Origin: a virus
Taxonomy: Duplodnaviria > Caudoviricetes
Reading direction: 5' to 3' (one strand)
Length of the DNA stretch: 64,000 nt
IMG/VR virus record: IMGVR_UViG_3300021167_000382
Coordinates: 32,001 to 96,000 of that record
Positions 1 to 64,000 of this stretch are shown one piece after another; within the stretch, counting starts at the first letter, position 1, and each line of letters starts with the position of its first letter. The position numbers and the translations under genes were made by a program. A model generated the notes under the pieces. The model did not search any database. It had not been told where the DNA came from and saw only the letters and a program-made list of their open reading frames with translations.

Positions 1-137
1 TGGTCATGGGTCTTGTACCCGTGAAGAACTTCCTTACGGATTTCATTGGCTAAGTCTTGACGAAGATTCAGCGACACAGGAATCTGGATTACTTTAGCCA
101 TCGCGCTAAGACGATTGGTTTTAATACGAGTAAACAT
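1..137 (-). CDS. Hypothetical protein, partial (runs off window start)
   Basis: ATG at 137, AGGAG SD at 146-150, open frame MFTRIKTNRLSAMAKVIQ... to the window edge. Confidence 0.6.
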   Translation of the reverse strand, partial: MFTRIKTNRLSAMAKVIQIPVSLNLRQDLANEIRKEVLHGYKTHD

Positions 138-224
138 GGAGGTAACTCCTAAAATGGGAAATCTCAAAAAGAAAAAGATCACGCGAGGTTAGTCGCGTGA
201 TCTTCTAAGGGGACACTGGGTCAG

Positions 225-1127
225 TTACTTCTTAGCAGACCTGGGTCGAGCCGTTTTATTTGCTTGACGAGCTTGCTCGGTTTCACCGGCGATGACTTCA
301 GGTTCTTCAGCCTTTTCTTGCAGGTTTCGGATCTGGCTAGCCAACCACGCGTCACGTGCACTGTCGAGCTGTTCGACCATCGACTGAACCGTTTCGACTG
401 GTGCGCGGTCGTTCATCATCATGATCATCGACACGCAGCTCGGTATGATAGAACCGATGAGGAAGTCTTCGCCATCGAAACCATACTCTTCACACAGCGC
501 CACGTAATCCGCACCAGCGATATGGATCTCGCTCGGGATGAACGGAATGCCGGTAGTGACCACTTCCCTCAAATGCTGACTGAGCGGCCTGCGAAGACGT
601 GCCAGCTTGACAGCGATGATGTCATCTTCCGACAACTCGACACCGTCGACGGAAGGGACTACTGCACCGGAAGCTTCAATCACTTCAGGTGCTTTAGCCT
701 TCAGTGGGTTGAAGAAATTAGCCATAACTTGCGCGGCTTTTTCCTTCTTGTTCTTCTTACCAGACTTGACTTTATCGGAAAGAAGATTTTCCAAAAATGA
801 TTGACAAAGAGATGCATCGTGGAGAACTTCAGCGTTCATGGAAATACCAGAAGCCTTCTGCAGAAGTTTGATGCTGCTGACTTGCTTAAGTAGCTGCTTA
901 AGTGCATCCTTCGCAACTACGTCATCAACCTCTTCCAGAGACATCAGTTCCTTGATTTCAGAAACCATATCAACCAAGCTGCAAAAAAGCGCATTCGTGC
1001 TATGGCTATTGAAGATCTTATCCGAATCTTCTTTACTGGATACTTCAAAGGCACTGACTGCCTTTTTGTTGAACATGGTAGAGAAATCATCTTCTTTGGT
1101 AATGAAGTTGAAAGTAACATCAGACAT
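225..1127 (-). CDS. Hypothetical protein, probably early-expressed
   Basis: 300-aa ORF, GAGGAGATT SD, promoter-like motif upstream at 1209-1222, hairpin downstream at ~175-204. Confidence 0.75.
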   Translation of the reverse strand: MSDVTFNFITKEDDFSTMFNKKAVSAFEVSSKEDSDKIFNSHSTNALFCSLVDMVSEIKELMSLEEVDDVVAKDALKQLLKQVSSIKLLQKASGISMNAEVLHDASLCQSFLENLLSDKVKSGKKNKKEKAAQVMANFFNPLKAKAPEVIEASGAVVPSVDGVELSEDDIIAVKLARLRRPLSQHLREVVTTGIPFIPSEIHIAGADYVALCEEYGFDGEDFLIGSIIPSCVSMIMMMNDRAPVETVQSMVEQLDSARDAWLASQIRNLQEKAEEPEVIAGETEQARQANKTARPRSAKK

Positions 1128-1208
1128 TTGAATCTCCTCAAGGATAGGTAGGTTGAAACGGATTGTTTCATCAGCACATAGGAACTTTCTGTTCCGAGTA
1201 CATTTTAA

Positions 1209-1222
1209 ATATACATGAGTGA
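1209..1222 (-). promoter_or_regulatory. Putative phage early promoter motif (minus strand TCACTCATGTATAT)
   Basis: Identical 14-mer at 38370 and 54874, core also at 33848 and 46405; always upstream of minus-strand genes. Confidence 0.65.
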
Positions 1223-1250
1223 AAAATGATAGAAAAAGATCGATGAAAAA

Positions 1251-1278
1251 GACGACCAGGGCCGAAGCCCTGGTCGTC
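1251..1278 (-). terminator. Intrinsic terminator hairpin
   Basis: gacgaccagggc-cgaa-gccctggtcgtc with an A-run on its left (U-tract on the minus strand). Confidence 0.75.
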
Positions 1279-1304
1279 TCTATATTGCTTTTACTGAGAT
1301 CGAA

Positions 1305-2684
1305 TTAACGATGTGCAGCGATGGAAGCAGAAGCGTAGTCAGCACCAGCGTAAGCGGCGTTCATCAACGAAGCCGGAATGCGCTGACCGAGTTGGTTAAC
1401 CAGGCCGAAGATGGTGGAGATGGCTTCACGAGCTTCGTTCATGGCGACGCGGTCGTCGGACTTACCAGCGGATTCGACGGTCTTGGAAGCGGCCTTCAGA
1501 ACATTGTCAGCGGACTTCTGCGATTCGTCGATGATCTTCTGAATTTCCTTCTTGTTCTTTTCCATGTCTTCCACAGCAGAACAAGCCTTGGTGGCCAGAT
1601 CCAAACACTGGCTGATTTCGCCCTTGTTCAGCGTCTTGGCCTTTTCAGCTACTTCATTGTCAGCCAGGGAATCGAACGTCAGGGAGACGGTGGTGTAAGT
1701 CACGGTACCGGAACCAACCTTGAAGTTACGACGTGAACCTTCAGCAACGATGACTTGGCTGTTGGCGAACGGGCCGTAGGTTTCGGTGAAAGTGATGTCA
1801 CCGGCCTTGTTGACCTTACCTTTGCTCTTCACACCAACGCCAGTCTTGGCAATGGTAGCGATACCAGCAACGACGCTCTTGACCTTGTCGAAGGACGATT
1901 CCATGGCGGTAGCGAAAGCCTTGACATTGGCTTCAGTCACGCCAGAAGACTGGAGACTGGCAGTCATCGAGGAAACGTCAGATGCGATACCTGCAGAAAC
2001 GGCGGAAACGGCATTCGCAGCCTTGGCCAGATTCAGGGAGTTGGAAATGATGGTGGAGTAGGTGTCCAGATCAGCTTTCTTCTTGATCGAGATTTTCTTG
2101 ACCAATCCGCCGGTCAGTTCCTTTTCCTTCATCTTGGCATCAGACGAAATAGCCTGAGCACGCTTCTTCAGGTTTTCGATATGGTCACGGAGCGACTTGG
2201 CCGAACCAAAGATCTTGTTGAAGAATTGAACGATCTTTTCCCAAATGCGCTTGGCCATAGCCTTGATGGCTTCCCAAACGGACTTGATGGTTTCCGAGAT
2301 GGATTCCACGACCAACTTGGTCGAAGCCAGGCGGCTGTTGGCTTGACCGAAGGATTCGACGGCCGGGACGATGCGTTGTTGACCACGGAAGCCCAGGCGA
2401 TTATGGATGCGCTCGATAGCGATAGTGGCCACTTCAGCGGCTTGTTCGCTCAGACCTTCGCCAGATTCGACAGAGGCTTCGGCAACTTCACCGATTTCCT
2501 GAAGTTCTTCAACATCAGCAGAAGCTTGCTCGATATCACCGATGTCGGTGTTGATGTCACCGGCTTGTTCAGCGACTTCAGCGCGGTCTTCACCGACAAC
2601 GACTGCTTGATCGGCAGCTTGTTCGAGGCTTTCGGCGCCCAGGTTCTCTTCTTGAGCTTGTTCCATTGCAGCGATAATACCCAT
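1305..2684 (-). CDS. Internal head (inner-body/ejection-type) protein with cleavable acidic propeptide
   Basis: Likely start MGIIAAME at 2684 (AAAGGAA SD); acidic N-terminus with AME, GAES, SVES, AVES sites, then a 'SVWEAIKAMAKRIWEKIVQFF' helix typical of phiKZ head paralogue families; strongly biased codons. Confidence 0.75.
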   Translation of the reverse strand: MGIIAAMEQAQEENLGAESLEQAADQAVVVGEDRAEVAEQAGDINTDIGDIEQASADVEELQEIGEVAEASVESGEGLSEQAAEVATIAIERIHNRLGFRGQQRIVPAVESFGQANSRLASTKLVVESISETIKSVWEAIKAMAKRIWEKIVQFFNKIFGSAKSLRDHIENLKKRAQAISSDAKMKEKELTGGLVKKISIKKKADLDTYSTIISNSLNLAKAANAVSAVSAGIASDVSSMTASLQSSGVTEANVKAFATAMESSFDKVKSVVAGIATIAKTGVGVKSKGKVNKAGDITFTETYGPFANSQVIVAEGSRRNFKVGSGTVTYTTVSLTFDSLADNEVAEKAKTLNKGEISQCLDLATKACSAVEDMEKNKKEIQKIIDESQKSADNVLKAASKTVESAGKSDDRVAMNEAREAISTIFGLVNQLGQRIPASLMNAAYAGADYASASIAAHR

Positions 2685-2808
2685 GATTCTTTCCTTTGTA
2701 ACAGTTTTGTACCAAACGTTTGGTGACTTATAGAGGTGCGTCAGCTGTGACACAAACGCATTCAGTGCATCATAGGAGCACCGACCACTGCTAAGTCAAA
2801 CAGTAGAT

Positions 2809-4302
2809 TTAAGGAGTAGTTGGTTTCAAGACCTCAATATTCTTTTCCACGTAACGCAACACGCCGCTCACGTAGTCGGAAGAGAAGTCATGGATGTCAA
2901 TCGCACCAGGAAGGTAAACCTTCGTAATAAACGATTGCTTCAGATAGATCACTTCAACCAAGGACTCACGAAGGTTCTTAGCTTGAGCATCTTCTGTTAA
3001 CCAACTAAAGTAATTCTGAAAATTCGGTTTCAGTCGCTCAGCTGCTAGTTCAAGTTTCTTATAAAACGAAACATGACTTGAAGCTTTGTTGACAACCACT
3101 TCTAGCCCATTGAGAAGGCGTAGGAGAGATTGTTTGTCCATATAATTCACCATGGAACTTGTTTTTGGTGCTTGCGGGTTAACGCCTAGCACTAAGTAGC
3201 TCTCTTGATAAGCCTTACTTACTTCAGACATATCGTCAGATCGAGCTGCTGCCATAATGATATCTTTACGAGGCATTGCTGCCATCAGTATCGTTTTCAT
3301 TGGAAGAGGGTGTACAAAGACCGTTGTCTCAACGAGCTCCGGGGCTTTGTCATATCCAAGTACGGTTTTCCGCATGAATCCGGAGCTTAATGCATGGGTT
3401 TCAAGGTAGTGAACCACTTCAACCCTAGTATTCCGCTGACAAACTTCAATAACACGCTGCATGGTTCCAATTTCATTATGAATACCCTGATCGATGTCAC
3501 CTACAACCACATCAAGCAGTTTATCCATGGCTGAAATGGACTTCATTGGCGAGATCTCTGATCCTACTGTAAACAATGCAGCAACAGCCTCATCCTGGAA
3601 AGGTTCAGGCTGCATGACCTTCACACTATCCGGGAGTCCGTCAAGAATACTCCTCAGACGCTGTAGTCGGTTGCTGTGTTTCTTGAATGAATGCGTGTGT
3701 TGAAAATAGGCACGAGACACAGCGCTCCGCATCTTAACAAACGATTTAAACAACCGTGTCAGAAGGTATGAAACACCAGAACGAAGTTTGGCATAGACTT
3801 TGGGACCATACTCGACACCAAGTTCCTTCATGTAGACAGCCAGCTCAGTAGCTATGTGTAATGCATAACCTGAGAGCGCTTTAACGCCGTTCCAAGCCAT
3901 GCTACCAGTTTTTTGAAGTAGTGTTTCTTCACCGAAACTCTCAACCGCGAATCGACTATAGTGGTCTTCTGTGCGGAGACTTTCCGTTGCTACCGTGGTT
4001 AGTTTTCCGTCTATGACTTCCATATCCGATTCTTCAGTCTCAGCATCTTCAGGGGTATCATTACCTCCATCAGTGTCAGTAGCTTCTTCATTTGTGTCAG
4101 GTGTTTCATCGGATGCGTTGTCTGAACCACTGTCAGCCGCTTCACCCTCTTCTTCAACTTTCTCAGCATCCTCGACCTGCTTTGCTTTTTCCAAATACAA
4201 ACGGTCGTGTTCAGGTAGTGCTGCGTCACTGATATCTTTAGTGAGAACCTGGGTAATCGACAGTGTCGGGTCCAGATTCTCACAAGCTCGAATGATTCCC
4301 AT
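2809..4302 (-). CDS. Virion head protein with acidic propeptide
   Basis: Likely start MGIIRACE at 4302; acidic tract, ATES and AVES motifs; located in the head gene block. Confidence 0.65.
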   Translation of the reverse strand: MGIIRACENLDPTLSITQVLTKDISDAALPEHDRLYLEKAKQVEDAEKVEEEGEAADSGSDNASDETPDTNEEATDTDGGNDTPEDAETEESDMEVIDGKLTTVATESLRTEDHYSRFAVESFGEETLLQKTGSMAWNGVKALSGYALHIATELAVYMKELGVEYGPKVYAKLRSGVSYLLTRLFKSFVKMRSAVSRAYFQHTHSFKKHSNRLQRLRSILDGLPDSVKVMQPEPFQDEAVAALFTVGSEISPMKSISAMDKLLDVVVGDIDQGIHNEIGTMQRVIEVCQRNTRVEVVHYLETHALSSGFMRKTVLGYDKAPELVETTVFVHPLPMKTILMAAMPRKDIIMAAARSDDMSEVSKAYQESYLVLGVNPQAPKTSSMVNYMDKQSLLRLLNGLEVVVNKASSHVSFYKKLELAAERLKPNFQNYFSWLTEDAQAKNLRESLVEVIYLKQSFITKVYLPGAIDIHDFSSDYVSGVLRYVEKNIEVLKPTTP

Positions 4303-4304
4303 GA

Positions 4305-4904
4305 TCAGGCAGCAGTCGTTGCACGGCGGCCGTAGATGACGTTTAGCGTAGACAGCATGTCCTGTAAACCTTCTACAGTGCATGACCACTGCTTCACCAT
4401 ATCCACCGTCAGCCCGTTGGTCATCTGGTTCAGAATCTGCTTCAGCTCGTAAGCTTCCGTTTCTTTCTGTTCAGCAGAGAAACTCGGATTATTCGCACCG
4501 ACATGCAGTAGGCGGAAATAACCGCTATGAGACATAGAACGAGGTTGACGGTTGTAAATGAAGAGTAGCGTTTCTTTCAGGAAACGCTCATGGAGATAAG
4601 AGAAGCACGGTGATTGCTCTTGTGCTCGGAACCATGGTCCGAAGCTCTCATCACCCAGAAGAACCATGGCTTTCTTCAGTAACAGTTCACGGAAATTAAA
4701 GTCACTGAAGACTTTAGGATCAGCAGCCATTTGCGTATAGAGCTGCGTCACCGCTTTGTCATAATAGTTGCTGGTATCGACACGGAAGATGGTCTGTGTG
4801 ATCACCGCCTGAACCAATGAGCGTTCTTGTTCAGGCACTTGAACCAGATCAGAAGTATCTTCGCCAATGAAGCCAGATTGAAGGAGTTTGTAAACACCAG
4901 TCAT
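4305..4904 (-). CDS. Probable virion structural protein
   Basis: 199-aa ORF tightly coupled in the structural operon, GGAGG SD. Confidence 0.6.
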   Translation of the reverse strand: MTGVYKLLQSGFIGEDTSDLVQVPEQERSLVQAVITQTIFRVDTSNYYDKAVTQLYTQMAADPKVFSDFNFRELLLKKAMVLLGDESFGPWFRAQEQSPCFSYLHERFLKETLLFIYNRQPRSMSHSGYFRLLHVGANNPSFSAEQKETEAYELKQILNQMTNGLTVDMVKQWSCTVEGLQDMLSTLNVIYGRRATTAA

Positions 4905-4915
4905 GATGTTCCTCC

Positions 4916-5827
4916 TTACAGGCCAAGTTCAGTGTCAGTTTCAGCAAGCTGATAGTCAAGCTTTTCGATCCGATCCTGCAGACGCTGGATTTCGTTCATC
5001 AGTGCCGGGTCCTTGCGATTCTTGGCTTGGTTTTCAAGATATAGCAACCGAAATTCAAGTTGCTGCTTCTTGGCCTTGGCGGATTCATAACGGCTGTTCT
5101 GCCATTGAGCAAACGCCAGACGAACCGTATAGATCGGAGAACCTACGAAACCAGAATAACCCGTCGAAGCCAAGGGATCAGCTTCCTTGGATTCCAGCAT
5201 CGCGGCCAGCATCTTATTCGTACGCTCGTTAGCGATCAGGTCAGGAATAGCTTCGTAAAGTTTCTTGAACTCTTCTGGTTCAGCGGAATACTGAGCAAAA
5301 AGCTTAACGAATGCGTGGAACTTATTTTCCACGTACTTGACTTCAGCTTTCGAAATCTCGATACTAGGCTCAACTTCCACATCACGGCTAATCGCTTCAA
5401 CCGTATAGATATAGTTCAGCAGAGACAGCATGTAACGAGAAAGGAATGACATGTTACTAGCACTACGTAACACGAAGGCCGAACGGGTCGTCAGACCGGA
5501 CGTGATGATATCCTTATCCACCACCGTGTCAAGAAGCGTAGACATGTACGTCATATTTTCAAGCAAGTTCTTGAGACGAATGTTGATGTCAATGATGAAG
5601 TTCTTGGCAGAGCTGTGGCGGTTTGCCTTGAAGTTGGCAGAGAAGACCGCTTGCAGCGATTCAACTTCCACAGACTGCAGCTTGATCGTTCGGAAAGCGT
5701 CAGCTGCTTGCTGGTAGCTCGGCATGACGATCTTCGTCATTTCTTTTTCTGTGGTACGCAGATCGTCAGCGATATCGGAACGATTCACACGTGGCAACAG
5801 TTTCTTGATAAAGTCCAGGATACCCAT
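4916..5827 (-). CDS. Virion structural protein (phiKZ gp90-like by synteny)
   Basis: 303 aa, C-terminal coiled coil, position in the block. Confidence 0.6.
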   Translation of the reverse strand: MGILDFIKKLLPRVNRSDIADDLRTTEKEMTKIVMPSYQQAADAFRTIKLQSVEVESLQAVFSANFKANRHSSAKNFIIDINIRLKNLLENMTYMSTLLDTVVDKDIITSGLTTRSAFVLRSASNMSFLSRYMLSLLNYIYTVEAISRDVEVEPSIEISKAEVKYVENKFHAFVKLFAQYSAEPEEFKKLYEAIPDLIANERTNKMLAAMLESKEADPLASTGYSGFVGSPIYTVRLAFAQWQNSRYESAKAKKQQLEFRLLYLENQAKNRKDPALMNEIQRLQDRIEKLDYQLAETDTELGL

Positions 5828-5889
5828 TTTGTTTTATTCCTTGAATGATTTACGGACAGAGGGAGGGAAACCCCTCCCTCTTAACTTAC

Positions 5890-7017
5890 TTAGAACGTCG
5901 GTGCACGGCCTTCAAGCAGCACACGCATGATATCATTGATATCGGGACCCTTCTTATTACCGGAAGCTTTCAACGAACGAACTGAGATCGTTGAAGGTTG
6001 TGCAATACCGTTGAAATAGAAGTTGATGATCTCGCGTTCCTGATCCACCACCGCGATGATCATGGCGTAGGTACCCTGGAAGATCTTCTCACGACCATCC
6101 TTGGAATTGAAACGGAAACCCAACTTAGCTTCGATAGCTTCAGCGGCATCACTGGAGATAACATACAGATTCGTCGAAATAGCCAACGATGGATTCTTGG
6201 TCAGAAGACCGTAACCACGGTTCGCACTAACACGACGTGTCATTTCCTGCAATGCACCGGACTTGTCCTTGATCGCAGCACGGCGATATTCGTCAATCAA
6301 ATCCTGACAGAAGATCATGTCCTTGATCAACGAGATACGGCCAGAACGCCAGCTATGGTAACGTTCTACCAAAGACTCTTGTTCCTTGCGGTGGGTGAAG
6401 ATGTAGTTCAGCGAGTCATTGTTGACAATGTAAGGTGCCAAGCGAATGGTGATAGGCACAGTAACGGTACAGACAGGAGAACGTGCATCCGGTGCCGTAT
6501 TCGGTACATCGATGTCTACATTGATCAGCTTACCAACGGCCAGATTCTCAAGTTCGTAGAGAACCTTAATAGTATCTGCTTGACGATGTGCATCTTCCAT
6601 AGCCATCACACGACGTGTCGGCAACGAGAACTGCATCGATTCAGAAATCAGAAAGTTCGTTACGGTATTCTGAACCGCATCGTGGCGACCTTGAAGCATG
6701 AAACCGGTGCTATCACGATTCGGATTCAATGCATCCAGAATCCGAACGACTTCGATATTACGAACAGCTGTCGTCATCATGGAGATCGCTTGCAGGAAAT
6801 ACCCTGCATAGATCGATGTCATGGTATTCAACAGCGGGGTCAGGTATTCCAGATTGGCGCAGTCTTGAGAGATCAGCGTCATCGGTTCAGCACGAGTGAG
6901 TTTAGTCAACTGTGTCAAGGAGTTATCCGTGACATGACCAGCCACATTAGTCTTGAAATAGTCAACTACACGAGCAACGGTACTCAGTGCGCTGTTTATC
7001 GTGGAGATCGGGTCCAA
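5890..7017 (-). CDS. Virion structural protein (phiKZ gp89-like)
   Basis: TTG start at 7017 with AAGGAG SD; 'SLTQLTKLTRAEPMTLIS' and 'AGYFLQA' motifs; internal AME site. Confidence 0.65.
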   Translation of the reverse strand: MDPISTINSALSTVARVVDYFKTNVAGHVTDNSLTQLTKLTRAEPMTLISQDCANLEYLTPLLNTMTSIYAGYFLQAISMMTTAVRNIEVVRILDALNPNRDSTGFMLQGRHDAVQNTVTNFLISESMQFSLPTRRVMAMEDAHRQADTIKVLYELENLAVGKLINVDIDVPNTAPDARSPVCTVTVPITIRLAPYIVNNDSLNYIFTHRKEQESLVERYHSWRSGRISLIKDMIFCQDLIDEYRRAAIKDKSGALQEMTRRVSANRGYGLLTKNPSLAISTNLYVISSDAAEAIEAKLGFRFNSKDGREKIFQGTYAMIIAVVDQEREIINFYFNGIAQPSTISVRSLKASGNKKGPDINDIMRVLLEGRAPTF

Positions 7018-7160
7018 AGTTAACTCCTTTTTAGATATTGGATAACGGTTTTTTAACCACATTGTTTAACGGCAATCATAAGATCAGAACGCCTCTATAA
7101 ATATAGGGTTTAATTCCATAAAACAAAAATCGACTGGTTAATGCTATTTAGAAAGAAACT

Positions 7161-8255
7161 ATGTCTATCCTCTCACTGTCGATGGATGATTTCTTCTCAA
7201 AGATGCCGACTGGGTCGCTGGAACGCGCCATCGGAGTTAGTCTAAGAGGAATCGACCAACTACAAGCACCGGGTGCTATCCCTATCAACAAGGATATGCC
7301 CGGTTTCACTTTCTTCACGCGTCCTCAGCTGAATATGCAGATGGACAATCTTCGGAACGTTCGACAGTTCTCAAGTCTACTGAGTAAGAACCCTGTCAGC
7401 ATGCAGACTTACATCCGAACCATGCTCGACCCACGTTTGATTGAGGGTGTTTCTTTTAAGGGTAAGACTGGACACCCTGTTCCATTGGAAACTGTGCAAT
7501 GTCCTTTAGTTGACAATTACAATGCATTCATCCCACCCCTCACGAATAACCTGCTATCCATGTCTGGTTGGCCGAGTATCTCTGTACCAGTGAACACATC
7601 TGCACCTGGTCTCTACAATGAATCACAGACCATCGTCGATGGCCGCGTGTTTAATTCAGAAGCATTTGACATCACAGCGAACTTTCGCAATACTCGGGGT
7701 GATGTAATTCTGTATCTGTTCTATACCTGGGCTGTCTATATGTCCATGGTATTCGAAGGACGCCTGGTTCCGTACTTGGATTTCATTTCTGAAAACGAAC
7801 TCGACTATAACACGCGTATTTACCGTATTGTGACTGACTACACGAAAACACGCGTGTCCAAGATCACTTGCACACTGGCTTCAATTCCAGTCGGTGTTCC
7901 AGTTGGTGATGCATTCGATATTCCTGGAGATAAGCCGTATCTGGAATCCAATCGCGAAATCTCTATGCGATTCGCCTGTAACGGGGTTCGGTACTTTGAT
8001 GACCTAGTAGCAAAGGAATTCAATGCTACTGTTGTTATCTTTAATAAGGCTATGTCTGACAACTATCGGCCTAGTCTGATGACTAAGGTACCTTATAAGA
8101 GCTACTCGCTTTTCAAAGGTCTCTGTTATCCAAGAATCAATCTAGACACGGCTGAGCTAGAGTGGTGGACAACGAATGAAATCGCTAGCCGTATCTCCCA
8201 GCGCTATCTGAATGCGCTACCTGAAACCAATTCCGAAGAATACGAAGGAGATTAA
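7161..8255 (+). CDS. Virion/baseplate structural protein (phiKZ gp88-like)
   Basis: 'GFTFFTRPQLN' and 'DYNTRIYR' motifs recalled from this family; divergent from the gp89-like gene. Confidence 0.65.
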   Translation: MSILSLSMDDFFSKMPTGSLERAIGVSLRGIDQLQAPGAIPINKDMPGFTFFTRPQLNMQMDNLRNVRQFSSLLSKNPVSMQTYIRTMLDPRLIEGVSFKGKTGHPVPLETVQCPLVDNYNAFIPPLTNNLLSMSGWPSISVPVNTSAPGLYNESQTIVDGRVFNSEAFDITANFRNTRGDVILYLFYTWAVYMSMVFEGRLVPYLDFISENELDYNTRIYRIVTDYTKTRVSKITCTLASIPVGVPVGDAFDIPGDKPYLESNREISMRFACNGVRYFDDLVAKEFNATVVIFNKAMSDNYRPSLMTKVPYKSYSLFKGLCYPRINLDTAELEWWTTNEIASRISQRYLNALPETNSEEYEGD

Positions 8256-8257
8256 CA

Positions 8258-11185
8258 ATGGCCACAACGGATTTCCAGCCTACGCCACTGTCAGCGGTAA
8301 AAGCGCGTTTTGATGAAGCTGTCTATGATCCGACACTACTGGTTCAGGCAGGTCTTGAAACATTGGAAGAGATTACAAATGGTGAAGCGCTCTTACTCGA
8401 TCCAACGCACCCCGCGGTAGTTATCTTGGAAATGGGCGCTATCGAAGCATCTAATGCAGTCCAGGCGACGATTGGATTGTTGAGAAAGCAGTATCCGATT
8501 CTTGCTGAAGAAGAATCGGATCTCTACCGCCATATGTCGGATAATGACTATGTGAATCGTTTCGCCTCTCCGAGTAGCGTTAGGATTACCATGGCCATCA
8601 TGGTTTCTGATATTTTTTCAAAGCTGATTCGTGATGAATCTGAGAACTGCTGGAAAGCGACAATCTCTCGCGATACTCGGTTCAATGTGGATGGCGTAAC
8701 CTTTACGCTCTGCTACCCGATCCATATTCGCCGTTACCAGACTGGGGCTATTCAGATCGCCTACGATACGACTATTTCATCGCCGATTCAATCTGTGAAA
8801 GAAGTCGTCATTACGCCAAAAGTTCGTAATTCTGCAAACAATGAAGAATGGATGTTCATTGAAGTCGATGTTATACAAGTTGATCGGATTTCATTCACAG
8901 CTGTGATTGAACAGATTTATAACTATCAGAAGACGATCGCGTTCACAGATCAATTCCACTTCGCTCGTGCTTTCTATCGGAATAACGATACAGCAAATGC
9001 CTGGGTTGAATTGAATACTACACATACGGATCAGGTATTCGACCCACGAGTCCCGACGGTACTCTTCCAGGTCATGGATCAGGAACTGGATGCCCGTATC
9101 CCGATCATTTACTTTAGTAACGGCAGTCTAACGGGTGAACTTCGGATCGACATCTATACCACTAAAGGTGAGTTGATCATGAACCTTCAGAATTACACTC
9201 AGGATTTATTTGGTGTTAATATGACGCCGATTGATGAAGAGCGTGATTATACCCCTTACGTCGATACCTTCTCATCCATTAGCTACTATGCCTTTGGAAC
9301 AGGGATCACTTCTGGTGGTAAGTCCGCCGTCGACTTCGAAACCCTTCGTAAGCGTGTCATCTATAACGCAACCGGTCCCCAGGTACTACCCATCACCAAT
9401 GTTTCTGTTCAAGCAGATGGTGAGAATTCATCTTACAACATCGTGAAAGACATCGATGTCGTTACTAATCGTGTCTTCCTGGCGACTCGGAAACTCCCAG
9501 CACCAACAAATCCAAAACTCGTGACGCCGGCCAATATCGGTATTGTGACTTACACAGGTAGCTTGAGTGACATGATGACTAGTGCGAGTATCGTTAAGAA
9601 CGGTGCTCGGTACACGATGAAGTCCAAAGCACTCTTTCAGCGGTCCAATGGCGTGCTCTCTCTATTATCGTCAGATACTGTAAGTTGGCTGAGATCGCTC
9701 AGTCAGAATCAGTTCATTGCTGAAGTCAATGAGACAGAATACCTCTACACGCCTTTTTACTATGTCCTAGATGAGACTGGTAATGAATTCGACATGCGTG
9801 CCTATTCGCTGGATCAACCCTACGCGGCCGATCTCAGTTTTGTCCGTATTAATCAATCACTCCAGCTCTTTGTCAATACCTCGTCTTATTCCTTTGAGAA
9901 AATCTCAACAGGTTATAAACTGACGATTCAAACGAACTCAGGAAACTATTTCAAGGATGCTGAAGATAACCACGTTGGTGTTCAGCTCGCCTTTAACCCT
10001 TATGGGGAAACTACCTATGCGTATATCAACGGCACTTACTTGGGTAAGACGTCTGGTAATGAACGCATCTATGAATTCACCATCGAAACAAATCATGACA
10101 TCGATGGCGATGATCTGATCTGTATTACAAATGCACGTGTCCAAGGGGTTGATGGGTATAAAGCTTGGATCAAGCTAGACACTACGTTCAATCTGCTGTA
10201 TCATACCTCGTTGGCTACCACTAACTTCGAAGCGGATACGACAGATGAAATACTCGGTCGGTGGCTTCTTCCTCAGGGATCGGTAGGGAATAGCCACGAG
10301 GAACTTCGTATTACCTTTGGTAAATCGCTGTCCTCACTCTGGCGTCGTGCTCGTAGCTACTTCAATGATACGACTTATCTTCGGTATGAGAGCGATATTC
10401 CGATGACGTATACGGAAGACACGTACGAGGTCGATCCTGTAACCAATTCAACCTTCACGATTGTTAATGGTGAGATCGTTTACAATGTGCTCCATGTTGC
10501 CGGTGATCCTGTTCTGAATGAACTCGGTGAACAGGTTTACCTGCACCGTAAAGGCGATGCTGTCCTGGATGAGAACGGTCATCCTATCAAAGTGATTTCT
10601 TCGATGGTTGGTCGTGAGCTGGATCTACTGGTCGTCGATGCACGTTATGAATTCGCAGATGACGAATCTACAATCCAGTACCTAAAAGAAATTGAATCGG
10701 TGCTTTCATCATGGGTCACTGTGGATATGGCTGCCATGGGCGCGGACCTCTTAGAGAAAACGAAAATCTATTTCTATCCGAAAACTAATATCGGAGAAGT
10801 CGTTGCCTATTACGAAGGTGATCAAGAGATTCGGTTGAATTCAGATCAAGAATTTAACTTAACGCTATATGTCAATGATGGCATTTTCAGAAATGACAGT
10901 ATTCGCGCTGACATCGAAACTCGGACTACGCGGCTACTGGACAGCTATATCGACCGTGCGACAGTGAATATGTCTGAAATCCGTGAACAGCTTCGGTTGC
11001 TTTATGGTAACTCGGTGACAGCATTCCAGATCTCTGGTCTGGGCGGTGATTCGAATTACGAAATGTTAACGATGCAAGATGGCCGCTATCGTCTTTCTTT
11101 GAAAAAGAATCTAGTGATGCGTGCTGATAAAAAGATGTATGTCAAGGATGCTGTTAACTTCGAGTTCAAACGTTCTTCAATCTGA
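8258..11185 (+). CDS. Large baseplate-wedge-like virion protein (phiKZ gp87-like)
   Basis: 975 aa; 'DPTHPAVVILE...LYRHMSD' N-terminus and 'GGKSAVDFETLRKR' motif resembling baseplate J/gp6 proteins. Confidence 0.65.
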   Translation: MATTDFQPTPLSAVKARFDEAVYDPTLLVQAGLETLEEITNGEALLLDPTHPAVVILEMGAIEASNAVQATIGLLRKQYPILAEEESDLYRHMSDNDYVNRFASPSSVRITMAIMVSDIFSKLIRDESENCWKATISRDTRFNVDGVTFTLCYPIHIRRYQTGAIQIAYDTTISSPIQSVKEVVITPKVRNSANNEEWMFIEVDVIQVDRISFTAVIEQIYNYQKTIAFTDQFHFARAFYRNNDTANAWVELNTTHTDQVFDPRVPTVLFQVMDQELDARIPIIYFSNGSLTGELRIDIYTTKGELIMNLQNYTQDLFGVNMTPIDEERDYTPYVDTFSSISYYAFGTGITSGGKSAVDFETLRKRVIYNATGPQVLPITNVSVQADGENSSYNIVKDIDVVTNRVFLATRKLPAPTNPKLVTPANIGIVTYTGSLSDMMTSASIVKNGARYTMKSKALFQRSNGVLSLLSSDTVSWLRSLSQNQFIAEVNETEYLYTPFYYVLDETGNEFDMRAYSLDQPYAADLSFVRINQSLQLFVNTSSYSFEKISTGYKLTIQTNSGNYFKDAEDNHVGVQLAFNPYGETTYAYINGTYLGKTSGNERIYEFTIETNHDIDGDDLICITNARVQGVDGYKAWIKLDTTFNLLYHTSLATTNFEADTTDEILGRWLLPQGSVGNSHEELRITFGKSLSSLWRRARSYFNDTTYLRYESDIPMTYTEDTYEVDPVTNSTFTIVNGEIVYNVLHVAGDPVLNELGEQVYLHRKGDAVLDENGHPIKVISSMVGRELDLLVVDARYEFADDESTIQYLKEIESVLSSWVTVDMAAMGADLLEKTKIYFYPKTNIGEVVAYYEGDQEIRLNSDQEFNLTLYVNDGIFRNDSIRADIETRTTRLLDSYIDRATVNMSEIREQLRLLYGNSVTAFQISGLGGDSNYEMLTMQDGRYRLSLKKNLVMRADKKMYVKDAVNFEFKRSSI

Positions 11186-11190
11186 CAGAC

Positions 11191-11224
11191 TACGACAAGG
11201 AGGGCTTTCGCCCTCCTTGTCGTA
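11191..11224. terminator. Hairpin between convergent genes
   Basis: tacgacaaggagggc-tttc-gccctccttgtcgta, perfect 15-bp stem. Confidence 0.7.
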
Positions 11225-11229
11225 TATGC

Positions 11230-12474
11230 TTAAGCAGTCAGAACAGCATTCATCACTTTGAAAACAGGTGCAGAGAGATCACGGCTAGTTTCAGCCAGAG
11301 TCAAGAACTGGAAAGTTTCAGAAAATGCGCTGATGATCCCAACAATGTGATTAACTGCTTCATGGAAGCGCCATTCCTTACCATCAACCACACATGGCGT
11401 ATTCTTCAGACAGGCTTCTTTCATAGCTTGAATGCGAACAACCTCATGTTCCAGATAAAGCTTCATCTGTTCAAGCTTTGCAACCGTCTCGCCGCCAGCG
11501 AAGAACGTTAGTAATTCATGGTAGCTGCAGCCGATATCGGGTTCGTCGCAAGATTCACCAAGTGGATGAAGAAGCTCAAGTACTGTCCGGTAGTATGGGG
11601 AAGTATTTGAAAGGTCATTATTCAGCGTTCGTTTAATAGTCTTTACGAAAGCACGACCGTCTTCATGCTGGAAGAAGTGACCAAGAGAACTAAACAAACC
11701 ACTAGGAACGCCGAATCCATATTCAATAATATCTTCATGACGATAGCAGTCTAGAGGAATATGACGGATGTCGTGTAGCTTCGAATCACGATGACGTTTA
11801 CCTGGTTCTCCAGTTTCAGTCACCAAGTAAGCAAGATAGTTTCCAGAAACACGCGAAGCTTGAAGATAGTTCATACACTTCGAAGCCCAGGCATTCTGAC
11901 ATTCAATTTCCTTCTCCAGGGAACCAATTAAAGCATTTGCGCGGTCGATGAAGAGATCTGCTTTATTGGTAAGGAAATCGGCATAGGTCTTAGCAAAAGC
12001 ATCATAATTCAGATTCAGTTCTTTCTTGAAGAACTTCTTCGTTTCAGCCAAATTAATGGTCGATGGATTTTCAGTGTATGAATCCAGAGGAACCTTTTCA
12101 TCCAGCCGTGCGGCAATACCTGCCGTCACGATCTTTTCAGATTCATCAGGGGAAGTATTGAGATCGATAGACTTCAAAAGCAACTGCACGTCACTGTAAG
12201 AAATGCTTTCGCTTGCCATAACCGTCTGTGCGACATCTTCCAGACGAATACGGTCACTTTCCAGATCTTTCTGGGTAGTCAGAATGATTTCGAAATCATC
12301 GAAGTTCTCGATCACTTCGTGTCCAAGCTTATCAGTGGACTCTGTGTCTGTGTTGATGATAATCGTTGCCCCACTGCCCGCGTTCATTTCATTAGGCTGC
12401 GTGATGGCGTCGGTTTGATGTAGAGAATCCAAAGTGTCTTGATTGAGACCCATGGTCAGCATGCTCATGTTCAC
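11230..12474 (-). CDS. Probable virion head protein
   Basis: 414 aa, GTG start with AAGGA SD, acidic N-terminus with ASES motif. Confidence 0.6.
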   Translation of the reverse strand: MNMSMLTMGLNQDTLDSLHQTDAITQPNEMNAGSGATIIINTDTESTDKLGHEVIENFDDFEIILTTQKDLESDRIRLEDVAQTVMASESISYSDVQLLLKSIDLNTSPDESEKIVTAGIAARLDEKVPLDSYTENPSTINLAETKKFFKKELNLNYDAFAKTYADFLTNKADLFIDRANALIGSLEKEIECQNAWASKCMNYLQASRVSGNYLAYLVTETGEPGKRHRDSKLHDIRHIPLDCYRHEDIIEYGFGVPSGLFSSLGHFFQHEDGRAFVKTIKRTLNNDLSNTSPYYRTVLELLHPLGESCDEPDIGCSYHELLTFFAGGETVAKLEQMKLYLEHEVVRIQAMKEACLKNTPCVVDGKEWRFHEAVNHIVGIISAFSETFQFLTLAETSRDLSAPVFKVMNAVLTA

Positions 12475-12522
12475 TATCCTTAGTAACGGAGTGGAGGAAT
12501 ACCCTCCACTCCTGTGTTGTGA

Positions 12523-13038
12523 TTAGCTTGGTACCTGCTCAGCCATCGGGTCCTTAACATCAGACGGACGGATCGAAAGCGACGCGCTGAGTTCCTTGTA
12601 GATAGGACCGAGACGTGTAATCAAGGATGTCACCATGCCGCCATCTTTCTGAATGGTATCCAGGGCATCCTTAGAGAAACACGAGGACAGGGTGAAGAAG
12701 TCCACCAGACAAGTTTCAGGATTGATCGCGAGGGGGATTTCAGCCATGTTCACCATATTCAGACGGAACTGGAGGAAAGCCCTAACCAAGTCTTCGGTAG
12801 ACCGCATGTCGAATGGGATCAGTTCATTGATCTTCGACATCGCTTCACGCACGCTGATAGCATGGTTCATACGGTAGTAACCACCGAGGTCATCCGTACC
12901 GCCAGCAGGAAGGGCGAGCTTCGAAGAGATAACGTAAGCCAATGATACGTTAAAGGCGCGGTTATGATTCGCACCTTGATTCTGAAGATCCATCAAACTA
13001 CGGATAGATGATTGGCTGAGTGTTGCGATTTGGTACAT
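12523..13038 (-). CDS. Conserved hypothetical/virion protein
   Basis: 171 aa, coupled to the upstream gene. Confidence 0.6.
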   Translation of the reverse strand: MYQIATLSQSSIRSLMDLQNQGANHNRAFNVSLAYVISSKLALPAGGTDDLGGYYRMNHAISVREAMSKINELIPFDMRSTEDLVRAFLQFRLNMVNMAEIPLAINPETCLVDFFTLSSCFSKDALDTIQKDGGMVTSLITRLGPIYKELSASLSIRPSDVKDPMAEQVPS

Positions 13039-13040
13039 GG

Positions 13041-14348
13041 TTAATCCTTTACGGTACGGAGTTCGGCGGAGGCGGTGAAGAGATCATTCGAAGCCAAGGA
13101 TTCTAGCAACTTCTGCGCTTCAATTGAATTGAGTGCTTCACGGTTCGATGAGAAAATCAGATTAGAAAAACGATTCATAAGACCGCGATGAACCGCTGTT
13201 TCTTTAATGATGCTGTCCAGATCGTAGATCGTTTCAAGCATATTCTTTACAAGCGATGTCGGCAGCGTCCGATCCTTCAGCTGTTCAACAACATCCTGAC
13301 GAATCCGAATATAACGATCCCTCAGTTTATCGTAAGTGTAGTCTTGAAAGTCTTCTCCAGAGATATACGTCCAGAACATAGACATAATCGCCAGACACGC
13401 ACCTGAGACAAAAGTCACCGGGTTAATCAAGACCGCTACTGTTAGCGATGCCATGGAGATAACGACCAAGAATTCCATCAGGTACGCCAATTTCATCATG
13501 GATGGATTCTTCTCAATCCCTTCTGTATGAAGTTTGTCTAATGCAATCGCCAGATGGCGACCATAGCCAAATCGACCTGAGAAACTGTCAGAAAGCTCTT
13601 CATAGGCAGTATCGTTATAACGATCGTTCTGCATCTGACTGCGAACCATGCCGACAATTACTTTGAACCAAACGAGACCAGCTACCACACGGTTGCCGTT
13701 CAACAAAGAGTCCACTTCTTCTTTCTTAACCGAAGACGTTACTTTGCTAAGTTCTTTGTAAATGTATTCCAGATCTTCCGTGCCTTTACGATTCATGACA
13801 CGTTGCTGGATAGAGGCAAGCACTTGATTGGTTCGATCCGTGCGATCTGAGTAATAGCAGGCATTGAAACCATGTCCCAGTTCATGCAAGATAATCGCAG
13901 TAACTTCCCCCGTATTCATCCCATGATGAGACATGAGTGCGGAGAAGTTAATATAGACAGGATGGTCATATTCAGAGAAGATACCTGAGACTACGGCCTT
14001 ATGGAGATTCACAGTTCCTACCTGACCATTTTGGGATCGCAGCAGTTTACTCTGATCATGGATATTCACATTTCCTCGGAAGAACTCACTCAGGAAAATG
14101 TGATTACGGTTGGAATAGTAGGGAAGAATGCAGGCCAAGTGACCATTGGTCCGAATAGTAATCTTCAGGCCAAGGCGATTAAAGACCGCTTTTTCGATTT
14201 TCTTTACAAACGGATGACCGTCCAAATTCTTGTCATGGAGATTCTTACTTTCGATCTCTTCCATCAACAGACCAACCAGAGATTCAAGTCTCTGAGCGAA
14301 GTCGTCCGTCTGACGATCGATATGCTCCATAGCGGCAATAATACCCAT
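13041..14348 (-). CDS. Virion head protein with zincin HExxH motif and hydrophobic segments (phiKZ gp84-like)
   Basis: MGIIAAME start, ILHELGH motif, 'EELSDSF' downstream, two hydrophobic helices. Confidence 0.65.
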   Translation of the reverse strand: MGIIAAMEHIDRQTDDFAQRLESLVGLLMEEIESKNLHDKNLDGHPFVKKIEKAVFNRLGLKITIRTNGHLACILPYYSNRNHIFLSEFFRGNVNIHDQSKLLRSQNGQVGTVNLHKAVVSGIFSEYDHPVYINFSALMSHHGMNTGEVTAIILHELGHGFNACYYSDRTDRTNQVLASIQQRVMNRKGTEDLEYIYKELSKVTSSVKKEEVDSLLNGNRVVAGLVWFKVIVGMVRSQMQNDRYNDTAYEELSDSFSGRFGYGRHLAIALDKLHTEGIEKNPSMMKLAYLMEFLVVISMASLTVAVLINPVTFVSGACLAIMSMFWTYISGEDFQDYTYDKLRDRYIRIRQDVVEQLKDRTLPTSLVKNMLETIYDLDSIIKETAVHRGLMNRFSNLIFSSNREALNSIEAQKLLESLASNDLFTASAELRTVKD

Positions 14349-14458
14349 AGCGCTACCTTCCTAAGTGTTCAGATTAAAAAGCCAATGGTGCTTGATCCAT
14401 TGACAAAACATTTCTGTTAAGTACCAGAAGATTCCAGTAATTCAGGGGAATATAGATA

Positions 14459-16222
14459 ATGACTGAAAGTGAAAAGAAAGTAGTTAGTAAAGAGTGTCGG
14501 TTCGCTGTCCACATTCCTTCCAAGTCGCATGATGTTCCTGATTACCATTTAGTTAAGGAAATCATTCACTATGATGACGGTTCAGCAGCGCCAAACATCA
14601 CTTACTTGAAAGATTTCAAGCGTTCTTTTGGTGTTACGAAAGAAGCCTATCGGAATCATGAACAGAAGAAAGAATCCGAATCGCTCGATAAACTTGTGAT
14701 CCACCATTGCACACAGTCTGAAATGACTAAGAAGGTGGCTAGGGCACTTGGTAATCCATTTGACCCAAGACCGCTGAATCGCTTGTCAGCTTCACCTTTC
14801 CTCTATGGATCAGATATTTCCTCCACCTCGGTCATTAAGTACGAGTACATGAAGAAGTATCCAGACACCTCCACGCCTTACAGTGTAGCACACCTAGACA
14901 TCGAAACAGATGTAGTCAATGGGACAGATGATCCAACGATGATCTCTATCGTCTATGGTAAGAAGATTCTGTTTGCGGTCGACCAGGGTTTTCTGAAGGG
15001 CTACACGGACATCGAGAACCGCTATCGTGCTACGGTTAAGAAGTATATCCAAGAATATGTCGATAAGCATAACTACGAGATTGAATTCTATCTCGCAACT
15101 GATTGCATCGACATGCTTAAGAAGGCTTTCGAACGACTGCATCAATGGTTACCTGACTTTGTAGCTGTCTGGAACATCGGCTTCGACGTACCGCGTATGT
15201 TAGCAACCTTCGAAAAATATGGCGTTAATGCTGCGGATATTGTCTGTCACCCGAAACTCCCAGCGAACCTTCGCTTTGTCAAGTATCGTGAAGGGTCAAC
15301 GAAGAAGATCACGGCCTCTGGTCAAGTTAAGCCGAAGAAGCCGTCTGAACAATGGCACAGCCTGATCGCACCTGCGGGTTTCTGGTTTATTGACCAGATG
15401 AGCTCCTATCGATTCATTCGTCAAGGTGGTCAAGAGAAAGAAGAATACTCACTCGACTTTATCCTTCAAGAAGAACTTGGCATTCGTAAGTTGAAATTCG
15501 AAGAAGCAGATGGCTATCATCGACTTGAATGGCATAAATTCATGCAGAAGAACTATCCGTTCGAATACATGGTCTACAATACCTTTGATTCGATCTCCTG
15601 TCATGAACTAGAACTGAAGACGAAAGACTTGTCTCAGTCGGTCCCTATTCGGACCAATATCTCTGACTTTACACGTTTTGATTCTCAAACCAAGCGGTTT
15701 GCAGATAAGTACCATTACTTCCTTCTGGAAAAGAAAGGCGAGATGATCGCCACGATTCCCCCTAAGGAGAAAGAAAAGGCGAATGAAGAAGACGCTGACT
15801 TCATTGGTGAATTTGAAGACGATGATGAAGACGAGGTTGTTCAAGAAGGAACACTTGAAGACATCATGGAGAATAAAGATTCTGTGCTTAATTTACGCAA
15901 CTGGATCGTAACTTTGAAGTCACATATGTCAGTGCTCGGCCTTAAGATCGTTGACGAGGTTGATTCCTTAGAAACCCTGATTCGTGCGTTCACCTATGAC
16001 TCAGATGCAGTGTCTGCCTATCCAACCTGCACTGCGGTAGCTAACGTCTCTCGAGCAACGACTTTGTTTGAGATCATTGACATCGCAGGTGTCGATGAAG
16101 ACATCTATCGCCAACAGAACATCAATCTACTTCAAGGCCATGTGAATGCACTTGAATACTGTAACAAGATGTTCAAGCTACCTCGACTTGAAGACTCTCT
16201 TTCATTGTTCGATGATATGTAA
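14459..16222 (+). CDS. Split family-B DNA polymerase, exonuclease plus motif-A subunit (phiKZ gp82-like)
   Basis: ExoI 'LDIETD', ExoII 'WNIGFD', ExoIII 'YNTFD', PolB motif A 'DSDAVSAYP'. Confidence 0.85.
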   Translation: MTESEKKVVSKECRFAVHIPSKSHDVPDYHLVKEIIHYDDGSAAPNITYLKDFKRSFGVTKEAYRNHEQKKESESLDKLVIHHCTQSEMTKKVARALGNPFDPRPLNRLSASPFLYGSDISSTSVIKYEYMKKYPDTSTPYSVAHLDIETDVVNGTDDPTMISIVYGKKILFAVDQGFLKGYTDIENRYRATVKKYIQEYVDKHNYEIEFYLATDCIDMLKKAFERLHQWLPDFVAVWNIGFDVPRMLATFEKYGVNAADIVCHPKLPANLRFVKYREGSTKKITASGQVKPKKPSEQWHSLIAPAGFWFIDQMSSYRFIRQGGQEKEEYSLDFILQEELGIRKLKFEEADGYHRLEWHKFMQKNYPFEYMVYNTFDSISCHELELKTKDLSQSVPIRTNISDFTRFDSQTKRFADKYHYFLLEKKGEMIATIPPKEKEKANEEDADFIGEFEDDDEDEVVQEGTLEDIMENKDSVLNLRNWIVTLKSHMSVLGLKIVDEVDSLETLIRAFTYDSDAVSAYPTCTAVANVSRATTLFEIIDIAGVDEDIYRQQNINLLQGHVNALEYCNKMFKLPRLEDSLSLFDDM

Positions 16223-16305
16223 TTCATAAATAGGTTGGACTTCTTTTGGTTGAGTCTGTGCTGAGATTTATCTTGGCAGGGTAGGTCATTTCTGAAGAGA
16301 GTTAA

Positions 16306-16334
16306 GAGGAGGGCGAAAGCCCTCCTCTCTTTTT
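16306..16334 (+). terminator. Intrinsic terminator
   Basis: agaggagggc-gaaa-gccctcctct followed by ctttt. Confidence 0.75.
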
Positions 16335-16363
16335 CATTAACTTTAACACTGTGATTTCATAAT

Positions 16364-16401
16364 ACCACCTAGAGCTAGCCGTAAAGCTAGCTCTAGGTGG
16401 T
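16364..16401 (-). terminator. Long hairpin after the minus-strand operon
   Basis: accacctagagctagc-cgtaaa-gctagctctaggtggt, 16-bp stem. Confidence 0.65.
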
Positions 16402-16413
16402 GAGTAGTCGCGA

Positions 16414-17316
16414 TTAAGCGTAGAAGCGTTGGAGGTTATCCATACAGCGAGCATTCAAGAAGGTCGGTGCAATGGCATCCAAACGAACCCGCTTCACATC
16501 CTGCTTACGTGTTTCGCTATTGCGAGTCACACGAAGCAGAGTCAGAAGATTGTTGTATGCATTGGCACGTTCTTCATCCTTCCAAGAGTCGAGATGACGC
16601 GAGGTGGAGTATTCCGACAACGGGGTGTAATCCTTAGCCGTCGGACGATCGCCGTGGTGCTCAGCGAAATAAACCAACATCGTTGCCCAGCCCTTACGGA
16701 AGTCCTCGTAGTCCTTGCGAAGAAGAACAGTGATGAAATCCAACAGATCGCGCTGTGCTTCCATTGCCTGAGTAGCAGAAATGGGTGCACGTGGGCGCAT
16801 ACGGGTACAGAACTGATCCAAGGCATCCAACGCTTGCTTCTGAATCAACGTTCCGTTTTCACGGATGTTGTTCAGATACTGCTGGTTCTCAGACGAACCT
16901 TCCGACTGATCGACTGCAGGCTGGATTTCAACCACAGGCGCAGCGACCGGAATGGGTTCAGATACGACTTCCGCGACCGGAGCCGCAGTAGAGGCATCCT
17001 GGACACCAGGGCTGAGGGGGTCGGCGGTGGCGACACTGGGTTCAGCGGCTTCAAAGGTGGGTCCTTCAGAGGTACTGTCGGCATCGGGTTCGATGGGTTC
17101 GGCGCCTTCGTTGGAATCACTTTCACCTTCTTTGTCTTCTTGCACTTCTTCGAGAAGTTCGGCAGCGGGAGCAACCTGCTCTTCACTACTGACGTCACTG
17201 ACACCGGCTTCGTTTTGGATTTCTTCAGCGGCATCGTTTTCACCTTGCAACTGCTCATTCGTGGATTGTTGATCAGACATGTTCACTCCTTGATTATTAC
17301 GACGTTTCTTACCCAA
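16414..17316 (-). CDS. Hypothetical protein with acidic disordered N-half
   Basis: 300 aa; two in-frame starts (TTG 17316, ATG 17280), each with an AGGAG SD. Confidence 0.7.
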   Translation of the reverse strand: MGKKRRNNQGVNMSDQQSTNEQLQGENDAAEEIQNEAGVSDVSSEEQVAPAAELLEEVQEDKEGESDSNEGAEPIEPDADSTSEGPTFEAAEPSVATADPLSPGVQDASTAAPVAEVVSEPIPVAAPVVEIQPAVDQSEGSSENQQYLNNIRENGTLIQKQALDALDQFCTRMRPRAPISATQAMEAQRDLLDFITVLLRKDYEDFRKGWATMLVYFAEHHGDRPTAKDYTPLSEYSTSRHLDSWKDEERANAYNNLLTLLRVTRNSETRKQDVKRVRLDAIAPTFLNARCMDNLQRFYA

Positions 17317-17339
17317 GATATTCTCCTCTTTGCTGGATG

Positions 17340-18062
17340 TTACTTACCAAAGATCTGAGTCACGTATTCACGCAAACGCTGTTCAGCGGTCGGGTTCCCG
17401 AGATTGTAGATAGGGACACCTGATGCAGAAGCGATCGCGATGGTGTGACCAACTAATCCAGTCTTGGCAGTCTTGTTACGGACATGCTCAATACCATCTT
17501 CCGTCCAGATCAAAAGGAAACGAGCAGGACTAACCATCTTATCCCCGAGGATCAGGCGTGCGTTCTTTGCAAGGATATGCTGAACGCCCTTCTTCATGGT
17601 GTCGTAGGTCGGATGGTACATCTTCGCAATGCAATGTGCTCGTTCGCTATTCCAAGTCAGCTTGGATTCCTTTTCTTCGAAATCCCGCCAAGGAAGAATA
17701 CGTTCGCGCTTCTGAGTAGCGGCTTCATCGGCAGCCAGTTCCACCGGACCATCGCAGCCCGTACGAACCGTGAACCCGTGGTCGTTCAAGAACGCGACCA
17801 GTTCCTTAACCTTGGTCAGGATTTCCGGTGGAGCGTCCTTATTACCTGTCACAGCACAAGGGAGGTAGATCGTCGGATCAAGCACTTCTTCTTTGCGCTG
17901 GAACGGCTTTCCGCCACCACCGCCACCTTGCCAAGGTTTCTTCTGCCAGGGTTTCTTGAAGCCATCGTTACCACTGTTATGGCTCTGGCTCTGACCACCG
18001 TAACTTGAGCCACTGCTATTACCGAAGCCTCCGGGAATATCCGGAAAAGTTGTTCCATTCAT
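17340..18062 (-). CDS. SLOG/DprA-like fold protein with G/S/Q-rich N-terminal tail
   Basis: Pattern 'AVTGNKDAP...GFTVRTG...ILPW...KNARLILG...FLLIWTEDG...AIA..GVPIYNLG' follows the phage SLOG family. Confidence 0.6.
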   Translation of the reverse strand: MNGTTFPDIPGGFGNSSGSSYGGQSQSHNSGNDGFKKPWQKKPWQGGGGGGKPFQRKEEVLDPTIYLPCAVTGNKDAPPEILTKVKELVAFLNDHGFTVRTGCDGPVELAADEAATQKRERILPWRDFEEKESKLTWNSERAHCIAKMYHPTYDTMKKGVQHILAKNARLILGDKMVSPARFLLIWTEDGIEHVRNKTAKTGLVGHTIAIASASGVPIYNLGNPTAEQRLREYVTQIFGK

Positions 18063-18074
18063 CGCCTGATTCCT

Positions 18075-19421
18075 TTATGAGATTACGCTGGAAAGCACCA
18101 TCACTTTCGAGCTTGCGGTCGTATCGTGCATCTTCTTTAAGCTATCTGACATAATACCAGAGCTTACTTCCATTGCTGGAATAACAAGACCGCTTCCATA
18201 TCTTGCTAAGTCTTCACCGGCACAGATTTTACACGTATGTGTGCCAGCTTCCCTACAGTATTGCGGACTGCGAATAATAACTTCTTTATCCACATATCGT
18301 TCAGCGTTCGTTGCGTTTTCAATGAAAACCGGCTTACCGTCAGCTGACAAAACATAACGGCCAATGAGCTTCTTGATGTCAGATGAAGCATAGGTACGCT
18401 TAACACCAAGTGTTGCGCCGCAATCACGATCGGTGATCTTCCATGTATCAAGCGCGGTCATAAGGGCCTTAGCAACCACGCCCCCGTTAACTGTTTCGGC
18501 ACCCCGTGCGAATGAACCATAGCGAATCGTATTCGCCACTGCCGCGAACTTGTCTGGTGTTAAATCAATACCATCAACAAGCGGTTGAGTGATAGGGACC
18601 ATTTCTACGCTGTTAATGAAACCGTTGGTATCGCCGCCTTGGGTTAGATAGGCCTTACTACGTGCTTTGACTACTTTACCTGCCATGAACTTACCATACG
18701 CTGGATCATTTGCTTTCAGATAAGCTTTATCAAACTCACCCAGTTCAGTTTGGAATTTCACCATCTCCGTTGGGTCATGAAGTTTTCCATCATACTTCTT
18801 AAGAAGCTCCTTACGAAGTTCTGCCGCACCGGGAGGCGGAAGAATACCTTGACGGGTAATAGACATGGTAAAGAGTTTACTCATCCCTTCCAGGAAAGTC
18901 ACTGCTTTCTGAAAAAGAATCAACTCATCTACGTAGAAGACTCCGTCTTCCTTTTTCTCAACTGGCTTCAGCTCGTCACGTAACTTAGCAGCAAAGCGTT
19001 TTTCAATGTCACCCGGCGTAAAACCAGTATCGTTGATATACGTCATTCGACCTTGGAAGGGTTCGAATACTGTTAACAAGTTCAATAAGAGTCTACCGAC
19101 AGTAGTCTCGATAACTGGTGAACCTATCCACGGTAAACGATCTTGTGTAATCGTAACCTTATCCCGTTTGCTAAGGATAGGGTCATTAGGTTTTAAACCT
19201 TCGATCTGCAATGGTTGTTTTTCAAGAGATTCGTCTAGAAAAAAGACACCAAAGGGCTCACGAATCACCTTACCTACATATAGCTGAGCCTTTTGTTCTT
19301 CAGATTCCAAGCTATAGGTAAACATGGATACGATCCAGCGCTTCTCATAGTAACAGCGATGCTGTATCGCGAAATAGAGGTATTCAAGTAGATTCATGGG
19401 TCGCTTTCTTATACTGTTCAA
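18075..19421 (-). CDS. Virion RNA polymerase beta-prime middle fragment (phiKZ gp80-like)
   Basis: 'ETTVGRLLLN', 'GSFARGAETVNGG', 'DCGATLG', 'IRSPQYC...CKICAG' beta-prime Zn-site motifs, 'LKKMH'. Confidence 0.85.
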   Translation of the reverse strand: MNSIRKRPMNLLEYLYFAIQHRCYYEKRWIVSMFTYSLESEEQKAQLYVGKVIREPFGVFFLDESLEKQPLQIEGLKPNDPILSKRDKVTITQDRLPWIGSPVIETTVGRLLLNLLTVFEPFQGRMTYINDTGFTPGDIEKRFAAKLRDELKPVEKKEDGVFYVDELILFQKAVTFLEGMSKLFTMSITRQGILPPPGAAELRKELLKKYDGKLHDPTEMVKFQTELGEFDKAYLKANDPAYGKFMAGKVVKARSKAYLTQGGDTNGFINSVEMVPITQPLVDGIDLTPDKFAAVANTIRYGSFARGAETVNGGVVAKALMTALDTWKITDRDCGATLGVKRTYASSDIKKLIGRYVLSADGKPVFIENATNAERYVDKEVIIRSPQYCREAGTHTCKICAGEDLARYGSGLVIPAMEVSSGIMSDSLKKMHDTTASSKVMVLSSVIS

Positions 19422-20286
19422 AACCTTCTAGCATAGAGCGCATCAGTCCTTCGATCGCTAGAACGTCTTTCATATCAGAAATTAATGACTCGCTGTATTT
19501 CCTAAAAGTTTCAATGGGAGATTCCCAGGTATCGGACGCCATCAAGTAAAAAGATAGCAAGGTCTTTGCGGTCGTCTCGACACGACCTGTGTTGAGATGG
19601 TCAGCGATATAAGGCAGATAGTTTTCCAGTATCATACCAAACTTAAAGTTGTTTTCAAGCATCTGGTATGCGATATGATCAGTTCCTGCATAAACGCAGA
19701 ATTTCTTGAAGTTATCCAATTGCTTAGGATTGATTTCTTCTTCGATGTCCTTAGATACGATAGCTTCTTGCTTGGTCAGTTCAGCATAGAGTCGATCTAG
19801 CGTCAAAGGTGCTACTTCGAGAATAGCGTCCAGTGTAATGATCTCTGCTTGATTAATCACTGCCTGGACAATACGTGCCACTTTCTCTTCACCGCTTAGA
19901 TCAGTCTCAAGAATCCGAAGATAGGGAACAGGGTCCTCAATAGACGGAATGAATGTTAGTGCGGTGGCAATGTTATTCTTCACTGATAACATGACGTCAT
20001 CGTTCAGCGTAATCCCCCACAGCGTGAAGACCTGGTCCACGGCGGCTGTGATGAGACTGGAAACGCGATCAGACAGGCCCTCGTTATCTTCAGCGTCAAT
20101 ACCGTTGATCGCGGCAATCAACTTCTCTTGAATATCCGGGTATTCCAGTCCATAGAGAACGGCCAAAGCAACGATCAAATCATTTTGATATTCACGAGTA
20201 TAGGTATTGCGAATATAGCCAAGGATCTCTTGATCCGGGCTATGTTGTGTCATATTTTCCAAGGTGTACTCCCAGAATGGATTCAT
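19384..20286 (-). CDS. Conserved hypothetical protein (gp79-like by synteny)
   Basis: Long ORF directly upstream of the RNAP fragment; true start may be 20253. Confidence 0.65.
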   Translation of the reverse strand: MNPFWEYTLENMTQHSPDQEILGYIRNTYTREYQNDLIVALAVLYGLEYPDIQEKLIAAINGIDAEDNEGLSDRVSSLITAAVDQVFTLWGITLNDDVMLSVKNNIATALTFIPSIEDPVPYLRILETDLSGEEKVARIVQAVINQAEIITLDAILEVAPLTLDRLYAELTKQEAIVSKDIEEEINPKQLDNFKKFCVYAGTDHIAYQMLENNFKFGMILENYLPYIADHLNTGRVETTAKTLLSFYLMASDTWESPIETFRKYSESLISDMKDVLAIEGLMRSMLEGFEQYKKATHEST

Positions 20287-20388
20287 ACAATGCCGACTCT
20301 TGATGAAATAGTAGAAACAATTTATTCAAGGCAAGGCATCTTGTAGCAGCATACGCTGAATTTTTAATACATCATCAAAGGAAAGATC

Positions 20389-21006
20389 ATGGGTCAGAAA
20401 GCCAAAAATAAGAGCATCGATAAAGCCGGATCGCTGGCTGGACGCGAAGCAAACGTTCGTGTCGTGATGCCGAATCTCGCAGCGAAAGCTGTGCAGTCTG
20501 CGCTGGGTGTTCAACCGATGCCTGCATTGGTCTACAATCCTGAAAAAGAAGCCTCTGAAAGCCAGATGAACTGGCATCAGATCGAAGATCTTTCTCACTC
20601 CATCGCTTCAATGATTTCGGAAACGGCACAGCAATTCCAGACGACCATCCAGATGGTTCAGAACATCGGTCACGTGGAAGATATGGCTCGCTTCACCGCC
20701 AATGTCAAGGTCACGATGGAAGATCTTGAAAAATTCACTGAAGAATACATCAAGGTCAAAGCTAAGCATGAAGGTAAGACCGGCTTTATTACTGAAGCCG
20801 CTGACCGCATGGCGTACCTTAGTGTGTTTGAAGATTACAACGCCCTCTCTGCGTATTTCCAAGGCACGATGCATCATAAGCTCATCGAGTTTACGGAATA
20901 CGCGCTGAATGCCAAGGATAAACTCCTTGAAGCTGAAAGCAAGGCTGCCGAAACACCGACTGAAGAAGTTCAGCCTATTGACCAACAACCCACTACCGAG
21001 GTCTAA
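20389..21006 (+). CDS. Hypothetical helical protein
   Basis: 205 aa, AAAGGAA SD, biased codons. Confidence 0.7.
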   Translation: MGQKAKNKSIDKAGSLAGREANVRVVMPNLAAKAVQSALGVQPMPALVYNPEKEASESQMNWHQIEDLSHSIASMISETAQQFQTTIQMVQNIGHVEDMARFTANVKVTMEDLEKFTEEYIKVKAKHEGKTGFITEAADRMAYLSVFEDYNALSAYFQGTMHHKLIEFTEYALNAKDKLLEAESKAAETPTEEVQPIDQQPTTEV

Positions 21007-21007
21007 G

Positions 21008-22663
21008 ATGTCTGACAACAATGAAAATACCCCCATCACTGAAGAGGATATCTTGGATGATATCCTTAAAACCAATGGTGAGGACGCTGGTGCCGTGGAT
21101 GTACCGAATGTACCCGTGATCGAAGAACCTACTGCTGAAGAAATCATTCAAGCTACGGTTACGGTTGATGAGGAGATCATTCAACAATCGGACGAAGCTG
21201 AAGACTATAGCCCGAAGCACACCAACCCGAATGTCAAGGAATACTTCCAGGTTCTGGGTGAAACGACCCAAGGGTCTCCTGACACCATCGAACTTCCGCC
21301 GGATACTTTCGAAAATGTCATTGAAAATATTCAACGCGCACCGAATCTGGACACGGGTGGAACCGAAAAGGCACGTCATTGGAACAACGTGATGCAACAA
21401 TCATTAACCTACATGCCTTTCAAGGGTATGTACGTTAACCGGTTGAATGATCAATCGTCTAATTTCAGCCAAGTCCTGGAATACGGCGGGGATCGTCTGT
21501 ACGGCGCTGCGCCGAGTAATCGCAATAAGCCCGGTGTTACTGAAGTTGAGGGTGAGCGTGCTATTCTGAAATTGGTGACGCAGTTGGGTATCGGCGGTCT
21601 TCATCGTACGCCGTTGTATAACAGTGGTTTCTGGGTGTATTTCAAACCAGCAGCAGAAACAGAACTACTGGAACTGAACGCTATCATCTCTCAGGAAAAG
21701 ATCTCCCTAGGGCGTGACAGCTATGGCCTAGCACACACCAACCATGTATCGTTCGCACTGTCTCGTGTCTTCGAACTAGCACTGCGGCATGTATACGAAA
21801 CTTCGGTGAAGCAAAGCGAGCTTCCGCTGAATAAACTGGGTGACCATATCGCACCGCAGGACATCCATGCATTCATCTGGGGTTTCCTCTGTGCCAACTA
21901 CCCGTCCGGTTTCCACTATGAACGGGCTTGTTCGAACAATCCGACCAAGTGTAACCACGTGGTCAAGGGTAACCTCTCTATTCCGAAGACACTGGTGGTG
22001 GACACCGAACGTCTGAATGACTGGCAGAAGAACCACATGCGATCCTTTGCCGCTGGCAGTATGACGTTGGCAGATATCAAGCGCTACTATAGCGAACTGA
22101 CTCATCTGCATAACCGCCGAATCATTCTGAACAAGGGCACAGACTACGAACTAGCATTCACGCTTCGTACACCAACGATCCGTCAGTACATCGATCAAGG
22201 CTTCAAGTACATCAACGCTTTAGTCGAAAGTGTGAATCGCTCTCTGTCGATTGATATCTCGAACGATCAACGCGACATCGCTATCGATCAGAACTCTCGT
22301 GCTGAAAAGCTTTGTCAGTGGATTCATTTCTTCGAATCGATCGAATTCGGTAACCTGTCGGATGAAAGTAACCTGAGTGCTTCGGTGATCAAGGACCATG
22401 ACACTATCGTTCGTTCCCTGGCCACGCTGTCTTCTACAGATAGCATCAGTGAGCAGATCATCAATGAAGTCGTTCGCTATGTGGAAGATAGTACCATTTC
22501 CATCATGGCTATTCCGGCCTATGACTGTCCTGCTTGTGGAACTGCGCAAGAGCAGCAAGTCGATGTCCGTTATCCACGGATGGCCGCTTACATTCCTCTG
22601 GACATCCTGCAAGTTTTTTTCGGGCTACTTGCTCGTCGGATGAACCGGATAATGAATCGTTAA
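21008..22663 (+). CDS. Conserved protein with Cys motifs, putative tail/baseplate assembly chaperone (gp77-like)
   Basis: Likely start MSDNN at 21008; 'CSNNPTKCNH' and 'CPACG' motifs; slippery site near the 3' end. Confidence 0.7.
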   Translation: MSDNNENTPITEEDILDDILKTNGEDAGAVDVPNVPVIEEPTAEEIIQATVTVDEEIIQQSDEAEDYSPKHTNPNVKEYFQVLGETTQGSPDTIELPPDTFENVIENIQRAPNLDTGGTEKARHWNNVMQQSLTYMPFKGMYVNRLNDQSSNFSQVLEYGGDRLYGAAPSNRNKPGVTEVEGERAILKLVTQLGIGGLHRTPLYNSGFWVYFKPAAETELLELNAIISQEKISLGRDSYGLAHTNHVSFALSRVFELALRHVYETSVKQSELPLNKLGDHIAPQDIHAFIWGFLCANYPSGFHYERACSNNPTKCNHVVKGNLSIPKTLVVDTERLNDWQKNHMRSFAAGSMTLADIKRYYSELTHLHNRRIILNKGTDYELAFTLRTPTIRQYIDQGFKYINALVESVNRSLSIDISNDQRDIAIDQNSRAEKLCQWIHFFESIEFGNLSDESNLSASVIKDHDTIVRSLATLSSTDSISEQIINEVVRYVEDSTISIMAIPAYDCPACGTAQEQQVDVRYPRMAAYIPLDILQVFFGLLARRMNRIMNR

Positions 22664-23085
22664 GGTTTCCTGGGGACAGTAGTTTTATCGACCATCCCTC
22701 ACAGGTCACGGATTTCATTAGAAAGTCACTTGAGAAACTTCCAGTAATGGAGTATGACCAAGCACGTTCAGTGATGAGAGAGTTATATGAAACTGAGTTT
22801 GGGATCTTCAACCATCTCGGTCAAGATAAAAATCCAATCGCTAGTGTACTTCATCATAAATGTGAAGAAGTATGGTTGAATAGTGGTGTCCGTGAACTGA
22901 TTGAAGAGTTTGCCGTGTACAATATCGGTGAGTTGTTCAATATCAGTTTGGTTGAGTATCTCTCCATGCCTCGTCCTTATGTAGCGATGATACGAGAGAT
23001 CAAAGACAACGTCCTCAAGAAACGAGATACGATCGTATCTGCCGTCGAGCGAGAAGTCTTTAAAGAGACTAAGAAGAAAACGTAA
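22621..23085 (+). CDS. -1 frame extension or small tail-chaperone-like ORF
   Basis: Open -1 frame through the slippery site; first downstream ATG (22747) lacks a clear SD; 'LFNISLVEYLSMP' motif. Confidence 0.55.
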   Translation, partial: RATCSSDEPDNESLRFPGDSSFIDHPSQVTDFIRKSLEKLPVMEYDQARSVMRELYETEFGIFNHLGQDKNPIASVLHHKCEEVWLNSGVRELIEEFAVYNIGELFNISLVEYLSMPRPYVAMIREIKDNVLKKRDTIVSAVEREVFKETKKKT

Positions 23086-23087
23086 TA

Positions 23088-23121
23088 GACACCCTGGGAG
23101 GCAACTGCCTCCCAGGGTGTC
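23088..23121. terminator. Hairpin between convergent genes, GGAGGCAACTGCCTCC family
   Basis: gacaccctgggaggc-aact-gcctcccagggtgtc. Confidence 0.7.
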
Positions 23122-23127
23122 GTTTGC

Positions 23128-24789
23128 TCATAGCTGAGAACGTGGCTTAACTACCAATGCGGTATTCATCCGGATTAAGCGAAGGCGCCGTTTTGTTTCA
23201 ATGTAAGACTTAATACGACTAGGGTCAAGTTTTGTCAATAGTCCTAGTGCATTCTTATCAGTGAAGATCATTTCATCGATGTAGCTGTCCAGATTTGTTC
23301 CTGTACTATGGAAGTTACCTTGATGAGTCATATGAAGAATTCGATACACGGAAGTAAACATCCACTCTTCCAATTTCTCATATCGATCAAGACTGCCAAA
23401 ATCGGGATCTGCGGCGAGCAATTCATTAAAGGCGGCTACCACCTTCAGAAATGCTTTTGGGTGCTTAGAGAGCCGTTTAAGGGCATTGTAGAGGGGAGAT
23501 GAGATCTCCGGTAATGCAGCAAGTCGTACATGATGTACATCGCGCATAGAAAGTGGCGTTAATGAGCGAATCATTAAGTCAGGCGTCACTTCAATCTTTT
23601 CATAAGACTGCAGTTCACCATTGACATAGTGCTCCACATGAAAAACGGAAAAGAACAGTTTAGTCAGATAAGGGCTTTCTGTTTTTAGGAAGTCCAAAAT
23701 ATCCGAATCGATTTCATAATCGCCTAGGTCAGTTAAACTGAGTAGGTCATGTTTAGTTTCATCCAAGAAACAACGAGCGATGAATACTGATGCGGTATGT
23801 TGCTTAACATCAGGCTTGAACGTGTCGAAGCTGGGAATGAGTAAAGGTTGATCTAGGTACCGAGGGGTGTTAGTACGAGAGCCTAGTGCGAACCCACTCA
23901 CTGCGTTCATACCGTGTGAGTAATATGCTTTAGTGGTGTCATAGTCAACCACATCTTCTAGATACTTGGTATAGATATCCGGCATGAATTCATTATGCAC
24001 TGCGATCGGATAATGTAAGAAACACTGGTCAGGACGCCAGTACGTATAGCGATAAACAAACTTCGTTTGCCAGACGCCTTTGTCTCGATCATACTCTGGT
24101 TTTTCAGGAGAGACAGTGAAATCAAAAGAACCAAGAATCTGACTTTGTTTCTCATGGATCACTGGAACTGACTTAACGCCTGCTTGGTCAGTTAGGGTAC
24201 TAACGCGACTAACGCGATGTTTATTAAAGTAATCCATCAATGTCTCACCGTAACCTTCGTTCTTCTCACGAAGCGTGTGGACATCTGTCAGTATGTAAAG
24301 AAATTCAGCAGGAATAGGGAAGCTGTAAACGATGTGGTGTAGTGTGGTTTCACGGCCACGGTTCGCTTTGGTAATCTGCGTTGCGATCCACTGTCGAACT
24401 TCGGTTTCACTCGTAGAACGATAGGAGAAGGTAATCTCCATTTTTGAAGGGAGATAAATCGGACGAAGACTGAAGTTCAATTTCGGATCAGAGAAGATCG
24501 GTGCGTTATCCCAACTATGTGAATTAACTTCTTGCACAGCATCCACATCGTAGTCTTCAACTACATCCACAGTGACTAAGTCATCACTGGTAAACTTGGC
24601 TTCGTTCTCTTGACCTAGTTCACTGATCGCACTGCCCGTGGAGCGAACTGTACCACGCTTACCTGCATAGATCACTTCTACATCTTTAGACATGCCAAGA
24701 ATATCACGAACCTGATCGATGACCTGGTAAATACTAGGCCTTACGACGATTTGTTCGATATCTGGCAAAGGAATAGTTACTGAAGGCAT
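23128..24789 (-). CDS. Conserved virion structural protein
   Basis: 553 aa downstream of the capsid gene, GAGG SD; N-terminus resembles phiKZ-like virion proteins. Confidence 0.6.
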   Translation of the reverse strand: MPSVTIPLPDIEQIVVRPSIYQVIDQVRDILGMSKDVEVIYAGKRGTVRSTGSAISELGQENEAKFTSDDLVTVDVVEDYDVDAVQEVNSHSWDNAPIFSDPKLNFSLRPIYLPSKMEITFSYRSTSETEVRQWIATQITKANRGRETTLHHIVYSFPIPAEFLYILTDVHTLREKNEGYGETLMDYFNKHRVSRVSTLTDQAGVKSVPVIHEKQSQILGSFDFTVSPEKPEYDRDKGVWQTKFVYRYTYWRPDQCFLHYPIAVHNEFMPDIYTKYLEDVVDYDTTKAYYSHGMNAVSGFALGSRTNTPRYLDQPLLIPSFDTFKPDVKQHTASVFIARCFLDETKHDLLSLTDLGDYEIDSDILDFLKTESPYLTKLFFSVFHVEHYVNGELQSYEKIEVTPDLMIRSLTPLSMRDVHHVRLAALPEISSPLYNALKRLSKHPKAFLKVVAAFNELLAADPDFGSLDRYEKLEEWMFTSVYRILHMTHQGNFHSTGTNLDSYIDEMIFTDKNALGLLTKLDPSRIKSYIETKRRLRLIRMNTALVVKPRSQL

Positions 24790-24834
24790 CTGCCACCTCT
24801 AGATTGTTTTTAATTCACTTGATCCATGACAGAC

Positions 24835-24868
24835 AAAAAACATCCACCGGGAAAACCCGGTGGATGTC
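24835..24868 (-). terminator. Terminator of the major capsid gene
   Basis: acatccaccggg-aaaa-cccggtggatgt with an A-run on its left. Confidence 0.75.
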
Positions 24869-24884
24869 TTGGCCTTTTTCAGGA

Positions 24885-27065
24885 TTACAGCTGCTTGACC
24901 TTGAGGAAGGACTCGTCGAAGACCTGGCCGATGTTGGTAACTTCAACCATAGCGGCAACGGGGAGGTGTTCCACGAAACGATAGCGCGGCTGCACGATCG
25001 TCTCACGAGACATGGACTCACCACGCGGCACGTTGGCAGAGATCACGGTTTCAGCGGACCAAACCAGGTTACCCCAGTTCAGGATGTTCGGCGTTTCGTT
25101 GCGGTTTTCACCCAGGACCACGAAGGTCATGAAGATCTTGCCGCGGAAGCGCTTGTCGAGGGTATCGACGATGCGAACGTCGAACTTCTCGGACAGTGCA
25201 CGGACTTCGCCGTCGATCTGCAGGTAACGACGGATGTACGGATCGGTAGCGATCACAACGGTCGTGTTGCCGATGAAGCCAGTGGCCATCTTGGCAGACT
25301 CGTATTCCGACTGGATGTACATCGAGAAAGCCACATCGCGCAGCTTGTTGATGATCGAGGCGGCAACGTTCTTGGCAGCGTCTTGGCTGTCAAGAGTCTG
25401 AGACATGGCAACGGCGTCCAGTGCGTTCACACCGGTCAGTTCAGCCAGGTAAGGCTTGACATGGAAGCGGGCAGCGCCCAGACCTTGCGGTGCATCTTCG
25501 TTGTTGAACGGAACGGCCGTGAAGGCGCGCAGACGGTCAACGGCTTCGAAGATAGCGGTAACGCAATCGCCAGCCAGACGGAAGCGGGTCGTCGTAACCA
25601 GGGTCTCGTAATCGCTGGCATCGTGTTCGCCGTTGGAGGCAACCGGACGCTGAGCGGTGATCGGAGAAAGCAGCGGCACTTCGTACAGCTGAACGAACTG
25701 GTTGCGGTCGATGAAATCACCGCGCTCACGCAGATTGACGTTGGTCTTGTAAGCCTTCAGATCGTAACCGACAACGGTGCCGCCGGAGATCAGGGCTTGC
25801 AGTGCAACAACCTTGGCGTTGGTAGCCGGCAGTTCTTGCATGTTGGCATCCAGAACGCGGACGATGGACAGACGCGGGCCGTGTACCATAACGTTGCCGT
25901 ATTCGGTATTGACCGTGCCGTCGACGCCGATGTCGAGGACCAGGGAGAGGTTGTCCAGAACCAGGGAATCCAGATCAGCCAGAGCACCACCACCAACTTG
26001 CTTGGTTGCGTTGTTCAGGACGACATACTTGGAACGGAAGTTCAAACGACGATCTTCCGGGCGACCCTGTTGGTTGTAGACGAAGTTGGCACCTTGACGA
26101 CCGTAGACGTTGATGGCGACGATGTCATCACCCAGCTTGACGTACAGGTTGTTCAGGGAGATAGCCGGATCAAGCGTGTCGGTCTGGTTGGCGGAGCCGG
26201 AGGTCAACTGAGCATCGGTCTGGGACAGGCCGATAATGTTGGCTTCAGCGCCGATCTTCAGCGGCGAGGTCTGGAAGGCAGCGCCTTCAACCGTGTAGTC
26301 AACCGGAGCGATCAGAGCAGAGTCAACAAACTTGTCAGCAGCGGTGGCACGGAAGACCGGAACGACGGCGTTCTTCGAGCGCGACAGGACAGTGTGGTCA
26401 ACCGGGGCGCGGGTCAGGTCAATCTTCTGCAGCTCTTGCGCACGGCCAGAGACAGAATGGGTCAGGCCACGATGAATGGTCAGGCGATTGACGATGATGC
26501 CCAGGCCGATCTGGTCAGCCGGCAGGGTCAGCAGCGGATACAGGGTTTCACCGAATTCAGACTGGAGCGGAACCGAGTAGTTGTAGGCCATGGTGTACAG
26601 GGCCGATTGACGCTGTTCGCGCTGGTCGAAGGCTTCGACAGCAGCAACGATCTTCTGCGAACGCTTGCCAGCAAAGCCAGGAACGTGTTCGGCGGAGACA
26701 GCAAACATTTCAACACCAGCGGGTGCGGAGACGCCAGCGATAGAAGTTTGACGAGCGATGTGGCTGTCACGAGCGGCCAGAGCGAAACCACCTTGCAGAG
26801 CAGCCGATTCGGCGGCCATGACAACACCGGTCTTCTGGGTGCCGAGCTTGGAGGTAACAGCAGAGATGACAGCGGAGAAGTTGCTGGCAACGGTGTCGAT
26901 CTGCATCGTGTCGCTTTCCGAGATGGACTCGGTAGCGAAAACACGACCAGCGACAGCGGTGTCCGGCATAGCCAGAGAAGCAGCGGCGACAGAGAACTTC
27001 TTCAGCAGGTTGACATCGTGGTTCACGGCTTGAGCGCCAATACCACCTTGAGAACGCAGACTCAT
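24885..27065 (-). CDS. Major capsid protein (phiKZ gp120-like)
   Basis: 726 aa from MSLRSQ; propeptide with ATES/AAES/AVEAF sites; 'QSEFGETLYP', 'TNVNLRERG', 'VIATDP', 'VQPRYRFVEHLPV' motifs; very strong codon bias. Confidence 0.9.
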   Translation of the reverse strand: MSLRSQGGIGAQAVNHDVNLLKKFSVAAASLAMPDTAVAGRVFATESISESDTMQIDTVASNFSAVISAVTSKLGTQKTGVVMAAESAALQGGFALAARDSHIARQTSIAGVSAPAGVEMFAVSAEHVPGFAGKRSQKIVAAVEAFDQREQRQSALYTMAYNYSVPLQSEFGETLYPLLTLPADQIGLGIIVNRLTIHRGLTHSVSGRAQELQKIDLTRAPVDHTVLSRSKNAVVPVFRATAADKFVDSALIAPVDYTVEGAAFQTSPLKIGAEANIIGLSQTDAQLTSGSANQTDTLDPAISLNNLYVKLGDDIVAINVYGRQGANFVYNQQGRPEDRRLNFRSKYVVLNNATKQVGGGALADLDSLVLDNLSLVLDIGVDGTVNTEYGNVMVHGPRLSIVRVLDANMQELPATNAKVVALQALISGGTVVGYDLKAYKTNVNLRERGDFIDRNQFVQLYEVPLLSPITAQRPVASNGEHDASDYETLVTTTRFRLAGDCVTAIFEAVDRLRAFTAVPFNNEDAPQGLGAARFHVKPYLAELTGVNALDAVAMSQTLDSQDAAKNVAASIINKLRDVAFSMYIQSEYESAKMATGFIGNTTVVIATDPYIRRYLQIDGEVRALSEKFDVRIVDTLDKRFRGKIFMTFVVLGENRNETPNILNWGNLVWSAETVISANVPRGESMSRETIVQPRYRFVEHLPVAAMVEVTNIGQVFDESFLKVKQL

Positions 27066-27118
27066 GGGATAATTCCTTCCTTCTTTGTGGAACTTGTTAA
27101 AAAACTTGATCAAGGTTT

Positions 27119-27820
27119 CTACTGCGAGGAACTGACTCGAAGCGCATCCAAATAGATGTCGTACCACTGACACTGGTTTACCGTATTTACCGGCATCACC
27201 GCATAAGCAGCCTTCAACACATCGGAAATGAACTTCAATTTGGAGGCTTTATCCTCCATCTGTTCGAGAAAGCCTTCCTCCACAACAATATAGATGCTGC
27301 TTTGGTAGCTAACCACTCGATAAGTGAGTGTGCTCTTTTCAGGCTTCATAATAAAGCCTGCAGAAGGACAGATGACACACTCCTCTTCATTGTCACTAAT
27401 GCCATGTTCTTTCTTATAGGCAGTAGGTGTCAGATAGGATTTTACAGCGTCAATGACATGTGATTGCTTCGTGTGGAAAGAAATCACTTTGCTGTATTCT
27501 GCTTCATCAGCCGGTGTGACACCGGTGTAGAACGCGTCATCGATATACTTGTAACTGAAATCAGGATTACTCACCAACCAGTTATCAAAGAATTGGTTAA
27601 CCTCTGCCGCCATCAGGTAATTCATCGCCAGATCATCCAAGGAGCAGATTTCTCGAGCTTTCTGATAGGACATGAAGCCTTCGATACAGTGCTTCTTCGT
27701 AAAGCGATGATGAATCGCGGCATGGATAGCCACGACGTTAATCGAACGAAGCGACACTGGTTCAGAGTTCTCTCCGCGATCGGAATCTAATCCGATCACG
27801 TCATTTGTAATGAATGCCAA
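27119..27820 (-). CDS. Conserved protein upstream of the capsid gene (gp119-like)
   Basis: 233 aa, AGGAG SD, lies between helicase and capsid genes. Confidence 0.65.
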   Translation of the reverse strand: MAFITNDVIGLDSDRGENSEPVSLRSINVVAIHAAIHHRFTKKHCIEGFMSYQKAREICSLDDLAMNYLMAAEVNQFFDNWLVSNPDFSYKYIDDAFYTGVTPADEAEYSKVISFHTKQSHVIDAVKSYLTPTAYKKEHGISDNEEECVICPSAGFIMKPEKSTLTYRVVSYQSSIYIVVEEGFLEQMEDKASKLKFISDVLKAAYAVMPVNTVNQCQWYDIYLDALRVSSSQ

Positions 27821-27933
27821 ATTCCTACTCCTTTTAAGTGCTTATCCATAAGAGTTCGAATTACTTGAAAAACTCTTTTATTTTGAGGGTGTAATCGTTT
27901 GACCAATGCTACAAAAAATAAAGAGGTAAGCCC

Positions 27934-29085
27934 TTGGACCCGAATCTCATTTTGATCAAATGTATTACTTTACTTTTCCGTGAAAGTCTCCTTGAGAATA
28001 ACACGGACTATAGCAATGAACTTGTAAAGACGGTAGTTAGCCGTCTTCAAATCGTTGACATGGACATCGGTATCTCAACTCGCCGATCCGTGGCGGTTGG
28101 GTTAAAAGATCTTGTTTTAGAGATGTGTCGTAATCCAGAATCTAAAACGTACGATATCTCTGACTTCCTTCAACAGATACGGTTGATAACAAACGGTGAT
28201 CAGAACATCTACACCGCTATTTGCCAGGGACTGGAGGCGGAGCTCACGCCAGCTGCACTAAAACGAACGATCACTAACCTTCGTAAAGCGATTGGTGACC
28301 ATTTCCGTGAACAGAAGATCGGTGATATCTTCAAGCGAGCCAGTCGTGACTTCAACTTTGCACGACAGAACATCGAAGACATCCATCTGTATGTTCAGAA
28401 CGTGATCAATGAACTGACCGTGGCATCAACGAAAACGTCAGCGAAAGACCCTGGAATCATTAAGACCATGGACTTCACTGATGAAGCCAGTATGCTTCAA
28501 GTCTTCAGTGATGTAGCGGCATCGAATACAGGTGACCTACCCTTCATGACTGGGTGGCGTGAACTGAATATGGCATTGCAAGGCGGCCCTCGTCCTGGAG
28601 ATGCCTTAGTTATCGGCGCATTGCAACATAACTACAAAACAGGGATGTCATTGAGCTTGTTTGCTCACATGGCGTGCTACAACACACCCAAGTGTAAGGA
28701 CCCAACCAAGAAACCGTTGATCTATCGTGTTTCACTAGAAGACCCACTACGTAATAATGCTCAGTTCCTCTACCAGTTACTGAAGTATGAAGAGTCTGGT
28801 GTTGCGTGCGATATCAAGGGTATCGCTGTTGAGGACATGATTACTTATGTCAAACATCGACTCTCAGCCAATGGCTTCCACGTTATCATTGATGAGGTTA
28901 ATCCATCGAACTGGACATACCAGTCACTTTTCAATCGTATCATTGAACTAGAATCTCAAGGTTATGCGGTTGAAGTACTCTCGATTGACTATCTGTCTAA
29001 GCTACCGACCACTGGCTGTGTCCAAGGGTCCATGGGTGATGACATGCTGGACCTTCTTGTGAAGACGCGGTCTTTCTGCGCTGCT
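27934..29085 (+). CDS. DnaB-like replicative helicase, exon 1
   Basis: 'TGWRELNMALQGG', variant Walker A 'GALQHNYKTG', 'SLED', Walker B 'LSIDYL'; frame stops at the intron-initial TAA. Confidence 0.85.
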
Positions 29086-29489
29086 TAATTTGTGTATCTC
29101 ATCATTTTCTTGCATTGTTATGAAAAACGGTAAACGGTGTAAAGGATACACATTCAGGCCATTGGAGTAGTAATACTCCGATTGTATTTCTTTGAATTGA
29201 CGGGAAACCCCTGAGAGCCTTCTCTACCAAGCACAGTGATGAAAGTCTTGTGTGGCCGGAATAATTACCCGGGTATGGTAACAAAGAGAATGGATTGGGC
29301 AATCCGCAGCGAAGCACCCGGGAGGGTGAACGTTCAACGACTAACCCTTTAGCAAGGTGTAGGGGGCAAGTGCCCTCGAAGCGGAGAACGCCCTAGAAAT
29401 AGGGTGAAGATATAGTCTGTTCCTACATGAAAGTGTGGGCGGGTGTCTAAGTACACCGGGATAGCGTAACGACCTATCTGGACAAAAAG
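29086..29489 (+). mobile_element. Group I self-splicing intron (IA2/T4 td-like), no homing endonuclease ORF
   Basis: P gaattgacgggaaa (29194), Q aatccgcagc (29301), R gttcaacgacta (29332), S aagatatagtct (29407); P3 ttctttg/cggagaa; starts TAATT after an exon U; ends taacgacctatctggacaaaaag like the td 3' end; excision restores the frame. Confidence 0.9.
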
Positions 29490-29861
29490 CAAAGCATTCT
29501 ACTCATGACGCCGCATCAGCTTTCTACTGAAGCTAAACGTCTCCTACAGACCGTCCCTGCGGATCAGTTTCTACACCACATCAAGGGCGGCGGTTTCTTT
29601 GAAAAGACAAAGGGTCTTGATCGTATCTACGACATTGGTATTTTGGTGCATAAAATCGAAACACCCGGTGGTGATTGGCTACATGTAGTCGTTGATAAAC
29701 ATCGATTCCCGAGTGTCGTGGATTCTTCATTGAAATCGTTCTATTTGAAATTCCCATCCTCTATGATGCCGATTCCTTCAAACATTCACAACGAAGATAG
29801 TAAGATCTTCCGTAAACTACCTAAAGTCTCCGTCTCAGCGGATGATTCTTTCTTCTCATAA
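29490..29861 (+). CDS. DnaB-like helicase, exon 2
   Basis: 'QSILLMTPHQLSTEAK...VDKHR' are DnaB C-terminal motifs; spliced product 507 aa. Confidence 0.85.
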   Translation, partial: QSILLMTPHQLSTEAKRLLQTVPADQFLHHIKGGGFFEKTKGLDRIYDIGILVHKIETPGGDWLHVVVDKHRFPSVVDSSLKSFYLKFPSSMMPIPSNIHNEDSKIFRKLPKVSVSADDSFFS

Positions 29862-29869
29862 GCGACACT

Positions 29870-29897
29870 GACCAGGAGGCCTGAGGGCCTCCTGGTC
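29870..29897. terminator. Hairpin between convergent genes
   Basis: gaccaggaggcc-tgag-ggcctcctggtc. Confidence 0.7.
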
Positions 29898-29901
29898 TAT
29901 T

Positions 29902-30504
29902 TCATTCACCTACTGAAGGTTCTGTTGCAGGACAGGATCTAAAAAAATAATCCTGATCCGTGGCAGGCGGTCTGCCCTTATAGTGAAGATGATGCGTGAA
30001 ATACGGAACATCGTCATACTTCAGTTTCTCAAACGTATATTCACCGAACTCATACTGCGCCTTCACACCAGGATGCCTGTGCGCAGTTAGTCTATACACA
30101 GCGAGTCTATAGACTTCTTGAATATAGAGTTTCTCTTCTTTTTGGTGTAAAAAGAAAACACCATAATTTATCCAAGGTAACTTCGGCGGTTCCTTATATT
30201 CAATCAGAATGGTATTTTCCAAGCTGGGTCGATGGGGGTGATACTGTTTTAAGAAGTCAGTCACAGTGACCGGGGACTTCAGTGCATTAGCGATATAGAC
30301 CGGATCGATCAGCGTCTGACTTGCTTTAATGTCGATCCATAGCCGCTTCATTTCCGGGTCAGTCAGGTCAGCTACAGGCGCATAGTAACCCTTAGGATCA
30401 TATCGACGACGTGTCGGCTGGATGACGATAGGTTTCTTATCTTCATCACACTGGTGAAATCGATACAGCACTACTTGTTCATTTGTCTGTTTCCATTCTC
30501 TCAT
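29902..30504 (-). CDS. Hypothetical protein
   Basis: 200-aa ORF, AGAGG SD. Confidence 0.65.
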   Translation of the reverse strand: MREWKQTNEQVVLYRFHQCDEDKKPIVIQPTRRRYDPKGYYAPVADLTDPEMKRLWIDIKASQTLIDPVYIANALKSPVTVTDFLKQYHPHRPSLENTILIEYKEPPKLPWINYGVFFLHQKEEKLYIQEVYRLAVYRLTAHRHPGVKAQYEFGEYTFEKLKYDDVPYFTHHLHYKGRPPATDQDYFFRSCPATEPSVGE

Positions 30505-30553
30505 AAAAACCTCTGCGTTATCAACCTAGGGGAAAAGTCCCCTAGGTCTTTTT

Positions 30554-31228
30554 TCAGAAGCTGACGTAGCGGTATTGTTTTTTATCACCAAAAACATAAG
30601 TGACGCAGAATGCATCCGGTACTACATCGCTGATGTCTACAGATTTAGCGGTGTAAGTGTCAAATTTGGACCTAGTATCAGGACTAATATTTGACGAACT
30701 ATTTTGCTGTGGTGATTGCATTATTTCGTTACTGTCGCTCCAACAGATCTTGGAAGGTACAGTTAGCTCAGCAAAACGCATCAAGGACACCGATGCTGTA
30801 CTGACCCTGACTAAGCCAAAGACACCAAAGGTTTTAGTAGTCTGAAGCGTCGTTGGACGAGTGTCGATCTTTGGAAAGTAATGCATGATGCGCCGCCCGT
30901 ATCGCTTGAGCATCTGCACTCGACCTTCCTCACTGTGATTAATAGCCTCTATAACCAATGTTAAGCTGGCCTGGATCGCTTTAAACGCATAGCGTTGAAG
31001 GTAGAGATACAGCGGAGAATCAATCCCGTAGCGATTGTCATCAATCACGTAGGTTGTCTTTAGCTGACTTGGGTCATTGATCATCTTCACTGCGTGAGAC
31101 TTCGCATTATCTTCATCAAAATACTCAATGCAGCTGCGATCGAAAAACTCAGATGCTTCCACTGGCACAACTGCCTGATCAGAGACATCGTGATTCTTGT
31201 AAAAATAGCCAATCATTTTCTTTAACAT
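30554..31228 (-). CDS. Hypothetical protein
   Basis: 224-aa ORF coupled to the upstream gene. Confidence 0.65.
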   Translation of the reverse strand: MLKKMIGYFYKNHDVSDQAVVPVEASEFFDRSCIEYFDEDNAKSHAVKMINDPSQLKTTYVIDDNRYGIDSPLYLYLQRYAFKAIQASLTLVIEAINHSEEGRVQMLKRYGRRIMHYFPKIDTRPTTLQTTKTFGVFGLVRVSTASVSLMRFAELTVPSKICWSDSNEIMQSPQQNSSSNISPDTRSKFDTYTAKSVDISDVVPDAFCVTYVFGDKKQYRYVSF

Positions 31229-31231
31229 AGA

Positions 31232-31771
31232 TTACCCCTTAGAAGGCAGCGTCTTGAGAAGTTTCATTGCGTTATAATAACAATCAGGCATGCTCTCAGT
31301 GAGATGGTGCGTGTGAAGGTATTCGATCACTGCATGCTGACATTCAAACACCACCTTGAGGCTACGTTCCTCAGGTTCGACTTTAACCATCACCGCATTC
31401 ACGGTGTCATGAAGCGGGTAAGGGAACTTCTTACTCTCCACGTACTTCAAAGTGATTAACAGATCCCCTGTAACGGGATGAATGATATCAGCCCCATATC
31501 CTTCAAAATCGTAAACCACTACTTGAAGCTGCCTGAGTGAGTTATCGATGTAGTAAATAAACGGCAGTACCTTAACACCTTTCAGTCGTTCAATAGACCC
31601 TTTCGAAAAAGGATACGTGATGACTGCGGTGTCTATCTGAACAGTTTTTGTAATCTTCTCCAGCAACGCTTCGTTGATTTTTGACTCATCGTTAACTGGC
31701 TGCTGAACGGAAATCTGACTGAGGTCAGTCGGTATCTTAAGAATGAAGTTCACGATATACCCTATGATCAA
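31232..31771 (-). CDS. Hypothetical protein
   Basis: 179-aa ORF; start uncertain (possibly GTG near 31753). Confidence 0.6.
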   Translation of the reverse strand: MIIGYIVNFILKIPTDLSQISVQQPVNDESKINEALLEKITKTVQIDTAVITYPFSKGSIERLKGVKVLPFIYYIDNSLRQLQVVVYDFEGYGADIIHPVTGDLLITLKYVESKKFPYPLHDTVNAVMVKVEPEERSLKVVFECQHAVIEYLHTHHLTESMPDCYYNAMKLLKTLPSKG

Positions 31772-31892
31772 AAAAAGAGAGTGGCCGGGAAGGCCACCCT
31801 CAAAAGGTTAAACGCAGAGGTTGGGTATGAGAAGAGGCTGGACCAGACCCGAGAACTCACACCCGAAAGACATTCTCGGGTCGTAGTACCGA

Positions 31893-33731
31893 TTAACGGC
31901 GGAAGTTGAACTGATTGGCGTTGAACGTCATACCCGGACGAGGACCGATCATACCTGCATTGTTCATGTAGGACTGAGTGGTCTGAACCAACGCGCCGCT
32001 GATGTGATCCGGCGCCGGCGTACCGGTACGGAGTGCATCGATAGACAGCGGGGTATTGATCAGGGTGTTGAGGTGCATTGCCTGGAGTGCCTGGGACAGT
32101 GCGGTGATGGTTTCGGCCGAGAAGGTACAACGCATGGCGTAACCGGTGATCTTGCACTGTTCCTTCAGCACGTGACTGATGATGCCTTCACGCTTGGCCA
32201 GATTGGTGATCGGGCCAGAGTTCGGGCGAGGAACGAAGGTGTCGTTGTAGACGTGAATGTTTTCCGGGTTGTTCTTGAAAGCATTGCAGATGAAGGTCAG
32301 ATCCACATCGCGAATGTCGCGCTTCTGCTTGTCAGCAGCGATGTAGTAACCGAGCGGCACACGCGTGGCGTTCGAGAACAGGGAGGCATTGGCCTGGAAG
32401 AACTTGCTGAAGTTACCGGCGGTCAGCTCATCGAAAGCTTCCTTGACGGCAGCGATCGCGTTGGCATCGTTCATGGCAGCGGCAGCAAAGACATTCAAGT
32501 ACCAGGATTGCGGGGTGCTTTCCGGGCAGTCGATCGAGACCACGGTACCAGGACGGAACAGCTTGCCGATGAACTGGTTGAACTTGCCCAGGTCATTGGC
32601 CATTTCAGCGGTATCAACCACGGAACCCCACGGACCATTGGCCGTTTCGTTACCGACGTTGCAGATGGTGTTCAGAGCACCGATTTCAGTCATGTCATTC
32701 GAAGCGCTGAAGGATTTCGGAATCAGCGACTGCACCCAGTTGTTGTTGTCGGCAACCAGGAGAACGGACGACAGGGCCAGAGCGACGGCGGACGGCGATT
32801 GAGCGAACGGGGTATGGACACCAGTGATAACGTATTCAGCAACCAGCTTGCCAACAGGGATCTGCTGCTGCGGATTGATGTAACCGAAACCAGCGATACC
32901 TTGATTGGCCGGCGCCCAGATCGGATTCACGAAACCAGAGACATCACAGATCTTGACAGTATCGCTAGCGGCATTGACCACGGACAGATCACCAACAGTG
33001 CGACCCTTCTTGCGAGCTGAGATGGAAACCGAGATCGACGAACGCTGCGGATTGCCGACGGCATCGTAGTTGCAGCCGCTACCAGTGGTCATGTCCAGAA
33101 CCATCATGGTGTCACGGGAGATGGTATCCAGGCTAACCGGCACAGCGCGGTTCAGTACGACTTGCAGGCAAGAAGCACCAGCCACAGCGGCATTGCGAAC
33201 GACGGCGGTCACGTGATCGAGATTGACGGCATCGATAGAAGTCGGCACCACGGTGGCAGCAACGCTGTAGACGGCCATGTTCGGGAAGGTTTCCTGAACG
33301 GCGCGTTCACAGAGTTCAGCCAGGGCAGTATCGTTGGCATCGCCGGTCACCAAATTGATACGAACTTGCTGGTTGTCGATGGAACGCATTTCCGGCTTGA
33401 GTTCTTCACCGGTGGATTCCAGGAGCAGCGTATGGTAGGCGACGACGTCCGGCTGATCTTCCAGTTGGAAGGCCAGGACCATGGCAGAGAAACGCAGGTT
33501 ATCGTATTCCTGACGGGACAGCGGGATGATAGTCATGGACAGGCCACGGAGCAGATCGGAAGCGATCTTGGTCACGGACTCACGGAAGCGAGTGAAGTAC
33601 TCACCACCAACGCCTTGAGCAACCAGGCCGCCGGACAGGCCGCGGAGCGTCGTGAAGAAATCACCACCGATGATTTGCTCGCCTTGGGCGAAGTTCGGCT
33701 TTTGGGATTCGTTTTGGTTCTGAATCGTCAT
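31893..33731 (-). CDS. chmA: Chimallin, major phage nuclear shell protein
   Basis: 612 aa; 'LRFSAMVL...VAYHTLLLESTG...IDNQQVRI..TGDAND', 'VPLGYY....KRDIRDVD', 'ITGYAMRCTF' match chimallin motifs; strong codon bias; near gp52/53-like genes and the DNA polymerase gene. Confidence 0.85.
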   Translation of the reverse strand: MTIQNQNESQKPNFAQGEQIIGGDFFTTLRGLSGGLVAQGVGGEYFTRFRESVTKIASDLLRGLSMTIIPLSRQEYDNLRFSAMVLAFQLEDQPDVVAYHTLLLESTGEELKPEMRSIDNQQVRINLVTGDANDTALAELCERAVQETFPNMAVYSVAATVVPTSIDAVNLDHVTAVVRNAAVAGASCLQVVLNRAVPVSLDTISRDTMMVLDMTTGSGCNYDAVGNPQRSSISVSISARKKGRTVGDLSVVNAASDTVKICDVSGFVNPIWAPANQGIAGFGYINPQQQIPVGKLVAEYVITGVHTPFAQSPSAVALALSSVLLVADNNNWVQSLIPKSFSASNDMTEIGALNTICNVGNETANGPWGSVVDTAEMANDLGKFNQFIGKLFRPGTVVSIDCPESTPQSWYLNVFAAAAMNDANAIAAVKEAFDELTAGNFSKFFQANASLFSNATRVPLGYYIAADKQKRDIRDVDLTFICNAFKNNPENIHVYNDTFVPRPNSGPITNLAKREGIISHVLKEQCKITGYAMRCTFSAETITALSQALQAMHLNTLINTPLSIDALRTGTPAPDHISGALVQTTQSYMNNAGMIGPRPGMTFNANQFNFRR

Positions 33732-33847
33732 TTCGAAATACCTCTTATTTTACAGTGCGTCTGTGCACAGAACACGCTGTTTTGTTTAGGAAGGATGGTG
33801 TCCTAAACTAACACCTGCAGGAGTTTTTGTCCAGCTCCTCACCTAAG

Positions 33848-33856
33848 ATATACATG
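33848..33856 (-). promoter_or_regulatory. Early promoter core (CATGTATAT) upstream of chimallin
   Basis: Shared core of the repeated motif. Confidence 0.55.
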
Positions 33857-34052
33857 GCTCAGCATACCTTAGAAACAGGATTGGGTGTCTACCCCTGGAA
33901 CAGCTGAAAAGGGATTGTAACGGGTGTCGATAAAACCCTTCGGGAGATGATCTCACCGAAGTGTGACCTCTCTACTACATTATCAATTCTCCAAGATAAA
34001 AAATATATCATCACCAGGTTCCGGAATTGAATGACTCCCGTAAGGATTAATC

Positions 34053-35129
34053 ATGTATGATCTTTTCTCTAAACCAAGGCGTGTTTATTCTGGACTTCTA
34101 TCTGACTTTGTCCTGAAGAACGTTGAGGCTCGAACACTTGAAGATGTTAACAGGGTCATCGAATACCATCGGTATGGTAGTTTTTTTGTACCTAATACCC
34201 ACCTCTTGGTTCGACTGATCAACACGGTCTCAACGCCGCTTGCGTATGAGCTGAACCATTACTACGAAGTAACGATAGCTCGGTCGCTGTATGCGGCTAA
34301 TGCTTTGAAGCTGATATCCAGTATCAACTATGGTCAATGGCATGTAGGAGAGTTCTATTTTAACTGTCCTGAGCTAATCATCGCTTACAATGGCAGCGAT
34401 AGCCCACAAGAACTTGCTAGAGGCTGGATGGACCTTCAACCGGTTCGCGTATTGGAATGTCCTGTGTCCAATATGAACTACCTTCTTCCGAATGGTGTCA
34501 ATCATTCTAGTGAACGCGGCTTGGTGGTGATTGCGATTGATCTACCGATGCTGATGATTCAGTACCGATGCTTCATGGAACAACAGTCTGCTAAGGCCGC
34601 TAAAGGTCTGGATAACGTCGACACCACCAAACACTTCGTTGCAAAGTATGTACTTCCGAATATGCTGAGGAGTCAGACGGATCTAGCACTCTTCAATCGA
34701 CTCTATAATCTTGAGATGGGTGCGCCGATGGGTATCGCTACCAAACGCCATCCTTTCCATATTTCAGACTACACTGATCAACTTGACAAGAACCTGATGC
34801 TTTTCGCAGATCGAATCCGGAATACAGGACGAGATTATGAGAACTATCTGGAACAACTTCCGCGGTTCTTCAGTGTCAACCCTTTATCAATTCCGGATAT
34901 TCTTGAAACACGTCAGGTCTGGTGGGCTCTGTTCTTAGCTAGAAAACGCCAGATGGAGTTCTTGATTGAGGTCGGTGGTGCTAAAGGTATTCAGATGAAC
35001 CGAGCTGAGCTGAATGTTCTAAAAAGAATAGTGAAGCAGTTCAAATCTGATCGAATCTATGAAAAGGTGCTTCCGGATGGTATGAAGCTAGACATGGATT
35101 ACTTCTTCAAACGTGTTAATGAAATTTAG
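34053..35129 (+). CDS. Conserved Chimalliviridae protein (gp53-like by synteny)
   Basis: 358 aa, AAGGA SD, divergent from chimallin. Confidence 0.7.
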   Translation: MYDLFSKPRRVYSGLLSDFVLKNVEARTLEDVNRVIEYHRYGSFFVPNTHLLVRLINTVSTPLAYELNHYYEVTIARSLYAANALKLISSINYGQWHVGEFYFNCPELIIAYNGSDSPQELARGWMDLQPVRVLECPVSNMNYLLPNGVNHSSERGLVVIAIDLPMLMIQYRCFMEQQSAKAAKGLDNVDTTKHFVAKYVLPNMLRSQTDLALFNRLYNLEMGAPMGIATKRHPFHISDYTDQLDKNLMLFADRIRNTGRDYENYLEQLPRFFSVNPLSIPDILETRQVWWALFLARKRQMEFLIEVGGAKGIQMNRAELNVLKRIVKQFKSDRIYEKVLPDGMKLDMDYFFKRVNEI

Positions 35130-35138
35130 GAGCTCATC

Positions 35139-35960
35139 TTGGATCTGATTACCAAAGCTATCCAGGACGTGAAGTATGCCATTCCAAGAGAAATCTTGAG
35201 AATGGCATACCTTGAAGACCGAGTTGGTCAGTACGTCCCGGCACCTACCAGTCTTGAAAGCGCTATTCGAGATAAAACTATTCTCCCCAGAGTCGTTGTC
35301 GATACCGATATCGTCGGTGGACAAACGATCATTATTGACCTAGGTGGCCTGACACCTAAGATTATTGATGATCATAACTTCATCTTCGAGATCCCTTCGG
35401 AACGAACCGATAACAGAACGATCATCTCTGTACTAGCGGTGAACTATTTCCGTAGTGAGAATATCCCTGCTGGAAACTACAACAATGCCCCTGGAATCTC
35501 TCCGATGGCGGGCAGTGAACTCAGTACGAGCGCACAGCGTGCGATGAATAGCCGTGGTAGCATTCCGTTGGTTTCTACGGCTGAATGTATCGTCGTTGGT
35601 CATAATGTAATCATGATTCGGAATCATCTTCGTACAGCGGCTATGACGCAGTTGCGGTGTCGTGTAGAGAATGATCAGAACTTGGCAAACCTTCCTATCA
35701 CGGTAGCACCGATCTTTTCGAAGCTCTGTACCTTCGCAGTCAAGGCATTTGTTTACAATGAACTGATTGTCAAATTGGACCGAGGTCGTATTGACCGTGG
35801 TCATGAACTAGGTTCGATCAAGAATATCATCGATGGTTACTCTGACTCTGAAGAAAACTATCGTACTTGTCGTGATGAAGAATGGGGTGCTGTGGCGACG
35901 ATGTGCGATACCAACGTCTACCATGATCTTCTTAAGATGTCCATTAATCCTGGCATATAA
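35139..35960 (+). CDS. Conserved Chimalliviridae protein (phiKZ gp52-like)
   Basis: 'AIQDVKYAIPREILRMAY' and 'AVKAFVYNELIV.LDRG.I..G.ELG' motifs; AGGAG SD. Confidence 0.7.
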   Translation: MDLITKAIQDVKYAIPREILRMAYLEDRVGQYVPAPTSLESAIRDKTILPRVVVDTDIVGGQTIIIDLGGLTPKIIDDHNFIFEIPSERTDNRTIISVLAVNYFRSENIPAGNYNNAPGISPMAGSELSTSAQRAMNSRGSIPLVSTAECIVVGHNVIMIRNHLRTAAMTQLRCRVENDQNLANLPITVAPIFSKLCTFAVKAFVYNELIVKLDRGRIDRGHELGSIKNIIDGYSDSEENYRTCRDEEWGAVATMCDTNVYHDLLKMSINPGI

Positions 35961-35967
35961 AGCTAAC

Positions 35968-36001
35968 CACAGACAAGGAGGCAACTGCCTCCTTGTCTGT
36001 G
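35968..36001. terminator. Hairpin between convergent genes, GGAGGCAACTGCCTCC family
   Basis: cacagacaaggaggc-aact-gcctccttgtctgtg. Confidence 0.7.
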
Positions 36002-36021
36002 ACTGATCGTTATGACTTACA

Positions 36022-36339
36022 TTAATCCGGAAACTTACAAAATGGGCTATTTAACCCTGAACGGTTCGTCAGTTCCATGACTTCCGCGCCGTATTCAGGA
36101 TCATCCTTACTGGCAGCTTCCGCATAAGCTTGAATCGCTGGTTTAGCGTATAGATCCTTCAATTTCATTAGCCAGAATTCATCGTCTTCACCCACACGAC
36201 CAAATTCAACGCATTCTGGATTTTTCAAAATCGCATCGGCGACTTCCATCGGTGTTCTTGGTGTTCCTTCTACCTTACGAAGGTTGATAACGATATATTT
36301 ACCAAGTCCTTCATGACTGTTGTTACGATCAAGTTTCAT
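36022..36339 (-). CDS. Small hypothetical protein, paralogue of 36732-37073
   Basis: Shares KYI, DEF, D..A....Y and RSG..S.F.K.PD motifs with 36732-37073. Confidence 0.7.
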   Translation of the reverse strand: MKLDRNNSHEGLGKYIVINLRKVEGTPRTPMEVADAILKNPECVEFGRVGEDDEFWLMKLKDLYAKPAIQAYAEAASKDDPEYGAEVMELTNRSGLNSPFCKFPD

Positions 36340-36365
36340 ACAGACCTTTCTTTGTTAGAGCCGTT

Positions 36366-36722
36366 TTACAGGATCACCTGACGCTTACCGATGGTCGCTA
36401 GGTAGTTACAGACTTGTCGCTTTAATAGAGCTTCTTCAGCGACTGAATAATGGTAACGTAAGATATGAGATCCGTATAAGCGCCATGTGGCTTTTCCAGA
36501 TTCATCGAAGTAGTCCGTAATCTCTTCAACCGTATTGCGGGATGGTTCATAGAACTTAACGAGTTCTGCGAATTCTTCACTCGTCAGTGTTCTAGTAGGG
36601 AAAATAGTTGTTCTGTGGGGATCTGTAGAAGTATCGAAGACCGTTGAGACTTTATCTACTATTTTCAAGTTGTAATACCACGCAAGGTAAACTTCAAGCG
36701 TATGATCGATGATAACGCCCAT
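36366..36722 (-). CDS. Hypothetical protein
   Basis: 118 aa, AGGA SD. Confidence 0.65.
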   Translation of the reverse strand: MGVIIDHTLEVYLAWYYNLKIVDKVSTVFDTSTDPHRTTIFPTRTLTSEEFAELVKFYEPSRNTVEEITDYFDESGKATWRLYGSHILRYHYSVAEEALLKRQVCNYLATIGKRQVIL

Positions 36723-36731
36723 AGTAGTTTC

Positions 36732-37073
36732 CTAATCCGGACGCTTGACGAACTTGCTAAGAAAACCCGATCGTTCAGCTAATGCCTGGACGGCAGTAGC
36801 GAGCTTCTGTTGACCAATTAGCACAGCAGAACGTGCATAGCCGATTAAGGCCTTGTGACTGTTGACATCACGAAGCATCGTTACGAAGAATTCATCTTCT
36901 GATCCAGCTTGATAAAAGATGACAGCTTCAGGGTGCTTCGTAATCAAACGAGTCAGTTCATGCGTATTCTTAGGCACTGGTTCATTGAATGCTTTAAAGA
37001 TCTCTGTCTTGATCAAGATATATTTATCCGGATCAAATTCAGGATCAAGAGTTGTTACTTTGATTTCCATCAT
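36732..37073 (-). CDS. Small hypothetical protein, paralogue of 36022-36339
   Basis: 113 aa, AAAGGA SD. Confidence 0.7.
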   Translation of the reverse strand: MMEIKVTTLDPEFDPDKYILIKTEIFKAFNEPVPKNTHELTRLITKHPEAVIFYQAGSEDEFFVTMLRDVNSHKALIGYARSAVLIGQQKLATAVQALAERSGFLSKFVKRPD

Positions 37074-37155
37074 TATTCCTTTATTGTCCGATTCCCTATT
37101 CAGAGGATCTTCAGTTCAAAAAAGAAAACGCCTTGGGCGCTTTCTTTCGGTTCAG

Positions 37156-37275
37156 CTAGGCAATCGCTGCTAAGATAGCAACAATCATAATGCCGATGGC
37201 CATACCAATTCGGATAGCGCCGGTGTTAACCGGCGCGAGCATCTTAGGCTTACTGGGACTAATAACGTTATACAT
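37156..37275 (-). CDS. 39-aa membrane micro-protein (not in ORF track)
   Basis: AGGAGATT SD; MYNVISPSKPKMLAPVNTGAIRIGMAIGIMIVAILAAIA. Confidence 0.6.
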   Translation of the reverse strand: MYNVISPSKPKMLAPVNTGAIRIGMAIGIMIVAILAAIA

Positions 37276-37285
37276 TTTGAATCTC

Positions 37286-37585
37286 CTAGTGATAAGCGAG
37301 TGCACTTGAGTAATACCGTACCGCGAGTTCTTCATCAGAAAGAGAAGCCAGAAGCTCCTCGGTGATAAGTATTACGATACGGCGGTGACCGTTGACGGTT
37401 ATTTTGTCACAAAGAAAACCACCGAAAGACGTAAGGCTGTCATAGAACATCCAAGACTTCTCGATGACAACCAGATCAATCCCTGTTCTTGGATCAGGCT
37501 GATAAACCTTCCGATGAGGGAATTCCTGAGCACACGTCTTCAAGAAACTAAAACGAAAGGAAGCTTCGGTTTGTGGAGTGGTCAT
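37286..37585 (-). CDS. Hypothetical protein, possibly a truncated zincin N-half
   Basis: Ends 'ILITEELLASLSDEELAVR...' with no HExxH. Confidence 0.55.
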   Translation of the reverse strand: MTTPQTEASFRFSFLKTCAQEFPHRKVYQPDPRTGIDLVVIEKSWMFYDSLTSFGGFLCDKITVNGHRRIVILITEELLASLSDEELAVRYYSSALAYH

Positions 37586-37592
37586 GATGATC

Positions 37593-37685
37593 CTAAACGA
37601 GTAGCCAGATAACTAGCACAGTCAAACCGATAATTACTTCAACTCGGTGAGATTGGCCATTTGAAAAACGGGAATCGAGTTCCAT
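37593..37685 (-). CDS. 30-aa membrane micro-protein (not in ORF track)
   Basis: AGGAGAT SD; MELDSRFSNGQSHRVEVIIGLTVLVIWLLV. Confidence 0.55.
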   Translation of the reverse strand: MELDSRFSNGQSHRVEVIIGLTVLVIWLLV

Positions 37686-37695
37686 AGTGGATCTC

Positions 37696-38313
37696 CTAGT
37701 AGCCTTCGGTATACTTAAGAAGTTCTTGATAACGCAACGTGGATCGGATCTGAGCCATTGTGTCAGCTTCGACCTCTTCTACGCTAGCAGTACTGATGCC
37801 AAGTTGAACAGCGATAACAGCCCGTGCCTTAACTACTGCGTTAAGTGCTGCAAGAACACGATGGTAGCCTACGAAAGAAGCAGCATATGCATCCGCTTCA
37901 ATTTCCATCGCTTCTTCAGACAGGAACTTACATGAAGTCGACTCGAATGTTATGCATTCAGCCAGTCCTTCTAGTGCGGTTTTCACATGGCCATGAACTA
38001 CATGTCCAAGTTCATGCATAAAAATAGCTTCACTGTTTTCTCTGGACAGCAAGTGGTCAATGTCAGTCATGACCGTAACGCTATGACCTACTTTAGCGGT
38101 TTCGATTGCCGCAAGTGCTTGGTCATCGCCAGCATAGATAACTTTGACTGCGTCAAGATGCTCTTGCGTGGTGTATGATGTTGCAAAGCCGCAAGAGTAG
38201 ACCAATGGCAATGCTGCTTTATGGCCGTATAGATCGCTCATTTCCTTAAAGGAAACTAGAGATACCGTGATCTGTTCGCCGGTACTGTTGATTTTGAATT
38301 CGAAATCTTTCAT
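37696..38313 (-). CDS. Zincin metallopeptidase-like protein (M48/ImmA-type)
   Basis: 'FMHELGHVVHGH' plus downstream 'EIEADAYA'. Confidence 0.75.
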   Translation of the reverse strand: MKDFEFKINSTGEQITVSLVSFKEMSDLYGHKAALPLVYSCGFATSYTTQEHLDAVKVIYAGDDQALAAIETAKVGHSVTVMTDIDHLLSRENSEAIFMHELGHVVHGHVKTALEGLAECITFESTSCKFLSEEAMEIEADAYAASFVGYHRVLAALNAVVKARAVIAVQLGISTASVEEVEADTMAQIRSTLRYQELLKYTEGY

Positions 38314-38369
38314 TTTAAATCTCCTAGTAATTCATGGGTGGGATATTAACATATCCAGGGACACTTTAA

Positions 38370-38383
38370 ATATACATGAGTGA
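38370..38383 (-). promoter_or_regulatory. Putative early promoter motif
   Basis: Identical to the 14-mers at 1209 and 54874. Confidence 0.65.
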
Positions 38384-38404
38384 GATTTTTTAGATGCGTA
38401 AGAA

Positions 38405-38434
38405 GAGCCCAGGAGCCAAAAGGCTCCTGGGCTC
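38405..38434 (-). terminator. Hairpin after the DNA polymerase operon
   Basis: gagcccaggagcc-aaaa-ggctcctgggctc. Confidence 0.7.
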
Positions 38435-38642
38435 GATAGTGCTTGGGTGTTGTTATGACTAATGGCAAAGCGAGCAAAGTGGGTGTAAAGACCCTACGTG
38501 GGAAGGAAACGCAGAATTGGGCGTATCGAATTCTTCTCAGGTTAAATGTACATTTTGGTTGTTAAACTGGCAAACTGGTACAACTTCAAGACTTGGGTGT
38601 TGAATGCGGTTAGGTAATTTTGATCTCGGATGAAGACAGCTG

Positions 38643-38855
38643 TCATGTCCGATGGCGGATGTTGAATATCGCTTCATCTCCGCACTCAGTACATCTGAAG
38701 ACGCCTGTCTTAGGAAAACGATCAGGATGCTTCGGATGTACTGTTTGGTTTTGTTCACCCACATGTCTGAGAAATCGATATACGTGAACCAGTCCACGTC
38801 GTTTACAGTTGTGGATAAGGTTCTTTTTTAACTTCTTGGTTGACAGTGGTGTCAT
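38643..38855 (-). CDS. Small putative zinc-ribbon protein
   Basis: ATG 38855 with AAGGA SD; C..H..CTECG pattern. Confidence 0.55.
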   Translation of the reverse strand: MTPLSTKKLKKNLIHNCKRRGLVHVYRFLRHVGEQNQTVHPKHPDRFPKTGVFRCTECGDEAIFNIRHRT

Positions 38856-38868
38856 GTGGGTTTCCTTG

Positions 38869-41046
38869 CTATACCTGGTGAATATTAGAGAACTGTTCAA
38901 CAAACATCATTTCCGCTTTCGAGAAGAATCCATGAGATTCCACAACGTTACGGAATGATCGGGTAAGTCCGAGAACAATTCGCTTTCGATCCAGGATCGG
39001 TTTAAGTTCTTCAGGAATACCGAAGTTAACGCAGTGTGCGATAGGAATATGGATCTGGGTCAAGACTCGGATGTTGTGATCCTCCATCCACTCTACGAAG
39101 TTCTTAGCAAAGGTTTGATCCGCTAAGCCATTCAACCATTCTGACGTATTCTTGGCAGAGGTAAGAATGATTGGGATGGTAACAGAAGTATAAGGCGGTG
39201 GTTCATAGTGGCCATATTTATCCGCAAAGCAGCGTTCCCAGCATGTATAATGACGGAAGTTTGTTTGGTCAATACTTTCACCTTTTGCATTCAACTTTAC
39301 CTCTCGATCTTTATACGACTCTTTGGATTTAATCTGAAGTCGTTTTAGGTAGGTAGTTTCACCACGTTCCAGTGAGTTAAGAATATCACGTTCGGCGTCC
39401 ATCGCTTTATTCAGAATGTTGTATAGTGAAAGCTTACCGCCAGCCATCACTTGACGAATGATCGCTTCCATGGCATTCGCAGCCCCTTGAATGATATTCT
39501 TAGGTACTGTAGAGTCCTTCATATGAACGCCTTTTACTTCCATCTTGATATCGGCGTAGACGTTACCTTCCTTCACCAACATGGCTGTGTAGTAATGCTT
39601 GGCAACGGATGTCTGAGCGAAGACCGGGAAAACGTACTCAGGTTTCATGGAAAGTGAATAGAGGCGACTCCGCTCAACGTTCATATTGGCTGAGAAATGG
39701 GCGAGAATATGTGCGATAGACTGTGTGGCCATGTACATCACTGCACCACCTACCGCAAAACCATCATCTCCAAAATCTAGCTTACCAAAATACCACTTCA
39801 CCCAACTGTCCACTGAGAACATGGTAGAGTCGGTATCCGACAGAACAACAGCACGCCGGATCATTTTTGGCATTGAAGCCATTGTCGGTGGGCTATTTTT
39901 TGTTAAGAAGAAAGCCTTTAGAAACGGCTTATAGTGATTAATAACATCGATAATGTTGGTAGCGGTGTTATAGAGAATACACTGTTCATCAGGCGTGAGC
40001 TTATCGTAATCCTTACCCTTACCCTTCAACATAGTGATGTTGATTTGGTGCGCATAGTTGACCACTAGCTCATCGGTCTTATAGAGCTTACTAACCACGT
40101 CTTCTACGGGCGTCGTATCGCCACGACGAGAAAGATCACTGATAAAACGATACATGAACTCTTGATTCAGTTCACGAAGATGATAAAGGTCGCCCGTATA
40201 GACAAATGCAACGCGTTCCAAAGGAAGCATCTTTTGAACCAGCAGCTCAATCTTCGCTAGTTTCCGTGTATCTCTAAAATAAAGATCAGAAGACCGTCGA
40301 ATACATGCCATGGTTTCTTCAACGGTTGGAATGGCGAGTCGATATTCATTAACAGCGAACTCAACTTCCTCATAATTCGTATTTATCGCAATCGATGCGA
40401 TATTATTAATAATCATGTCAGGGGAATAGTAATGACGATTCCCTTCAATAACTCGTTCATTACAAGCATTACTTAGAGAAGCAATAGACCGCGTCGTCGA
40501 AGTTAGCGTAGAGTGTGCTGAGGTATTTTGAATCACGCTACCATCGGCTACGAATCCACCTGACACTGAGTTATTATCTCGCTTTGCATTGTCTTGCGAG
40601 TTATTGAAATAACTATACTGATCCTTATTACCTTCTGCTTCAAATTTCTGAGCAGCTTTCTTATATCTTTTTCGAAGCGCCACGTTCTCGTCGAGATATT
40701 CCACGATGTTTGAACGTTTAACACTAGGGTGGAGGTAGACTGTACCAGTAGCGGCTAATACATGGCCGTTCTTAGTAATGTTATTGATATAGCCACGCAG
40801 TGGAGCAGATTGCTTATGACGGTCACCGTTATCACCACGATGGTAGAAGACAACCGATGGATCAACCATACCGACTTGGTTAGTGGTGACTTTCTTCTTT
40901 AAGTGTTCTAGACACGCTTCAAAAGACTTACCAGTAAGTCTTGAACCATACCAAGCAGTTTGTTCTGCCCAGTCTTTGATCGGATTAATCTCTCTGACAT
41001 AATGGTCAGTGGGAAGGAGGAATGGGTTTTCCAAAATCAACTCCAT
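38869..41046 (-). CDS. Split family-B DNA polymerase, catalytic subunit (phiKZ gp50-like)
   Basis: Motif B 'AKRDNNSVSG', motif C 'LSDTDSTMF', 'AKHYY', 'EVKGV'. Confidence 0.88.
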   Translation of the reverse strand: MELILENPFLLPTDHYVREINPIKDWAEQTAWYGSRLTGKSFEACLEHLKKKVTTNQVGMVDPSVVFYHRGDNGDRHKQSAPLRGYINNITKNGHVLAATGTVYLHPSVKRSNIVEYLDENVALRKRYKKAAQKFEAEGNKDQYSYFNNSQDNAKRDNNSVSGGFVADGSVIQNTSAHSTLTSTTRSIASLSNACNERVIEGNRHYYSPDMIINNIASIAINTNYEEVEFAVNEYRLAIPTVEETMACIRRSSDLYFRDTRKLAKIELLVQKMLPLERVAFVYTGDLYHLRELNQEFMYRFISDLSRRGDTTPVEDVVSKLYKTDELVVNYAHQINITMLKGKGKDYDKLTPDEQCILYNTATNIIDVINHYKPFLKAFFLTKNSPPTMASMPKMIRRAVVLSDTDSTMFSVDSWVKWYFGKLDFGDDGFAVGGAVMYMATQSIAHILAHFSANMNVERSRLYSLSMKPEYVFPVFAQTSVAKHYYTAMLVKEGNVYADIKMEVKGVHMKDSTVPKNIIQGAANAMEAIIRQVMAGGKLSLYNILNKAMDAERDILNSLERGETTYLKRLQIKSKESYKDREVKLNAKGESIDQTNFRHYTCWERCFADKYGHYEPPPYTSVTIPIILTSAKNTSEWLNGLADQTFAKNFVEWMEDHNIRVLTQIHIPIAHCVNFGIPEELKPILDRKRIVLGLTRSFRNVVESHGFFSKAEMMFVEQFSNIHQV

Positions 41047-41101
41047 GTTTCATTCTAGGGACTACACTATCCCTCTTTAAAATCAAAAAAGATAGACGAG
41101 A

Positions 41102-41130
41102 AGACAGCCTGGGGAATCCCCAGGCTGTCT
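41102..41130 (-). terminator. Hairpin
   Basis: agacagcctgggg-aat-ccccaggctgtct. Confidence 0.6.
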
Positions 41131-41546
41131 CAGTATATAAACTTTGTTTTATCAATCTGACCTTGCTTAATAAGCCGTTCAAGTTCTTGCTCGGAATACA
41201 TCATCGAGAATGCCTGTTTACAGAGTGCCAGTAAACGAAGCATATTGACATGTTGGTCGTAAAGTTCACCGTCATTCTTCGGTTCTGGTTTTAACAGTAT
41301 TCGAAGACGAGTGATCTCAGCAATCAAATCATACATGTCGGACTTCAACAACAAATCATTAAGTTTCTTCTCTTCAAACACTTGAAGAAACACTGTCGTC
41401 ACCTCACGAATATGCTTAGTAACGACTGCGCGTATCTCTTCTGAATTATTTGCTGCGCCACGAAGGTGCTCAATGAACTCTTTTTTCAGGAGTCCGGCGC
41501 CATCCTCCATGACTCGTTCATATAACGGAAGACCTTTTGCTGCCAT
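41130..41546 (-). CDS. Hypothetical protein
   Basis: 138 aa, coupled within the operon. Confidence 0.65.
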   Translation of the reverse strand: MAAKGLPLYERVMEDGAGLLKKEFIEHLRGAANNSEEIRAVVTKHIREVTTVFLQVFEEKKLNDLLLKSDMYDLIAEITRLRILLKPEPKNDGELYDQHVNMLRLLALCKQAFSMMYSEQELERLIKQGQIDKTKFIY

Positions 41547-41548
41547 GG

Positions 41549-41959
41549 TTACACCGTTTCGATTTCAACCTCAGTTTTACCGATAGCGGCGAGTGCTGCT
41601 TTGATTTTCGAAACATCGCCCAGGTTACCGTCGTAAATCTTGACCGAATAAACAATACGGACAATTTCCTCAACAGAACCTTCCACCATCCACTGGTCAG
41701 CGATGGCGATCGTTTCACCATTCAGCTGCTTAAAGATATAGTACTTACAGTTGGAAGCACTGTACGGCGTACCAGAGGGCAGCGCTGGGTAGATCTGCGC
41801 ATACTGCTGACTGACCGGTGCGATCAAACTCGCCACTTCGATATCACCAATGGCCGCAAGGCGTGCCTTTTCGATACGTGCACCATAGATAATCGGACTA
41901 CGCATCGCAAAACTGTAAACTTTACCAACGACCATTTCTTCGATATTCACCAAGATCAC
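41549..41959 (-). CDS. Conserved protein (phiKZ gp49-like, SH3-like beta fold)
   Basis: 'VGKVYSF..RSP.IYG', 'IYPALP.GTP', 'W..EGSVE' pattern. Confidence 0.65.
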   Translation of the reverse strand: MILVNIEEMVVGKVYSFAMRSPIIYGARIEKARLAAIGDIEVASLIAPVSQQYAQIYPALPSGTPYSASNCKYYIFKQLNGETIAIADQWMVEGSVEEIVRIVYSVKIYDGNLGDVSKIKAALAAIGKTEVEIETV

Positions 41960-41961
41960 CT

Positions 41962-42390
41962 TTATGCGTAATTTGAATCAAGATACACGTTAACGATCAC
42001 CATCGTTACGGTGGCTGCTTCCATGAGATAGGTATAACGAAGCCCAGGATCTTCAGGGATATTTCGACGAAGTAATGCAGTAAGCGCTAATGCGAACAAC
42101 CGAACACGTGCAGCAAACTCTCGCTTAATATCGAAGAATGCATGTTGGTCTTCAACATAAAGAATTGTCGGCCAGATGGGCAATGATGAGACAGCCATTG
42201 CAACTTCAGCTTCACGGCTACTGTAAGTTGAAATGATCTGAGCCATCAGTTCTTTGTAGATGTTGAAGGTAACTTCTTCAGTGGTTGGTTGACCGATCTG
42301 CTCGCTGAAAATCCGTATTTCATTTAACAGGGTGTAACCCATTTGCTCGAGGCCGATGACGTAGCTGCTCATAAAGACTATCCTTACCAT
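41962..42390 (-). CDS. Hypothetical protein
   Basis: Coupled ORF; likely start MSSYVIG at 42372. Confidence 0.6.
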   Translation of the reverse strand: MVRIVFMSSYVIGLEQMGYTLLNEIRIFSEQIGQPTTEEVTFNIYKELMAQIISTYSSREAEVAMAVSSLPIWPTILYVEDQHAFFDIKREFAARVRLFALALTALLRRNIPEDPGLRYTYLMEAATVTMVIVNVYLDSNYA

Positions 42391-42748
42391 CTGAGAAGAA
42401 AGTTACCACAAGCGTATCGGGTTCTACAATATGAATTGCTTGAAGTTGTTTATAATTGAAGATTCCAACGGCTCCTAAGATTTCACGTTGAGCGTAGTTG
42501 CTTAGATAAGCTAATCCACGCGCCATGCCTTCCGAGTTGAATTCGATGTTAGCGTCTGTGAGCTGCTTCAATAGTGACTGAAGTTCAGTATCGAAAGAAT
42601 ATGGTTTTCGGCAGATGTTACTAAGTATCTCGGAAACAATATCGTAAAATGATTCATTAGCTTCATCAAAAACAGTGTAAATGTGAAGAATCGCTAATGG
42701 AACAGGAATGCGGAAAAAGAGGCAGAGTTCTTTATGGTTCATTTTCAT
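42320..42748 (-). CDS. Hypothetical protein
   Basis: Overlapping ORF within the operon. Confidence 0.6.
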   Translation of the reverse strand: MKMNHKELCLFFRIPVPLAILHIYTVFDEANESFYDIVSEILSNICRKPYSFDTELQSLLKQLTDANIEFNSEGMARGLAYLSNYAQREILGAVGIFNYKQLQAIHIVEPDTLVVTFFSDGKDSLYEQLRHRPRANGLHPVK

Positions 42749-43166
42749 ACCTCAGAAAGGCAGCCAAGCCATCAGCGGCCCAGTGATCGAATACGTATTT
42801 CTCATAATGGTTCGTGTGGTATGCTAGAATCTGGCGCAGAAGAATATCCATCGCTTCTACGATATCGTTAACCAAACAATCGAAATTGAAAAGTACATCT
42901 GTATTGTCACAGAGCACATCCATAGCACTAGGACATTGGTGTTCAATATATTCATAGAGAACACCGGTCATACCGTTTTCTTGTAAATCATGCGCAGGTA
43001 GAACAAAGACGCATTCGATAATGCGATTTACAGTTATCGCACCCACGACCTTCCGAAGTAAAGGGAAGGTCGTGTAGTAGTGACTGTAAGAACGATAGGG
43101 ATTAAATGCGTCGAGTATAGGCCTGACGTCAACATAAAACCCATTACTTGGTGTAGATGCCGACAT
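42732..43166 (-). CDS. Hypothetical protein
   Basis: 144 aa within the operon. Confidence 0.6.
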   Translation of the reverse strand: MSASTPSNGFYVDVRPILDAFNPYRSYSHYYTTFPLLRKVVGAITVNRIIECVFVLPAHDLQENGMTGVLYEYIEHQCPSAMDVLCDNTDVLFNFDCLVNDIVEAMDILLRQILAYHTNHYEKYVFDHWAADGLAAFLRYENEP

Positions 43167-43185
43167 AAGTAGCGCTCACTTAGAT

Positions 43186-43929
43186 TTAGATCTCGCTCAT
43201 GTGAGAGGTGATCATGCGGTAATATTCAATCACTCGGAAATCGTTGCCCTTTTCGATAGTCATGGTCGTATTACTAAGATAAAACCGATAGACATTATAT
43301 CGATTCTGACCAATGAACTCTCTGAGCTTTGCGCCGAGCAGGATCAAATCTTCATTATCTTCATCGTAGAAATGATGCATCCCACGACTCTGGAGATAAT
43401 CCTCATAACTACCATCGAAGTTCGGTAGAAACTGAGGCTTGACATGAGTTCGAAGATCTGTCAGTTGCTTTTCCACATTAGAGTATGGTGAAGAAAGTGG
43501 ATTTAGGTACCGGAAAGATTCCAGTATGTAGATGTAAGCGATATAGATCGCTGCGGGATGCCATATCGGGTATTCCGAGTAATGATGCTGAGTGCCTGGA
43601 ATGATGCAGAATACAGGACGCCCTTCTTGGTCATAGACCGAACCACGGTGTTTCCAGACATCATCAAACTTAACAATATCTGGAACAGTATCTCGATTAC
43701 TCACTGCGGTGTGAGAGTAGTATCCCATACCAGGTCCAAAATAAATAAACGGATGAATTGCGCCGTTCATATACAACCCAGGTGAAGGATCTGTTAACAT
43801 GTCTACGTACTTAGAATCCAGTCTCAATACATACTGGGAAAGATCGATGCGGTACAGCTCGAGTGTTTCTAAGACGGCATGTTGATAGGTATCATGATCA
43901 CAAACCATATTTCTAAAATCCGGGTTCAT
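43186..43929 (-). CDS. Conserved hypothetical protein (gp42-like by synteny)
   Basis: 247 aa, C-terminal 'IEKGNDFRVIEY'. Confidence 0.65.
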   Translation of the reverse strand: MNPDFRNMVCDHDTYQHAVLETLELYRIDLSQYVLRLDSKYVDMLTDPSPGLYMNGAIHPFIYFGPGMGYYSHTAVSNRDTVPDIVKFDDVWKHRGSVYDQEGRPVFCIIPGTQHHYSEYPIWHPAAIYIAYIYILESFRYLNPLSSPYSNVEKQLTDLRTHVKPQFLPNFDGSYEDYLQSRGMHHFYDEDNEDLILLGAKLREFIGQNRYNVYRFYLSNTTMTIEKGNDFRVIEYYRMITSHMSEI

Positions 43930-43973
43930 TGTCTCTACTCACTTTTGATTACATAGGAGTTCGGACCATAGAG

Positions 43974-44009
43974 AAAAAGACTAGCACCGGGATTTCCCGG
44001 TGCTAGTCT
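43974..44009 (-). terminator. Intrinsic terminator
   Basis: agactagcaccggg-attt-cccggtgctagtct with an A-run on its left. Confidence 0.7.
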
Positions 44010-44031
44010 GACGATTCGTTGTTTTTATAGC

Positions 44032-44394
44032 TTAAGGAGCTTTGCTTTCTTGCGACTTCACCGGTCCGCAGCGGCAATGGGAATCGTGACCTGCTGAACG
44101 TTTGTGACGTAGAGAGGTTTTTGTTTTCAGAATATCTCCAAGATCTTCGGTCCAGCGCCAAGCTTCAGCTAGATAAAAGAACCCGCAAAGGTCTTGTAAA
44201 GTATATTCCTTACAAACATCACCCGAAACGTTTGCGATGGTCATGCTAACAATCGATTCACCGTCAAAAACATTAACCGTATCGCCGACTGATAGATCAG
44301 GTTGATAGTATTTTTCATCAGGAAGCGCCATCAGTGTCATAATTTCTTCACTGAACTTCACACCGTCATTAAATTGCAGTCTAGCTGTGTTCAT
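44032..44394 (-). CDS. Possible ASCH/PUA-like domain protein
   Basis: Start MNTARL at 44394 (GAGGA SD); 'LSVGDTVNV...MTIANV...YTLQDL' pattern. Confidence 0.45.
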   Translation of the reverse strand: MNTARLQFNDGVKFSEEIMTLMALPDEKYYQPDLSVGDTVNVFDGESIVSMTIANVSGDVCKEYTLQDLCGFFYLAEAWRWTEDLGDILKTKTSLRHKRSAGHDSHCRCGPVKSQESKAP

Positions 44395-44461
44395 TTTTAT
44401 TAATCCTCTTTCAGTTAAAAGAAGAGGGAGGCACCTCAACCTCCCTCCTGTACAGCACAAC

Positions 44462-45445
44462 TTAGATGACTAAGAAATCATCCGTAGGGTTCCGATCCAC
44501 TACAACTGCTTTAACCGTTGCAGGTTTGCGGTGTTTCGAAACCTCATCTTCCAGACTCTGAAGCGTGTCTGGAAAGATCCCTTGCCGGGTTACCAGATGC
44601 ACCGGCGTGGCCAGCTGAAGACGTCCAGCGACCTTTTCATTCAGCTCACCGTAGCTATGGTACGGAACCATAATACCCGGTGAGTGATCTTCATCGGCCT
44701 TAACGATCGTCACCACCGTAGAAACCGGGCAGTGGTCATTAGCCAGAACCGCCTTCACGCCGGAAGTCAGTTCCAGTGCTACGATACCTGGTGCGTAATC
44801 ACTAACCTTATTGTAATTCAGGAAGTTTTCCAGATCCATGCGATCCAGGCCTTTGTTTTCACCAGACCAAACCGCAGACAGGAAGAGCACCATGATACGA
44901 GCAAGGGTATCGACATCGGCCAGCGTCGGATATTGCGAGTTATCCAGGTAATAGCAAGGCACTGGACGATCGAATGCCTCAGCCAGTTTCTGATACGTCA
45001 TGATGGTGTCACGAACGTTATCAGCTTCCTTGATACTGGTTCGAGAACCCACCATCACTACAACGACGTTCTTCCCACGGGCCATGAGGTCTTTGGTCAG
45101 AATATTACCGATCAGAGAGCCCGACCCACCAGACCCAGAATGCACCACGATACTCAGATCACCCGGTTCCCAGCGACTCACGATATCCGTCACGGCCTGG
45201 CGAGCGTGTTCCACATTCGTGGCACGGATCTTACCAGAGCCGTCGACCAGGTTATGGCGGCTTCCGATGTGGATGAACGAAGATTCGAAGCCTGCATCCG
45301 GCAGATTACTGTGACTGGTATCGATCATACCAAAAGTCAAGTCAGCGTAGCCTTTAACATCCTTAGCCGCCACCTGCATCAACGGCATCACGATGTTGAT
45401 ACCGCAACCACCAACCGCATAAACCGTTACTCGGTTATTTTTCAA
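44462..45445 (-). CDS. phuZ: Phage tubulin PhuZ
   Basis: 'VYAVGGCGINI', 'IDTS.SN', 'GSGKIR', tubulin signature 'SGSGGSGS', 'LDRMDLENF', acidic C-terminal tail. Confidence 0.92.
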   Translation of the reverse strand: MKNNRVTVYAVGGCGINIVMPLMQVAAKDVKGYADLTFGMIDTSHSNLPDAGFESSFIHIGSRHNLVDGSGKIRATNVEHARQAVTDIVSRWEPGDLSIVVHSGSGGSGSLIGNILTKDLMARGKNVVVVMVGSRTSIKEADNVRDTIMTYQKLAEAFDRPVPCYYLDNSQYPTLADVDTLARIMVLFLSAVWSGENKGLDRMDLENFLNYNKVSDYAPGIVALELTSGVKAVLANDHCPVSTVVTIVKADEDHSPGIMVPYHSYGELNEKVAGRLQLATPVHLVTRQGIFPDTLQSLEDEVSKHRKPATVKAVVVDRNPTDDFLVI

Positions 45446-45459
45446 AGCAATTCTCCTAA

Positions 45460-46302
45460 TTAATCAGAGGGTAAAGAAACCAGATGCTCAGATTCAATTT
45501 CATTCTGAGCGATATGCGACTGAACACGAACTTCCCGAGCACGAAGGAGTCTATCCAACGTGATCTTACGTAAAGTCATGCTCTGTATTTCAAGATCACT
45601 ATTCTGCTGACCACGCCGAGCACCTGAGGTAGCTAGGTATCTACGACGGTTGGATTTGAGTTCTCGATCGATCGTCAATATCCGATCACACCATGCGGAC
45701 AGAACCTCGTCCTGGTTCGTATTCTGGTTATATCGAACCGATTCATGGAGTGTGTAAAGCCAGTAAGAGCCATCGTCCATACGTTTGAATAAGTGCACAT
45801 GTGCTTTATTGGAGATGGGGAAACGAGACGACTTTAAATAGAGTTCAAGTTCTGGGCAGTGGAGCATTTTAAATTTGTTTTCGGTATACTCAACTGCGGT
45901 GCTGTCGATAATATAAAAGCGCTGTGGATCTTGGTGTTTCTGGAACTGAGGTCGATTGATCCGTTTCTGACGAAAGTCATTCCACTCGCTCAGCCAACTT
46001 ACTAGAATACCCTTCAATATTCCAGGCGTCAACAACCCTTCCTCAAATGGAGGATAGTTGGATTCATTCATGAACTTCAAAGTCTCACGTTCAAGTTCCT
46101 TCAACGTGAAAGTCTTTGCTCGTGCTAAATCATCCGCATAGTACTTTGTTAGCATGAGTAGATGGTTGGCAATCATCCGTGCCATGCTAAAGAAACGTTC
46201 CAATGCAGCGATTTGTATCGAGTCCATTTCCAAACGTATCGCTCGATAGTGGACATGGAGAAAGACCTTCTCCTTATCCATGTTAGATGTTTCCATCATC
46301 AA
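45460..46302 (-). CDS. TnpB (IS605 OrfB)-like N-terminal protein lacking RuvC and Zn-finger
   Basis: By-eye colinear similarity to the TnpB HTH/REC/WED region; no GIDxG, xEDL, CxxC or RD motifs. Confidence 0.6.
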   Translation of the reverse strand: MMMETSNMDKEKVFLHVHYRAIRLEMDSIQIAALERFFSMARMIANHLLMLTKYYADDLARAKTFTLKELERETLKFMNESNYPPFEEGLLTPGILKGILVSWLSEWNDFRQKRINRPQFQKHQDPQRFYIIDSTAVEYTENKFKMLHCPELELYLKSSRFPISNKAHVHLFKRMDDGSYWLYTLHESVRYNQNTNQDEVLSAWCDRILTIDRELKSNRRRYLATSGARRGQQNSDLEIQSMTLRKITLDRLLRAREVRVQSHIAQNEIESEHLVSLPSD

Positions 46303-46395
46303 TATCCTTTCAACTTGTATTCGTGTTCATTTCAAATAACTCATCGTTCACGGTTAATCTATCTAAGAAGATAGCAGAGATCGCTACCCATCGGT

Positions 46396-46414
46396 TCATG
46401 TAAGATATACATGA
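46396..46414 (-). promoter_or_regulatory. Early promoter core within a palindrome (TCATGTA-N5-TACATGA)
   Basis: Core ATATACATGA at 46405-46414 plus inverted repeat. Confidence 0.55.
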
Positions 46415-46852
46415 CTTCATTATCAGTAGTCACAGGAATACCATTACCCACTAGGTAAGTAACTTAAACAAAAGAACCCTACCAATGTATCGACAATTAC
46501 TTAGCAGACTTCTTCTCTACCGGACTAGCAGTTTCGATAAGAAACTGCCGAGGTGGAGGAGAAGGGTGCGATGCTGCCGACACATGCTACGTGCTACACC
46601 TACTTAGAAATATTTTCATTCTACTATCTCTCTATCTATTGGCTCGTGATGATTTAAAAATTTACGAGCTTTCGAGAAGTCGACTGAACGGAGTGAAGGA
46701 GCGGATCGAAAGCGAGCTTCCCTACCTCAGTGACATGGACACAACGCCGAAGGCTGTGTGGACAGGACACTCTAACTTCCCGCAACGCGGGGGGCGAAGC
46801 CCAACAACATTTTTTAATATTTCGAATATCATATTTACAGACGTTCGCATCA

Positions 46853-46887
46853 TGTGACGGATAGGCTTTGATGGCCTATCCGTCACA
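46853..46887. terminator. Long hairpin in the divergent intergenic region
   Basis: tgtgacggataggc-tttgatg-gcctatccgtcaca. Confidence 0.55.
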
Positions 46888-47017
46888 GGCAGCATCCGTC
46901 ACATTGCGTATTAATAAAACCCATTTCATTCGGGAAGTAAAAATAATAATAATCAAAAGGAGAATCTCTTTGCTGGTAGATCCTCTGGTATAACAATCAT
47001 AGTAAAAAGGATGCATC

Positions 47018-47644
47018 ATGGAAATCTTTAAGATTACACGACAAGGTCAAGGTAACGGCGTGGCAGTTCAAGGCGTGTCTAGTGAAAAACCTTTAGTGGA
47101 ACAACAGGATCAAATTTCTGAAGCTGCTGAGTTGAAGCAAGCTAAGGTGCTGGCAGGGGAAGTGGTTCAAGGGCAAGTAGCAGATAGTGGTACCAGTAGT
47201 CCAGTCGAATCCACTGAACCAGGTTTCACCTTGGATGCCAGTCAGAAAGATAAGGTCATTGTGAAAGTTGATGGTCCGCTTTCTCAGGTATTCACTGAAG
47301 CGTTGAATAAAGTACTGGCTTTTGAGAACATGGTACTACTTCCTGTTCTGGCAGAAGAATACGACGCTATGAAGGATGATCCCTCTTTCAACGATACAAC
47401 CTCTATCCATGTTCAAGCTTACGATGCACATGACTTAACCACAGGCGATGTGGTTGATATTACGAACGAAATCACAAAGACGACAGAAGATTCACATATC
47501 ATCGCCATGGAGTCTGCGCGTGGAATGAGTACAGCGACAGGTAGTGCTGAAGCAGTCTATCGTTCTTTGAAGGTAGCTAGTTACTATCGGTTCACTTCTG
47601 CAGCGAATAAGATCGTTTCGATTGCTAAGAATCACGGGGTCTGA
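47018..47644 (+). CDS. Probable head-associated protein
   Basis: 208 aa; 'VKVDGPLSQVFTEALNKVLA' motif; AFE and AMES sites. Confidence 0.65.
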   Translation: MEIFKITRQGQGNGVAVQGVSSEKPLVEQQDQISEAAELKQAKVLAGEVVQGQVADSGTSSPVESTEPGFTLDASQKDKVIVKVDGPLSQVFTEALNKVLAFENMVLLPVLAEEYDAMKDDPSFNDTTSIHVQAYDAHDLTTGDVVDITNEITKTTEDSHIIAMESARGMSTATGSAEAVYRSLKVASYYRFTSAANKIVSIAKNHGV

Positions 47645-47645
47645 T

Positions 47646-48860
47646 ATGACCACATTGAAAGAAGTCTTTGATGACTTAACCAAGGAAGTAACGTTTGACA
47701 AGGGACTGTTGAGTCGCCTCTATAAATACCATACGACTTTCTTGAATCAGAGTAGTGAATACCTGAGTTTCTTTGCAAGCAACTTGATCGGTGTTCACGT
47801 GGTTCGTTTTCGTGTAGTAGATATTCAGCGTTTCTATCATGATGTGTTAGGCTTGGATATGACACATGTTCGTCGTGAGGTTTTGAAAGTCACGACTATT
47901 AACCATAGTTACCACATTACATCCGACGACATGAACCTGATGTTGATGTATATCATTCATCGCATCAGCACCTCAATGAAACTATCAGAGTCAGATCGGA
48001 CCCGAGGCGTCTATGATGCCGCATTGATCTTCTTTTACCGTTGTCTAGTTATTCGTCAGTCAGATTACTTCCATTTCCCTGCAGATAAACATATCGCCCA
48101 AGCCGCATATGCTGAGCTGAGTAACAAGTTTCTGATTAAGCAACTTGGTAACTGGAAAGCAGTGATGGATTATCGTGCAAAAGATCTTATCAACCCTGAA
48201 GGACTTCATCTGAAGAACCTCATTGTTTTTGAAGATGATGACTTAGTCACTTATGCTATCAGTGACAGCGAGAACCGCATTCGTGAACTTTATAAGAGTT
48301 ACTGTAAAGTTTTCCATCAAGTCTATAGTTCAGGTGATCGGATCAGTAGCACTTCAGCAACTATCACAGATGTGGAAGGAGTTGAGAAGATACGAGAACG
48401 CGTTCGGGAAGTCGAACAGGCGATCGCTTTGATCCAGAACACTATCCACGACGCTAAGAGTTTCATTAAGCCGGAACTATTGAAGGTGATCATTGAGATC
48501 AATACAAACACCTCACAGCGTATGCTGATGCAGGTGCTCTCGTGGCTCTCAGAGAACTACATGGGTCGTCAGTGGCACGCGAAGATCGATGAGTTTGTTC
48601 GTCTTATCGTAATTCATAGTTACCACCTTGTTGCAGAGATGGGTGAGGCTGAAATAAACGATCTCCCTTCCGTCCTTGTCACGTTGAAGAATCTCTATCT
48701 CTCCACACGTAGCGCTGATCCTGAACTTCTGAAGATTCGAAAGCTAGGTGAACAGCTAGTGAAAGAATCTGCTGGTAAGGTGAATCCAAGCTTAGAAATG
48801 GCCACGCGTACTTCGGTGATTCTTTACATCACGTTACGCACCTTCATGACTGTCAAGTAG
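47646..48860 (+). CDS. Conserved Chimalliviridae protein (phiKZ gp32-like)
   Basis: 'FFASNLIGVHVVRF', 'LSNKFLIKQLGNW', 'TRTSVILYITLR' motifs. Confidence 0.7.
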   Translation: MTTLKEVFDDLTKEVTFDKGLLSRLYKYHTTFLNQSSEYLSFFASNLIGVHVVRFRVVDIQRFYHDVLGLDMTHVRREVLKVTTINHSYHITSDDMNLMLMYIIHRISTSMKLSESDRTRGVYDAALIFFYRCLVIRQSDYFHFPADKHIAQAAYAELSNKFLIKQLGNWKAVMDYRAKDLINPEGLHLKNLIVFEDDDLVTYAISDSENRIRELYKSYCKVFHQVYSSGDRISSTSATITDVEGVEKIRERVREVEQAIALIQNTIHDAKSFIKPELLKVIIEINTNTSQRMLMQVLSWLSENYMGRQWHAKIDEFVRLIVIHSYHLVAEMGEAEINDLPSVLVTLKNLYLSTRSADPELLKIRKLGEQLVKESAGKVNPSLEMATRTSVILYITLRTFMTVK

Positions 48861-48886
48861 TTTGATGTTTTAATTCCACGGATCTA

Positions 48887-49351
48887 ATGGTTATTTTATC
48901 AGTGAGGTCTGTTGTGAATTTCTGTCAATTCATTAAAGAGCTTCTTTTCCGGATCAAGCTGTACTACTTGGGTATTCGTTTCTATGAGGGTTCTTCTCAA
49001 GAGCAGTCGCCTGCTATCCATGAAACGACGCATAAATTCGAGGACATCAGTGTCCAGGTCAGTTTTAAACGGGTACCGTGTCGTGACTTGGTACTTAAAC
49101 GTGGGCAGTTGTCCACTGAAGACTATAACAGCTATGCTGTCTTAGCCACATTTGACATTTCTGAATTCGAGAAAACGACAGATGAGAAGATTCTGACTCA
49201 GATGAAGTTCTTGAACAATAAGGCTTTCTTTTTCAATGGTCACTATAACCGGCTCGGGATGAGTGAACGTCATAAATTGGAACTTATTACTGATGTCTAT
49301 ATGGACTTCATCTCAGAGATGATTCGGAATCAACACCACCAGCAAGCGTAA
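48887..49351 (+). CDS. Hypothetical protein
   Basis: 154-aa ORF, start uncertain. Confidence 0.55.
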   Translation: MVILSVRSVVNFCQFIKELLFRIKLYYLGIRFYEGSSQEQSPAIHETTHKFEDISVQVSFKRVPCRDLVLKRGQLSTEDYNSYAVLATFDISEFEKTTDEKILTQMKFLNNKAFFFNGHYNRLGMSERHKLELITDVYMDFISEMIRNQHHQQA

Positions 49352-49354
49352 TCT

Positions 49355-49384
49355 GACAGGTGAGGGCTAGTGCCCTCACCTGTC
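49355..49384 (+). terminator. Hairpin upstream of terminase
   Basis: gacaggtgagggc-tagt-gccctcacctgtc. Confidence 0.6.
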
Positions 49385-49446
49385 GTCCCTTAGTGTTTTT
49401 TATAAATAAGTTGAAATTCAGATGACTACAATAACGGAGAAGAATC

Positions 49447-51714
49447 TTGACCATTCTCTTTGCTGAAGATTTTGAAAAGAAACACCCGTCGGCAATCGTG
49501 GACTATAAGACAAAAAATGAAGACTTTGTTCGCCTAGCTGCCCTCTATAACAAGATGGGTGTTCCGCATGCGGGTCGAATGATTCTATCGTTGCATGACA
49601 GAGATTTGCAAGGTATCGATCCTTTCAATCCGCCGGATGCTGAAACCGCCCTTCGGATCAGCTTGGAATGTAAGGATAACTTTTGGTATTTTATTCGAGA
49701 GATTGCTCGAGACCCTGCAGGCAGTGACGACTTTCCTATTCTATTCAAACCGAATCGTGGTGTGATTTCAGCCTACTGGTTGTATTTCAACCATATTGTT
49801 TTCTTCCTGATCATGATTCGACAAACCGGTAAATCCTTCGGTATTGACTGGCTCTATATCTGGTTGATGAATATCGGTACAACAAAGTATGAAATCGCAC
49901 AGCTCACGAAGGATGAAAAACTTCGTTCTCGTGAACTAGAACGTCTGAAGGCAATGGAACTCACGATGCCTTCCTACTTGAAGATGCGACATGACCGAGA
50001 TCCAGGTAATACGGAAACGATGCGAGTGTCTCGTCTTGAAAACTACTTTAAGTCCTATTTGCCTAATAAATCCCCAAAGATCGCTGACATGGTCGGTCGA
50101 GGGATGACTGCTTCAACGGCAGGTGTGGACGAACTTGCTTATATCTTTAACAACCATATCACTGTGCCCGTGATGCTATCTGCAACGCTCGCGGCACGTG
50201 AGGTATCTCGTATGAAGGGTGAGCCTTACGGGACCATCTTTACGACAACCTCTGGCAAACGTGATACGCCTGAAGGCAGATACGCTTATCGACTCGTCCA
50301 TGAATCAGCCGTTTGGTCTGAGCAGTTTATGAATGCAAGGAATCTCCAAGAACTTGAGAAGATCATTCTGAATGCTTGTCCAGGTGATGCACGCGGTGAG
50401 AAACGACTCCATGTCAACTGTACCTTCAACCATCGACAACTCGGTAAGACTGATGAATGGCTTAATTCACGCTTGAAGGAATCCATTCAAGAAGATCCGA
50501 CACAGATGCAGGCCGACTACTTCAACATGTGGCCGTCCGGTACAACCGCTTCTCCTTTTACTCGTGAAATCGCTGAACTGATTCGTCAAAGTGTTGTGGA
50601 AGATCACTATACACAAATCGACGGTGCTGATATGTATGCGCTTCGTTGGTATTATCCTGAGTCTGATATCGACGGTCTTATGGAACGCTACGATCACATC
50701 CTTTGTATTGACTCCTCTGACGCTATCGGTCGAGATGCGTTAGGCGTTAATCTAATCAACATCACCACTGGGGAAGAAGCCATGGCTGCTACTGTCCCTA
50801 AAACAAACCTGATTACTTTTGCTAAATGGGTTTGTGATTTCCTGGAACGGCATCTTAAGGTAGTCTTGATCGCTGAACGTCGTGGTAGTGGGCAGACGAT
50901 CACGGATTATCTCTTACTCTATCTTCCAGCCAAAGGTATCGATCCCTTTAAGAGAATTTACAACACCATCGTTCAGGAAGCGGATGAATATCCTGACCGG
51001 TTCAAAGAAATCCAGAACCCCTATGCAGCGGGTGAAGATATCTACACGAAGTACAAGAAGTGTTTTGGTTGGGCAACCTCCGGCGGCGGGACGACCTCAC
51101 GAGGTGACCTCTATAGCAAGACACTTTCCATAGCCACACGAATGGGTGGTAGTGTGATTCGAGACAGCATACTTGTACTCCAGTTACTAGGACTAACTAT
51201 TCGAAATGGCCGGATCGATCACCAGGAAGGTGAGCATGACGATATGGTTGTTTCATGGCTGCTAGGATGGTGGCTAATGACCAATGGTCGTAATCTTCAC
51301 TACTATGGACTGAATCCTCAGAGCATTCTTTCTAATAACGCCACAGTACTTCAAGAACGTAAAACCAAGACCACTTATGATCTCTATCATCAGAAAGTAG
51401 CAATGGATGCGGTTAAGCGACTTAAGGAACTGTTGGAATCTGAAACTGATCCATATGTAATTCGACGGTATGAATCAGATCTTGAACGTGCTGTATCTTT
51501 ACTCACTGTTGAAGATCGACAGATCATCGCTGCCGACGATCTATTACAACAACTCCGTGAAAAACGAAATGAAGCTTTCCGTCCCTCTATGGGCAGCGAG
51601 GCTTCTAACTACTTACAGCAGGCATTATCGAATTATCCTAACATGTATAATGCTGGAAGCTATGGTGGCGGTAACTATGGTTCTGCTGTTTTCTCGAGTG
51701 ATATGTATTTATAA
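49447..51714 (+). CDS. terL: Terminase large subunit (phiKZ gp25-like)
   Basis: 'NFWYFIRE', Walker A 'IRQTGKS', Walker B 'GVDELAY', 'TTTSG', nuclease 'IDSSDAIGRD' and 'HDDMVVSW'. Confidence 0.92.
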   Translation: MTILFAEDFEKKHPSAIVDYKTKNEDFVRLAALYNKMGVPHAGRMILSLHDRDLQGIDPFNPPDAETALRISLECKDNFWYFIREIARDPAGSDDFPILFKPNRGVISAYWLYFNHIVFFLIMIRQTGKSFGIDWLYIWLMNIGTTKYEIAQLTKDEKLRSRELERLKAMELTMPSYLKMRHDRDPGNTETMRVSRLENYFKSYLPNKSPKIADMVGRGMTASTAGVDELAYIFNNHITVPVMLSATLAAREVSRMKGEPYGTIFTTTSGKRDTPEGRYAYRLVHESAVWSEQFMNARNLQELEKIILNACPGDARGEKRLHVNCTFNHRQLGKTDEWLNSRLKESIQEDPTQMQADYFNMWPSGTTASPFTREIAELIRQSVVEDHYTQIDGADMYALRWYYPESDIDGLMERYDHILCIDSSDAIGRDALGVNLINITTGEEAMAATVPKTNLITFAKWVCDFLERHLKVVLIAERRGSGQTITDYLLLYLPAKGIDPFKRIYNTIVQEADEYPDRFKEIQNPYAAGEDIYTKYKKCFGWATSGGGTTSRGDLYSKTLSIATRMGGSVIRDSILVLQLLGLTIRNGRIDHQEGEHDDMVVSWLLGWWLMTNGRNLHYYGLNPQSILSNNATVLQERKTKTTYDLYHQKVAMDAVKRLKELLESETDPYVIRRYESDLERAVSLLTVEDRQIIAADDLLQQLREKRNEAFRPSMGSEASNYLQQALSNYPNMYNAGSYGGGNYGSAVFSSDMYL

Positions 51715-51737
51715 TTTTTATACAAGTCACTTATAAT

Positions 51738-51954
51738 GTGGTTGTGAGACCAGGAACTCGGTGTGATAATGTATCATATCGGGCTTGCGAGCCATTTGAC
51801 CATGCCCGCTGCGCTGCAAGCGTAAGTCCACAAGACTGAAATCTTGCAATATGTGAAACGTCTTTGGGTGGGGATTGATCACACGGCCTATCCAGGCCAT
51901 AGCGGGTACAGTGTCGCGCTGCATGAATGGGGAGGGCTTCGGCCCTCCCTTTTT
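51738..51954 (+). ncRNA. Candidate structured non-coding RNA
   Basis: GC-richer island with several stems, TATAAT just upstream, ends in a UUCG terminator with U-tract; no credible ORF. Confidence 0.45.
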
Positions 51955-51982
51955 CCGTCTAACTGAAAAAAGAAAAGAAGAA

Positions 51983-52017
51983 CACCAGAGAGCACGGCTG
52001 ATGCCGTGCTCTCTGGT
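51983..52017 (-). terminator. Terminator of the minus-strand cassette
   Basis: accagagagcacggc-tgat-gccgtgctctctggt with an A-rich run on its left. Confidence 0.7.
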
Positions 52018-52022
52018 AGCTA

Positions 52023-52442
52023 TTACTTCAGCAGTTCTTTCAGCTTGGTAAAGCGTTCGTTGTCCCTGCGATTGATTTCATCTCTCACAGTCACACCGGC
52101 TTTATTTGCCATCTTCAGAATATGGTTCGACCACTTAGGAGAATAGCCGAGATCATTCCCGGTGCGGATAGCGATATGCGCTACCGTATCCCCGTTATCA
52201 TCGACATACTCCCAAGCATTGAAGTCATCAGACAGATGGCCAGTTGCTGCCGCAGCATGAGCGACTGTCCAGTTCGTCTCATCACAGATACCCCAGAACT
52301 CAAAACCATTTTTAGGTTTGTAGTGTTGAACATAGTAATGAGCGATGGTCCAACCACATTCATCCGTTAAGAGCATCTCCCGAACATTCGGTACCCGTTG
52401 TTTGAGAGAGTGAAGCACATGTTCATAAGACATTGAAACCAC
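52023..52442 (-). CDS. Ankyrin-like repeat protein
   Basis: Repeats DECGWTIAHYY / DETNWTVAHAAA / DDNGDTVAHIAI / NKAGVTV. Confidence 0.7.
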   Translation of the reverse strand: MVSMSYEHVLHSLKQRVPNVREMLLTDECGWTIAHYYVQHYKPKNGFEFWGICDETNWTVAHAAAATGHLSDDFNAWEYVDDNGDTVAHIAIRTGNDLGYSPKWSNHILKMANKAGVTVRDEINRRDNERFTKLKELLK

Positions 52443-52480
52443 CTCCTAAAATAAAGAGGCAGGATCGCTGCCTCTAGAAG

Positions 52481-53305
52481 TTATTCGCAATACAGGAAAA
52501 GAACACCTTCGTCATGACGTTCAAAGACTGCCTTGTCGAAGCGACGATTGCCATAGATGATCTGGCCATAGACACCCATAGACTGATGGATGAAGTTCTT
52601 GCCAGTAGACATCGAACGACGGATGATGCTGTATGCCACATTGTCAAGCGTGGCAAACTGGATGAAGCTGACCAAACCGTTATCAGCCACCGGGTAGCTA
52701 ATGTGACGGATTTTGTTGGCAAGGCCCTTGTTGATCAGACGTTGTTTAGCGTAGAATGCATCGACTTCCGCTTCACCTGCTTCAACAGACATGTTGATAA
52801 TGTCATCCGAGGCATCGCTACCTGCGGCATGGGCTTTGTGGCACATGTCCAGAACTTGGTAGTAGCGAACCAATCGACCAACTTCCCCATCATTCTGGTA
52901 GAACTTCTGGGCAGAGATATTCCACTTGGCCAATAGCGGTGATTTCTCAATCGATCCACCATTCCGTTTCACTACCATGTCACTGAGCTTCGACATCAAG
53001 TCAGGCCGCTCGATAAAGACCGAGTGATCCATCGCCGATTGAAGTTGTTCCGGGTGAACTGATTTCCGGTAGTAGTTCGTCAACGATTCACGATTACCAA
53101 CCCCTAGCCAAAGATAACTCTCAGCCGGTAGAATCGGATCACGGATATCAATCAGGGTAATATTGCTGAAAGGTGTGCTGGCCTTGTAAAGATTGGCCGC
53201 CACGACAGATTCATGATCCAGCAGATTAAACACGACGACCTGGTGTTGCGTTTCCAGCAATTCAACATCTTGCCCATTGTCTTTTTTCTTGAAGAAACTA
53301 AACAT
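52481..53305 (-). CDS. Hypothetical protein
   Basis: 274 aa, GAGGTG SD. Confidence 0.7.
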   Translation of the reverse strand: MFSFFKKKDNGQDVELLETQHQVVVFNLLDHESVVAANLYKASTPFSNITLIDIRDPILPAESYLWLGVGNRESLTNYYRKSVHPEQLQSAMDHSVFIERPDLMSKLSDMVVKRNGGSIEKSPLLAKWNISAQKFYQNDGEVGRLVRYYQVLDMCHKAHAAGSDASDDIINMSVEAGEAEVDAFYAKQRLINKGLANKIRHISYPVADNGLVSFIQFATLDNVAYSIIRRSMSTGKNFIHQSMGVYGQIIYGNRRFDKAVFERHDEGVLFLYCE

Positions 53306-53316
53306 ATCACACCTCT

Positions 53317-53727
53317 TTAGAATTTTATTGGAATACCATTCATTTCATAGAAAACCTTAAGGTCCCTGTGAAACCGTTTAAAAGTCTTGTCCTTGAACAG
53401 GTCAATACTAGCGTAGTCAGATGTACAGCGGGTGAAGCTTTTCGAAGTGACAAACTTTGAAATCCAGATCATGTTACCGTAGGCATCATGAATCAATTCA
53501 CCGATCTTAGCGCTGATTGATGGCACATAGTAGGTGAGGTGCACTTCGAGAACTGGCCTAGATGAAGCACTGTTCTCGGCAGGCTGGATACTCTGATGAA
53601 ATTTACGACACCCGTGGATGATCCTGCCCCAGTATTCCTGGTCATTGATCTTATCGTTAGGCACCGTGAATCGATAGATCGGCCGACCTTCACGATCGAT
53701 ACCGTCATAGGTGTAGAGATGGTTCAT
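53317..53727 (-). CDS. Hypothetical protein
   Basis: 136 aa, ATGA overlap with the upstream gene. Confidence 0.65.
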   Translation of the reverse strand: MNHLYTYDGIDREGRPIYRFTVPNDKINDQEYWGRIIHGCRKFHQSIQPAENSASSRPVLEVHLTYYVPSISAKIGELIHDAYGNMIWISKFVTSKSFTRCTSDYASIDLFKDKTFKRFHRDLKVFYEMNGIPIKF

Positions 53728-54020
53728 GGAGATTTCGCCAAGACGTAGTCCGTCCCTTCAATCAAAGAAGTCACCTCTACCATCGCTACCGCAACAGGGG
53801 AGTTGACGTTCATTGCTAGAAGCAACATTGAATCGACGGGCTTGATGGTGACGGGGGTACCCATGCTTCGACTGCAAAGATTGATGAAGGTACCGACTTG
53901 TTTTTCCACATCACTCATCACCGATGTTAGAGAGTGACCAAGCATGGAGAAATGTGGAAGTGCTGGAATCATGGCCTTTAAGAGACCACGTTCCTGCTGA
54001 AGAAGTACTGTGAGGCGCAT
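53724..54020 (-). CDS. Small protein, weak HicB N-terminal-like pattern
   Basis: 'LTVLLQQERGLLKAMIPALPHFSMLGHSL..V' resembles the HicB 'a.vPdLpgc.t.G.t.eea' pattern. Confidence 0.45.
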   Translation of the reverse strand: MRLTVLLQQERGLLKAMIPALPHFSMLGHSLTSVMSDVEKQVGTFINLCSRSMGTPVTIKPVDSMLLLAMNVNSPVAVAMVEVTSLIEGTDYVLAKSP

Positions 54021-54036
54021 TTACAACCTTTCTATT

Positions 54037-54393
54037 TCAGAGCATCGCCTGACATTCTTGCGACAACTGCATAGTCGCTTTCTGAACGATATGGCGGTTG
54101 AGGCTACCAAGATACATAAGGGCCGTGTTCTTATCCGGCGTAATGAAGTGACCATTGTGCAAATTCCTATTCAATGTATCCTTCAGAACAATACTTATCG
54201 GCAGTGACAGGTTCGTCAGTGTGCAATGGTACTCTTCACGACCCATGTAGTATTTCACATAGACCGAACGCAGATCACCATCATCCGGATCGGCAAAGAC
54301 AGAGTAGAGGATGGCCAAAGTAATGCCAAACATATTCTCAATGACACTGGCTGTGGCGTAGATCTCAACAGCATCGATTTTATTAACATCCAT
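54037..54393 (-). CDS. Hypothetical protein
   Basis: 118 aa, AGGAGAT SD. Confidence 0.65.
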   Translation of the reverse strand: MDVNKIDAVEIYATASVIENMFGITLAILYSVFADPDDGDLRSVYVKYYMGREEYHCTLTNLSLPISIVLKDTLNRNLHNGHFITPDKNTALMYLGSLNRHIVQKATMQLSQECQAML

Positions 54394-54446
54394 TTTTATA
54401 TCTCCTGAAATTCTGATTAAGGGAGAGTACTTCTATCACTGAAGTA

Positions 54447-54821
54447 CTAAGTCGGCCAAGGAATGTTACGGATGGCACACTGGGAAGCTGCGGTGGTAAA
54501 AATGAAGACCAGGATAGCCTTGACGTATTCCGGTGAGAATGCGCTACCAGCAACCCCACCCAACCCAATGGTTTCCAGATACAGCAGGGTTGAGAAGATC
54601 TCGCTATAGCTCAAGTCATCCAACGAAACGTATTCACTCGCACCATCGACCTTCAACTGGATGTCGTTATCGATGAAGCGAACCGATCTTCCAGGGATGG
54701 TACCTTGGAATGCTGGTAGTATGAGTACCGTGTTATTATCACGGAACTCTTTAAAAACCAAGACTTCTAGGCCAGAGCTCGTATCCATCAGCGCTTCCAA
54801 ACAAGCCTTCAATATTTTCAT
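54447..54821 (-). CDS. Hypothetical early protein
   Basis: 124 aa, AGGAGATT SD, first gene after the promoter motif. Confidence 0.65.
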   Translation of the reverse strand: MKILKACLEALMDTSSGLEVLVFKEFRDNNTVLILPAFQGTIPGRSVRFIDNDIQLKVDGASEYVSLDDLSYSEIFSTLLYLETIGLGGVAGSAFSPEYVKAILVFIFTTAASQCAIRNIPWPT

Positions 54822-54873
54822 AATAAATCTCCTGAAATAAATAAGGATACAAAGGTATCCAAGCTCAGGTTAG

Positions 54874-54887
54874 ATATACATGAGTGA
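54874..54887 (-). promoter_or_regulatory. Putative early promoter motif
   Basis: Identical to the 14-mers at 1209 and 38370. Confidence 0.65.
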
Positions 54888-54906
54888 AAACTTTTATAGA
54901 CTGAAT

Positions 54907-54938
54907 ACACGAGAGGAGGCAACCGCCTCCTCTCGTGT
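54907..54938 (-). terminator. Hairpin, GGAGGCAACYGCCTCC family
   Basis: acacgagaggaggc-aacc-gcctcctctcgtgt. Confidence 0.7.
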
Positions 54939-54944
54939 CAGTGC

Positions 54945-56609
54945 TTAGAAGCGTTTCAGAATTGCAGCAGCGAAAGCCAATTGCAAATCAGCCGTTGGTG
55001 TACGGCGGATGAAGCGAATGAATGCAGTCTGACCACTGACCGTTGCTTGACCAAGGTCAAGGTTCTGGTCCCAACTCGAGATCGGGAAGGTCGTTTCAAA
55101 ACCAGCATAGCTCACCACAAAGTGTGTGGGGAGTGGTGCCATGTTTTCATTGAGTCGATTAACCAAGGGTTGGGTTTTCCAATAGACATTATCCAACCAG
55201 TCCGTCAATGACGTCGAGTCACCTTTAAGGTTAACACTGTGGTCATCATTCACAAAACCATAGACACCGTACCCGTACTGCGGGACAGTATCCGACGACT
55301 CACTGAGAACTGTCCAAGAAGGCAGTGTGTCTGCGCTAGGTGGCTGTTTCAGAACAATGTCGACAAGTTGTGTATGGATGAATGGAATAAACGATCCAGA
55401 GACATCACGAAGATTAACACTCACCGCCTTACGCTGCAGATAGCCGTAAAGTTTTGGATTGAATTCACCCGTGTTTTCCGCAAAGCGAACGACACTCGTC
55501 GCATCAAAGTAGACATTACGTTCCATGTTCAGCAAGAACCAACGCATGGTGTAGCCGATCGCATCACCTTGCCATTCTGGATAACCGAACAGCTTGACTT
55601 CGATGGAGTTATTCGGATTCGTCGTTACCAAGGTAAACGGCTTAGTGATCTTGTTCAAGTTCACACCCGTGGAAGCATAAGCTTGCTCGTTAGCGCCCAG
55701 GAGGTAACGAAGACTCAAAGGAACCTTCTGACCTGGAATTGACGAGACATGCGAGGTTAGGCCGTCCATGGTAAACTTATTACCATCAACCGCATACCGT
55801 GCAGTCGTACCATCTGAATAATGGACAACCCCCATCATGTTCAGGGAATCCATCGGAAGGTTCAGCGGGTATTCGATGACGTCTGTCGATTGGTTAGACA
55901 GCCAAGCACATTCCAGGCTGATCTCCGTGATGTATTTGATACCAACGTGAGCATCTGCAATGGTGTCGGTATTCTCGATCAACATCTGACGTTTATAGAC
56001 CACATGGCCGTCATCCGCATAGATCACGATCGTTACCAGTTCACCATTCGGATAGGCTTCCGTGCAGTTACAGCGACGAATCGCTTTCAGTGCATGGTTG
56101 ATATGACTATCCAGCGTGATCAATTCCAGAGGCACTGAGGTGGAAATGAAGTTACCAGAGTTGTCATAAACCTTCGAGATGGGATGCCCTGATTCTTCAG
56201 TTGTATCGGTTCCAAGGAAAATCTTGGCATAAGACGACATCGATCCTTTGATACCATTCCCAGTATCAACCGAGAGCGTATGCGGAAAGACTGCCGTATT
56301 TAGATAAACACGGTAGACGTCTGATGGTGCACCAGGTCCCATACCCAACAGTCGGTCATTATCGGACAATACGCCCACATTTCCAAACGTAATCATTCGA
56401 AGGGTAGGGACGAGTGAAACTGGATCAAGGTGATCCACGATCCACGTATCACCCGAGTCAGGGTCGATGACCCAGTCCTTAACTTTAGGTACATAACGGT
56501 TCTCACCGACGCCGCCGTCCCAGATTTGCGCTAGTGACCAGATACGCCAGAGAGGTTCGTTGTCCTCGATAGGGTACCGGCCATCAGTTCCGATGATATT
56601 ATCGGCCAT
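54945..56609 (-). CDS. Virion tail/baseplate structural protein (phiKZ gp26-like)
   Basis: 554 aa; 'RYVPKVKDWVID' and 'GVVHYSDG' motifs; synteny with the sheath block. Confidence 0.7.
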   Translation of the reverse strand: MADNIIGTDGRYPIEDNEPLWRIWSLAQIWDGGVGENRYVPKVKDWVIDPDSGDTWIVDHLDPVSLVPTLRMITFGNVGVLSDNDRLLGMGPGAPSDVYRVYLNTAVFPHTLSVDTGNGIKGSMSSYAKIFLGTDTTEESGHPISKVYDNSGNFISTSVPLELITLDSHINHALKAIRRCNCTEAYPNGELVTIVIYADDGHVVYKRQMLIENTDTIADAHVGIKYITEISLECAWLSNQSTDVIEYPLNLPMDSLNMMGVVHYSDGTTARYAVDGNKFTMDGLTSHVSSIPGQKVPLSLRYLLGANEQAYASTGVNLNKITKPFTLVTTNPNNSIEVKLFGYPEWQGDAIGYTMRWFLLNMERNVYFDATSVVRFAENTGEFNPKLYGYLQRKAVSVNLRDVSGSFIPFIHTQLVDIVLKQPPSADTLPSWTVLSESSDTVPQYGYGVYGFVNDDHSVNLKGDSTSLTDWLDNVYWKTQPLVNRLNENMAPLPTHFVVSYAGFETTFPISSWDQNLDLGQATVSGQTAFIRFIRRTPTADLQLAFAAAILKRF

Positions 56610-59221
56610 TAATTACTCCCAGTTGCGTTGATGTTGAGGTGTCCGCTGAGGCTAATCAGATTCTTCCCGTATAACTGAACGACGCGCTTTAGGAAAGCGT
56701 AGCTCTCTACATCTAGCAATATCGTCGTGTCGAGTTGATGAGGGTGGATCAGAACAAACCGATAATCAATCCCTAGTTCCTCATTAAGCGGATCGTTTTT
56801 GAGGAGTGGGGTGTATGTCTTACAAATTTCAATCACATCACTATCCAGTAACTTCTTCTGGAGTTTCTCACGTGGGAATAGACCACTTTGCAAGTCATTG
56901 ATGAGGTGTGCGAAGAAAGGACTATAAAGTCGATGTCTTTCTTGGATAGCTGACGGCGCGTTGCGCGACGGCTGCGGGAGATGTAGAGACAGATAACTGC
57001 CAACCACTCGATCAATCACCAATGACGCTTGACGAAGTAAATCGGTTTCAGAAAGCGTCAGTCCCCTTAAAGGAATGAGACGTTCTTTTACCTGATACGG
57101 CTGCCCGTTCAACGCATTCGTAACACTGATGCCTTGGTGTTCTTCTGAGAAGACGACGTCGTCACGGCGCTTCAACGCACCCTTCACATAAATAGACATC
57201 ACGCGATCATCACGAATATCGTATCTATTATTGTTAGACAGCACACCGTGTTCAATAAAACCATAGTCATCCGTCGATTCAGCAGGAACCATTACACCAT
57301 CAGCTGTTTCACAGAAGCCAGTGAATCTAACCGTTATGCGCTGCGCTGTACTACCAGCAGGCTGGGTTAGATAGTCTTTATTGAAGATGTGGATGTTCGG
57401 GAATTCATAAGTAAAATCAAGACCCCGGATCAATGATCGACCATTTAGCCAGATATCTAAATCAGCCCCAGGAACAGGAAGTTCACGGTGAAGACCGCCT
57501 GAGACTTCTGTTAATGGAAAATAGAGCGTACCTGCCACAGGTAGGATAGAGAATTCATAGGCAAGAAACTTCTCATCAGTTCGCACCATGAGAATGTAGT
57601 CTTCATCCGCTGAGGTCCATTTTAGCAATCCATCAGCGATCTCATACATATCGCTATCAGTCACATCTATCCAGGGCGTTCTGGCAATAGTGTTTTCACC
57701 ATAAGCCATATAGACCTTGTAATTTGAATTACTAGGGACAGGGATGTCAGTTACACCGAAGGTAACTGCAGGGTTATGACTTCCTAGCCCAACTACCCCT
57801 TCAATATAGCTACAGTCAACATGTTCAGCGACATGGACTGCACCCATAGTGTGCGTGGACCATCCTAGTAAAACACCCATCTCGTCGTATTCATAGATGG
57901 TTGAATTATTCTGAAGACCTGCTGGGAGCATGAATGCCTCAGGGACACCGAATGCTGCATTGCTGTAAATAGGTGAGTCAGCTAAGACCTTACTGATGGC
58001 ATTGTAGCCATAGCTCTTCTCAATCAGATCAATGTCAATCTGCGCATAGTCAATGTCCAAAGACCGAATGAATGCTGAGTTCTCAAGTTCAGCTGCTTTC
58101 CAATAAGGAACTGTTGCATCAGCACCAATCAACGCACTAACGATACTTTGATCATCAAGCTTGTAAAGTTCGAAGATGCGATTGTTTTCGAATGGTAGTT
58201 TCTTAACCAGGCCACTATGGCGAATATATAAACGAACTGAAGCTGTTCCAGCTGGTTTACCTTGAGCAGTTAGCCAGTCGACCAAGGATTGATGTGTGTT
58301 GGAAACATTATCAACAAGAAGACTGTAGTCGCGATGCGTCACCATCCGCAGTGTTTCATGGAGATTCCGGTGAACATAGCGTCCATAAGTTCGATATTCA
58401 GACTTTACCAAGACATAGACATCGATATCATCTACATAGTCAATGACATGATCTGAAGTTTCAGGATAATGGAGAAGGTACTTCTGTTTTTGATCCCGCA
58501 GTGATGTGAATGCCGGTAGTCCAGTCAATGGGAAATCAATGACTCGTTTTACTGAGAGGTCGATGATGCATTCTACATAGTCACCGATGGTCACAGATAA
58601 CGGTGAAAGACTGTCGACCATTGTGCCGTTCACATAGGAGAACGTAGCACCACCCATGGCTTTCCACTGGGCTTCGATGCTTTGAATTTCCAATACATCT
58701 GTCATGGCATAGATCAACTTACTAACCACACGTGTATTAGAAGTCAATCCATCCGCTTCAGTGCTGTCGTAGTACGCATTCGTATAAAGACGGAGATAAA
58801 CCTGGTTATCATCCATGTTAAGGTTGAAGCTAGGTTTTACCTCAACACAGAAAATGAATCCACGGTCCGGTGTGTATTGGTAATAGACTTGGGTCAGTGG
58901 GATACGAAGACCGTTGTCCATATAGACATCACAGAACAGAGGAAGGTTGTTCACCGCCTCAGTCATGTTAATCCACGGCTGCTCTGCCCAGAAGGGGTCT
59001 TTTGGAAGCAACCCAAGAATAGTCGGATGTGCTTGACCGACATAATAAACATGGTAATACTTTTTGGGCTCGGGAAGCGAAATACGGCGAGTCATCACTA
59101 ATGTGGAAACCGTATCCCCGCCTTTTTTCGTGATCCGCGCTGCTGCTAGGATAATTTGATTATCCTGCTCCGGACTACACCAGACACTTTTAACAGCGTG
59201 ATCCCTGAGGATATCGAACAA
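56609..59221 (-). CDS. Virion structural protein (phiKZ gp27-like)
   Basis: 870 aa; 'VWCSPEQDNQ', 'RMVTHRDYS', 'DIWLNGRSLI.GLDF' motifs. Confidence 0.72.
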   Translation of the reverse strand: MFDILRDHAVKSVWCSPEQDNQIILAAARITKKGGDTVSTLVMTRRISLPEPKKYYHVYYVGQAHPTILGLLPKDPFWAEQPWINMTEAVNNLPLFCDVYMDNGLRIPLTQVYYQYTPDRGFIFCVEVKPSFNLNMDDNQVYLRLYTNAYYDSTEADGLTSNTRVVSKLIYAMTDVLEIQSIEAQWKAMGGATFSYVNGTMVDSLSPLSVTIGDYVECIIDLSVKRVIDFPLTGLPAFTSLRDQKQKYLLHYPETSDHVIDYVDDIDVYVLVKSEYRTYGRYVHRNLHETLRMVTHRDYSLLVDNVSNTHQSLVDWLTAQGKPAGTASVRLYIRHSGLVKKLPFENNRIFELYKLDDQSIVSALIGADATVPYWKAAELENSAFIRSLDIDYAQIDIDLIEKSYGYNAISKVLADSPIYSNAAFGVPEAFMLPAGLQNNSTIYEYDEMGVLLGWSTHTMGAVHVAEHVDCSYIEGVVGLGSHNPAVTFGVTDIPVPSNSNYKVYMAYGENTIARTPWIDVTDSDMYEIADGLLKWTSADEDYILMVRTDEKFLAYEFSILPVAGTLYFPLTEVSGGLHRELPVPGADLDIWLNGRSLIRGLDFTYEFPNIHIFNKDYLTQPAGSTAQRITVRFTGFCETADGVMVPAESTDDYGFIEHGVLSNNNRYDIRDDRVMSIYVKGALKRRDDVVFSEEHQGISVTNALNGQPYQVKERLIPLRGLTLSETDLLRQASLVIDRVVGSYLSLHLPQPSRNAPSAIQERHRLYSPFFAHLINDLQSGLFPREKLQKKLLDSDVIEICKTYTPLLKNDPLNEELGIDYRFVLIHPHQLDTTILLDVESYAFLKRVVQLYGKNLISLSGHLNINATGSN

Positions 59222-59325
59222 AATGTTTCTCCTTTAATGGCTACTAGACGACCTTACCACGAGAACCTCCATAACAGAGGCCTCATGGTAAGATAACGAT
59301 CAGTCTAGTCAATTCCTATCAGCAA

Positions 59326-60318
59326 TCAAAACTCACGAAACTCGATTTCATTCGATGCAGATTCCGTTACATAGGTCACGGACTGGATTTCGTCCAAATA
59401 GTTCAACTTGAATTCGTTGACATTACCAGACCGAGACTGAGTTTCAATCAAGCGATAAATCTGACAAGACTTATAGGTCTTTTCCGTCATCGCTGCAAAG
59501 ACAATCGCAATCCAGGTAGGCGGATGCTCCAATGCAACCATGATCATATCACGTGCATTGTTACCATACCAAGTATTCTGAACAACGGTGACCAGCATCG
59601 TCAGATTGAAGTCTTGAAGTCGGATATTCTTGACAATGTCCTTGATAGCCTGACAGAGACTCTCAACACCATCTACTTCCGGCATCTGGACGAAGATTTC
59701 CATAATCTCGCGTTCAGACAGTTTGGTTGCATTAATGGTATGGATCACAGCTATATCAAGGGCTTTTTCCTCGAGCTTCTTCTGGTCCGTAAACAGAGTA
59801 TGGTAATAGTACATTGCGATGGCCATGATCACACGCTGATCCTGGAAATCTAGACCATAGACTTTAGAAACAGCCTGGCTGATCCATGCCGCAAAAACAT
59901 TCCCAGCAAAGGAGAACTTGGAGCGGAGCGTCGATTGCTTTCCAACAACCCACTTCAATTCGAGCACTGACCGATTTTTGGTCAGCATGTACTCAGTTTT
60001 ATTCTTAACGGATTCCTCAAAAGTTTTTGCTGTGATATATTGAGCGGCGTGGTTTTTGTAAGCACGAACATCGGCTACGAGGTAACTCTGGCCTTTGAAA
60101 TTCTCGATCAAATAGGGATGAACGAAAGCAGGGACATGGCTTTCACCGGCTTCCAATCCAGCAACGAATACCAGGTGCATCTCTTCAATAGGAGAAATAC
60201 CAAAGTTTTGGTCGCGAAGACTCGTCATCACCAGTGCTTCTTTCAGGGCTGTTTCGAGTTTATTACTCGGGAAGATCGACCCAGCAGTCGTTTTATAGCT
60301 TGTTTTAAAAATTGGCAT
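59326..60318 (-). CDS. Virion structural protein (phiKZ gp28-like)
   Basis: 'SYKTTAG', 'PAFVHP', 'VALEHPPTW' motifs; divergent from the sheath gene. Confidence 0.7.
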   Translation of the reverse strand: MPIFKTSYKTTAGSIFPSNKLETALKEALVMTSLRDQNFGISPIEEMHLVFVAGLEAGESHVPAFVHPYLIENFKGQSYLVADVRAYKNHAAQYITAKTFEESVKNKTEYMLTKNRSVLELKWVVGKQSTLRSKFSFAGNVFAAWISQAVSKVYGLDFQDQRVIMAIAMYYYHTLFTDQKKLEEKALDIAVIHTINATKLSEREIMEIFVQMPEVDGVESLCQAIKDIVKNIRLQDFNLTMLVTVVQNTWYGNNARDMIMVALEHPPTWIAIVFAAMTEKTYKSCQIYRLIETQSRSGNVNEFKLNYLDEIQSVTYVTESASNEIEFREF

Positions 60319-60347
60319 TTTCTTTTTTTCCTCGTGAAAGGTTGGTC

Positions 60348-62444
60348 ATGAAGAACATTATCAATGGCGCACCCGGGTGGGTGAATTACGGCGTCAAGGA
60401 CGATTCGTCCTTACCCTACACCCGCTCAGCAGTTCCGCTTCCACAGCATTTGCCGAAGTTCTTTATTTACGCTCAAAAGGGTCCTTCGATCTTCGATAAA
60501 TACCCGGAACAATTGCTGGTTGGCAATGAGCGTAACTTGATGTACGGCGATGACACCTTCGTTGAAGGTTCGAAGTATTTCAATCACCAGACCGTGTTCT
60601 CCAATGGCGTGAATGCTCAGGGTAATACCGGCATGTATGTCCGCATGTTGGGCAAGAACCATGGTCCGAAACCGACTGCACAGCTGTCGTTGGATGTGTT
60701 GCCCTGTAAGATCGACGTCTACAAGCGCTATGCTGACGGTTCTTTGGAACTGGATGCCGCTGGTGATCCGAAGCTGACCGGCGCTCAGGTTGACGGCTAT
60801 CGCGTCAAGTTTGTAGTTAGTTCCATTTCCACCTTGGCCGGTGAAGCTGACTTCGGTCAACGTGATCCTTCTCAAGGCGATCAGGTCGATGCCGTTTCTG
60901 GTGTACAGTCGACACGTTACCCGATCATGGATTTCCAACACAGCTTCTATGGTGAAGATGGCAATCTGTCAGGTTTCCGTCTCTGGGGTCAGACGCTGGA
61001 TAACACCGGCTCCCTCCCGACCAAGATGATGTCGTCGGAACGTGCTTACCCGCTGAACTTCGGCATCGTTCGTAAGAACGCCAAGACGGGTAATGTTAAG
61101 TTCCAGGAAACCATTTTCGGTGAGCAGTTCATGACTGTGACGCTGAAGCCTGGCGTGATTGATCCGCTGACCAATAAGAAGATCGGTATCACTGATCGTG
61201 CTGTTAAGGAATACCAGAACTTGACCGATACTCGCTACCCGATGGCTTGGGGTGAGTTTGGTAAGATGGTGGTCTATCAAGATAACATCAACATGTTGGT
61301 TCAGATGTTCCACGCTGCTGAAGCAGCTGCTGGTCTTGAAAACTGGCATGACTTTGATGATGTTGAAACTGACAAGTTCCTGTTCAACATCTTTACCGGT
61401 GTGAATACCTCGGGTGCACCGTACAACAGCTTCATCTACGTTGAATCGCCGGATAGCGTTCGTTTCTCTGCCAATACCAATGTCTTCCTGCAAGGTGGCA
61501 CGGATGGTGAGATGACCAATGACAATTTCGCTGACTCCGTGAGCGAATACATGGATCGCTATTCGAATCCGAACGATGAACTGATGGATGACGCGTATCA
61601 CGTTGAATCCCACATCTACGATACCGGCTTCCCGCTGGATACCAAGTACAACCTGATCAAGTTCATCTCTGAACGTAAGGACACGTTTGTCCAACTCGTT
61701 CCGTACACCGACGGCGAACGCACGTTGACCTCGGCTGAAGAATACTCGATCGCTGCATCGTTGATGGCTCGCATTGCCCTGTATCCGGAATCGACCTACT
61801 TCGGCACGCCAGTCTATCGCGCCATGGTAACGGGTTGTTCTGGTAAGATCCGCGGTATGGCTGATGAACGGGATTACCCGGCTCTGTACGAGATCGCTGT
61901 TAAGAGCGCTAAGTATATGGGCGCGTCGAACGGTATTTTCAAGTCGAATGAGCGTTTTGAAGGTTATCCTGGTCACATCGTTGATTCGATGTACGACCTG
62001 TCGATCCGTTTCATTCCGGACAGCATTCGTGTCCGTAACTGGGATATCGGTCTGAACTGGCTGGCTCGTTTTGACCGCGAGCAGTACTACTTCCCGGCAT
62101 TGAAGACTGTCTACAATGAAGATACTTCCGTCCTAACGGGCTACATCTTCGCATGCGTCATGCTGACGGTCAACAAGGCATTGTCTAAGTGCCAGCGCGT
62201 TTTCTCTGGCCGTAGCGATTTGACACCAGCTCAGTTTACCACTAAGGTGAACGAATGGTTGACGGAAGAACTTCGTGGTCGCTTCGATAACCGCGTAACG
62301 ATCATTCCGCGTGCTCAGTTCACTTCGATGGACGAGATCCGCAACTATTCCTGGACTGTTCCGGTGGACGTTGGCGGTGAAGGCATGAAGACTGTTATGA
62401 CGGCTTATGCTGTTGCTCGTCGTCGTGCTGATCTGACCCAATAA
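60348..62444 (+). CDS. Tail sheath protein (phiKZ gp29-like)
   Basis: Start MKNIINGAP; 'PQHLPKFFIYAQKGP', 'LQGGTDG', 'YDTGF.LDTK', 'PESTYFGTPV' motifs. Confidence 0.88.
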   Translation: MKNIINGAPGWVNYGVKDDSSLPYTRSAVPLPQHLPKFFIYAQKGPSIFDKYPEQLLVGNERNLMYGDDTFVEGSKYFNHQTVFSNGVNAQGNTGMYVRMLGKNHGPKPTAQLSLDVLPCKIDVYKRYADGSLELDAAGDPKLTGAQVDGYRVKFVVSSISTLAGEADFGQRDPSQGDQVDAVSGVQSTRYPIMDFQHSFYGEDGNLSGFRLWGQTLDNTGSLPTKMMSSERAYPLNFGIVRKNAKTGNVKFQETIFGEQFMTVTLKPGVIDPLTNKKIGITDRAVKEYQNLTDTRYPMAWGEFGKMVVYQDNINMLVQMFHAAEAAAGLENWHDFDDVETDKFLFNIFTGVNTSGAPYNSFIYVESPDSVRFSANTNVFLQGGTDGEMTNDNFADSVSEYMDRYSNPNDELMDDAYHVESHIYDTGFPLDTKYNLIKFISERKDTFVQLVPYTDGERTLTSAEEYSIAASLMARIALYPESTYFGTPVYRAMVTGCSGKIRGMADERDYPALYEIAVKSAKYMGASNGIFKSNERFEGYPGHIVDSMYDLSIRFIPDSIRVRNWDIGLNWLARFDREQYYFPALKTVYNEDTSVLTGYIFACVMLTVNKALSKCQRVFSGRSDLTPAQFTTKVNEWLTEELRGRFDNRVTIIPRAQFTSMDEIRNYSWTVPVDVGGEGMKTVMTAYAVARRRADLTQ

Positions 62445-62468
62445 CCCCCATCGTCAAGGAGAAACGAG

Positions 62469-63335
62469 ATGTCTCGTCAAACTGATCAAATCCTGAAATC
62501 GACCGGTTTCTTTTCCGGTAACGAAACGGCTTTTTCGAATCCGCTGCTTGGCGGTCAATTCGCTTGGGCTACCAATCCTGAAGAATGGCTGGGTACCCAG
62601 GCTTACGTTCCGCGTAACCTGATCCCTATCGTTCTGGAAACACCGCGCTTCTTCGAGAAGATGCCGAACCCTGACCAATGGGTCACTGCCTGGAAGATCT
62701 ACTTCGAAAAACACTGCCGTGTGATCGAAGGTTTGAAAGCAGGTCTCACGGTTGAAACTGCCGAACATGCTTTCGGTGCTGCTGGTGAAATGTTCCAGGA
62801 AATCGTCGATGTCAAGCGTGAACGTTCTACGCTGTCGACGACTGCTACCGAGAAATACGGTAACGTCTGGCAGACATTCTGGGAAAAGGTTATCACCTAT
62901 GGTGGTATGGACCCTGAAACCAAGACCCCGTTGATCGCTACGATGGCGGATGTCCCTGCCGACTTCTTGGCTGACTGGTACACCGGCACGATCGCGTTCA
63001 TCGAACCTGATCCGACCATGAAACGTGCACTGCGCTGCTGGGTCACGACCAATATCTTCCCGCAAGGTACTGGCTCGATCGAAGGAAAGATGGACAAGAC
63101 CTCGTCGATGTCTGTCAAGGAACTGAGCCTTGAGTTCAACGCCTTGTCGTTCTACGGCACTGGCACTCGTGCGCTGGGTCAGGAACTGCTGGACGGTATC
63201 TCGAAGCAATGGGCTAATCCACAGCTTCGCAAGTCCTTTATCACTGATATCGCAGCTGACGTTAAGGCTGTAACCAAAGGGTACAAGGAATCGGTCGAAA
63301 CCGTCGCAACCAACCGCGTCGGCGATACCATCTAA
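62469..63335 (+). CDS. Tail tube protein (phiKZ gp30-like)
   Basis: Follows the sheath gene; 'YVPRNLIPIVLETP', 'EKYG', 'MDPETK', 'FIEPDP' motifs. Confidence 0.82.
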   Translation: MSRQTDQILKSTGFFSGNETAFSNPLLGGQFAWATNPEEWLGTQAYVPRNLIPIVLETPRFFEKMPNPDQWVTAWKIYFEKHCRVIEGLKAGLTVETAEHAFGAAGEMFQEIVDVKRERSTLSTTATEKYGNVWQTFWEKVITYGGMDPETKTPLIATMADVPADFLADWYTGTIAFIEPDPTMKRALRCWVTTNIFPQGTGSIEGKMDKTSSMSVKELSLEFNALSFYGTGTRALGQELLDGISKQWANPQLRKSFITDIAADVKAVTKGYKESVETVATNRVGDTI

Positions 63336-63351
63336 GCAAAAAAGAAATGTG

Positions 63352-63379
63352 AGGAGAGGGTGCTTCGGCACCCTCTCCT
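63352..63379. terminator. Hairpin between convergent genes
   Basis: aggagagggtgc-ttcg-gcaccctctcct. Confidence 0.75.
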
Positions 63380-63384
63380 TATCG

Positions 63385-63561
63385 TTAATCTTTAAATTGC
63401 TCTTCGAGGCGAGCGCGTGATTCAGCAAGCTCTTTACGAAGTAGTTCATGAGCTACCACGATCTTCTCCCCTTCATTCATGGGTTTCTGGTCATCTTTCT
63501 TCCCAGTGTTACCGGATGACAGATGGCTACCGAAAAACTCCCGACGCTGCATTGTTGCCAT
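63385..63561 (-). CDS. 58-aa hypothetical protein (not in ORF track)
   Basis: AAGGAGAA SD; MATMQRREFFGSHLSSG...RLEEQFKD. Confidence 0.55.
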   Translation of the reverse strand: MATMQRREFFGSHLSSGNTGKKDDQKPMNEGEKIVVAHELLRKELAESRARLEEQFKD

Positions 63562-63590
63562 TTCAAATTCTCCTTCTATCTGGTTTTGTA

Positions 63591-63899
63591 TTATCCAGCC
63601 GTAACCTGTTGAGATTGATAACCGTATTTCTGGCTATTCTCAATGGTACGGATTGTGGACATCATTGCAAAGATTTCCTGCATCCCGATTCCCAACTCAT
63701 AAACCCTGCCAGTCACTTCACAGAGTTTATTAAAGTAGAAATCAAGAATGATGATTGAGTTCGCAGTAATGCGAAGATGATCGTATCCGTCGAGCTGCAC
63801 GGTAATGTTCGGATAACCCGTGAAAAGGGTTACGTAGCGTTTAATCTCTTCTTCTAGTTCAGTAAGAGACTTAACACCTTCCGCATTTAACTTGAGCAT
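63591..63899 (-). CDS. Hypothetical protein
   Basis: 102 aa, AGGAGGAGATT SD. Confidence 0.65.
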   Translation of the reverse strand: MLKLNAEGVKSLTELEEEIKRYVTLFTGYPNITVQLDGYDHLRITANSIIILDFYFNKLCEVTGRVYELGIGMQEIFAMMSTIRTIENSQKYGYQSQQVTAG

Positions 63900-64000
63900 T
63901 TAAATCTCCTCCTGAAAGAAATTAAAAACCGAGGCTCTTCCTAGCCTGGTCTTCCGTAAGAAAACCAAACCTTTCACCGTCTGTACCTTTACCAAAGATA

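Follow-up and report, generated by a model that had tools for sequence, protein, structure and literature searches.

The locus carries a RuvC-less TnpB derivative gene on the minus strand at 45460..46299 of the window, which is the whole 64,000-nucleotide stretch of DNA that was analysed. It is followed at 44462..45445 (minus strand) by the tubulin gene phuZ, the next gene of a probable operon. The 280-aa ORF described in the earlier note is real: it runs from 46302 to 45460 and encodes 280 aa counted from a TTG, 279 aa from the ATG at 46299 and 278 aa from the ATG at 46296. The last of these is the likely start, being common to the closest homologues and lying 8 nt past the Shine-Dalgarno sequence AAGGA (46305..46309, minus strand), which is moderate and not strong as had been claimed. 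The gene does end 14 bp ahead of phuZ, with its stop at 45460 and phuZ running from 45445 (PHROG 4733, E 2e-62). An 88-aa ORF at 46591-46857 was rejected as probably spurious; no call was present at that position in relatives.

The virus record is 210,129 bp long with a 141-bp end overlap and is therefore probably complete. The window phage is assigned to the phiKZ-like, nucleus-forming Chimalliviridae. Strong PHROG matches were obtained for phuZ and for a split DNA polymerase at 41046-38869, and a 612-aa gene at 33731-31893 occupies the position of chimallin in the related phage L003 and is identified as chimallin by this synteny. The window PhuZ is at most approximately 34% identical to PhuZ of cultured phages, which makes the phage distant from the cultured ones. 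In another relative (L058:1-1966, minus strand), the gene in the terminase position encodes 1016 aa, compared to approximately 755 aa in relatives, and has a weak Hint_2 match indicating a probable intein.

An early-type phage promoter was found at 46395..46438 (minus strand), with a CATGTATAT core at 46413-46405 and a TCCTGT box upstream. Genome-wide there were 16 copies of the motif, or 20 under a looser pattern; every one is on the minus strand, and almost all lie 43-125 nt ahead of an ORF. Window copies are at 1217, 33856, 38378, 46413 and 54882, and a copy at approximately 193700 of the genome precedes a 1.5-kb stretch free of ORFs. The promoter was retained upstream of the TnpB-like gene in relatives. 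Because virion-RNAP promoters of such phages are recognisable by an AT-rich motif of approximately 10 nt ahead of early operons (PMC7598289), it is sound to infer that the short TnpB-like gene is expressed early. The proposal that it shares a promoter with chimallin held in part: the core at 46413 is also found at 33856, but it is a general motif with 16-20 sites and denotes no special link between the two genes.

TnpB ancestry and loss of the nuclease domain

The AF2 model of the window protein (pLDDT 83) had its best Foldseek match to TnpB (8H1J, E 9e-9), and the match list was filled by TnpB, Cas12 and Fanzor. In the VIA alignment, residues 13-192 of the model were placed on TnpB residues 1-180 (Z 13.2, rmsd 3.4 over 169 residues). 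The WED plus REC domains of ISDra2 TnpB comprise residues 1-176 (PMC10097598), and the structural match coincides with WED plus REC only. This recognition lobe, residues approximately 13-192 of the window protein and equivalent to ISDra2 TnpB 1-180, is encoded at 45724..46263 (minus strand). Profile searches gave the same picture: HHalign against 14 full-length TnpBs aligned residues 22-192 with a probability of 98.8% (E 8e-17), PHROG 506 was matched at E 4.6e-4, and PF12323 was matched weakly in six of nine close members. No match was obtained in Pfam or NCBIfam with the window protein alone as query. These findings clearly show that the 278-280 aa protein is a true TnpB derivative, and that its colinearity with the N-terminal half of TnpB, first proposed from motif resemblances, is far beyond chance. 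The structure search against TnpB/Cas12f recommended in the earlier note returned the recognition lobe.

Similar fragments were seen elsewhere. Two uncharacterised proteins in BFVD, A0A386K639 of Dickeya phage JA11 (362 aa) and A0A1S6L3E0 of Erwinia phage Yoloswag (325 aa), matched the model over only approximately 185-200 columns, which corresponds roughly to a TnpB recognition lobe, and are possibly further domesticated TnpBs. In the ESM Atlas there were many unrelated clusters of proteins of 190-260 aa with the N-terminal region of TnpB alone. TnpB derivatives without RuvC may thus form a broader class that has been overlooked.

The RuvC strands, the D-E-D catalytic triad and the zinc finger are all missing from the short TnpB-like protein. 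The lack of RuvC and CxxC motifs, originally reported for the window protein, extended to the family, with neither motif in any of 30 aligned members and no RuvC strands in the model. Because the nuclease domain is missing, the protein cannot cut.

After the WED domain, a spacer of approximately 19 residues, compared to approximately 46 residues (the first RuvC strands) in TnpB, is followed in both the model and the HMM alignment by two long basic helices and then the C-terminal end. This basic helical hairpin (residues 198-273; 45481..45708, minus strand) contains 14 K/R in 62 residues and is a probable RuvC alpha1/alpha2 remnant. In the family alignment, R244 is invariant and L248 and R250 are near-invariant. 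The family HMM placed the hairpin weakly, in register, on ISDra2 TnpB 220-264, pairing R244, L248 and R250 with ISDra2 R257, L261 and K263, and several members carry a His at the position equivalent to ISDra2 H262. In TnpB, the omega-RNA is held by RuvC alpha1/alpha2, with H262 and K263 contacting its pseudoknot (PMC10097598). A language-model (Atlas) search with residues 188-268 ranked PF01385 clusters at the top with a score of 0.90, which is uncalibrated for parts of proteins and into which context may leak. HHalign of the hairpin against the 14 full-length TnpBs was not significant (probability 0.2%), and a sliding profile (PSSM) of the hairpin against full-length TnpBs remained below significance. 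Taken together, the comparisons are suggestive, and the hairpin is probably homologous to the RuvC alpha1/alpha2 RNA-binding helices.

Descent and selection

Approximately 30 relatives were found, all of 225-280 aa, with identity down to approximately 20%. These were retrieved via neighbouring genes; IMG/VR pattern scans with the protein itself gave no match, nor did tblastn with the window protein against 50,697 phage records. The dN/dS ratio was 0.083 in two independent close pairs, window/L004 and L001/L016, compared to 0.095 for phuZ; beyond close pairs, synonymous sites were saturated. Reading frames were intact and length was uniform throughout the family.

All carriers of the gene were placed in one clade in the gp32-like tree (support 100/100) and in the PhuZ tree (100/99), and the tree of the TnpB-like gene largely agreed with both. 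Two long rows, L044 and L015, were unsure in the trees, both outside the carrier clade. The clade consists of uncultured Chimalliviridae of approximately 200-217 kb. In every context read (14 distinct), the TnpB-like gene was the first gene after a divergent intergenic region beside gp33/gp32-like genes, save for one with a 77-aa ORF ahead of it. It lay directly before phuZ in L001, L003-L008, L016 and L058-L060 and was separated from phuZ by one gene in L009, L010 and L035. The idea that it leads the phuZ operon is right as to its first position and, in most carriers, its contact with phuZ, but the phuZ-adjacent synteny is not constant. A nested lineage (L021-L023) kept phuZ and lacks the TnpB-like gene at the locus, and a profile search found no member of the family in five cultured genomes (FLC9, RSL2, RP12, LucasX and phiKZ), all of which have phuZ. 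The gene is confined to one clade of Chimalliviridae and is not part of the core genome of that family. Moreover, signs of mobility were missing: the gene is single copy at a fixed locus, and its tree agrees with those of core genes. No other TnpB of the usual kind was found in the 210-kb genome.

These findings show that the TnpB-like gene is old, clade-specific and dispensable, and that it has been inherited vertically. Its domestication, which the earlier note had suggested, is very probable in view of the repeated dN/dS of 0.083, the constant length and the vertical descent in one clade, and a single origin by one capture is likely. The picture of a gene unique to this genome and decaying is contradicted by the approximately 30 relatives under purifying selection. 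Literature searches, of incomplete coverage, found no report of this short TnpB-like family.

In the TnpB tree, the family was joined to full-length TnpBs by a long branch of 1.42. The full-length TnpBs of L009, L027 and L020 formed one clade (support 93), a phage-resident lineage; descent of the short family from these was not supported, as it was not nested among them in a tree with few TnpBs sampled. The L009 copy (6338-7795, minus strand) retains its RuvC motifs intact, and no tnpA was seen next to it. It has inserted into the intergenic region beside the short gene, in head-to-head orientation, and its structured 3' flank finishes in a GTCAAC-type end. L009 also encodes a 437-aa RRXRR+HNH protein (IscB-like; 2569-3882, minus strand) between the gp32-like gene and the terminase region.

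Upstream elements, function and rival explanations

A conserved nested stem-loop at 46505..46568 on the plus strand is a candidate partner of the protein, as RNA or as single-stranded DNA. It lies approximately 95 nt upstream of the promoter of the TnpB-like gene, on the opposite strand, and is present in one copy in the genome. It consists of a variable outer helix, a fixed YACC/GGT core, a purine-rich internal loop and a variable inner hairpin with a G...A loop. Covariation was observed in nine lineages, in which eight different inner arms were all perfectly paired and seven different outer arms were paired. The loops were G...A in eight of the nine; such loops suit stable DNA hairpins as well as RNA. 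No pseudoknot or transposon-end sequence was evident by eye in the stem-loop. Gene-less phages yielded no copy of it, and neither did four basal carriers (L007, L009, L010 and L035); kinship confounds the association between stem-loop and gene. The stem-loop may belong to an origin and be unrelated to the TnpB-like protein.

Folding of the upstream region gave z values of -3.3 (RNA) and -3.0 (DNA) on the plus strand, which is antisense to the gene, and -1.8 on the minus strand. Further hairpins and short CG-rich repeats at 46640..46815 (plus strand) are partly generic to the intergenic region and independent of the gene. A GC hairpin (GNA/GNNA loop) with short CG-rich repeats recurs in gene-less L022 (4020-4360) and in FLC9 (L011, 10752-11471), where it is flipped, and therefore it is not tied to the TnpB-like gene. 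The element at 46640-46815 appears origin-like and might serve as a replication origin or as a primase site; no clear origin emerged from GC skew.

In the search for a guide RNA, the gap from the TnpB-like gene to the next gene ranged from -4 to 72 nt, with no room for a 3' omega-RNA. No RNA overlapping the 3' end was indicated: synonymous identity there (0.37-0.44) did not exceed that of the remainder of the gene. Rfam returned nothing credible at the locus. The self-target search found no match of at least 13 nt above chance in the genome, promoter copies aside; a search of this kind misses 9-nt guides and host targets. One lineage has a 77-aa ORF separating the TnpB-like gene from its early promoter (L001:9694-9927 and L018:1670-1905), and a conserved 5' leader RNA is less likely for that reason.

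The regulator role suggested in the earlier note is reasonable, and the reading that we tentatively favour is of a protein that binds nucleic acid early in infection as a regulator, has no catalytic activity and has the upstream stem-loop as its first candidate ligand. An IS200/IS605-type tnpB was captured, probably just once, by the ancestor of the uncultured clade of approximately 200-217 kb; it shed its transposon, RuvC sheet, catalytic triad and zinc finger, and vertical descent has since kept it in first position after an early promoter. The WED+REC lobe is retained together with a basic hairpin in the position of the omega-RNA-holding RuvC helices, and because both are kept, the protein is most likely a structure-recognising binder made at the start of infection. 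The leading candidate for its ligand would be the covarying stem-loop, which is on the strand running into the divergent gp33/gp32-like genes, and binding there might tune the divergent promoters or the origin-like region without a programmable guide.

A protein that still uses a guide, that is a minimal TldR-like RNA-guided DNA binder repressing a phage or host promoter with a scaffold RNA supplied in trans or by the upstream antisense region, is rather unlikely. In its favour, the lobe that binds the TAM survives, as probably do the helices that bind the scaffold, and there is structure in the upstream region. C-terminal truncation is tolerated in TldRs, and their guides can be as short as 9 nt (10.1101/2023.11.30.569447; PMC13622181), which is below the limit of the self-match search. 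However, the 3' gap of -4 to 72 nt comes without extra 3' synonymous constraint, no self-match above chance, Rfam match, or evident pseudoknot or transposon end was found, and the aromatic pair Y309/W313, which in TnpB and TldR stacks the first base pair between guide and target, is in the deleted part. The more elaborate version, in which a module of approximately 270 aa would load a new scaffold RNA, supplied by the antisense upstream element or in trans, and would program phage gene control, perhaps in a pair with the 211-aa protein described below, is unlikely. A decoy or shield against RNA-guided nucleases, which would absorb omega-RNAs or Cas12f-type guides or cover TAM sites and so blunt host nucleases or the homing TnpBs of rival phages, is distinctly improbable. 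Early expression suits counter-defence and full-length TnpBs reside in phages of this group (L009, L027 and L020), one of them in this very intergenic region of L009, but L009 was invaded beside its short gene and the short family falls outside the phage-resident TnpBs (branch 1.42). Typical anti-CRISPR genes are neither stable in position nor slow-evolving, unlike the TnpB-like gene, and the phage nucleus already shields the DNA from RNA-guided nucleases.

The spindle-adaptor idea of the earlier note did not fare well. Here the upstream element would act as a centromere and the protein would link DNA to the PhuZ spindle, as in tubCRZ plasmid partition. The order of element, DNA-binding gene and tubulin gene, probably co-transcribed and adjacent in most carriers, fits such a role. 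In contrast, another gene stands between the two in L009, L010 and L035, and phage DNA in studied nucleus-forming phages is inside the shell, away from the spindle. Because the nested lineage (L021-L023) and the five cultured phages keep phuZ without the TnpB-like gene, an adaptor is very unlikely. The complex prediction with PhuZ (score 0.01) was counted neither for nor against an interaction. Finally, a functionless, decaying IS remnant has a negligible likelihood. Truncated tnpB genes are common, and Bacillus phage Shbh1 has one of 256 aa beside its tnpA, but that fragment is a simple C-terminal truncation, still has the RuvC-I motif and differs little from intact TnpBs, unlike the short family. 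The short family, with dN/dS of 0.083 twice, intact frames, constant length and vertical descent, has been under purifying selection over saturated synonymous distances, by which decay is refuted.

Relation to known TnpB derivatives

A second candidate was found in the same genome, a 211-aa ORF (G000:C1:25057-25692, minus strand; L061:2558-3193) followed by a terminator hairpin, with a 210-aa orthologue (28% identity) in the basal clade member G001 (L062). Its single-sequence model was poor (pLDDT 52) and the sequence evidence weak; in the model, a strand, helices and strands follow one another as in WED+REC, and the seven best fold matches were TnpB, Cas12f, Cas12n and Fanzor (best E 4e-3). 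Judged by this model, the protein is probably a second, shorter domesticated TnpB derivative or an old paralogue. The first, longer family shows that strong selection can preserve the recognition lobe, with at most two RuvC helices, over a very long period, and the second gene suggests that this happened twice in the same genomes. The short TnpB-like gene adds a clade-specific early regulator candidate for nucleus-forming phages.

In gene position, the short family resembles TubR of the tubCRZ type III partition systems, a small nucleic-acid-binding gene just upstream of a tubulin gene; the fold is unrelated, the link to phuZ is not constant, and phuZ works without the short gene. Compared to ISDra2 TnpB (PDB 8H1J, 8EXA, 8EX9 and 8BF8; PMC10097598), the fold and order of WED+REC and the core residues are alike, and RuvC alpha1/alpha2 are probably alike. 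In contrast, the short family is without the RuvC sheet, the equivalents of D191/E278/D361 and the zinc finger, and it is a fixed phage gene under purifying selection without a transposon or a 3' omega-RNA.

The fliC- and oppF-associated TldRs are likewise immobilised, nuclease-dead TnpB derivatives in stable gene neighbourhoods. One TldR clade is prophage-borne, and TldRs keep a degenerate RuvC domain and a scaffold of approximately 100 nt plus guide (10.1101/2023.11.30.569447; PMC13622181). Whereas TldR has a bilobed fold with degenerate RuvC, the short family has only a two-helix hairpin after WED, and no guide was found; at most it works like TldR, and on the RuvC fold it falls outside that class. 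The dCas12f-sigmaE (PDB 9N9C), Cas12k and Cas12m proteins, which gave weaker fold matches, also reuse the recognition lobe for binding without cutting, but are of at least 350 aa and have a RuvC-like fold, a defined guide RNA and a partner. No phuZ- or jumbo-phage-linked clade is named in the accessible part of the survey of exapted TnpB/Cas12 (PMC10691335). Should the short protein prove to be guided, it would be a much smaller guided binder than dCas12f or TldR. Known tamed TnpBs retain a crippled RuvC domain, whereas the short family retains the recognition lobe and at most two RuvC helices, and it offers a natural test of the smallest nucleic-acid-binding part of TnpB/Cas12.
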